A stretch of 64,000 nt of DNA from Eledone cirrhosa (Eukaryota), in contig OZ024740.1 of the NCBI GenBank assembly GCA_964016885.1, positions 3,100,001 through 3,164,000 on the forward strand. The letters run 5' to 3'. The notes under the pieces are model-generated. The model made no database searches and had not been told where the DNA came from. It saw only the letters and a program-made list of their open reading frames with translations. The first letter of the stretch is position 1, and every line of letters starts with the position of its first letter. The position numbers and the translations under genes are program-made. Below, piece by piece: positions 1 through 64,000 of the stretch.

Positions 1-8
1 GTGTTTCA

Positions 9-2135
9 ATGTCGAACCTAAACAGTTCGAATAACGGTGAAGTGGAGACTGGAATGTCATGTGACAGACTCTCACCCAGCAGGTGCTCCCTGGCTCAGCA
101 GCAGGGACCTGGCTGTCAACCAAATACTGCTGGTGTTGGAGGAAGAAGAAGGAAAGGGACCAGAACCAACTGGACGAAAGAATTGAATAGAACTGTTATG
201 CAATGTTACCTGAAGAGTAACCCCAAGGAAAATGGCTATAGGAAACGGATGCATAACATCTGGAACGAGATTGGACTATTTAAATTAGATGAACAAAAAT
301 CGGCTGGGCAGGCTCGGGTAATAAGAACTAATGGGTGGATAAGCGAGCTGGAAGTGGAGGAACTGAGCAGAGAGATTAGGTTGGAAATGGAGAGTGGAGT
401 ATGCCAGGCAAACGAGCCAGTGGGAAATAAAGGTGAAGAGGTTGAGAGAACGGAGGAACCATCCGAAGCAGACAATGATCTGAATGCTGAAATAAATAAT
501 ACCTGGAATAAAGATACGGCCATTGAGGAAATGAATGATTTACGGGCTAGGACAAGATTTGGTTGATATCCTAAACTTAGTGGTAGATGGAATGAACAAT
601 GATAGTGGGAAACTTATGAACCTAAGATTTGTAGACAGGAAAAAGTTAAAAGAAACAACAGCTAAGGTAAACAAAGTTATCTTGGATAACCAAAAGCCTA
701 GAGATCTTGAAGGTGGCAGATAACATCAGACAGTTGTTGGGTAAAAGTATGAAGTCCTGGAAAACAGAGTTAACATCAGCTGGAGAATCCTTGGGAGGCG
801 TGAAGATCAAGAGAGGTATCTTCCAGGGAGATAGTTTGTCCCATCTGTTGTTTGTCCTTGCCCTGATGCCCCTGACCATTATACTGCGAAAAGTGAGAGC
901 AGGATACAAGTTGGGAAAGGGAGGGCTTACCATCAATCGCCTCCTCTTCATGGACGATCTTAAACTCTTTGGGAAGAGTGAGAAGGAGTTGGATGTACTT
1001 GTTGACACTGTCCGTATTTTCAGCAATGATATATGTATGCAATTTGGTATTAGTAAGTGTGGAGTCCTTGTGATGAAGAGGGGTAAATTGAGCAGAAGCA
1101 ACGGAATCCAGGTACCAACAGGTGAGATGATAAAGGAAATTGACACTGAAGAAGGATACAAGAGGAGTGATGTCGATAGACTCTATTTAAGGAGATCTGA
1201 AGGTGGAAGAGGTCTTATCAGCATAGAGGACTGTGTTCAGATGGAGAAAAACAACCTACACAAATACATGACCGATAGTAAGGAGCCAATGCTCAGAATT
1301 GTACTGAAGGAGAGGACAATAGACCAGGGGATGTCCAAGGAGGAAATAACAACGAGGAGAAAGAGCAACCTTCATGAAAAATCCCTTCATAGTACCTTCT
1401 TTGAGAAAACGGAATTCAGAGATCCACAGACATGGAACTGGTTGAGAAGAGGAGACCTTAAAAAGGCTACAGAAGGAATGCTAATGGCTGCGCAAGAGCA
1501 GGCCCTCAAAATGAAGTGGCTGAAACACCATATTTACAAGGAGCAGGTTAGCCCACTGTGCAGGATCTGTGGAGAGAGAGAGGAGACTGTGGCTCACATT
1601 GTGTTGTCCGAGTGTAAACACCTAGCCCAAACTCACTATAAAGGCTGGAGACATGATGTGATGGGCAGAGTGATCCACTGGCACCTATGCAAAGTAAACA
1701 ATTTACCACATTCTGAGAAGTGGTATGAGCATAAGCCAGAGTCGGTGATAGAAAACGATCAGGTGAAGGTGCTATGGGATTTTAGGATACAGACGGACAA
1801 GAAACTGGAACACAGTAGACCTGACCTGGTGGTTTTGGACAAGGAAAAAAAGATTGTGCCTGATTGTGGATGTGACCTGCCCATTTGACACGAGAGTGCA
1901 AGAGAATGAGAGAGAGAAAATTAATCAATTCCAGGACTTAAAGTGGGAGGTAAAAAGGATTTGGAACTGCCATAAAGTCAAAGTGGTCCCGATTGTCATA
2001 GGCGCACTGGGGACTATCTCCAAAAGTTTCCAGGGATGGTTAAAGAAAATTGGCCCAGCCCCGCTTTTTGGAACACTTCAAAAGGCATGCTTGCTGGGAA
2101 CAGCAAGAACCCTCCGATACGTCCTGAATATCTGA
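9..2135 (+). pseudogene. Disrupted RT/RLE polyprotein of retrotransposon copy 1
   Basis: Split over four ORFs (9-566, 535-723, 707-1888, 1854-2135). Frameshifts near 540 and at the A-run near 1845-1852. Apparent deletions near 681 (N-terminus joins WITKSLEILKVADN, early RT motifs absent) and near 1162 (EGYK joined directly to RSDVDRLY, YLG motif absent). Confidence 0.85.
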
Positions 2136-2161
2136 GGCTGCAGGTAGTGGCTTGATATTCA
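2125..2161 (+). other. 3' stem-loop of retrotransposon copy 1
   Basis: TGAATATC-[TG bulge]-AGGCTGC-loop AGGTA-GTGGCTT-GATATTCA; paired by eye, including G-U pairs. Confidence 0.6.
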
Positions 2162-2212
2162 TTTCAACAAACTTTCCAGTTAACTAACATCAATGACTGA
2201 GACTCAAAGAAC

Positions 2213-2226
2213 AATAATAATAATAA
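2213..2226. repeat. (AAT)n microsatellite: tail of copy 1 and insertion site of copy 2
   Basis: aataataataataa between the two elements. Confidence 0.85.
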
Positions 2227-3134
2227 GCATCAAAAGATCATATACCATTACAAAAGATGCACAAAGATACAGTAATGGACTACAAATTTCAGAAGTTCCA
2301 TTTACTGCTGAAATGAAAAACACAGAAAAAGCAAAGCAGGTAAAAGTAACTGCAAAGAAAGAACTGCTACAGAAACTGGCTAAGAAATGGCAAGAAAAGC
2401 CTCTGTATGGAAAATACCAGAAAGATGTTGATGTTGACAAAACTTTAACCCATCAGTGGTTGGCATCCGCTGGACTGAAATCGGAGACTGAAGGACTGAT
2501 TATATCAGCACAAGATCAGTGTCTGCCAACAAAAAATTACCAAGCCAACATAATAAAAAATGGATGCAACCCATTATGCCGTGTATGTAAAAAACAACCA
2601 GAGACCATTGATCATATAATTTCAATGTGCAGTCCTATAGCTCCAACCGAATACCTAAAAAGGCATGACAGAGCTGCACAATACAAACATTGGATAATGT
2701 GTAAACATTTTGATCTTCCTCGTCAAAAGAATTGGTGGGAGCATCAACCACCTCCCATACTTGAAAAAGATCACATCTCAATCTTGTGGAACTTTAGCAT
2801 CCAAACAGACCGAAAAATAAATGCAAATAGATCTGATATAATACTGAAGGACTTAAAAAAGAGGGTATGCCTGCTAATTGATATGTCCGTTCCAATAGAC
2901 AAGAATGTATCTATAAAAACATTTGAAAAATTGAGCAAGTATAAGGACCTGGAAATAGAAATTGGAAAAATGTGGAAATTGAGAACTAAAACAATACCAG
3001 TGGTTGTAGGCGCTCTAGGAATGATACCTAAGGAGTCTAATGATTACTTATCCCAAATCCCAGGAAACCCACGTATAGGAAAAATACAAAATATGGGAAC
3101 TGCCCATATATTAAGGAAGATTCTGTCAATATAA
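2227..3134 (+). pseudogene. C-terminal zinc-knuckle/RLE fragment of copy 2
   Basis: The ORF track start (2193) lies in the 3' UTR/TAA tail of copy 1. There is no RT domain, the PD motif reads SD, and short deletions are likely. Confidence 0.8.
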
Positions 3135-3207
3135 GTACATCACAAGTCTAAACACCTAAAGATGCATGTGTGTGTATGTATGTTCTTTCTTGAACATGGC
3201 GGACCTT

Positions 3208-3246
3208 GTTGTCTCTTGAGGTCACTGGTTGTGACTTGGTGATAAC
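3208..3246 (+). other. 3' stem-loop of retrotransposon copy 2
   Basis: GTTGTCtCT-[TG bulge]-AGGTCAC-loop TGGTT-GTGACTT-GGtGATAAC; same architecture as in copy 1. Confidence 0.6.
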
Positions 3247-3279
3247 TCGTATGAACATAAAGAAAGTTAAATGCAACTG

Positions 3280-3301
3280 TAATAATAATAATAATAATAA
3301 T
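3280..3301. repeat. (TAA)7 microsatellite tail of copy 2
   Basis: Perfect TAA x7 directly after the 3' UTR. Confidence 0.9.
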
Positions 3302-3600
3302 GCTTTCTCTATTAACCACAAGGGTTGTCACAAAGTATAACATTAAGGACAAAACAGGACTGTGTTCAGTGCTCAGGTGCACTACAACTCATCAAACCAT
3401 TTTCGTACTTAATTCCACTATATTTTGATGCACAATATTAAATAAATTATATTTCTCAATGAAAATTGAAATAAACCAAACAAGAATTTATATTTTATTA
3501 ATTCAATTTGTCTGTAAATGTCTCAAAATAAATTTTTGTTTATAATTGTTTTTATTGTAATTTGAATAATATAGTATTTATCACGTGATCTTTTAAATAT

Positions 3601-3620
3601 TACTTACCTGAAAATATAAG
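3601..3620 (-). promoter_or_regulatory. Juxtaposed 3'/5' splice-site consensus (candidate recursive splice site, or donor of a cryptic exon)
   Basis: Minus strand reads CTTATATTTTCAG|GTAAGTA (CAG at 3610-3608, GTAAGT at 3607-3602), on the same strand as the Epac exon. Confidence 0.45.
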
Positions 3621-3681
3621 TTCCTCAAAATGATATTTTCCAGTGATTTTGAAAAAATATGTATCTACAAACCTCCTATTA

Positions 3682-3934
3682 AACATACACACACATGCAT
3701 TCATACATACACTTCAGTAAATAAAAACAGACAATACACATTCACACGATGATGAGCATCATCATCAGCTCTCTCTCTCTTTCTCTCTCATTAAAGCACA
3801 CACAAACACAAAAACAGATGCAAACACACAAACGCATGCAAAGACTAACACACATATACATACACACATACTTACATAAACATTGAGATACACACTCATA
3901 CAAACACATGCAGGCATAAACACACAAACACAAC
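3682..3934. repeat. Low-complexity CA-rich tract with an embedded (CT)n run near 3769-3789
   Basis: Imperfect ACAC/ACAT/ACAA repeats and ctctctctct. Confidence 0.85.
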
Positions 3935-6900
3935 CAAGTACAGAGACAAGTAGAAGCCATCATCACCCCCCACAGAGAGATACAAGTACAGAGACAAGTA
4001 GAAGCCATCATCACCCCCCACACAGAGATACAAGTACAGAGACAAGTAGAAGACATCATCACCCCCCACACAGAGATACAAGTACAGAGACAAGTAGAAG
4101 ACATCATCACCCCCCACACAGAGATACAAGTACAGAGACAAGTAGAAGACATCATCACCCCCCACACAGAGATACAAGTACAGAGACAAGTAGAAGATAT
4201 CATCACCCCCCACACAGAGATACAAGTACAGAGACAAGTAGAATATATCATCACCCCCCACACAGAGATACAAGTACAGAGACAAGGAGCAGACATCATC
4301 ACCCCCCACACAGAGATACAAGTACAGAGACAAGTAGAAGACAGCGTCACCCCCCACACAGAGATACAAGTACAGAGACAAGTAGAAGATATCATCACCC
4401 CCCACACAGAGATACAAGTACAGAGACAAGTAGAAGGTATCATCACCCCCCACACAGAGATACAAGTACAGAGACAAGTAGAAGCCATCATCACCCCCTA
4501 CACAGAGATACAAGTACAGAGACAAGTAGAAGATATCATCAGCCCCCACACAGAGATACAAGTACAGAGACAAGTAGAAGCCATCATCACCCCCCACACA
4601 GAGATACAAGTACAGAGACAAGTAGAAGCCATCATCACCCCCCACACAGAGATACAAGTACAGAGACAAGTAGAAGACATCATCACCCCCCCACACAGAG
4701 ATACAAGTACAGAGACAAGTAGAAGACATCATCACCCCCCACACAGAGATACAAGTACAGAGACAAGTAGAAGACATCATCACCCCCACACAGAGATACA
4801 AGTACTGAGACAAGTAGAAGCCATCATCACCCCCCACACAGAGATAAAAGTACAGAGACAAGTAGAAGATATCATCACCCCCCACACATAGATACAAGTA
4901 CAGAGACAAGTAGAAGATATCATCACCCCCACACAGAGATACAAGTACAGAGACAAGTAGAAGATATCATCACCCCCCATACAGAGATACAAGTACAGAG
5001 ACAAGTAGAAGATATCATCACCCCCCACACAGAGATACAAGTACAGAGACAAGTAGAAGATATCATCACCCCCCACACAGAGATACAAGTACAGAGACAA
5101 GTAGAAGATATCATCACCCCCCACACAGAGATACAAGTACAGAGACAAGTAGAAGCCATCATCACCCCCCACACAGAGATGCAAATACAGAGACAAGTAG
5201 AAGACATCATCACCCCCCACACAGAGATATAAGTACAGAGACAAGTAGAAGATATCATCACCCCCCACACAGAGATACAAGTACAGAGACAAGTAGAAGC
5301 CATCATCACCCCCCACACAGAGATACAAGTACAGAGACAAGTAGAAGATATCATCACCCCCCACACAGAGATACAAGTACAGAGACAAATAGAAGCCATC
5401 ATCACCCCCACACATAGATACAAGTACAGAGACAAGTAGAAGACATCATCACCCCCCACACAGAGATACAAGTACAGAGACAAGTAGAAGCCATCATCAC
5501 CCCCCACACAGAGATACAAGTACAAAGACAAGTAGAAGACATCATCACCCCCCACACAGAGATACAAGTACAGAGACAAGTAGAAGACATCATCACCCCC
5601 CACACAGAGATACAAGTACAGAGACAAGTAGAAGACATCATCACCCCCCACACAGAGATACAAGTACAGAGACAAGTAGAAGCCATCATCACCCCCCACA
5701 CAGAGATACAAGTACAAAGACAAGTAGAAGACATCATCACCCCCCACACAGAGATACAAGTACAGAGACAAGTAGAAGACATCATCACCCCCCACACAGA
5801 GATACAAGTACAGAGACAAGTAGAAGACATCATCACCCCCCACACAGAGATACAAGTACAGAGACAAGTAGAAGATATCATCACCCCCCACACAGAGATA
5901 CAAGTACAGAGACAAGTAGAATATATCATCACCCCCCACACAGAGATACAAGTACAGAGACAAGGAGCAGACATCATCACCCCCCACACAGAGATACAAG
6001 TACAGAGACAAGTAGAAGACAGCGTCACCCCCCACACAGAGATACAAGTACAGAGACAAGTAGAAGATATCATCACCCCCCACACAGAGATACAAGTACA
6101 GAGACAAGTAGAAGGTATCATCACCCCCCACACAGAGATACAAGTACAGAGACAAGTAGAAGCCATCATCACCCCCTACACAGAGATACAAGTACAGAGA
6201 CAAGTAGAAGATATCATCAGCCCCCACACAGAGATACAAGTACAGAGACAAGTAGAAGCCATCATCACCCCCCACACAGAGATACAAGTACAGAGACAAG
6301 TAGAAGCCATCATCACCCCCCACACAGAGATACAAGTACAGAGACAAGTAGAAGACATCATCACCCCCCCACACAGAGATACAAGTACAGAGACAAGTAG
6401 AAGACATCATCACCCCCCACACAGAGATACAAGTACAGAGACAAGTAGAAGACATCATCACCCCCACACAGAGATACAAGTACTGAGACAAGTAGAAGCC
6501 ATCATCACCCCCCACACAGAGATAAAAGTACAGAGACAAGTAGAAGATATCATCACCCCCCACACATAGATACAAGTACAGAGACAAGTAGAAGATATCA
6601 TCACCCCCACACATAGATACAAGTACAGAGACAAGTAGAAGATATCATCACCCCCCATACAGAGATACAAGTACAGAGACAAGTAGAAGATATCATCACC
6701 CCCCACACAGAGATACAAGTACAGAGACAAGTAGAAGATATCATCACCCCCCACACAGAGATACAAGTACAGAGACAAGTAGAAGATATCATCACCCCCC
6801 ACACAGAGATACAAGTACAGAGACAAGTAGAAGCCATCATCACGCCCCACACAGAGATGCAAGTACAGAGACAAGTAGAAGACATCATCACCCCCCACAC

Positions 6901-9900
6901 AGAGATATAAGTACAGAGACAAGTAGAAGATATCATCACCCCCCACACAGAGATACAAGTACAGAGACAAGTAGAAGCCATCATCACCCCCCACACAGAG
7001 ATACAAGTACAGAGACAAGTAGAAGATATCATCACCCCCCACACAGAGATACAAGTACAGAGACAAATAGAAGCCATCATCACCCCCACACATAGATACA
7101 AGTACAGAGACAAGTAGAAGACATCATCACCCCCCACACAGAGATACAAGTACAGAGACAAGTAGAAGCCATCATCACCCCCCACACAGAGATACAAGTA
7201 CAAAGACAAGTAGAAGACATCATCACCCCCCACACAGAGATACAAGTACAGAGACAAGTAGAAGATATCATCACCCCCCACACAGAGATGCAAGTACAGA
7301 GACAAGTAGAAGCCATCCTCACCCCCCACACAGAGATACAAGTAGAAGCCATCATCACCCCCCACACAGAGATGCAAGTACAGAGACAAGTAGAAGCCAT
7401 CATCACCCCCCACACAGAGATACAAGTAGAAGACATCATCACACCCCACACAGAGATACAAGTACAGAGACAAGTAGAAGCCATCATCCCCCCACACAGA
7501 GATACAAGTACAGAGACAAGTAGAAGCCATCACCCCCCCCCCCCCCCACACACAGAGATACCAGTACAGAGACAAGTACAAGATATCATCACCCCCCACA
7601 CAGAGATACAAGTACAGAGACAAGTAGAAGCCATCATCACCCCCCACACAGAGATACAAGTACAGAGACAAGTAGAAGCCATCGTCACCCCCACACAGAG
7701 ATACAAGTACAGAGACGAATAGAAGATATCATCACCCCCCACACAGAGATACAAGTACAGAGACAAGTAGAAGCCATCATCACCCCCACACAGAGATACA
7801 AGTACAGAGACAAGTAGAAGATATCATCACCCCCCACACAGAGATACAAGTACAGAGACAAGTAGAAGCCATCATCCCCCCACACACAGAGATACAAGTA
7901 CAGAGACAAGTAGAAGCCATCGTCACCCCCCACACAGAGATACAAGTACAGAGACAAGTAGAAGCCATCATCACCCCCACACAGAGATACAAGTACAGAG
8001 ACAAGTAGAAGCCATCACCCCCCCCCCACACACACACACACACAGAGATACAAGTACAGAGACAAGTAAAAGACATCATCACCCCCCATACAGAGATGCA
8101 AGTAGAGAGACAAGTAGAAGACATCATCACCCCCACACAGAGATACAAGTACAGAAACAAGTAGAAGACATCATCACCCCCTACACAGAGAGACAAGTAC
8201 AGAGACAAGTAGAAGATATCATCAGCCCCCCACACAGAGATACAAGTACAGAGACAAGTAGAAGATATCATCACCCCCCACACAGAGATACAAGTACAGA
8301 GACAAGTAGAAGCCATCATCACCCCCACACAGAGATACAAGTACAGAGACAAGTAGAAGATATCATCACCCCCCACACAGAGATACAAGTACAGAGACAA
8401 GTAGAAGATATCATCACCCCCCACACAGAGATACACGTACAGAGACAAGTAGAAGACATCATCACCCCCACACAGAGATACAAGTACAGAGACAAGTAGA
8501 AGCCATCATCACCCCCCACACAGAGATACAAGTACAGAGACAAGTAGAAGATATCATCACCCCCCCCACACAGAGATACAAGTACAGAGACAAGTAGAAG
8601 ATATCATCACCCCCCACACAGAGATACACGTACAGAGACAAGTAGAAGACATCATCATCCCCCACACAGAGATACAAGTACAGAGACAAGTAGAAGATAT
8701 CATCACCACCCACACAGAGATACAAGTACAGAGACAAGTAGAAGACATCATCACACCCCACACAGAGATACAAGTACAGAGACAAGTAGAAGACATCATC
8801 ACCCCCCACACAGAGATACAAGTACAGAGACAAGTAGAAGACATCATCACCCCCCACACAGAGATACAAGTACAGAGACAAGTAGAAGACATCATCACCA
8901 CCCACACAGAGATACAAGTACAGAGACAAGTAGAAGGTATCATCACCCACCACACAGAGATGCAAGTACAGAGGCAAGTAGAAGCCATCATCCCCCCCAC
9001 ACAGAGATACAAGTACAGAGACAAGTAGAAGATATCATCACCCCCCACACAGAGATGCAAGTACAGAGACAAGTAGAAGCCATCATCACCCCCACACAGA
9101 GATACAAGTAGAAGCCATCATCACCCCCCACACAGAGATGCAAGTACAGAGACAAGTAGAAGCCATCATCACCCCCCACACAGAGATACAAGTACAGAGA
9201 CAAGTAGAAGCCATCATCCCCCACACAGAGAGATACAAGTACAGAGACAAGTAGAAGCCATCATCCCCCCCACACAGAGATACAAGTACAGAGACAAGTA
9301 GAAGATATCATCACCCCCACACAGAGATAAAAGTACAGAGACAAGTAGAAGATATCATCACCCCCCACACAGAGATACAAGTACAGATACAAGTAGAAGC
9401 CATCATCACCCCCCACACAGAGATGCAAGTACAGAGACAAGTAGAGCCATCATCACCCCCACACAGAGATACAAGTAGAAGCCATCATCACCCCCCACAC
9501 AGAGATGCAAGTACAGAGACAAGTAGAAGCCATCATCACCCCCCAAACAGAGATACAAGTACAGAGACAAGTAGAAGCCATCATCCCCCACACACAGAGA
9601 TACAAGTACAGAGACAAGTAGAAGCCATCATCCCCCCCACACAGAGATACAAGTACAGAGACAAGTAGAAGATATCATCACCCCCCACACAGAGATACAA
9701 GTACAGAGACAAGTAGAAGCCATCATCCCCCCACACACAGAGATACAAGTACAGAGACAAGTAGAAGCCATCGTCACCCCCCACACAGAGATACAAGTAC
9801 AGAGACAAGTAGAAGCCATCATCACCCCCACACAGAGATACAAGTACAGAGACAAGTAGAAGCCATCACCCCCCCCCCCCACACACACACACAGAGATAC

Positions 9901-12900
9901 AAGTACAGAGACAAGTAAAAGACATCATCACCCCCCATACAGAGATGCAAGTAGAGAGACAAGTAGAAGACATCATCACCCCCACACAGAGATACAAGTA
10001 CAGAAACAAGTAGAAGACATCATCACCCCCTACACAGAGAGACAAGTACAGAGACAAGTAGAAGATATCATCAGCCCCCCACACAGAGATACAAGTACAG
10101 AGACAAGTAGAAGATATCATCACCCCCCACACAGAGATACAAGTACAGAGACAAGTAGAAGCCATCATCACCCCCACACAGAGATACAAGTACAGAGACA
10201 AGTAGAAGATATCATCACCCCCCACACAGAGATACAAGTACAGAGACAAGTAGAAGATATCATCACCCCCCACACAGAGATACACGTACAGAGACAAGTA
10301 GAAGACATCATCACCCCCACACAGAGATACAAGTACAGAGACAAGTAGAAGCCATCATCACCCCCCACACAGAGATACAAGTACAGAGACAAGTAGAAGA
10401 TATCATCACCCCCCCACACAGAGATACAAGTACAGAGACAAGTAGAAGATATCATCACCCCCCACACAGAGATGCAAGTACAGAGACAAGTAGAAGCCAT
10501 CATCACCCCCACACAGAGATACAAGTAGAAGCCATCATCACCCCCCACACAGAGATGCAAGTACAGAGACAAGTAGAAGCCATCATCACCCCCCACACAG
10601 AGATACAAGTACAGAGACAAGTAGAAGCCATCATCCCCCACACAGAGAGATACAAGTACAGAGACAAGTAGAAGCCATCATCCCCCCCACACAGAGATAC
10701 AAGTACAGAGACAAGTAGAAGATATCATCACCCCCCACACAGAGATAAAAGTACAGAGACAAGTAGAAGATATCATCACCCCCCACACAGAGATACAAGT
10801 ACAGATACAAGTAGAAGCCATCATCACCCCCCACACAGAGATGCAAGTACAGAGACAAGTAGAGCCATCATCACCCCCACACAGAGATACAAGTAGAAGC
10901 CATCATCACCCCCCACACAGAGATGCAAGTACAGAGACAAGTAGAAGCCATCATCACCCCCCAAACAGAGATACAAGTACAGAGACAAGTAGAAGCCATC
11001 ATCCCCCACACACAGAGATACAAGTACAGAGACAAGTAGAAGCCATCATCCCCCCCACACAGAGATACAAGTACAGAGACAAGTAGAAGATATCATCACC
11101 CCCCACACAGAGATACAAGTACAGAGACAAGTAGAAGCCATCATCCCCCCACACACAGAGATACAAGTACAGAGACAAGTAGAAGCCATCGTCACCCCCC
11201 ACACAGAGATACAAGTACAGAGACAAGTAGAAGCCATCATCACCCCCACACAGAGATACAAGTACAGAGACAAGTAGAAGCCATCACCCCCCCCCCCCAC
11301 ACACACACACACAGAGATACAAGTACAGAGACAAGTAAAAGACATCATCACCCCCCATACAGAGATGCAAGTAGAGAGACAAGTAGAAGACATCATCACC
11401 CCCACACAGAGATACAAGTACAGAAACAAGTAGAAGACATCATCACCCCCTACACAGAGAGACAAGTACAGAGACAAGTAGAAGATATCATCAGCCCCCC
11501 ACACAGAGATACAAGTACAGAGACAAGTAGAAGATATCATCACCCCCCACACAGAGATACAAGTACAGAGACAAGTAGAAGCCATCATCACCCCCACACA
11601 GAGATACAAGTACAGAGACAAGTAGAAGATATCATCACCCCCCACACAGAGATACAAGTACAGAGACAAGTAGAAGATATCATCACCCCCCACACAGAGA
11701 TACACGTACAGAGACAAGTAGAAGACATCATCACCCCCACACAGAGATACAAGTACAGAGACAAGTAGAAGCCATCATCACCCCCCACACAGAGATACAA
11801 GTACAGAGACAAGTAGAAGATATCATCACCCCCCCACACAGAGATACAAGTACAGAGACAAGTAGAAGATATCATCACCCCCCACACAGAGATGCAAGTA
11901 CAGAGACAAGTAGAAGCCATCATCACCCCCACACAGAGATACAAGTAGAAGCCATCATCACCCCCCACACAGAGATGCAAGTACAGAGACAAGTAGAAGC
12001 CATCATCACCCCCCACACAGAGATACAAGTACAGAGACAAGTAGAAGCCATCATCCCCCACACAGAGAGATACAAGTACAGAGACAAGTAGAAGCCATCA
12101 TCCCCCCCACACAGAGATACAAGTACAGAGACAAGTAGAAGATATCATCACCCCCCACACAGAGATAAAAGTACAGAGACAAGTAGAAGATATCATCACC
12201 CCCCACACAGAGATACAAGTACAGATACAAGTAGAAGCCATCATCACCCCCCACACAGAGATGCAAGTACAGAGACAAGTAGAGCCATCATCACCCCCAC
12301 ACAGAGATACAAGTAGAAGCCATCATCACCCCCCACACAGAGATGCAAGTACAGAGACAAGTAGAAGCCATCATCACCCCCCAAACAGAGATACAAATAC
12401 AGAGACAAGTAGAAGCCATCATCCCCCACACACAGAGATACAAGTACAGAGACAAGTAGAAGCCATCATCCCCCCCACACAGAGATACAAGTACAGAGAC
12501 AAGTAGAAGATATCATCACCCTCCACACAGAGATGCAAGTACAGAGACGAGTAGAAGCCATCATCCCCCCCACACAGAGATACAAGTACAGAGAAAAGTA
12601 GAAGATATCATCACCCCCCACACAGAGATACAAGTACAGAGACAAGTAGAAGCCATCATCACCCCCCACACAGAGATACAAGTACAGAGACAAGTAGAAG
12701 CCATCATCACCCCCCACACAGAGATACAAGTACAGAGACAAGTAGAAGACATCATCACCCCCCACACAGAGATACAAGTACAGAGACAATTAGAAGACAT
12801 CGTCAACCCACACAGAGATACAAGTACAGAGACAAGTAGAAGCCATCATCCCCCCCCACACACAGAGATACAAGTACAGAAACAAGTAGAAGCCATCGTC

Positions 12901-15900
12901 ACCCCCCACACAGAGATACAAGTACAGAGACAAGTAGAAGCCATCATCACCCCCCACACAGAGATACAAGTACAGAGACAAGTAGAAGCCATCACACCCC
13001 CCCACACAGAGATACAAGTACAGAGACAAGTAAAAGACATCATCACCCCCCACACAGAGATGCAAGTAGAGAGACAAGTAGAAGACATCATCACCCCCAC
13101 ACAGAGATACAAGTACAGAGACAAGTAGAAGACATCATCACCCCCACACAGAGATACAAGTACAGAGACAAGTAGAAGATATCATCACCCCCCACACAGA
13201 GATACACGTACAGAGACAAGTAGAAGACATCATCATCCCCCACACAGAGATACAAGTACAGAGACAAGTAGAAGATATCATCACCCCACACAGAGAAACA
13301 AATACAGAGACAAGTAGAAGCCATCATCACCCCCACACAGAGATACAAGTACAGAGACAAGTAGAAGCCATCATCACCCCCCACACAGAGATACAAGTAC
13401 AGAGACAAGTAGAAGCCATCATCCCCCACACACAGAGATACAAGTACAGAGACAAGTAGAAGCCATCATCCCCCCCACACAGAGATACAAGTACAGAGAC
13501 AAGTAGAACATATCATCACCCTCCACACAGAGATGCAAGTACTGAGACAAGTAGAAGCCATCATCCCCCCACACAGAGATACAAGTACAGAGACAAGTAG
13601 AAGATATCATCACCCCCCACACAGAGATACAAGTACAGAGACAAGTAGAAGACATCATCACCCCCCCCCACACACACACAGAGATACAAGTACAGAGACA
13701 AGTAGAAGACATCATCACCCCCCACACAGAGATACAAGTACAGAGACAAGTAGAAGATATCATCATCCCCCACACAGAGATGCAAGTACAGAGACAAGTA
13801 GAAGCCATCATCCCCCCCACACAGAGATACAAGTACAGAGACAAGTAGAAGATATCATCACCCCCCACACAGAGATGCAAGTACAGAGACAAGTAGAAGC
13901 CATCATCACCCCCCACACAGAGATACAAGTAGAAGCCATCATCACCCCCCACACAGAGATGCAAGTACAGAGACAAGTAGAAGCCATCATCACCCCCCAC
14001 ACAGAGATACAAGTACAGAGACAAGTAGAAGCCATCATCCCCCACACACAGAGATACAAGTACAGAGACAAGTAGAAGCCATCATCCCCCCCTCACAGAG
14101 ATACAAGTACAGAGACAAGTAGAAGATATCATCACCCTCCACACAAAGATGCAAGTACAGAGACCAGTAGAAGCCATCATCCCCCCCACACAGAGATACA
14201 AGTACAGAGACAAGTAGAAGATATCATCACCCCCCACAAAGAGATACAAGTACAGAGACAAGTAGAAGCCATCATCACCCCCCACACAGAGATACATGTA
14301 CAGAGACAAGTAGAAGCCATCATCACCCCCCACACAGAGATACAAGTACAGAGACAAGTAGAAGATATCATCACCCCCCACACAGAGATACAAGTACAGA
14401 GACAAATAGAAGCCATCATCACCCCCACACATAGATACAAGTACAGAGACAAGTAGAAGACATCATCACCCCCCACACAGAGATACAAGTACAGAGACAA
14501 GTAGAAGCCATCATCACCCCCCACACAGAGATACAAGTACAGAGACAAGTAGAAGACATCATCACCCCCACACAGAGATACAAGTACAGAGACAAGTAGA
14601 AGATATCATCACGCCCCACACAGAGATGCAAGTACAGAGACAAGTAGAAGCCATCATCCTCCCACACAGAGATACAAGTACAGAGACAAGTAGAAGATAT
14701 CATCACCCCCCACACAGAGATGCAAGTACAGAGACAAGTAGAAGCCATCATCACCCCCCACACAGAGATACAAGTACAGAGACAAGTAGAAGCCATCATC
14801 ACCCCCCACACAGAGATACAAGTAGAAGACATCATCACACCCCACACAGAGATACAAGTACAGAGACAAGTAGAAGACGTCATCACGCCCCACACAGAGA
14901 TACAAGTACAGAGACAAGTAGAAGCCATCATCACCCCCCACACAGAGATACAAGTACACAGACAAGTAGAAGACATCATCACCCCCCACACAGAGATACA
15001 AGTACAGAGACAAGTAGAAGATATCATCACGCCCCACACAGAGATGCAAGTACAGAGACAAGTAGAAGCCATCACCCCCCACACAGAGATACAAGTACAG
15101 AGACAAGTAGAAGCCATCATCACCCCCCACACAGAGATACAAGTACAGAGACAAGTAGAAGACATCATCACCCCCCACACAGAGATACAAGTACAGAGAC
15201 AAGTGGAAGGTATCATCACTGTCCACACAGAGATGCAAGTACAGAGACAAGTAGAAGCCATCATCCCCCCACACAGATATACAAGTACAGAGAAAAGTAG
15301 AAGATATCACCCCCCCACACACACACACAGAGATACACGTACAGAGACAAGTAGAAGACATCATCACCCCCACACAGAGATACAAGTACAGAGACAAGTA
15401 GAAGATATCAACACCCCCCACACAGAGATACAAGTACAGATACAAGTAGAAGATATCATCACCCCCCACACAGAGATACAAGTACAGAGACAAGTAGAAG
15501 ATATCATCACCCCCCACACAGAGATACACGTACAGAGACAAGTAGAAGACATCATCATCCCCCAAACAGAGATACAAGTACAGAGACAAGTAGAAGATAT
15601 CATCACCCCCCACACAGAGATACAAGTACAGAGACAAGTAGAAGACATCATCACCCCCCACACAGAGAAACAAATACAGAGACAAGTAGAAGCCATCGTC
15701 ACCCCCACACAGAGATACAAGTACAGAGACAAGTAGAAGATATCATCACCCCCCACACAGAGATACACGTACAGAGACAAGTAGAAGACATCATCACCCC
15801 CAACACAGAGATACAAGTACAGAGACAAGTAGAAGACATCATCACACCCCACACAGAGATACAAGTACAGAGACAAGTAGAAGACATCATCACCCCCCAC

Positions 15901-18900
15901 ACAGAGATACAAGTACAGAGACAAGTAGAAGGCATCATCACCCCCCACACAGAGATACAAGTACAGAGACAAGTAGAAGACATCATCACCCCCCACACAG
16001 AGATACAAGTACAGAGACAAGTAGAAGATATCATCACCCCCCCACACAGAGATGCAAGTACAGATACAAGTAGAAGCCATCATCACCCCCCACACAGAGA
16101 TGCAAGTACAGAGACAAGTAGAGCCATCATCACCCCCACACAGAGATACAAGTAGAAGCCATCATCACCCCCCACACAGAGATGCAAGTACAGAGACAAG
16201 TAGAAGCCATCATCCCCCACACACAGAGATACAAGTACAGAGACAAGTAGAAGCCATCATCCCCCCCACACAGAGATACAAGTACAGAGACAAGTAGAAG
16301 ATATCATCACCCTCCACACAGAGATGCAAGTACAGAGACGAGTAGAAGCCATCATCCCCCCCACACAGAGATACAAGTACAGAGAAAAGTAGAAGATATC
16401 ATCACCCCCCACACAGAGATACAAGTACAGAGACAAGTAGAAGCCATCATCACCCCCCACACAGAGATACAAGTACAGAGACAAGTAGAAGCCATCATCA
16501 CCCCCCACACAGAGATACAAGTACAGAGACAAGTAGAAGACATCATCACCCCCCACACAGAGATACAAGTACAGAGACAATTAGAAGACATCGTCAACCC
16601 ACACAGAGATACAAGTACAGAGACAAGTAGAAGCCATCATCCCCCCCCACACACAGAGATACAAGTACAGAAACAAGTAGAAGCCATCGTCACCCCCCAC
16701 ACAGAGATACAAGTACAGAGACAAGTAGAAGCCATCATCACCCCCCACACAGAGATACAAGTACAGAGACAAGTAGAAGCCATCACACCCCCCCACACAG
16801 AGATACAAGTACAGAGACAAGTAAAAGACATCATCACCCCCCACACAGAGATGCAAGTAGAGAGACAAGTAGAAGACATCATCACCCCCACACAGAGATA
16901 CAAGTACAGAGACAAGTAGAAGACATCATCACCCCCACACAGAGATACAAGTACAGAGACAAGTAGAAGATATCATCACCCCCCACACAGAGATACACGT
17001 ACAGAGACAAGTAGAAGACATCATCATCCCCCACACAGAGATACAAGTACAGAGACAAGTAGAAGATATCATCACCCCACACAGAGAAACAAATACAGAG
17101 ACAAGTAGAAGCCATCATCACCCCCACACAGAGATACAAGTACAGAGACAAGTAGAAGCCATCATCACCCCCCACACAGAGATACAAGTACAGAGACAAG
17201 TAGAAGCCATCATCCCCCACACACAGAGATACAAGTACAGAGACAAGTAGAAGCCATCATCCCCCCCACACAGAGATACAAGTACAGAGACAAGTAGAAC
17301 ATATCATCACCCTCCACACAGAGATGCAAGTACTGAGACAAGTAGAAGCCATCATCCCCCCACACAGAGATACAAGTACAGAGACAAGTAGAAGATATCA
17401 TCACCCCCCACACAGAGATACAAGTACAGAGACAAGTAGAAGACATCATCACCCCCCCCCACACACACACAGAGATACAAGTACAGAGACAAGTAGAAGA
17501 CATCATCACCCCCCACACAGAGATACAAGTACAGAGACAAGTAGAAGATATCATCATCCCCCACACAGAGATGCAAGTACAGAGACAAGTAGAAGCCATC
17601 ATCCCCCCCACACAGAGATACAAGTACAGAGACAAGTAGAAGATATCATCACCCCCCACACAGAGATGCAAGTACAGAGACAAGTAGAAGCCATCATCAC
17701 CCCCCACACAGAGATACAAGTAGAAGCCATCATCACCCCCCACACAGAGATGCAAGTACAGAGACAAGTAGAAGCCATCATCACCCCCCACACAGAGATA
17801 CAAGTACAGAGACAAGTAGAAGCCATCATCCCCCACACACAGAGATACAAGTACAGAGACAAGTAGAAGCCATCATCCCCCCCTCACAGAGATACAAGTA
17901 CAGAGACAAGTAGAAGATATCATCACCCTCCACACAAAGATGCAAGTACAGAGACCAGTAGAAGCCATCATCCCCCCCACACAGAGATACAAGTACAGAG
18001 ACAAGTAGAAGATATCATCACCCCCCACAAAGAGATACAAGTACAGAGACAAGTAGAAGCCATCATCACCCCCCACACAGAGATACATGTACAGAGACAA
18101 GTAGAAGCCATCATCACCCCCCACACAGAGATACAAGTACAGAGACAAGTAGAAGATATCATCACCCCCCACACAGAGATACAAGTACAGAGACAAATAG
18201 AAGCCATCATCACCCCCACACATAGATACAAGTACAGAGACAAGTAGAAGACATCATCACCCCCCACACAGAGATACAAGTACAGAGACAAGTAGAAGCC
18301 ATCATCACCCCCCACACAGAGATACAAGTACAGAGACAAGTAGAAGACATCATCACCCCCACACAGAGATACAAGTACAGAGACAAGTAGAAGATATCAT
18401 CACGCCCCACACAGAGATGCAAGTACAGAGACAAGTAGAAGCCATCATCCTCCCACACAGAGATACAAGTACAGAGACAAGTAGAAGATATCATCACCCC
18501 CCACACAGAGATGCAAGTACAGAGACAAGTAGAAGCCATCATCACCCCCCACACAGAGATACAAGTACAGAGACAAGTAGAAGCCATCATCACCCCCCAC
18601 ACAGAGATACAAGTAGAAGACATCATCACACCCCACACAGAGATACAAGTACAGAGACAAGTAGAAGACGTCATCACGCCCCACACAGAGATACAAGTAC
18701 AGAGACAAGTAGAAGCCATCATCACCCCCCACACAGAGATACAAGTACACAGACAAGTAGAAGACATCATCACCCCCCACACAGAGATACAAGTACAGAG
18801 ACAAGTAGAAGATATCATCACGCCCCACACAGAGATGCAAGTACAGAGACAAGTAGAAGCCATCACCCCCCACACAGAGATACAAGTACAGAGACAAGTA

Positions 18901-21900
18901 GAAGCCATCATCACCCCCCACACAGAGATACAAGTACAGAGACAAGTAGAAGACATCATCACCCCCCACACAGAGATACAAGTACAGAGACAAGTGGAAG
19001 GTATCATCACTGTCCACACAGAGATGCAAGTACAGAGACAAGTAGAAGCCATCATCCCCCCACACAGATATACAAGTACAGAGAAAAGTAGAAGATATCA
19101 CCCCCCCACACACACACACAGAGATACACGTACAGAGACAAGTAGAAGACATCATCACCCCCACACAGAGATACAAGTACAGAGACAAGTAGAAGATATC
19201 AACACCCCCCACACAGAGATACAAGTACAGATACAAGTAGAAGATATCATCACCCCCCACACAGAGATACAAGTACAGAGACAAGTAGAAGATATCATCA
19301 CCCCCCACACAGAGATACACGTACAGAGACAAGTAGAAGACATCATCATCCCCCAAACAGAGATACAAGTACAGAGACAAGTAGAAGATATCATCACCCC
19401 CCACACAGAGATACAAGTACAGAGACAAGTAGAAGACATCATCACCCCCCACACAGAGAAACAAATACAGAGACAAGTAGAAGCCATCGTCACCCCCACA
19501 CAGAGATACAAGTACAGAGACAAGTAGAAGATATCATCACCCCCCACACAGAGATACACGTACAGAGACAAGTAGAAGACATCATCACCCCCAACACAGA
19601 GATACAAGTACAGAGACAAGTAGAAGACATCATCACACCCCACACAGAGATACAAGTACAGAGACAAGTAGAAGACATCATCACCCCCCACACAGAGATA
19701 CAAGTACAGAGACAAGTAGAAGGCATCATCACCCCCCACACAGAGATACAAGTACAGAGACAAGTAGAAGACATCATCACCCCCCACACAGAGATACAAG
19801 TACAGAGACAAGTAGAAGATATCATCACCCCCCCACACAGAGATGCAAGTACAGAGACAAGTAGAAGCCATCATCCCCCCACACAGAGATACAAGTACAG
19901 AGACAAGTAGAAGATATCATCACCCCCACACAGAGATGCAAGTACAGAGACAAGTAGAAGCCATCATCACCCCCACACAAAGATACAAGTAGAAGCCATC
20001 ATCACCCCCCACACAGAAATGCAAGTACAGAGACAAGTAGAAGCCATCATCACCTCCCAAACAGAGATACAAGTACAGAGACAAGTAGAAGCCATCATCC
20101 CCCACACACAGAGATACAAGTACAGAGACAAGTAGAAGCCATCATACCCCCCACACAGAGATACAAGTACAGAGACAAGTAGAAGATATCATCACCCTCC
20201 ACACAGAGATGCAAGTACAGAGACGAGTAGAAGCCATCATCCCCCCCACACAGAGATACAAGTACAGAGACAAGTAGAAGATATCATCACCCCCCACACA
20301 GAGATACAAGTACAGAGACAAGTAGAAGCCATCATCACCCCCCCACACAGAGATACAAGTACAGAGACAAGTAGAAGCCATCATCACCCCCCACACAGAG
20401 ATACAAGTACAGAGACAAGTAGAAGACATCATCACCCCCCACACAGAGATACAAGTACAGAGATAAATAGAAGACATCGTCAACCCACACAGAGATACAA
20501 TTACAGAGACAAGTAGAATCCATCATCCCCCCATCCCACACAGAGATACAAGTACAGAGACAAGTAGAAGCCATCGTCACCCCCCACACAGAGATACAAG
20601 TACAGAGACAAGTAGAAGCCATCATCACCCCCCACAGAGAGATACAAGTACAGAGACAAGTAGAAGCCATCACACCCCCCACACAGAGATACAAGTACAG
20701 AGAGAAGTAAAAGACATCATCACCCCCCACACAGAGATGCAAGTAGAGAGACATGTAGAAGACATCATCACCCCCACACAGAGATACAAGTACAGAGACA
20801 AGTAGAAGACATCATCACCCCCCACACAGAGATACAAGTACAGAGACAAGTAGAAGACATCACCACCCCCACACAGAGATACAAGTACAGAGACAAGTAG
20901 AAGATATCATCACCCCCCACACAGAGATACACGTACAGAGACAAGTAGAAGACATCATCATCCCCCACACAGAGATACAAGTACAGAGACAAGTAGAAGA
21001 TATCATCAACCCCCACACAGAGAAACAAATACAAAGACAAGTAGAAGCCATCATCACCCCCACACAGAGATACAAGTACAGAGACAAGTAGAAGCCATCA
21101 TCACCCCCCACACAGAGATACAAGTACAGAGACAAGTAGAAGATATCATCACCCCCCACACAGAGATGCAAGTACAGAGACAAGTAGAAGCCATCATCCC
21201 CCCACACAGAGATACAAGTACAGAGACAAGTAGAAGATATCATCACCCCCACACAGAGATGCAAGTACAGAGACAAGTAGAAGCCATCATCACCCCCACA
21301 CAAAGATACAAGTAGAAGCCATCATCACCCCCCACACAGAGATGCAAGTACAGAGACAAGTAGAAGCCATCATCACCTCCCAAACAGAGATACAAGTACA
21401 GAGACAAGTAGAAGCCATCATCCCCCACACACAGAGATACAAGTACAGAGACAAGTAGAAGCCATCATACCCCCCACACAGAGATACAAGTACAGAGACA
21501 AGTAGAAGATATCATCACCCTCCACACAGAGATGCAAGTACAGAGACGAGTAGAAGCCATCATCCCCCCCACACAGAGATACAAGTACAGAGACAAGTAG
21601 AAGATATCATCACCCCCACACAGAGATACAAGTACAGAGACAAGTAGAAGCCATCATCACCCCCCACACAGAGATACAAGTACAGAGACAAGTAGAAGCC
21701 ATCATCACCCCCCACACAGAGATACAAGTACAGAGACAAGTAGAAGACATCATCACCCCCCACACAGAGATACAAGTACAGAGACAAATAGAAGACATCG
21801 TCAACCCACACAGAGATACAAGTACAGAGACAAGTAGAAGATATCATCACCCCCCACACAGAGATACACGTACAGAGACAAGTAGAAGACATCATCATCC

Positions 21901-24900
21901 CCCAAACAGAGATACAAGTACAGAGACAAGTAGAAGATATCATCACCCCCCACACAGAGATACAAGTACAGAGACAAGTAGAAGACATCATCACCCCCCA
22001 CACAGAGAAACAAATACAGAGACAAGTAGAAGCCATCATCACCCCCACACAGAGATACAAGTACAGAGACAAGTAGAAGATATTATCACCCCCCACACAG
22101 AGATACAAGTACAGAGACAAGTAGAAGACATCATCACACCCCACACAGAGATACAAGTACAGAGACAAGTAGAAGACATCATCACCCCCCACACAGAGAT
22201 ACAAGTACAGAGACAAGTAGAAGGCATCATCACCCCCCACACAGAGATACAAGTACAGAGACAAGTAGAAGACATCATCACCCCCCACACAGAGATACAA
22301 GTACAGAGACAAGTAGAAGATATCATCACCCCCCACACAGAGATGCAAGTACAGAGACAAGTAGAAGCCATCATCCCCCCACACAGAGATACAAGTACAG
22401 AGACAAGTAGAAGATATCATCACCCCCACACAGAGATGCAAGTACAGAGACAAGTAGAAGCCATCATCACCCCCACACAAAGATACAAGTAGAAGCCATC
22501 ATCACCCCCCACACAGAGATGCAAGTACAGAGACAAGTAGAAGCCATCATCACCTCCCAAACAGAGATACAAGTACAGAGACATGTAGAAGCCATCATCC
22601 CCCACACACAGAGATACAAGTACAGAGACAAGTAGAAGCCATCATACCCCCCACACAGAGATACAAGTACAGAGACAAGTAGAAGATATCATCACCCTCC
22701 ACACAGAGATGCAAGTACAGAGACGAGTAGAAGCCATCATCCCCCCCACACAGAGATACAAGTACAGAGACAAGTAGAAGATATCATCACCCCCCACACA
22801 GAGATACAAGTACAGAGACAAGTAGAAGCCATCATCACCCCCCCACACAGAGATACAAGTACAGAGACAAGTAGAAGCCATCATCACCCCCCACACAGAG
22901 ATACAAGTACAGAGACAAGTAGAAGACATCATCACCCCCCACACAGAGATACAAGTACAGAGACAAATAGAAGACATCGTCAACCCACACAGAGATACAA
23001 TTACAGAGACAAGTAGAATCCATCATCCCCCCATCCCACACAGAGATACAAGTACAGAGACAAGTAGAAGCCATCGTCACCCCCCACACAGAGATACAAG
23101 TACAGAGACAAGTAGAAGCCATCATCACCCCCCCACAGAGAGATACAAGTACAGAGACAAGTAGAAGCCATCACACCCCCCCCCCACACAGAGATACAAG
23201 TACAGAGACAAGTAAAAGACATCATCACCCCCCACACAGAGATGCAAGTAGAGAGACAAGTAGAAGACATCATCACCCCCACACAGAGATACAAGTACAG
23301 AGACAAGTAGAAGACATCATCACCCCCCACACAGAGATACAAGTACAGAGACAAGTAGAAGACATCACCACCCCCACACAGAGATACAAGTACAGAGACA
23401 AGTAGAAGATATCATCACCCCCCACACAGAGATACACGTACAGAGACAAGTAGAAGACATCATCATCCCCCACACAGAGATACAAGTACAGAGACAAGTA
23501 GAAGATATCATCAACCCCCACACAGAGAAACAAATACAGAGACAAGTAGAAGCCATCATCACCCCCACACAGAGATACAATTACAGAGACAAGTAGAAGC
23601 CATCATCACCCCCCACACAGAGATACAAGTACAGAGACAAGTAGAAGACATCATCACACCCCACACAGAGATACAAGTACAGAGACAAGTAGAAGACATC
23701 ATCACCCCCCACACAGAGATACAAGTACAGAGACAAGTAGAAGACATCATCACCCCCCACACAGAGATACAAGTACAGAGACAAGTAGAAGACATCATCA
23801 CCCCCCACACAGAGATACAAGTACAGAGACAAGTAGAAGATATCATCACCCCCCACACAGAGATGCAAGTACAGAGACAAGTAGAAGCCATCATCCCCCC
23901 ACACAGAGATACAAGTACAGAGACAAGTAGAAGATATCATCACCCCCACACAGAGATGCAAGTACAGAGACAAGTAGAAGCCATCATCACCCCCACACAG
24001 AGATACAAGTAGAAGCCATCATCACCCCCCACACAGAGATGCAAGTACAGAGACAAGTAGAAGCCATCATCCCCCACACACAGAGATACGAGTACAGAGA
24101 CAAGTAGAAGCCATCATCCCCCCCACACAGAGATACAAGTACAGAGACAAGTAGAAGATATCATCACCCTCCACACAGAGATGCAAGTACAGAGACGAGT
24201 AGAAGCCATCATCCCCCCCACACAGAGATACAAGTACAGAGACAAGTAGAAGATATCATCACCCCCCACACAGAGATACAAGTACAGAGACAAGTAGAAG
24301 CCATCATCACCCCCCACACAGAGATACAAGTACAGAGACAAGTAGAAGCCATCATCACCCCCCACACAGAGATACAAGTACAGAGACAAGTAGAAGACAT
24401 CATCACCCCCCACACAGAGATACAAGTACAGAGACAAATAGAAGACATCGTCAACCCACACAGAGATACAAGTACAGAGACAAGTAGAAGCCATCATCCC
24501 ACCCACACAGAGATACAAGTACAGAGACAAGTAGAAGCCATCGTCACCCCCCACACAGAGATACAAGTACAGAGACAAGTAGAAGCCATCATCACCCCCC
24601 ACACAGAGATACAAGTACAGAGACAAGTAGAAGCCATCACACCCCCCACACAGAGATACAAGTACAGAGACAAGTAAAAGACATCATCACCCCCCACACA
24701 GAGATGCAAGTAGAGAGACAAGTAGAAGACATCATCACCCCCACACAGAGATACAAGTACAGAGACAAGTAGAAGACATCATCACCCCCACACAGAGATA
24801 CAAGTACAGAGACAAGTAGAAGATATCATCACCCCCCACATAGAGATACAAGTACAGAGACAAATAGAAGATATCATCACCCCCCACATAGACATACAAG

Positions 24901-27900
24901 TACAGAGACAAGTAGAAGATATCATCACCCCCCACACAGAGATACAAGTACAGAGACAAGTAGAAGATATCAACACCCCCCACACAGAGATACAAGTACA
25001 GAGACAAGTAGAAGACATCATCACCCCCACACAGAGATACAAGTACAGAGACAAGTAGAAGATATCAACACCCCCCACACAGAGATACAAGTACAGAGAC
25101 AAGTAGAAGCCATCATCACCCCCACACAGAGATACAAGTACAGAGACAAGTAGAAGATATCATCACCCCCCACACAGAGATACAAGTACACAGACAAGTA
25201 GAATATAGCATCACACCCCACACAGAGATACACGTACAGAGACAAGTAGAAGCCATCATCACCCCCCACACAGAGATACAAGTACAGAGACAAGTAGAAG
25301 CCATCATCACCCCCCACACAGAGATACACGTACAGAGACAAGTAGAAGCCATCATCACCCCCCACACAGAGATACAAGTACAGAGACAGGTAGAAGATAT
25401 CATCACCCCCCCACACAGAGCTACAAGTACAGAGACAAGTAGAAGCCATCATCACCCCCCACACAGAGATACAAGTACAGAGACAAGTAGAAGCCATCAT
25501 CACACCCACACAGAGATACAAGTACAGAGACAAGTAGAAGCCATCACACCCCCACACAGAGATACAAGTACAGAGTCAAGTAAAAGACCTCATCGCCCCC
25601 GACACAGAGATGCAAGTAGAGAGACAAGTAGAAGACATCATCACCCCCACACAGAGATACAAGTACAGAGACAAGTAGAAGACATCATCACCCCCACACA
25701 GAGATACAAGTACAGAGACAAGTAGAAGATATCATCACCCCCCACACAGAGATACAAGTACAGAGACAAGTAGAAGATATCATCACCCCCCACACAGAGA
25801 TGCAAGTACAGAGACGAGTAGAAGCCATCATCACCCCCACACAGAGATACAAGTACAGAGACAAGTAGAAGATATCATCACCCCCCACACAGAGATACAA
25901 GTAGAGAGACAAGTAGAAGCCATCATCACCCCCCACACAGAGATACAAGTACAGAGACAAGTAGAAGCCATCATCACCCCCCACACAGAGATACAAGTAC
26001 AGAGACAAATAGAAGACATCGTCAACCCACACAGAGATACAAGTACAGAGACAAGTAGAAGCCATCATCCCCCCCACACAGAGATACAAGTACAGAGACA
26101 AGTAGAAGCCATCGTCACCCCCCACACTGAGATACAAGTACAGAGACAAGTAGAAGGTATCATCACCGTCCACACAGAGATGCAAGTACAGAGACAAGTA
26201 GAAGCCATCATCCCCCCACACAGAGATACAAGTACAGAGACAAGTAGAAGATATCATCACCCCCACCCACACAGAGATACACGTACAGAGACAAGTAGAA
26301 GACATCATCACCCCCACACAGAGATACAAGTACAGAGACAAGTAGAAGCCATCATCACCCCCCACACAGAGATACAAGTACAGAGACAAATAGAAGACAT
26401 CGTCAACCCACACAGAGATACAAGTACAGAGACAAGTAGAAGCCATCATCCCCCCCCACACAGAGATACAAGTACAGAGACAAGTAGAAGCCATCGTCAC
26501 CCCCCACACTGAGATACAAGTACAGAGACAAGTAGAAGGTATCATCACCGTCCACACAGAGATGCAAGTACAGAGACAAGTAGAAGCCATCATCCCCCCA
26601 CACAGAGATACAAGTACAGAGACAAGTAGAAGATATCATCACCCCCATCCACACAGAGATACACGTACAGAGACAAGTAGAAAACATCATCACACCCACA
26701 CAGAGATACAAGTACAGAGACAAGTAGAAGATATCAACACCCCCCACACAGAGATACAAGTACAGAGACAAGTAGAAGCCATCATCCCCCCACACAGAGA
26801 TACAAGTACAGAGACAAGTAGAAGATATCAACACCCCCCACACAGAGATACAAGTACAGATACAAGTAGAAGATATCATCACCCCCCACACAGAGATACA
26901 AGTACAGAGACAAGTAGAAGATATCATCACCCCCCACACAGAGATACAAGTACAGAGACAAGTAGAAGACATCATCACCCCCACACAGAGAAACAAATAC
27001 AGAGACAAGTTGAAGCCATCATCACCCCCACACAGAGATACAAGTACAGAGACAAGTAGAAGATATCATCACCCCCCCACACAGAGATACAAGTACAGAG
27101 ACAAGTAGAAGACATCATCACCCCCCACACAGAGATACAAGTACAGAGACAAGTAGAAGACATCATCACCCCCCATACAGAGATACAAGTACAGAGACAA
27201 GTAGAAGATATCATCACCCCCCACACAGAGATGCAAGTACAGAGACAAGTAGAAGCCATCATCCCCCCCACACAGAGATACAAGTACAGAGACAAATAAA
27301 AGACCTCATCGCCCCCACACAGAGATACAAGTACAGAGACAAGTAGAAGATATCATCACCCCCCACACAGAGATACAAGTACAGAGACAAGTAGAAGACA
27401 TCATCACCCCCCACACAGAGATACAAGTACAGAGACAAGTAGAAGATATCATCACCCCCAACACAGAGATGCAAGTACAGAGACAAGTAGAAGCCATCAT
27501 CCCCCCCACACAGAGATACAAGTACAGAGACAAGTAGAAGATATCATCACCCCCACACAGAGATGCAAGTACAGAGACAAGTAGAAGCCATCATCACCCC
27601 CACACAGAGATACAAGTAGAAGCCATCATCACCCCCCACACAGAGATGCAAGTACAGAGACAAGTAGAAGCCATCATCACCCGCCACACAGAGATACAAG
27701 TACAGAGACAAGTAGAAGCCATCATCCCCCACACACAGAGATACAAGTACAGAGACAAGTAGAAGATATCATCACCCTCCACACAGAGATGCAAGTACAG
27801 AGACGAGTAGAAGCCATCATCCCCCCCCCACACAGAGATACAAGTACAGAGACAAGTAGAAGATATCATCACCCCCCACACAGAGATACAAGTACAGAGA

Positions 27901-30900
27901 CAAGTAGAAGCCATCATCACCCCCCCACACAGAGATACAAGTACAGAGACAAGTAGAAGACATCATCACCCCCACACAGAGATACAAGTAGAAGCCATCA
28001 TCACCCCCCACACAGAGATACAAGTACAGAGACAAGTAGAAGCCATCATCACCCCCACACAGAGATACAAGTAGAAGCCATCATCACCCCCCACACAGAG
28101 ATACAAGTACAGAGACAAGTAGAAGCCATCATCCCCCCACACAGAGATACAAGTACAGAGACAAGTACAAGATAGCATCACCCCCCACACAGAGATGCAA
28201 GTACAGAGACAAGTAGAAGCCATCATCACCCCCCACACAGAGATGCAAGTACAGAGACAAGTAGAAGCCATCATCACCCCCCACACAGAGATACAAGTAC
28301 AGAGACAAGTAGAAGCCATCATCCCCCCCACACAGAGATACAAGTACAGAGACAAGTAGAAGGTATCATCACCCCCACCCACACAGAGATACAAGTACAG
28401 AGACAAGTAGAAGACATCATCACCCCCACACAGAGATACAAGTACAGAGACATGTAGAAGATATCATCACCCCCACCCACACAGAGATACACGTACAGAG
28501 ACAAGTAGAAGACATCATCACCCCCACACAGAGATACAAGTACAGAGACAAGTAGAAGCCATCATCACCCCTACACAGAGATACAAGTACAGAGACAAGT
28601 AGAAGATATCATCACCCCCCACACAGAGATACAAGTACAGAGACAAGTAGAAGATATCATAACCCCCCCCACACACACACAGAGATACACGTACAGAGAC
28701 AAGTAGAAGACATCATCACCCCCACATAGAGATACAAGTACAGAGACAAGTAGAAGCCATCATCACCCCCCACACAGAGATACAAGTACAGAGACAAGTA
28801 GAAGCCATCATCACCCCCACACAGAGATACAAGTACAGAGACAAGTAGAAGATATCAACACCCCCCAGACAGAGATACAAGTACAGATACAAGTAGAAGA
28901 TATCATCACCCCCCACACAGAGATAAAAGTACAGAGACAAGTAGAAGATATCATCACCCCCCACACAGAGATACACGTACAGAGACAAGTAGAAGACATC
29001 ATCCCCCCACACAGAGATACAAGTACAGAGACAAGTAGAAGATATCATCACCCTCCACACAGAGATGCAAGTACAGAGACGAGTAGAAGCCATCATACCC
29101 CCCACACAGAGATACAAGTACAGAGACAAGTAGAAGATATCATCACCCCCCACACAGAGATACAAGTACAGAGACAAGTAGAAGCCATCATCACCCCCCA
29201 CACAGAGATACAAGTACAGAGACAAGTAGAAGCCATCATCACCCCCCACACAGAGATACAAGCACAGAGACAAATAGAAGACATCGTCAACCCACACAGA
29301 GATACAAGTACAGAGACAAGTAGAAGCCATCATCCCGCCCCACACAGAGATACAAGTACAGAGACAAGTAGAAGCCATCGTCACCCCCCACACTGAGATA
29401 CAAGTAGAGAGACAAGTAGAAGGTATCATCACCGTCCACACAGAGATGCAAGTACAGAGACAAGTAGAAGCCATCATCCCCCCACACAGAGATACAAGTA
29501 CAGAGACAAGTAGAAGATATCATCACCCCCACCCACACAGAGATACACGTACAGAGACAAGTAGAAGACATCATCACCCCCACACAGAGATACAAGTACA
29601 GAGACAAGTAGAAGCCATCATCACCCCCACACAGAGATACAAGTACAGAGACAAGTAGAAGATATCAACACCCCCCACACAGAGATACAAGTACAGAGAC
29701 AAGTAGAAGCCATCATCCCCCCACACAGAGATACAAGTACAGAGACAAGTAGAAGATATCAACACCCCCCACACAGAGATACAAGTACAGATACAAGTAG
29801 AAGATATCATCACCCCCCACACAGAGATACAAGTACAGAGACAAGTAGAAGATATCATCACCCCCCACACAGACATACAAGTACAGAGACAAGTAGAAGA
29901 CATCATCACCCCCACACAGAGAAACAAATACAGAGACAAGTTGAAGCCATCATCACCCCCACACAGAGATACAAGTACAGAGACAAGTAGAAGATATCAT
30001 CACCCCCCACACAGAGATACAAGTACAGAGACAAGTAGAAGACATCATCACCCCCCACACAGAGATACAAGTACAGAGACAAGTAGAAGATATCATCACC
30101 CCCCACACAGAGATACAAGTACAGAGACAAGTAGAAGACATCATCACCCCCCACACAGAGATACAAGTACAGAGACAAGTAGAAGATATCATCACCCCCC
30201 ACACAGAGATGCAAGTACAGAGACAAGTAGAAGCCATCATCCCCCCCACACAGAGATACAAGTACAGAGACAAGTAGAAGATATCATCACCCCCCACACA
30301 GAGATACAAGTGCAGAGACAAGTAGAAGCCATCATCACCCCCCACACAGAGATACAAGTACAGAGACAAGTAGAAGCCATCATCACCCCCCACACAGAGA
30401 TACAAGTACAGAGACAAATAGAAGACATCGTCAACCCACACAGAGATACAAGTACAGAGACAAGTAGAAGCCATCATCCCCCCCACACACAGAGATACAA
30501 GTACAGAGACAAGTAGAAGCCATCGTCACCCCCCACACAGAGATACAAGTACAGAGACAAGTAGAAGCCATCACACCCCCCACACAGAGATACAAGTACA
30601 GAGACAAGTAAAAGACATCATCACCCCCCACACAGAGATGCAAGTAGAGAGACAAGTAGAAGACATCATCACCCCCACACAGAGATACAAGTACAGAGAC
30701 AAGTAGAAGCCATCATCACCCCTACACAGAGATACAAGTACAGAGACAAGTAGAAGATATCATCACCCCCCACACAGAGATACAAGTACAGAGACAAGTA
30801 GAAGATATCATAACCCCCCCCCACACACACACACAGAGATACACGTACAGAGACAAGTAGAAGACATCATCACCCCCACATAGAGATACAAGTACAGAGA

Positions 30901-33900
30901 CAAGTAGAAGCCATCATCACCCCCCACACAGAGATACAAGTACAGAGACAAGTAGAAGCCATCATCACCCCCACACAGAGATACAAGTACAGAGACAAGT
31001 AGAAGATATCAACACCCCCCAGACAGAGATACAAGTACAGATACAAGTAGAAGATATCATCACCCCCCACACAGAGATAAAAGTACAGAGACAAGTAGAA
31101 GATATCATCACCCCCCACACAGAGATACACGTACAGAGACAAGTAGAAGACATCATCCCCCCCACACAGAGATACAAGTACAGAGACAAGTAGAAGATAT
31201 CATCACCCTCCACACAGAGATGCAAGTACAGAGACGAGTAGAAGCCATCATCCCCCCCACACAGAGATACAAGTACAGAGACAAGTAGAAGATATCATCA
31301 CCCCCCACACAGAGATACAAGTACAGAGACAAGTAGAAGCCATCATCACCCCCCACACAGAGATACAAGTACAGAGACAAGTAGAAGCCATCATCACCCC
31401 CCACACAGAGATACAAGTACAGAGACAAATAGAAGACATCGTCAACCCACACAGAGATACAAGTAGAGAGACAAGTAGAAGGTATCATCACCGTCCACAC
31501 AGAGATGCAAGTACAGAGACAAGTAGAAGCCATCATCCCCCCACACAGAGATACAAGTACAGAGACAAGTAGAAGATATCATCACCCCCACCCACACAGA
31601 GATACACGTACAGAGACAAGTAGAAGACATCATCACCCCCACACAGAGATACAAGTACAGAGACAAGTAGAAGCCATCATCACCCCCACACAGAGATACA
31701 AGTACAGAGACAAGTAGAAGATATCAACACCCCCCACACAGAGATACAAGTACAGAGACAAGTAGAAGCCATCATCCCCCCACACAGAGATACAAGTACA
31801 GAGACAAGTAGAAGATATCAACACCCCCCACACAGAGATACAAGTACAGATACAAGTAGAAGATATCATCACCCCCCACACAGAGATACAAGTACAGAGA
31901 CAAGTAGAAGATATCATCACCCTCCACACAGACATACAAGTACAGAGACAAGTAGAAGACACCATCACCCCCACACAGAGAAACAAATACAGAGACAAGT
32001 TGAAGCCATCATCACCCCCACACAGAGATACAAGTACAGAGACAAGTAGAAGATATCATCACCCCCCACACAGAGATACAAGTACAGAGACAAGTAGAAG
32101 ACATCATCACCCCCCACACAGAGATACAAGTACAGAGACAAGTAGAAGATATCATCACCCCCCACACAGAGATACAAGTACAGAGACAAGTAGAAGACAT
32201 CATCACCCCCCACACAGAGATACAAGTACAGAGACAAGTAGAAGATATCATCACCCCCCACACAGAGATGCAAGTACAGAGACAAGTAGAAGCCATCATC
32301 CCCCCCACACAGAGATACAAGTACAGAGACAAGTAGAAGATATCATCACCCCCCACACAGAGATACAAGTGCAGAGACAAGTAGAAGCCATCATCACCCC
32401 CCACACAGAGATACAAGTACAGAGACAAGTAGAAGCCATCATCACCCCCCACACAGAGATACATGTACAGAGACAAATAGAAGACATCGTCAACCCACAC
32501 AGAGATACAAGTACAGAGACAAGTAGAAGCCATCATCCCCCCCACACACAGAGATACAAGTACAGAGACAAGTAGAAGCCATCGTCACCCCCCACACAGA
32601 GATACAAGTACAGAGACAAGTAGAAGCCATCATCACCCCCCACACAGAGATACAAGTACAGAGACAAGTAGAAGCCATCACACCCCCCACACAGAGATAC
32701 AAGTACAGAGACAAGTAAAAGACATCATCACCCCCCACACAGAGATGCAAGTAGAGAGACAAGTAGAAGACATCATCACCCCCACACAGAGATACAAGTA
32801 CAGAGACAAGTAGAAGATATCATCACCCCCCACACAGAGATACAAGTACAGAGACAAGTAGAAGATATCATCACCCTCCACACAGAGATGCAAGTACAGA
32901 GACGAGTAGAAGCCATCATCCCCCCCACACAGAGATACAAGTACAGGGACAAGTAGAAGATATCATCACCCCCCACACAGAGATACAAGTACAGAGACAA
33001 GTAGAAGCCATCATCACCCCCCACACAGAGATACAAGTACAGAGACAAGTAGAAGCCATCATCACCCCCCACACAGAGATACAAGTACAGAGACAAATAG
33101 AAGACATCGTCAACCCACACAGAGATACAAGTACAGAGACAATTAGAAGCCATCATCCCCCCCCCCACACAGAGATACAAGTACAGAGACAAGTAGAAGC
33201 CATCGTCACCCCCCACACTGAGATACAAGTAGAGAGACAAGTAGAAGGTATCATCACCGTCCACACAGAGATGCAAGTACAGAGACAAGTAGAAGCCATC
33301 ATCCCCCACACAGAGATACAAGTACAGAGACAAGTAGAAGATATCATCACCCCCACCCACACAGAGATACACGTACAGAGACAAGTAGAAGACATCATCA
33401 CCCCCACACAGAGATACAAGTACAGAGACAAGTAGAAGCCATCATCACCCCCACACAGAGATACAAGTACAGAGACAAGTAGAAGATATCAACACCCCCC
33501 ACACAGAGATACAAGTACAGAGACAAGTAGAAGCCATCATCCCCCCACACAGAGATACAAGTACAGAGACAAGTAGAAGATATCAACACCCCCCACACAG
33601 AGATACAAGTACAGATACAAGTAGAAGATATCATCACCCCCCACACAGAGATACAAGTACAGAGACAAGTAGAAGATATCATCACCCCCCACACAGAGAT
33701 ACAAGTACAGAGACAAGTAGAAGACATCATCACCCCCACACAGAGAAACAAATACAGAGACAAGTTGAAGCCATCATCACCCCCACACAGAGATACAAGT
33801 ACAGAGACAAGTAGAAGATATCATCACCCCCCCACACAGAGATACAAGTACAGAGACAAGTAGAAGACATCATCACCCCCCACACAGAGATACAAGTACA

Positions 33901-36900
33901 GAGACAAGTAGAAGACATCATCACCCCCCACACAGAGATACAAGTACAGAGACAAGTAGAAGACATCATCACCCCCCACACAGAGATACAAGTACAGAGA
34001 CAAGTAGAAGATATCATCACCCCCCACACAGAGATGCAAGTACAGAGACAAGTAGAAGCCATCATCCCCCCCACACAGAGATACAAGTACAGAGACAAGT
34101 AGAAGATATCATCACCCCCCACACAGAGATACAAGTGCAGAGACAAGTAGAAGCCATCATCACCCCCCACACAGAGATACAAGTACAGAGACAAGTAGAA
34201 GCCATCATCACCCCCCACACAGAGATACACGTACAGAGACAAATAGAAGACATCGTCAACCCACACAGAGATACAAGTACAGAGACAAGTAGAAGGCATC
34301 ATCCCCCCCCACACACACACACAGAGATACAAGTACAGAGACAAGTAGAAGCCATCGTCACCCCCCACACAGAGATACAAGTACAGAGACAAGTTGAAGC
34401 CATCATCACCCCCCACACAGAGATATAAGTACAGAGACAAGTAGAAGCCATCACACCCCCCACACAGAGATACAAGTACAGAGACAAGTAAAAGACATCA
34501 TCACCCCCCACACAGAGATGCAAGTAGAGAGACAAGTAGAAGACATCATCACCCCCACACAGAGATACAAGTACAGAGACAAGTAGAAGATATCATCACC
34601 CCCCACACAGAGATACAAGTACAGAGACAAGTAGAAGACATCATCACCCCCACACAGAGATACAAGTACAGAGACAAGTAGAAGATATCATCACCCCCCA
34701 CATAGAGATACAAGTACAGAGACAAGTAGAAGATATCATCACCCCCACACAGAGATACTAGTACAGAGACAAGTAGAAGCCATCATCACCCCCACACAGA
34801 GATACAAGTACAGAGACAAGTAGAAGATATCATCACCCCCCACACAGAGATACACGTACAGAGACAAGTAGAAGCCATCATCACCCTCCACACAGAGATA
34901 CAAGTACAGAGACAAGTAGAAGCCATCATCACCCCCCACACAGAGATACACGTACAGAGACAAGTAGAAGCCATCATCACCCCACACACAGAGATACAAG
35001 TACAGAGACAAGTAGAAGAAATCATCGCACCCCACACAGAGACACAAGTACAGAGACAAGTAGAAGCCATCATCACCCCCCACACAGAGATACAAGTACA
35101 GAGACAAGTAGAAGATATCATCACCCCCCACACAGAGATACAAGTACAGAGGCAAGTAGAAGCCATCATCACCCCCCACACAGAGATACAAGTACAGAGA
35201 CAAGTAGAAGCCATCATCACCCCCCACACAGAGATACAAGTACAGAGACAAGTAGAAGCCATCACACCCCCACACAGAGATACAAGTACAGAGACAAGTA
35301 AAAGACCTCATCGCCCCCGACACAGAGATGCAAGTAGAGAGACAAGTAGAAGCCATCATCACCCCCACACAGAGATACAAGTACAGAGACAAGTAGAAGA
35401 CATCATCACCCCCCACACAGAGATACAAGTACAGAGACAAGTAGAAGATATCATCACCCCCACACAGAGATACAAGTACAGAGACAAGTAGAAGATATCA
35501 TCACCCCCCACACAGAGATACAAGTACAGAGACAAGTAGAAGATATCATCACCCCCCCACATAGAGATACAAGTACAGAGACAAGTAGAAGATATCATCA
35601 CCCCCCACACAGAGATACACGTACAGAGACAAGTAGAAGCCATCATCACCCCCCACACAGAGATACAAGTACAGAGACAAGTAGAAGATATCATCACACC
35701 CCACACAGAGTTGCAAGTACACAGACAAGTAGAAGCCATCATCACCCCCACACAGAGATACAAGTAGAAGCCATCATCACCCCCCACACAGAGATGCAAG
35801 TACAGAGACAAGTAGAAGCCATCATCACCCCCCACACAGAGATACAAGTACAGAGACAAGTAGAAGCTATCATCCCCCACACACAGAGATACAAGTACAG
35901 AGACAAGTAGAAGCCATCATCCCCCCCACACAGAGATACAAGTACAGAGACAAGTAGAAGATATCATCACCCTCCACACAAAGATGCAAGTACAGAGACG
36001 AGTAGAAGCCATCATCCCCCCCACACAGAGATACAAGTACAGAGACAAGCAGAAGATATCATCACCCCCCACACAGAGATACAAGTACAGAGACAAGTAG
36101 AAGCCATCATGACCCCCCACACAGAGATACAAGTACAGAGACAAGTAGAAGACATCATCACCCCCCACACAGAGATACAAGTACACAGACAAATAGAAGA
36201 CATCGTCAACCCACACAGAGATACAAGTACAGAGACAAGTAAAAGACATCATCACCCCCCACACAGAGATGCAAGTAGAGAGACAAGTAGAAGACATCAT
36301 CACCCCCACACAGAGATACAAGTACAGAGACAAGTAGAAGACATCATCACCCCCCACACAGAGATACAAGTACAGAGACAAGTAGAAGACATCATCACCC
36401 CCACACAGAGATACAAGTACAGAGACAAGTAGAAGATATCATCACCCCCCCCCCACACAGAGATACAAGTAGAGAGACAAGTAGAAGAAATCATCACACC
36501 CCACACAGAGATACAAGTACAGAGACAAGTAGAAGCCATCATCACCCCCCACACAGAGATACAAGTACAGAGACAAGTAGAAGATATCATCACCCCCCAC
36601 ACAGAGATACAAGTACAGAGACAAGTAGAAGCCATCATCACCCCCCACACAGAGATACAAGTACAGAGACAAGTAGAAGCTATCATCCCCCACACACAGA
36701 GATACAAGTACAGAGACAAGTAGAAGCCATCATCCCCCCCCACACAGAGATACAAGTACAGAGACAAGTAGAAGATATCATCACCCTCCACACAAAGATG
36801 CAAGTACAGAGACGAGTAGAAGCCATCATCCCCCCCACACAGAGATACAAGTACAGAGACAAGCAGAAGATATCATCACCCCCCACACAGAGATACAAGT

Positions 36901-39043
36901 ACAGAGACAAGTAGAAGCCATCATCACCCCCCACACAGAGATACAAGTACAGAGACAAGTAGAAGCTATCATCCCCCACACACAGAGATACAAGTACAGA
37001 GACAAGTAGAAGCCATCATCCCCCCCACACAGAGATACAAGTACAGAGACAAGTAGAAGATATCATCACCCTCCACACAAAGATGCAAGTACAGAGACGA
37101 GTAGAAGCCATCATCCCCCCCACACAGAGATACAAGTACAGAGACAAGCAGAAGATATCATCACCCCCCACACAGAGATACAAGTACAGAGACAAGTAGA
37201 AGCCATCATGACCCCCCACACAGAGATACAAGTACAGAGACAAGTAGAAGACATCATCACCCCCCACACAGAGATACAAGTACACAGACAAATAGAAGAC
37301 ATCGTCAACCCACACAGAGATACAAGTACAGAGACAAGTAAAAGACATCATCACCCCCCACACAGAGATGCAAGTAGAGAGACAAGTAGAAGACATCATC
37401 ACCCCCACACAGAGATACAAGTACAGAGACAAGTAGAAGACATCATCACCCCCCACACAGAGATACAAGTACAGAGACAAGTAGAAGACATCATCACCCC
37501 CACACAGAGATACAAGTACAGAGACAAGTAGAAGATATCATCACCCCCCCCACACAGAGATACACGTACAGAGACAAGTAGAAGCCATCATCACCCCCCA
37601 CACAGAGATACAAGTACAGAGACAAGTAGAAGCCATCATCACCCCCCACACAGAGATACACGTACAGAGACAAGTAGAAGCCATCATCACCCCCCACACA
37701 GAGATACAAGTAGAGAGACAAGTAGAAGAAATCATCACACCCCACACAGAGATACAAGTACAGAGACAAGTAGAAGCCATCATCACCCCCCACACAGAGA
37801 TACAAGTACAGAGACAAGTAGAAGATATCATCACCCCCCACACAGAGATACAAGTACAGAGACAAGTAGAAGCCATCATCACCCCCCACACAGAGATACA
37901 AGTACAGAGACAAGTAGAAGCCATCATCACCCCCCACACAGAGATACAAGTACAGAGACAAGTAGAAGCCATCACCCCCCCCCCACACACAGAGATGCAA
38001 GTAGAGAGACAAGTAGAAGACATCATCACCCCCACACAGAGATACAAGTACAGAGATAAGTAGAAGACATCATCACCCCCACACAGAGATACAAGTACAG
38101 AGACAAGTAGAAGATATCATCACCCCCCACACAGAGATACAAGTACAGAGACAAGTAGAAGATATCATCACCCCCACACAGAGATACAAGTACAGAGACA
38201 AGTAGAAGATATGATCACCCCCCACACAGAGATACAAGTACAGAGACAAGTAGAAGATATCATCACCCCCCACATAGAGATACAAGTACAGAGACAAGTA
38301 GAAGATATCATCACCCCCCCCACACAGAGATACACGTACAGAGACAAGTAGAAGCCATCATCACCCCCACACAGAGATACACGTACAGAGACAAGTAGAA
38401 GCCATCATCACCCCCCACACAGAGATACAAGTACAGAGACAAGTAGAAGATATCATCACACCCCACACAGAGATACACGTACAGAGACAAGTAGAAGCCA
38501 TCATCACCCCCCACACAGAGATACAAGTACAGAGACACGTAGAAGACATCATCACCCCCACACAGAGATACAAGTACACAGACAAGTAGAAGAAATCATC
38601 ACCCCCCACACAGAGATGCAAGTACAGAGACAAGTAGAAGATATCATCACCCCCCACACAGAGATACAAGTACAGAGACAAGTAGAAGATATCACCCTCC
38701 ACACAGAGATGCAAGTACAGAGACAAGTAGAAGCCATCGTCACCCCCCACACAGAGATACAAGTACAGAGACAAGTAGAAGATATCATCACCCCCCACAC
38801 AGAGATACAAGTACAGAGACAAGTAGAAGACATCATCACCCCTCACACAGAGATACAAGTACAGAGACAAGTAGAAGATATGATCACCCCCCACACAGAG
38901 ATGCAAGTACGAGACAAGTAGAAGATATCATCACCCCCCACACAGAGATACAAGTACAGAGACAAGTAGAAGCCATCATCACCCCCCACACAGAGATACA
39001 AGTACAGAGACAAGGAGAAGCCATCATCACCCCCCACACACAG
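3935..39043. repeat. 48-bp minisatellite/satellite array, about 35.1 kb, roughly 730-740 units
   Basis: Consensus CATCACCCCCCACACAGAGATACAAGTACAGAGACAAGTAGAAG(AC/AT/CC)AT, continuous head-to-tail. C-run length variants, 36-bp deletion units and nested kb-scale duplications are visible. Copy number estimated from length. Confidence 0.98.
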
Positions 39044-39073
39044 GTAAATATATTTGATATTAAAGCTGTTGAA

Positions 39074-39079
39074 TCTTAC
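39074..39079 (-). promoter_or_regulatory. 5' splice donor of the Epac exon
   Basis: AAG|GTAAGA, close to the U1 consensus. Confidence 0.85.
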
Positions 39080-39156
39080 CTTACCATATATGGAGACATT
39101 GACAGAACCTTTCAAAATAATGTACCACGATTTACCTTCATCACCTTGACGGAATA
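39080..39156 (-). CDS. RAPGEF4: Internal coding exon (77 bp, phase 1 to phase 0) of an Epac / Rap guanine nucleotide exchange factor (RAPGEF4-like), cyclic-nucleotide-binding domain
   Basis: Minus strand: tctctttctatatttcag | TA TTC CGT CAA GGT GAT GAA GGT AAA TCG TGG TAC ATT ATT TTG AAA GGT TCT GTC AAT GTC TCC ATA TAT GGT AAG | gtaaga, giving [26 protein letters not shown]. This matches the Epac2 CNB-B segment as I recall it ([26 protein letters not shown]). The 38843..39115 ORF in the track shows its tail ([11 protein letters not shown]). An invertebrate gene would be the single Epac co-ortholog of RAPGEF3/4. Confidence 0.9.
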
Positions 39157-39178
39157 CTGAAATATAGAAAGAGATATA
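39157..39178 (-). promoter_or_regulatory. 3' splice site (polypyrimidine tract + CAG) of the Epac exon
   Basis: Minus strand TATATCTCTTTCTATATTTCAG directly before the exon. Confidence 0.85.
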
Positions 39179-40260
39179 GTGGTGGTGGTGGTGGTGGAGG
39201 TGGTGGTGGCAGTGGTGGTGGAGGTTGTGATGGTGGTGGTGATGGTGGTGGTGGTGGTGGTGGTGGTGGTGGTGGTGTGGTGGTGGAGGTGGTGGTGGCA
39301 GTGGTGGTGGAGGTGGTGATGGTTGTGGTGATCGTGGTGGTGGTGGTGGTGGTGGTGGTGGTGGTGGTGGTGGTGGAGGTGGTGGTGGAGGTGGTGGTGG
39401 TGGTGGTGGTGGTGGTGGTGGTGGTGTGGTGGTGGAGGTGGTGGTGGCAGTGGTGGTGGAGGTGGTGATGGTTGTGGTGATCGTGGTGGTGGTGGTGGTG
39501 GTGGTGGTGGTGGTGGTGGTGGTGGGGGTGGTGGTGGCAGTGGTGGTGGAGGTGGTGATGGTGGTGGTGATGGTGGTGGAAGTGTTAGTGGTGGTGGTGG
39601 TGGTGGTGGTGTTGGTGGAGGTGGTGATGGTGGTGGTGATGGTGGTGGAAGTGTTAGTGGTGGTGGTGGTGGTGGTGGTGGTGGTGGTGGTGGAGGTGGT
39701 GATGGTGGTGGTAGTGGTGGTGGAAGTGTTAGTGGTGGTGGTGGTGGTGGAGGTGGTGGTGGTGGTGGTGGTGGTGGTGGCGATGTTAGTGGTGGTGGTG
39801 GTGGTGGGGGGGTAGTGGTGGTGGGGGTGATGGTGGGGTGGGTGGAGGTGGCAGTGGTGATGGTGATGGTGATGATGGTCATGGGAGGTGGTGGTGTTAG
39901 TGGTGGTGATGGTGATGATGGTGATGGGAGGTGGTGGTGTTAGTGGTGGTGATGGTGATGATGGTGATGGGAGGTGGTGGTGTTAGTGGTGGTGATGGTG
40001 ATGATGGTGATGGTAGTGGTAGTGGTAGTGGTGGTGGTGGTGGTGATGGTAGTGGTAGTGGTGGTGGTGGCAGTGGTGATGGTGATGATGGGTGGTGATG
40101 GTGGTGATGGTGATGGTAGTGGTAGTGGTAGTGGTGGTGGTGATGGTGATGGTAATGGTAGTGGTGTTGGTGGTGGTCATGGTGGTAGTGGTGGTAATGG
40201 CAGTGGTGGTGCTGGTGCTGGTAGTGGTGGTGGTGGTGGTTGTGGTGGTGGTGATAGTGG
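39179..40260. repeat. Imperfect (GGT)n microsatellite with GAT/GGA/AGT variants
   Basis: Direct reading. Includes a 149-bp internal duplication (about 39277/39426) and three 43-bp units at 39881, 39924 and 39967. Confidence 0.95.
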
Positions 40261-40423
40261 TTGATGTTGTGGTGGTTATTGTAGAGGTTGTAGTTGTTGT
40301 TGTAGTTGTTGTAGTTATTGTTGTTGTAGTTGTTGTTGTAGGGTTTGTAGTTGTTGATGTTGTAGTTGTTGTTGTAGTAGTAGTTGTAGTAGTGGTTGTA
40401 GTTGCTGTTGTAGTTGTTGTAGT
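40261..40423. repeat. Compound (GTT)n/(GTA)n microsatellite
   Basis: gttgtagttgttgttgtagtt... continuous with the GGT tract. Confidence 0.93.
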
Positions 40424-43400
40424 AAACCTCACTAATACCTCACTAGACCTCACTAGACCTCACTAGACCTCACTAGACCTCACAAGACCTCACTAATACC
40501 TCACTAGACCTCACTAGACCTCACTAGACCTCACTAGACCTCACTAGACCTCACAAGACCTCACTAATACCTCACTAGACCTCACTAATACCTCACTAGA
40601 CCTCACTAATACCTCACTAGACCTCACTAGACCTCACTAATACCTCACTAGACCTCACTAGACCTCACAAGACCTCACTAATAACTCAATAATAGCCCAC
40701 TAGACCTCACTAATACCTCACTAGACCTCACTAGATCTCACTAATACCTCACTAGACCTCACTAGACCTCACTAGACCTCACTAGACCTCACAAGACCTC
40801 ACTAATACCTCACTAGACCTCACTAATACCTCACTAATGCCTCACTAAAACCTCACTAATACCTCACTAGACCTCATTAGACCTCACTAATACATCATTA
40901 ATACCTCACTAGACCTCGCTAGACATCACTAATACCCCACTAATACCTCACTAGACCTTATTAATACCTCACTAGACCCCACTAAAACCTCACTAGACCT
41001 CACTAATACCTCACTAATACCTCACTAGACCTCACTAATACCTCACTAGATTTCACTAATACCTCACTAGGTTTCACTAATACCTCACAAGACCTCACTT
41101 ATGCCTCACTAATACCTCTCTAATACCTCACTAGACCTCACTAATTCCTCACTAACACCTCAATAATTTCTCATTAATACCTGACTAATACCTCACTAGC
41201 ATCACACTAGACCTCACTAAACCTCACTAATACATCACTAATACCTCACTAATACCTCACTAGACCTCACTAATACCTCACTAGACCTCACTAGACCTCA
41301 CAAATACCTAACTAATACCTCACTATACTTCACTAATACCTCACTAATACCTCATTAGACATCACTAATACCTCACTAATACCTCACTAGACCTAACTAA
41401 TACCTCACTATACTTCACTAATACCTCACTAATACCACACTAGACGTCACTAATAACTCACTAATACTTCACTAGACCTAACTAATACCTCACTAATATC
41501 TCACTAGACCTAACTAATACCTCACTAATACCTCACTAGAACTCACTAATACCTCACTAATAACTCAATAATACTCCACTAATACCTCACTAATACCTCA
41601 CTAGACATCATTAGACCTCACTAATACATCATTAATACCTCACTAGACCTCGCTAGACCTCATTAATACCCCACTAATACCTCACTAGACCTTACTAATA
41701 CCTCACTAGACCCCACTAAAACCTCACTAGACCTCACTAATACCTCACTAATACCTCACTAATACCTCACTAGACCTCACTAATACCTCACTAGGTTTCA
41801 CTAATACCTCAATAGACCTCACTTATAACTCAATAATAGCTCACTAGACGTCACTAGACGTCACTAATACCTCACTAGACCTCACTAATAACTCAATAAT
41901 AGCCCACTAGACCTCACTAATACCTCACTAGACCTCAATAATATCTAGCTAGACCTCACTAGACCTCACTAATATCCTCACTAATACCTCACTAGACCTC
42001 ACTTATAACAAACTAATAGCTCACTAGATCCCACTAATACCTCACTAATACCTCACTAGAGCACACTAATACCCAGCTAGACCTCACTAGACTTCACTAA
42101 TACCTCACGAGACCTCACTAATACCTCACTAGACCTCACTAATACCTCACTAATACCTCACTAGAGCTCACTAATACCTCACTAGATCTCACTAGACCTC
42201 ACTAATACCTCACTAATAGCTCACAAACCTCACTAATACCTCACGAGACCTCACTAATACCTCACTATTACCTCACTAATACCTTACTAGACCTCACTAG
42301 ACGTCACTAAAGCTCACTAATACCTCACTAATACCTCACTAGACCTAGTGAGGTATTAACCTCACTAGACCCCACTAGACCTCGCTAATACCTAACTAAC
42401 ACATTACTAATACCTCACTAGACCTCACTAATACCTATCTAGACCTGACTAATACCTGACTAATACCTCACTAATACTTGACTAATACCTTACTAATACC
42501 TCACTAGATCTCACTAATACCTCACTAGACGTCACTAGACCTTACTAATACCTTGCTAATACCTCACTAATACCTCACTAAGACCACACTAGACCACTCT
42601 AATACCTCACTAATAGCTCACTAGAGACTATTAGTACCTTACTAGATCTCACTAATACCTCACTAGACCTCACTACACCTCACTAGACCTCACTAATACC
42701 TCACTAATACCTCACTAGACATCACTAATACCTCACGAATACCTCATTAATACCTCACTAATACCTCACTAGACCTCACTAGACCTCGCTAATACCTCAC
42801 TAATACGTCACTAATACCTCACTAGACCTCACTAATACCTCACTAGACCTCACTAATACCTCACTAATACCTCACTAATACCTCGCTAGACCTAACTAAT
42901 AACTCACTAGACCTCACTAATACCTCACTAATACCTTCACTAGACCTCACTAATACCTCACTAGACCTCAGTAGACCTCACTAATACCTCACTAGACCGC
43001 ACTAGACCTCACTAATACCTCACTAATGCCTCACTAATACCTCACTAGATCTCACTAATACCTCACTAATACCTCACTAGACCTCAGTAATAACTCACTA
43101 ATACCTCACTAGACCTCACTAATACCTCACTAGACCTGACTAATAGCTCACTAATACCTCACTAGACATCACTAATACCTCACGAATACCTCATTAATAC
43201 CTCACTAATACCTCACTAGACCTCACTAGACCTCGCTAATACCTCACTAATACGTCACTAATACCTCACTGGACCTCACTAATACCTCACTAGACCTCAC
43301 TAATACCTCACTAATACATCACTAATACCTCACTAGACCTCACTAATACCTCAATAATACCTCACTAGACCTCAGTAATACCTCACTAATACCTCACTAG

Positions 43401-46400
43401 ACCTCACTAATACCTCACTAGACCTCACTAATACCTCACTAATACATCACTAATACCTCACTAGACCTCACTAATACCTCAATAATACCTCACTAGACCT
43501 CAGTAATACCTCACTAATACCGCACTAGACCTCACTAGACCTCACTAGACCTCACTAGACCTCACTAAACCTCACTAATACCTCTCTAATACCTCACTAG
43601 ACCTCACTAATACCTCACTAGATCTCCCTAGACATCACTAATACATCACTAATACCTCACGAGACCTCACTAATACCTCACTAATGCCTCACTAATACCT
43701 CACTAGAACTCACTAATACATCACTAATACCTCACTAGACCTCACTCATACCTCACTAATACCTCACTAGACCTCAGTAATACCTCACAAATACCTCACT
43801 AGACCTCACTAATACACCACTAATACCACACTAATACCTCACTAATAGCGCACTAGACCTCACTAGACCTCACTAGACCTCACTAGACCTCACTAAACCT
43901 CACTAATACCTCTCTAATACCTCACTAATACCTCACTAATACCTCACTAGACCTCGCTAGACCTCACTAATACCCCACTAATACCTCACTAGAGCTAACT
44001 AATACCTCACTAGATCCCACTAATACCTCACTAGACCTCACTAGACCTCACTAATACATTCACTAAACCTCACTAATACCTCATTAAACCTGACTAATAG
44101 CTCACTAATACCTCACTAATACCTCACTAGACCTCACTAGACCTCACTAATACATTCACTAAACCTCACTAATACCTAATTAAACCTGACTAATACCGCA
44201 CTAATACCTCACTAATACCTCACTAGACCTCACTAGACCTCACTAATACATTCACTAAACCTCACTAATACCTCACAATATCTCACTAATACCTCACTAA
44301 ACCTGACTAATACTTCACTAGACCACACTAATACCTGACTAATACCTCACTAATTGCTCACTAGAGATCACTAGTATCTCACTAGAACTAGCTAATACCT
44401 CACTAATACCTCACTAGACCTCTGTAGTACCTCCCTAATACCTCACTAATACCTCACTATTACCTCACTAATACCTCACTAATACCTCTCTAGACCTCGC
44501 TAGACCTCACTAATACCCCACTAATACCTCACTAGAGCTAACTAATACCTCACTAGATCCCACTAATACCTCACTAGACCTCACTAATACCTCAGTAGAC
44601 CTCACTAATACCTCACTAGTCCTCACTAAAACCTCACTAATATCTCACTAATACCTCATTAGACCTCACTAGACCTTACTAATGCCTCACTAGACCTCAC
44701 TAATATCTCACTAGACCAGACTAATACCATAGTAGACCTCACTAATACCTCACTAATACATTACTAGACCTCACTAGACTTCACTAATACCTCACTAGAC
44801 GTCACTAATACCTCAATAATACCTCAGTAGACCTCACTTATACCACACTAATACCTCACTAGACCTCACTTATACCTCAGTAATACCTCACCAATCACTC
44901 ACTAGACCTCACTAATACCTCACTAATACCTCACTAATACCTCACTAGACCTCACTAGAGCTCACTAATACCTCACTAATACCTCACTAGACCTCACTAA
45001 TACCTCACTAATACCTCACAAGACTTCAGTAATACCTCACTAATACCTCACTAATACCTCACTAGACCTCACTAAACCTCATTAATACCACACTAATACT
45101 TCACTCATACCTCACTAGACCTCACTAATACGTCACTAATACCTCACTAGACCTCAGTAATACCTCACTAATACCTCACTAGACCTCACTAATACCTCTC
45201 TAATACCTCACCAGAGCTCACTAATACCTCACTAAACCTCACTAATACCTCACTAATACCTCACTAATACCTCACTAATACCTCACTAATACCTCGCTAG
45301 ACCTCACTAATACCTCACTAGACCTCAGTAATACCTCACTAATACCTCACTAATACCTCACTAGACCTCACTAATACACCACTAATACCACACTAATACC
45401 TCACTAATACCGCACTAGACCTCACTAGACCTCACTAGACCTCACTAGACCTCACTAAACCTCACTAATACCTCTCTAATACCTCACTAGACCTCACTAA
45501 TACCTCACTAGACCTCACTAATACCTCACTAATGCCTCACTAATACCTCACTAGATCTCACTAATACATCACTAATACCTCACTAGACCTCACTAATACC
45601 TCACTAATACCTCACTAGACATCAGTAATACCTCACTAGAGCTCACTAATACCTCACTAGACCTCACTAATACCTCACTAATTCCTCGCTAGTCCTCACT
45701 AATACCTCACTAGACCTCACTAATAGCTCACTAATACCTCACTAATACCTCACTAGACCTCACTAATACCTCACTAAACCTCACTAATACCTCACTAACA
45801 CCTCACTAGACCTCACTAGACCTCACTAATGCCTCACTAATACTTCACTAGACCTCGCTAATACGTCACTAATACCTCACTAATACCTCACTAGACCTCA
45901 CTAATACCTCACTAGACCTGACTAATACCTGACTAATACCTCACTAGACCTCACTAAAACCTCACTAATACCTCACTAATACCTCACTAATACCTCACTA
46001 ATACCTCACAAGTACCTCTCTAATACCTCACTAATACCTCACTAATACCTCACTAATACCTCACTAATACCTCACTAGACCTCTCTAATACCTCAGTAAT
46101 ATCTCACGAGACCTAACTAATACCTCACTAATACCCCACTCGATCTCACTAATACCTCACTAATACCTCACTAGACTTCACTAATACCTCACTAATACCT
46201 CACTAATACCTCACTAATACCTCACTAATACCTCACTAGACTTCACTAATACCTCACTAATACCTCACTAATACCTCACTAATAGCCCACAAGACCTCAC
46301 GAATACCTCACGAATACCTCACTAATACCTTACTAAACCTGACTAATACTTCACTAGACCACACTAATACCTGACTAATACCTCATTAATTGCTCACTAG

Positions 46401-49400
46401 AGATCACTAGTATCTCACTAGAACTAGCTAATACCTCACTAATACCTCACTAGACCTCTGTAGTACCTCCCTAATACCTCAGTAATACCTCACTAATACC
46501 TCACTAATACCTCACTAATACCTCACTAGACCTCGCTAGACCTCACTAATACCCCACTAATACCTCACTAGAGCTAACTAATACCTCACTAGATCCCACT
46601 AATACCTCACTAGACCTCACTAATACCTTAGTAGACCTCACTAATACCTCACTAGTCCTCACTAAAACCTCACTAATATCTAACTAATACCTCACTAGAC
46701 CTTACTAATGCCTCACTAGACCTCATAAATATCTCACTAGACCACACTAATACCATAGTAGACCTGACTAATACCTCACTAATACATTACTAGACCTCAC
46801 TAAACTTCACTAATACCTCACTAGACGTCACTAATACCTCAATAATACCTCTCTAGACCTCACTAATACCTGACTAATACCTCACTAGACCTCACTAAAA
46901 CCTCACTAATACCTCACTAATACCTCACTAATACCTCACTAATACCTCACAAGTACCTCTCTAATACCTCACTAATACCTCACTAATACCTCACTAATAC
47001 CTCACTAATACCTCACTAGACCTCTCTAATACCTCAGTAATATCTCACGAGACCTAACTAATACCTCACTAATACTTGACTAATACCTCACTAATACCCC
47101 ACACGATCTCACTAATACCTCACTAATACCTCACTAGACTTCAATAATACCTCACTAATACCTCACTAATACCTCACTAATACCTCACTAATACCTCACT
47201 AGACTTCACTAATACCTCACTAATACCTCACTAATACCTCACTAATAGCCCACTAGACCTCACGAATACCTCACGAATACCTCACTAATACCTCACTAGA
47301 CCTCACTAATAGCTCACTAATACCTCACTAATACCTCACTAGACCTCACTAGACCTCACTAATACATTCACTAAACCTCACTAATACCTCACAATATCTC
47401 ACTAATACCTCACTAAACCTGACTAATACTTCACTAGACCACACTAATACCTGACTAATACCTCACTAATTGCTCACTAGAGATCACTAGTATCTCACTA
47501 GAACTAGCTAATACCTCACTAATACCTCACTAGACCTCTGTAGTACCTCCCTAATACCTCACTAATACCTCACTATTACCTCACTAATACCTCACTAATA
47601 CCTCTCTAGACCTCGCTAGACCTCACTAATACCCCACTAATACCTCACTAGAGCTAACTAATACCTCACTAGATCCCACTAATACCTCACTAGACCTCAC
47701 TAATACCTCAGTAGACCTCACTAATACCTCACTAGTCCTCACTAAAACCTCACTAATATCTCACTAATACCTCATTAGACCTCACTAGACCTTACTAATG
47801 CCTCACTAGACCTCACTAATATCTCACTAGACCAGACTAATACCATAGTAGACCTCACTAATACCTCACTAATACATTACTAGACCTCACTAGACTTCAC
47901 TAATACCTCACTAGACGTCACTAGACGTCACTAATACCTCAATAATACCTCAGTAGACCTCACTTATACCACACTAATACCTCACTAGACCTCACTTATA
48001 CCTCAGTAATACCTCACCAATAACTCACTAGACCTCACTAATACCTCACTAATACCTCACTAATACCTCACTAGACCTCACTAGAGCTCACTAATACCTC
48101 ACTAATACCTCACTAGACCTCACTAATACCTCACTAATACCTCACAAGACTTCAGTAATACCTCACTAATACCTCACTAATACCTCACTAGACCTCACTA
48201 AACCTCATTAATACCACACTAATACTTCACTCATACCTCACTAGACCTCACTAATACGTCACTAATACCTCACTAGACCTCAGTAATACCTCACTAATAC
48301 CTCACTAGACCTCACTAATACCTCACTAATACCTCACCAGAGCTCACTAATACCTCACTAAACCTCACTAATACCTCACTAATACCTCACTAATACCTCA
48401 CTAATACCTCACTAATACCTCGCTAGACCTCACTAATACCTCACTAGACCTCACTAATACCTCACTAATACCTCACTAATACCTCACTAGACCTCACTAA
48501 TACACCACTAATACCACACTAATACCTCACTAATACCGCACTAGACCTCACTAGACCTCACTAGACCTCACTAGACCTCACTAAACCTCACTAATACCTC
48601 TCTAATACCTCACTAGACCTCACTAATACCTCACTAGACCTCACTAATACCTCACTAATGCCTCACTAATACCTCACTAGATCTCACTAATACATCACTA
48701 ATACCTCACTAGACCTCACTAATACCTCACTAATACCTCACTAGACATCAGTAATACCTCACTAGAGCTCACTAATACCTCACTAGACCTCACTAATACC
48801 TCACTAATTCCTCGCTAGTCCTCACTAATACCTCACTAGACCTCACTAATAGCTCACTAATACCTCACTAATACCTCACTAGACCTCACTAATACCTCAC
48901 TAAACCTCACTAATACCTCACTAACACCTCACTAGACCTCACTAGACCTCACTAATGCCTCACTAATACTTCACTAGACTTCGCTAATACGTCACTAATA
49001 CCTCACTAATACCTCACTAGACCTCAATAATACCTCACTAGACCTGACTAATACCTGACTAATACCTCACTAGACCTCACTAAAACCTCACTAATACCTC
49101 ACTAATACCTCACTAATACCTCACTAATACCTCACAAGTACCTCTCTAATACCTCACAAATACCTCACTAATACCTCACTAATACCTCACTAATACCTCA
49201 CTAGACCTCTCTAATACCTCAGTAATATCTCACGAGACCTAACTAATACCTCACTAATACCCCACTCGATCTCACTAATACCTCACTAATACCTCACTAG
49301 ACTTCACTAATATCTCACTAATACCTCACTAATACCTCACTAATACCTCACTAATACCTCACTAGACTTCACTAATACCTCACTAATACCTCACTAATAC

Positions 49401-52400
49401 CTCACTAATAGCCCACTAGACCTCACGAATACCTCACGAATACCTCACTAATACCTCACTAGACCTCACTAGACCTCACTAATAGCTCACTAATACCTCA
49501 CTAATACCTCATTAGACCTCACTAGACCTCACTAATACATTCACTAAACCTCATTAATACCTCATTAAACCTGACTAATACCTCACTAATACCTCACTAA
49601 TACCTCACTAGACCTCACTAGACCTCACTAATACATTCACTAAACCTCACTAATACCTCACAAAAACCTCACTAAACCTGACTAATACTTCACTAGACCA
49701 CACTAATACCTGACTAATACCTCATTAATTGCTCACTAGAGATCACTAGTATCTCACTAGAACTAGCTAATACCTCACTAATACCTCACTAGACCTCTGT
49801 AGTACCTCCCTAATACCTCAGTAATACCTCACTAATACCTCACTAATACCTCACTAATACCTCACTAGACCTCGCTAGACCTCACTAATACCCCACTAAT
49901 ACCTCACTAGAGCTAACTAATACCTCACTAGATCCCACTAATACCTCACTAGACCTCACTAATACCTTAGTAGACCTCACTAATACCTCACTAGTCCTCA
50001 CTAAAACCTCACTAATATCTAACTAATACCTCACTAGACCTTACTAATGCCTCACTAGACCTCATAAATATCTCACTAGACCACACTAATACCATAGTAG
50101 ACCTGACTAATACCTCACTAATACATTACTAGACCTCACTAAACTTCACTAATACCTCACTAGACGTCACTAGACGTCACTAATACCTCAATAATACCTC
50201 TCTAGACCTCACTAATACCTGACTAATACCTCACTAGACCTCACTAAAACCTCACTAATACCTCACTAATACCTCACTAATACCTCACAAGTACCTCTCT
50301 AATACCTCACTAATACCTCACTAATACCTCACTAATACCTCACTAATACCTCACTAGACCTCTCTAATACCTCAGTAATATCTCACGAGACCTAACTAAT
50401 ACCTCACTAATACTTGACTAATACCTCACTAATACCCCACACGATCTCACTAATACCTCACTAATACCTCACTAGACTTCACTAATACCTCACTAATACC
50501 TCACTAATACCTCACTAATACCTCACTAATACCTCACTAGACTTCACTAATACCTCACTAATACCTCACTAATACCTCACTAATAGCCCACTAGACCTCA
50601 CGAATACCTCACGAATACCTCACTAATACCTCACTAGACCTCACTAATAGCTCACTAATACCTCACTAATACCTCACTAGACCTCACTAGACCTCACTAA
50701 TACATTCACTAAACCTCATTAATACCTCATTAAACCTGACTAATACCTGACTAATACCTCACTAATACCTCACTAGACCTCACTAGACCTCACTAATACA
50801 TTCACTAAACCTCACTAATACCTCACAAAATTTCACTAATACCTCACTAAACCTGACTAATACTTCACTAGACCACACTAATACCTGACTAATACCTCAT
50901 TAATTGCTCACTAGAGATCACTAGTATCTCACTAGAACTAGCTAATACCTCACTAATACCTCACTAGACCTCTGTAGTACCTCCCTAATACCTCAGTAAT
51001 ACCTCACTAATACCTCACTAATACCTCACTAATACCTCACTAGGCCTCGCTAGACCTCACTAATACCCCACTAATACCTCACTAGAGCTAACTAATACCT
51101 CACTAGATCCCACTAATACCTCACTAGACGTCACTAGACGTCACTAATACCTCAATAATACCTCACTAGACCTCACTAATACCTTACTACACCTCACTAG
51201 ACCTCACATATACCTCAGTAATACCTCACCAATAACTCACTAGACCTCACTAATACCTCACTAATACCTCACTAATACCTCACTATACTTCACTAATACG
51301 TCACTACTACCTCACAAATACCTCACTTATAGCTCATTAGACTTCACTAATACCTCGCTAGTACCTCACTAATACCTCACTAATACCTCACTAATACCTC
51401 ACTCATACCACACTAGACCACTCTAATACCTCACTAATAGCTCACTAATACCCCACACGTAGTCAAGCTCATTAGACACTATTAGTACCTCACTAGATCT
51501 CACTAATACCTCACTAGACCTCACTAGACATTACTAACCCTCACTAATACCTCACTAATACATCACTAGACATCACTAATACCTCACTAGACCTCACTAA
51601 TACCTCACTAATACCTCACTAGACCTCATTAATACCTCACTAATACCTCGCTAGACCTCACTAATACCTCACTAGACCTCACTAATACCCCACTAATACC
51701 ACACTAATACCTCACTAATACCGCACTAGACCTCACTAGACCTCACTAGACCTCACTAGACCTCACTAGACCTCGCTACTACCTCACTAATACCTCACTA
51801 ATACCTCACTAGACCTCACTAATACCTCAATAGACCTCACTAATACCTCGCAAGACCTCACTAATACCTCACTAATACCTCACTAATAACTCACTAATAC
51901 CTCACTAGACCTCACTAATACCTCACTAGACCTCAGTAATACATCACTAATACCTCACTAGACCTCACTAATACCTCGCTAGACCTCACTAATACCTCAC
52001 TAGACATCACTAATACCTCACTAATACCTCACTAGACCTCACTAGACATCACTAATACCACACTAATACCACACTAATACCTCACTAATACCGCACTAGA
52101 CCTCACTAGACCTCACTAGACCTCGCTACTACCTCACTAATACCTCACTAATACCTCACTAGACCTCACTAATACCTCGGAAGACCTCACTAATACCTCA
52201 CTACTACCTCACTAGACCTCACTAGACCTTCTCTAATACCTCACTAATACCTCACTAATACCTCACTAATACCTCACTAGACCTCACTAATACCTCACTA
52301 ATACCTCACTAATACCTCACTAATACCTCACTAGACCTCACTAATACCTCACTAATACCTCACAAGACTTCAGTAATACCTCACTAATACCTCACTAATA

Positions 52401-55400
52401 CCTCACATATACCTCACTAGACCTCACTAAACCTCACTAATACCACACTAATACTTCACTAATATCTCACTAGACCTGACTAATACCTCACTAGACCTCA
52501 CTAATACTTCACTAATACCTAACTAAACCTCACTAATACCTCAATAGACCTCACTAATACTTCACTAATACCTCACTAGACCTCACTAATACCTCACTAA
52601 TACCTCACTAATACGTCACTAATACCTCGCTAGACCTCACTACTAGCTCACTAGACCTCACTAATACCTCACTAATACCTCACTATACCTCACTAATACC
52701 CAACTAATACCACACTAATACCTCACTAATACCACACTAGACCTCACTAGAGCTCACTAGAGCTCACTAGACCTCACTAAACCTCACTAATACCTCACTT
52801 ATACCTCACTAGACCTCACTAATACCACACTACACCTTAATAATACCTCACTAATAACTCACTAATACCTCACTAGACCTCACTAATACCTCACTAAACC
52901 TCACTAATACGCCACTAATACCCCAAGAGACCTTACTAATAACTCAGTAGACCTCACTAATATCTTAATAGACTACACTAATACCTCACTAATACTTCAC
53001 TAATACCTCACTAGATATGACTAGACCTCACTAATACCTCACTAATACCTCACTAGACCTCACTAATACCTAACTACACCACTAATACCTCTCTAGATCT
53101 CACTAATACCTCACTAATACCTAACTAGACCTCACTAAAACTCACTAATACATTCACTAAACCTCACTAATACCTCATTACACCTGACTAATACCTCACT
53201 AATACCAGAGTAATACCTCACTAAATCTCACTAATACCTCACTAATACCTCACTAATAGCTCACTAGACATCACTAGTATCTGACTAGAACTCGCTAATA
53301 CCTCACAAAAACCCCACTAGACCTCACTAATACCTCACTAGACCTCACTAGACCTCTCTAATACCTCACTAATACCTAACACAACCTCACTAGACATCAC
53401 TAGGACCTCACTAGATAACACTAGACCTCACTAATACCTCACTAGACCTCTGTAGTACCTCCCTAATACCTCACTAATACCTCACTAATAGCTCCCTAGA
53501 CACTATTAGTACCTCACTAGATCTCACTAATACGTCACTAGACCTCACTAGACATTACTAACCCTCACTAATACCTCACTAATACATCACTAGACATAAC
53601 TAATACCTCACTAGACCTCACTAATACCTCACTAATACCTCACTAGACCTCATTAATACCTCACTAATACCTCGCTAGACCTCACTAATACCTCACTAGA
53701 TCTCACTAATACCTCACTAATACCACACTAGACCTCACTAATACCCCACTAATACCTCACTAATACCGCACTAGACCTCACTAGACCTCATTAGACCTCA
53801 CTAGACCTCGCTACTACCTCACTAATACCTCACTAATACCTCACTAGACCTCATTAATACCTCACTAATACCTCGCTAGACCTCACTAATACCTCACTAG
53901 ATCTCACTAATACCTCACTAATACCACACTAGACCTCACTAATACCCCACTAATACCTCACTAATACCGCACTAGACCTCACTAGACCTCACTAGACCTC
54001 ACTAGACCTCGCTACTACCTCACTAATACCTCACTAATACCCCACTAATACCTCACTAATACCGCACTAGACCTCACTAATACCTCACTATACCTCACTA
54101 ATACCTCACTAATACCTCACTAATACCTCACGAATACCTCACTAATACCTCGCTAGACCTCACTAATACCTCACTAGACCTCACTAATACCTCACTAATA
54201 CCTCACTAGACCTCACTAGACATCACTAATACCACACTAGACCTCACTAATACCTCACTAATACCTCATTAATACCTCACTAGTACCTCACTAATACCTC
54301 ACTAGACCTCACTAGACATCACTAATACCTCACTAGACCTCACTAATACCTCACTAATACCTCATTAATACCTCACTAATACCTCACTAATACCTCACTA
54401 ATAACTCACTAATACCTCACTAGACCTCACTAATACCTCACTAGACCTCAGTAATACATCACTATTACCTCACTAGACCTCACTAATACCTCACTAATAC
54501 CTCACTAATACCTCACTAGACCTCAGTAATACATCACTAATACCTCACTAGACCTCACTAATACCTCACTAGACCTCACTAATACCTCACTAGACCGCAG
54601 TAATACATCACTAATACCTCGCTAGACCTCACTAATACCTCACTAGACCTCACTAATACCTCACTAATACCTCACTAGACCTCACTAGACATCACTAATA
54701 CCACACTTATACCACACTAATACCTCACTAATACCGCACTAGACCTCACTAGACCTCGCTACTACCTCACTAATACCTCACCAATACCTCACTAGACCTC
54801 ACTAATACCTCGCAAGACCTCACTAATACCTCACTAAACCTCACGAATACCTCACTAATACCTCGCTAGACCTCACTAATACCTCACTAATACCACAGGA
54901 AACCTCACTAATACCTCACTAGACCTCACTAATACGTCACTAATACCTCACTAGACCTCACAAATACCTCACTAGACCTCACTAATGCCTCACTAATACC
55001 TCACTAATACCTCACTAATACCTCTCTAGACCTCACAAATACCTCACTAGACCTCACTAATGCCTCACTAATACCTCACTAATACCTCACTAATACCTCA
55101 CTAGACCTCACAAATACCTCACTAGACCTCACTAATGCCTCACTAATACCTCACTAATACCTCACTAGACCTCACTGATACCTCACTAGACCTCACTAGA
55201 CATCACTAATACCACACTAATACCTCACTAGACCTCACTAATACCTCACTAATACCTCACTAATAACTCACTAATACCTCACTAGACCTCACTAATACCT
55301 CACTAGACCTCAGTAATACATCACTAATACCTCACTAGACCTCACTAATACCTCACTAATACCTCGCTAGACCTCACTAATACCTCACTAGACCTCACTA

Positions 55401-58400
55401 ATACCTCACTAATACCTCACTAGACCTCACTAGACATCACTAATACCTCACAAATACCCCACTAGACCTCACTAATACCTCACTAGACCTCACTAGACCT
55501 CTCTAATACCTCACTAATACCTCACACAACCTCACTAGACATCACTAATACCTCACTAGACCTCTGTAGTACCTCCCTAATACCTCACTAATACCTCACT
55601 ATATATCATTATACCTCATTAATACCTCACTAGACGCCACTAATACCTCACTATACTTCACTAATACGTCACTACTACCTCACAAATATCTCACTTATAG
55701 CTCATTAGACTTCACTAATACCTCGCTAGTACCTCACTAATACCTCACTAATACCTCACTAATACCTCACTAAGACCACACTAGACCACTCTAATACCTC
55801 ACTAATAGCTCTCTAGACACTATTAGTACCTCACTAGATCTCACTAATACCTCAATAGACCTCACTAGACATCACTAAACCTCACTAATACCTCACTAAT
55901 ACATCACTAGACATCACTAATACCTCACTAGACCTCACTAATACCTCACTAATACCTCACTAGACCTCATTAATACCTCACTAATACCTCGCTAGACCTC
56001 ACTAATACCTCACTAGATCTCACTAATACCTCACTAATACCTCACTAGACCTCACTAATACCCCACTAATACCACACTAATACCTCACTAATACCGCACT
56101 AGACATCACTAGACCTCACTAGACCTCGCTAATACCCCACTAATACCACACTAATACCTCACTAATACCTCACTAGACCTCACTAATGCCTCACTAATAC
56201 CTCACTAAACCTCACTAATACCTCACTAATACGTCGCTAGACCTCACTAATACCTCACTAGACCTCACTAATACCTCACTAATACCTCGCTAGACCTCAC
56301 TAATACATCACTAGACCTCACTAATACCTCACTAGACCTCACTAATACCTCACTAATACCTCACTAATAACTCACTAATACCTCACTAGACCTCACTAAT
56401 ACCTCACTAGACCTCACTAGACATCACTAATACCTCACTAATACCTCACTAATAACTCACTAATACCTCACTAGACCTCACTAATACCTCACTAATACCT
56501 CACTAATAACTCACTAATACCTCGCTAGACCTCACTAGTACCTCACTAGACCTCACTAATACCTCACTAATACCTCACTAGACCTCACTAGACATCACTA
56601 ATACCACACTTATACCACACTAATACCTCACTAATACCGCACTAGACCTCACTAGACCTCACTAGACCTCGCTTCTACCTCACTAATACCTCACTAATAC
56701 CTCACTAGACCTCACTAGACATCACTAATACCACACTTATACCACACTAATACCTCACTAATACCGCACTAGACCTCACTAGACCTCACTAGACCTCGCT
56801 TCTACCTCACTAATACCTCACTAGTACCTCACTAGACCTCACTAATACCTCACTAATACCTCACTAGACCTCACTAGACATCACTAATACCACACTTATA
56901 CCACACTAATACCTCACTAATACCGCACTAATACCACAGGAAACCTCACTAATACCTCACTAGACCTCACTAATACCACACTAGACCTCACTAATACCTC
57001 ACTAATACCTCACTAGACCTCACAAATACCTCACTAGACCTCACTAATGCCTCACTAATACCTCACTAATACCTCACTAATACCTCGCTAGACCTCACTA
57101 ATACCTCACTAATACCTCACTAATACCTCACTAGACCTCACTAATACCTCACTAGACCTCACTAAACCTCACTAAAACCTCACTAATACCTCACTAATAC
57201 CTCACTACACCTCACTAGACCTCACTAATACCTCACTAATACCTCACTAGACCTTGCTGATACCTCACTAATACATCACTAGACCCCACTAGTCCTCACT
57301 AGACCTCACTAGACCTCACTAATACCTGACTAATACCTCAATAGACCTCACAAAAACCTCACTAATACTCACTAATACCTCACTAATACATCACTAATAC
57401 CTCACTAGACCTCACTAATACCTCACGAATACCTCAGTAATACCTCACTAGAACTCACTAATACCTCACTAATACCTCACTAAACGTCACTAATACCTCA
57501 CTAATACTTCACAAGACCTCACTAGACCTCACTAATAGCTCACTAAGACCTCACTAATATTTCACTAATACCTAGCTAGACCTCACTAATACCTCACTAG
57601 ATCTCACTAGACCTCACTAATACCTCACTAATACCTCAATAATACCCCACTCGACCTCACTAATACCTCACTAATACCTCACTAAACGTCACTAATACCT
57701 CACTAATACCTCACTAGACTTCACTAATACCTCACTAATACCTGACTAATACTTCAAAAGACCTCACTAGACCTCACTAATAGCTCACTAAGACCTCACT
57801 AATATTTCACTAATACCTCGCTAGACCTCACTAATACCTCACTAGACCTCACTAATAGCTCACTAATACCTCAATAATACCTCACTACACCTCACTAATA
57901 CCTCACTAATACCTCACTAGACCTCTCTAGACCTCACTAGACCTCACTAACCCTCACTAATATCTCACTAATACCTCACTAATACCTCACTAGATCTCAC
58001 TAGACCTCACTAATACCTCACTAATACCTCAATAATACCTCACTGGACCTCACTAATACTCCACTAGACCGCACTAATACCTCACTAATACCTTAGTAGA
58101 CCTCACTATTACCTGACTAATACCTCACTAGACCTCACTAATACCCCACTAATACCACACTTATACTTCACTAATACCTGACTTACCTCAATAGAACTCA
58201 CTAAACTTCACTAATACTTCACTAATACCTCGCTAGACCTCACTATTACCTCACTAATACCTCACTAGACCTCACTAATCCTCACTAATAACTCACTAAT
58301 ACCTCACTAATACCTAACAAGACCTCACTAGACCTCGCTAATACCTCACTAATACCTCAGTAAATATCTCACTAGATCTCACTAATACTTGACTAATAAC

Positions 58401-61400
58401 TTACTAATACCTCACTAGATCTTACTAATACCTTACTAATACCTCACTAATACCTCACTAGTACCTCACTAATACCTCACTAATAACTCACTAATAGCTC
58501 ATTACATCCCACTTATACCTCACTAATACCTCACTAGATCTCACTAATACCTAGCTAAAGCTGTCTAATACCTCACTAATACCTAGCTAGAACTGACTAG
58601 ACCTCACTAGAGCTCACTAATACCTCACTAATACCTCACTATACCTCACTAGACTTCACTAATACCTCAGTAATACCTCACGAGAATTCACTAGTACCTG
58701 ACTAAAACCTCACTAATACCTCACTACACCTCACTAATATCTCACTAATCCTCACTAATAGCTCACTAGACCTCACTAGACCTCACTAATCCCTCACTTA
58801 TACCTCACTAGACATCACTTATACATCACTAATACCTCACTACTACCTCACTAGACCTCACTAAACCTCACTAATACCTCATTAATACCTCACTAATACC
58901 ACACTAGACCTCACTAGACCTCACAAATACCTCACTAATACCTCACTAGACGTCGCTAATACCTCACTAATACCTCACTAATACCTCACTAATACCTCAC
59001 TAATACCTCACTAATACCTCACTACACCTCACTAATACCTCACTAGCCCTGATTAATACCTGACTAATACCTCACTAGACCTCTGTAAAACCTCACTAAT
59101 ACCTCACTAATACCTGACTAATACCTCACTAATACCTCACAAATATCTCTCTAATACCTCACTAATACCTCACTAATACCTCACTAATACCTCACTAATA
59201 CCTCACTAGACCTCTCTAATACCTCACTAATACCTCACTAATACCTCACTAATACCTCACTAGACCTCACTAATACCTCACTAATACCTCACTAATACCT
59301 CACTAATACCTCACTAGAACCCACTAATACCTCACTAATACCTCACTAGACCTCACTAATACCTCACTAGACCTCACTAATACCTCACTAATACCTCACT
59401 TGACATCACTAATACCCCACTAATACCTCACTAATACCTCACGAGACCTCACTAATACCTCACTAATACCTCACTAGACCTCACTAATACCTCACTAGAC
59501 ATCATTAATACCCCACTAATACCTCAATAATACCTCACTAGACCTCACTAATACCCCACTAGACATCACTAATACCTCAATAATACCTCACTAGACCTCA
59601 CTAATACCTCACTAATACCTTATTAATAACTCACTAGACCTCACTAGACCTCACTAGACCTCACTAATACCTCACTGGACCTCACTAATACCTCACTAGA
59701 CCTCACTAATCCTCACTAATACCTCACTAGACATCAGTAATACCTCACTAGACCTCACTAATACCTCACTTATACCTCACTAGACCTCACTAATACCTCA
59801 CTAATACCTCACTAATACCTCACTAGACCTCACTAATACCTCACTAATACCTCACTAATACCTCACTAATACCTCACTAGACATCACTAATACCCCACAA
59901 GACCTCACTAATATTTCACTAATACCTCACTAGACTTCACTAATACCTCACTAAACCTCACTAATACATCACTAATACCTCACTAATACCTCACAAATGC
60001 CTCACTAATACCTCACTAGACCTCACTAATACCTCACTCATACCTCACTAGACCTAACTAATACGTAACTAATACCTCACTAGACCTTTCTAGACCTCAC
60101 TAATACCTCACTAATACCTCACTAGATCCCACAAATAGCTCACTAGACCTCACTAATACGTCTCTAATACCTCACTAGTACCTCACTAACACCTCACTAA
60201 TACCTCACTAATACCTCACTAGACCTCCCTAATACCTCACTAGACCTCACTAATACCCACTAGACCTCAATAATACCTCACTAATTCCTCACTAGACCTC
60301 ACACTTACCTCACTAATACCTCACTAGACCTCAATAATACTCCACTAATACCACAGTAATACCTCACTAATACCGCACTGGACCTCACTAGACCTCACTA
60401 ATACCTCACTAATACCTCACAAGACCTCGCTAATACCTCACTAATACCTCACTAATACCTCGCTAGACCTCAATAATACTTCACTAATACCTCACTAGAC
60501 CTCACTAATACCTCACTAGACCTGACTAATACCTGACTAATACCTCACTAGACCTCACTAAAACCTCCCTATTAGCTCACTAATACCTCACAAATACCTC
60601 TCTAATACCTCACTAATACCTCACTAATACCTCAATAATACCTCACTAATACCTCACTAGACCTCTCTAATACCTCACGAATACCTCAGTAATACCTCCC
60701 TAGACCTCACTAATACCTCACTAATACCTCACTAGACTTCACTAATACCTCACTAATACCTCACTAATACCTCACTAATGCCTCACTAATACCTCACTAA
60801 ACCTCACTCATACCTCACTAGACCTAACTAATACCTCACAAATACCTCACTGATAACTCACTAGCTCTCACTAATTCCTCACTAATACGTAACTAATACC
60901 TCACCAATACCTCACTAGATATCACTAGACCTCACTAGACCTCACTAATACCTCACTAATACCTCACTAATACCTCACTAATACATCACAAATACCTCTA
61001 TAAAACCTCACTAATACCTCACTAATACCTCACTAGACCTCACTAATACCTCACTAATACCTCACTAATACCTCAGTAATATCTCACTAGACCTCACTAG
61101 ACCTCACTAATACCTCACTAATACCTCAGGAAACCTCACTAATACCTCACTAATACCTCGCTAGACCTCACTAATACCTCACTAGACCTCACTAATAGCT
61201 CACTAATACCTCACTAGTACCTCACTAATACCTCACTAATAACTCACTAATAGCTCATTACATCCCACTTATACCTCACTAATACCTCACTAGAGCTCAC
61301 TAATTCCTAGCTAAACCTCACTAATACCTCACTAATACCTAGCTAGAACTGACTAGACCTCACTAGAGCTCACTAATACCTCACTAATACCTCACTAGCC

Positions 61401-64000
61401 CTCACTAGACTTCACTAATACCTCACTAATACCTCACGAGACTTCACTGGTACCTGACTAGTACCTCACTAATACCTCACTAGACCTCACTAATATCTCA
61501 CTAATCCTCACTAATAGCTCACTAGACCTCACTAGACTTCACTAGAACTCACTAATCCCTCACTTATACCTCACTAGACATCACTTATACATCACTAATA
61601 CCTCACTACTACCTCAGTAGTCCTCACTAAACCTCACTAATAACTCATTAATACCTCACTAATACCACACTAGACCTCACTAGACGTCACTAATACCTCA
61701 CTAATACCTCACTAGACGTCGCTAATACCTCACTAATACCTCACTAATACCTCACTAATACCTCACTAGACCTCACTAATACCTCACTAATACCTCACTA
61801 CACCTCTCTAATACCTCACTAATACCTCACTAGACCTCACTAATACCTCACTAATACCTCACTAGACCTCACTAATACCTCACTAATACCTCACTAGACC
61901 TCTCTAAAACCTCACTAATACCTCACTAATTCCTCACTAATACCTCACTAATACCTCACAAATACCTCTCAAATACCTCACTAATACCTCACTAATACCT
62001 CACTAATACCTCACTAATACCTCACTAGACCTCTCTAATACCTCACTAATACCTAACTAGAACCCACTAATACCTCACTAATACCTCACTAGACCTCACT
62101 AATACCTCACTAGACCTCACTAATACCTCACTAATACCTCACTTGACATCACTAATACCTCATAAGACCTCACTAATACCACCCTAATGCCTCCTAGACC
62201 TCACTAGACCTCAATAATACTTCACTAATACCTCACTAATACCTCACTGGACCTGACTAATACCTGAATAATACCTCACAAGACCTCGCTAATACCTCAC
62301 TAATACCTCAATAATACCTCACTAGACCTCACTAAAACCTCACTAATACCTCACTATTACCTCACTAATACCTCACAAATACCTCACAAATACCTCTGTA
62401 ATACCTCACTAATACCTCACCAATACCTCAATAATACCTCAGTAATACCTCCCTAGACTTCACTAATACCTCACTAATACCTCACTAGACTTCACTAATA
62501 CCTCACTAATACCTCACTAATACCTCACTAATGCCTCACTAATACCTCACTAAACCTCACTAATACCTCACTCATACCTCACTAGACCTAACTAATACCT
62601 CACAAATACCTCACTAATAACTCACTAGCTCTCACTAATTCCTCACTAATACGTAACTAATACCTCACTAATACCTCACTAGAACTCACTAGACCTCACT
62701 AGACCTCAGTAATACCTCACTAATACCTCACAAATACCTCTCTAAAACCTCACTAATACCTCACTAATACCTCACTAGACCTCACTAATACCACAGTAAT
62801 ATCTCACGAGACCTCACTAATACCTCACTAATACTTGACTAATACCTCACTAATACCCCACTAGACCTCACTAATACCTCACTAATACCTCACTAGACCT
62901 CACTAGACCTCACTAATAGCTCACTAATACCTCACTAGACCTCACTAATAGCTCACTAATACCTCACTAGACCTCACTAATACCTCACTAATACCTCACT
63001 AATACCTCACTAGACCTCACTAATACCTCACTAATACCTCACTAATACCTCAGTAATATCTCACTAGACGTCACTAGACCTCACTAATACCTCACTAGAC
63101 CTCACTATTACCTCACTAGACCTCACTAGACCTCACTAATACCTCACTAATACCTCACTAGACCTCACTAATACCTCACTAGACCTCAGTAGACCTCACT
63201 AATACCTCACTAATATCTCACTAGACCTCACTAGACCTCACTCATACCTCACTAATACCTCACTAGACCTCACTAGACCTCAGTAGACCTCACTAATACC
63301 TCACTAATACCTCACTAATACCTCACAAGATCTCACTAGACCTCACTAATACCTCACTAATACCTCACTAGACCTCACTAAACCTCACAAGACCTCACTA
63401 AACCTCACTAATACCTCACTAGACCTCACTAATACCTCACGAGACCTCACTAGTACCTCACTAATACCTCACTCATACCTCACTAGACCTCACTAATATC
63501 TAACTAATCCTCACTAATAGCTCACTAGACCCCACTTGACGTCTCTAGACCTCATTTATACCTCACTAACACACCACTAGACCTCACTAATACCTCACTA
63601 ATACCTCACTAATACCTCACTAATACCTCACTAGACCTCACTAATACCTCACTAGACCTCATTAATACCTCACTAATACCTCACTAATACCTCATGAGAC
63701 CTCACTAATACCTCAATAATACCTCACTAGACCTCACTAATACCCACTAGACCTCAATAATACATCACTAATACCTCACTAGACCTCACACTTACCTCAC
63801 TAATACCTCACTAGACCTCACTAATACTCCACTAATACCACACTAATAACTCACTAATACCGTACTGGACCTCACTATACCTCACTATTACCTCACTAAT
63901 ACCTCGCTAATACCTCACTAATACCTCACTAATACCGCACTAGACCTCAATACTACTTCACTAATAGCTCAATAGACCTCACTAATACCTCACTGGACCT
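40424..64000. repeat. Mixed 10/11-bp satellite CCTCACTAGA / CCTCACTAATA, >=23.6 kb (about 2200 units), continuing beyond the window
   Basis: Continuous interspersion of the two monomers plus a minor CCTCACTAAA form, many single-base variants and kb-scale duplications. Copy number estimated from length. Confidence 0.98.

Follow-up and report, generated by a model that had tools for sequence, protein, structure and literature searches.

The window, a stretch of 64,000 nucleotides of the Eledone cirrhosa genome (C1:3,100,001-3,164,000), lies near one end of C1, a 443-Mb chromosome, and contains one coding exon between long tandem repeats (Table 1). The exon is bordered by the acceptor ...tctatatttcag and the donor gtaaga, and its translation of 25 residues has as its top PDB match residues 373-397 of Epac2 (E 5e-14). 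Epac CNB-B fits better than other families, as PKA and PKG were matched at E 6e-5 or weaker and RAPGEF6 at E 0.24. The initial annotation had described a lone 77-bp Epac/RAPGEF4 exon with its acceptor and donor, which was confirmed by the Epac2 match and by a spliced contig (below); a second Epac exon was looked for within the 64-kb window and none was found, so that its claim of no further Epac exon here also holds. Analysis with TRF revealed that the unique island of 138 bp (39041-39178) is the sole non-repeat DNA separating the 48-bp array from the GTG/GTT run and the 11-bp satellite, and the island has a copy number of one in the 3.0-Gb genome. An island of about 135 bp with flanks of about 22 and about 36 nt had been proposed; the acceptor flank is indeed 22 nt, whereas the donor flank is 39 nt. 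Repeats adjoin the exon on both sides as described, but the acceptor side borders on 1.25 kb of trinucleotide microsatellite and not on the 11-bp satellite.

Table 1 Features of the window, in window coordinates, with strand where assigned.
Feature	Position	Strand	Remarks
Decayed non-LTR retrotransposon pieces in the 53.4-kb downstream intron	3-3131	plus	Antisense to Epac
48-bp minisatellite array	3935-39040		TRF: 35.1 kb, 739 copies, 90% matches; private to the downstream intron
Unique 5' end of the downstream intron (53,378 nt)	39041-39079	minus	Donor GTAAGA at 39079-39074
Epac/RAPGEF4 coding exon	39156-39080	minus	77 nt; exon 9 of the 27 located; codes for a part of cyclic-nucleotide-binding domain B (CNB-B)
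Unique 3' end of the upstream intron (88,834 nt)	39157-39178	minus	Pyrimidine tract and CAG acceptor
GTG/GTT microsatellite (sense strand CCA/CAA)	39179-40425		TRF 39179-40424; 1.25 kb
11-bp satellite (ACCTCACTAAT/ACCTCACTAG)	40426-64000		TRF 40426-63994; extends to C1:3,222,518, 82.1 kb in total

Mapping of cephalopod and bivalve Epac proteins placed 27 exons in collinear order on the minus strand, from C1:4,913,598 to a stop codon at 2,834,345, a span of 2,079,254 bp. The frame is open over 1,067 codons with no internal stop and encodes, in order, CNB-A, DEP, CNB-B, REM and RasGEF. Alignment with O. sinensis RAPGEF4 (XP_036358094.1) gave 983 identical residues out of 1,002 (98%), and the RasGEF exon 170 kb downstream of the window exon is 100% identical to Octopus bimaculoides RAPGEF4, which marks the host as an octopod. 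The collinear Epac exons expected on this scaffold are thus present in correct order and strand, including the two predicted neighbours on the minus strand in compatible phase: the next exon (GTVCQLQEGDDFG) at C1:3,085,701, 14.3 kb left of the window, and the previous one ending at C1:3,227,991, 64 kb to its right. The flanking introns, put initially at no less than 24.8 kb and 39 kb, measure 88.8 kb upstream and 53.4 kb downstream, respectively. Exon 1 (the first ~55 codons) was searched for and not located, and 2.08 Mb is therefore a minimum span. Eleven of the 26 introns exceed 40 kb and six are of 179-600 kb, the largest being 599,690 nt; the median is 13.6 kb and the smallest 133 nt. Coding DNA makes up 0.15% of the span (the gene is >99% intron), and the gene takes up ~2,075 bp per codon.

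The domain order is that of Epac2/RAPGEF4 (PDB 1O7F, 2BYV; XP_036358094.1), and the protein offers no novelty except a possible 65-residue glycine-rich insertion in exon 7 (C1:3,471,056-3,471,434), where a GGT/GGC expansion would make the protein 65 residues longer than that of O. sinensis, most of them glycine; the expansion may be either coding or spliced out. Intron 14 (C1:3,019,742-3,013,545) is a 6.2-kb AT-AC intron, ~90% of it a 53-bp array, with the donor ATATCCTT and the branch TCCTTAAC, which we take to be of the minor-spliceosome type. Using this intron in the Epac model restored the frame and the 98% identity. A second copy of the penultimate exon, together with the adjacent 65-bp satellite, was observed at C1:30.53 Mb; it is 93% identical to the in-gene copy and is an old duplication that carried exon and array jointly.

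Splicing across the repeats was evidenced by a 436-nt contig from one public run, which matches 39079-39156 at 78 of 78 letters and has loose ends at both splice sites. These loose ends are the neighbouring exons, with 30/30 matches to the 3' end of the upstream exon and 25/25 to the downstream exon. The junctions at 39156 and 39080 are hence both used in this single contig (n=1), which has a depth of 4.2; the type of its run is not recorded, and the run may come from the study behind the assembly. The contig proves that a spliced product exists and says nothing of its level or tissue, being compatible with splicing in cis and in trans alike. The joined exon sequence is also present in related cephalopod proteins. 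A processed pseudogene as source of the contig was rejected, as genome searches (one of them stricter at first pass) gave no intronless Epac copy.

The arrays themselves are mostly local. All 512 exact genome matches of a 22-mer of the 48-bp unit fall inside the window, and a search for both window satellites in the other sampled loci found none outside its own array. Among 626 units of the 48-bp array there are 192 distinct variants, and the array contains kb-scale higher-order duplications, most commonly at offsets of 3791, 1678 and 1420 bp. Such duplications and variants are the pattern expected of repeated unequal exchange. A stretch of 464 kb, read continuously and containing no N, is 83% tandem repeat with a new unit in nearly every large intron (11, 19, 28, 35, 42, 45, 48, 53 and 65 bp) and arrays of up to 82 and 93 kb. 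Sampling of the larger upstream Epac introns added units of 14-68 bp, and units in the gene as a whole range over 9-68 bp; introns >170 kb were read in part, and most samples there were array-rich. The tandem-repeat fraction of four successive introns is 0.97, 0.68, 0.93 and 0.84, and in the two that flank the window exon it is 97% and 68%, which supports the initial annotation in so far as these giant introns are mostly tandem repeat. Altogether, 74 array records fall into 61 families. Few units recur: a 42-bp unit is found on C1 and C2, and a 45-bp unit occurs twice in Epac and, by eye, in a myosin gene of C6, where a related unit fills an intron near the chromosome end (C6:99.99 Mb).

Several minor features of the repeats were recorded. 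The 45-bp unit at C1:3,023,959-3,085,497 contains TTAGGG and the 19-bp unit at 2,969,862-2,977,957 contains AACCCTA, both telomere-like words. A 68-79 bp unit recurs, by eye, at C1:3.59 Mb, C1:6.42 Mb and C2:408 Mb, and was possibly seeded by a dispersed element, by analogy with the SINE-derived minisatellites of frogs. Arrays in the 250- and 600-kb introns (C1:3.52-4.21 Mb) are mostly G+T-rich on the plus strand, opposite to most arrays farther downstream. Two open frames in the retrotransposon pieces gave RVT_1 (671-1885, E 2e-6) and zf-RVT (2184-3131, E 7e-4) matches, both below the cut-off, which is a curated one for RVT_1.

We then asked how closely the arrays approach the exons. The non-array flank exceeds 100 bp on both sides in 14 of the 18 Epac exons measured (exons 13-15 with provisional boundaries), and only the window exon, with the narrowest pair, has <50 nt on both sides; three more have so short a flank on one side. 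A general minimal-flank rule was rejected because it fits 1/18 exons. Likewise rejected was the idea that cryptic splice motifs are purged from the sense strand, since the 39 arrays in Epac and myosin IX introns are undepleted: AG is lower on the sense strand in 18 arrays and on the antisense strand in 20, with corresponding counts of 11 and 14 for GTRAG and again 11 and 14 for acceptor-like motifs, and the sense strand of the 82-kb array upstream of the window exon carries GTRAG 72 times per kb. That only minimal exon-definition signals had been preserved, as first proposed, is therefore true of the window exon alone. Around this exon, AG is nearly absent from the Epac sense strand of the 48-bp array (2 per kb), and the CCA run leaves ~1,055 nt free of AG ahead of the acceptor. 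Both may aid the definition of this exon, with no general rule implied.

Inflation of this type is not confined to Epac. Myosin IX (C3:0.88-1.20 Mb; 200 of its 325 kb searched locally) has its exons in collinear order, and in two places successive matches are separated by 145 kb and ~67 kb; its arrays have units of 40, 29, 41 and 44 bp, and 20 samples from it average 58% long array. Its span per profile position is 763 bp, compared to a median of 57 bp for 18 other myosins. Two kinesin exons at C1:5.89 and 6.42 Mb lie 535 kb apart; all four samples between them are 100% array, of four different units, and the pair may belong to one gene, probably a kinesin inflated like Epac. Similar inflation was seen on C1, C3 and C6. 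For a gene-level control, myosin and kinesin motor exons were mapped, and the 27 multi-exon loci on contigs of known length were counted, the rest being omitted. The eight motor genes <8 Mb from a chromosome end, a cut-off set post hoc, take up 400 bp per profile position in the median, versus 41 bp for the other 19 (p 1e-4), and over all 27 genes there is a weak correlation between end distance and span (rho -0.37, p 0.055). Long arrays are lacking in three stretched kinesins, at the end of C12, at the start of C15 and in the interior of C4 (0 of 12 samples reach 25%), and one interior kinesin spans 100 kb. As further genes towards the ends of the largest chromosomes are filled alike, a repeat expansion of chromosome ends, not special to Epac, is likely; the specificity to a cAMP-signalling gene that the initial annotation implied gives way to a regional pattern including myosin IX and probably a kinesin.

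The position of long arrays (unit >=9 bp, >=1 kb) was surveyed in 10-kb samples, which were called array-rich at >=25% coverage, a cut-off chosen after C1 had been seen. With this definition, array-rich samples number 24 of 33 in the outer ~23 Mb of C1-C3, the three largest chromosomes, versus 2 of 21 in the interior (Fisher p 5e-6), a comparison that leaves out samples chosen inside genes, those at 4.92-5.2 Mb (0, 0, 0 and 0.26) and 14 from smaller chromosomes. C2 and C3 alone gave 7/12 array-rich distal samples. On C5, C8, C12, C15 and C20, 4/14 samples are array-rich, of which two (C5:60 Mb and C8:40 Mb) are not close to an end; the terminal pattern is weak and not evident on the smaller chromosomes. 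Immediately beyond the located Epac exons, five of five samples (1.0, 1.8, 4.92, 4.96 and 5.05 Mb) are free of long arrays, so that the fill may follow genes and not position alone. Repeat-masked GC is 0.399 in distal and 0.373 in interior samples (18 and 20 samples, p 0.004), a slight excess of the kind expected from biased gene conversion. In the interior, C1:280.0 Mb holds tandem copies of a 1,723-bp unit (96% identity), unlike the distal minisatellites.

Direct observation covers the exon, the collinear open gene, both junctions, the private 48-bp array, the duplications within it, the terminal enrichment and the inflated myosin IX. Combined with these observations, we consider it reasonably probable that an intact 2.08-Mb Epac gene acquired mostly local arrays which grew by unequal exchange in a terminal zone and were tolerated, not selected. 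The repeat-rich terminal zone, ~20-35 Mb on the largest chromosomes, would be one of high recombination, in which a short intronic seed repeat could amplify through unequal crossing-over or gene conversion. Arrays would extend until an exon or splice site would suffer, the exons would then be recognised via exon definition, and splicing across 50-600 kb would proceed co-transcriptionally. The window exon may be the extreme case, in which two arrays happen to close in from either side.

The likely closest counterpart is the minisatellite expansion of extended subtelomeres in frogs, here with larger arrays that would be tolerated in introns. In frogs, tandem arrays are described as abundant in the terminal 20-30 Mb of large chromosomes, where GC is slightly raised and where genes and exons lie among repeats and had been missed by earlier assemblies; unequal crossing-over was proposed as the cause (Bredeson et al. 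2024, PMC10794172). Terminal arrays at both ends of C1-C3, raised GC and repeat-embedded exons are alike here. Unlike in frogs, where recombination was measured and correlates with satellites (r 0.68; PMC10794172), raised recombination is here a proposal; the main text of the frog paper does not contain the word 'intron', whereas the present case involves single arrays of 35-93 kb, one gene of >2 Mb and an invertebrate host. A likeness at smaller scale is given by human PTPRN2 and DLGAP2, reported as long subtelomeric genes with many VNTRs of units >15 bp (Linthorst 2020, PMC7608644); the human zone is 5 Mb with GC-rich VNTRs, compared to arrays of ~40-46% GC that fill 83% of 464 kb here. Against a reading based on terminal recombination we count the mouse PAR and zebra finch dot chromosomes, for which minisatellite-occupied introns and high recombination are reported (10.1101/2022.03.26.485930; 10.1101/2025.10.14.682431). 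High recombination is there combined with short introns and GC-rich exons, whereas the introns here are giant and Epac GC3 is 0.375, as computed on a model predating the correction of exons 13-15.

A bolder proposal, which we regard as doubtful, is that many ordinary, conserved genes in the terminal zones of giant octopod chromosomes form a class of their own, inflated to hundreds of kilobases or megabases by intron-private satellites born in transcribed DNA, an autosomal and somatic version of the Y-loop architecture. If true, Epac, myosin IX, a kinesin and probably many more genes would have day-long transcription times and their own long-range splicing machinery.

An alternative in which the gene and not the zone is the unit, with arrays arising or persisting preferentially in transcribed introns of distal genes through transcription-associated breaks or R-loops, appears unlikely. 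All three inflated loci are indeed array-rich between exons, and the five samples just outside the Epac exons are without a long array; zebra finch dot chromosomes are also described as having minisatellite-linked motifs enriched in euchromatic introns. However, the full-array samples at 7-20 Mb may be genic or intergenic, and some of the 'outside' samples may be intronic because the first exon of Epac was not found. Nor do the arrays follow the direction of transcription: of the 39 in Epac and myosin IX introns, 22 are G+T-rich on the sense strand, which is not significant.

We judge it very unlikely that the introns are kept for a function, as a timer or RNP scaffold in need of dedicated RNA-binding proteins. 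At a transcription rate of 1-4 kb/min, a 2-Mb transcript would take roughly 9-35 hours, a point in favour of this reading. The Drosophila Y-loop genes kl-3 and kl-5, with which the initial annotation drew a parallel, carry Y-linked simple satellites, are spermatocyte-specific and need Blanks and Heph (Fingerhut 2019, PMC6508621; 2024, PMC11207136). Like these genes and the autosomal giants Pzl, Myo81F and Mitf, which are described as megabase-sized, >99% intron and satellite-filled with small exons spliced across arrays, Epac has the architecture (PMC6508621; PMC11207136). The parallel fails for the repeats: in place of a few simple shared satellites, this conserved signalling gene on an ordinary chromosome arm has minisatellites with units of 9-68 bp, nearly one per intron. 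As dozens of unrelated units change from one intron to the next, no common RNA motif is left; unrelated genes nearby are inflated as well, and half of the Epac introns are small. The similar inflation on C1, C3 and C6 would also speak against confinement to a small special gene set on a non-recombining sex chromosome.

An assembly artefact, with the island mis-joined or array lengths inflated, is highly improbable. Two further runs gave no genomic contig for the island, a result without weight as evidence, and near-identical kb-scale blocks within arrays could be over-expanded, but all 27 exons are in correct order and strand, the 464 kb contain no N, and the 48-bp array has 192 distinct variants among its 626 units; as each array is locus-specific, little room is left for a mis-join. 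Least credible is a genome-wide bloat of octopus introns with the window as the tail of the distribution. In its favour, O. minor has enlarged introns (mean 5.4 kb) and 14.7% simple repeats according to PMC6279123, and one interior kinesin reaches 100 kb; against it, long arrays occurred in 2/21 interior samples and the median of 57 bp per position in 18 other myosins stands against 763 for myosin IX and ~2,075 bp per codon for Epac.

Growth of private arrays in a terminal zone, the reading we prefer, points to frog-like extended subtelomeres in a cephalopod, a description that we did not find in the literature. No report of intronic or subtelomeric satellites in cephalopods was found in the literature covered, which excludes supplements and subscription papers, and the word 'satellite' has no match in the main texts of PMC9068888, PMC13218726 and PMC13652810. 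The structure is well supported, and its notable features are the size of the arrays, the use of nearly one unit per intron and the host group. It means that a conserved signalling gene is spliced across introns of 50-600 kb with largely locus-private arrays outside the Drosophila germline, and that as little as 22 + 39 unique bases can surround a spliced exon. RNA aligners set to a small maximum intron would miss such genes. Since the arrays are private, they provide intron-specific probes for nascent-RNA FISH, making the timing and order of giant-intron splicing directly testable.

RAPGEF4 is annotated in two pieces in both O. bimaculoides (656 + 213 aa) and O. vulgaris (810 + 85 aa), and giant introns may explain these split models of other octopuses. 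In each case the 5' piece stops at the counterpart of the exon just upstream of the 600-kb intron described above, a hint that the two other species, too, have a very long intron at this place.
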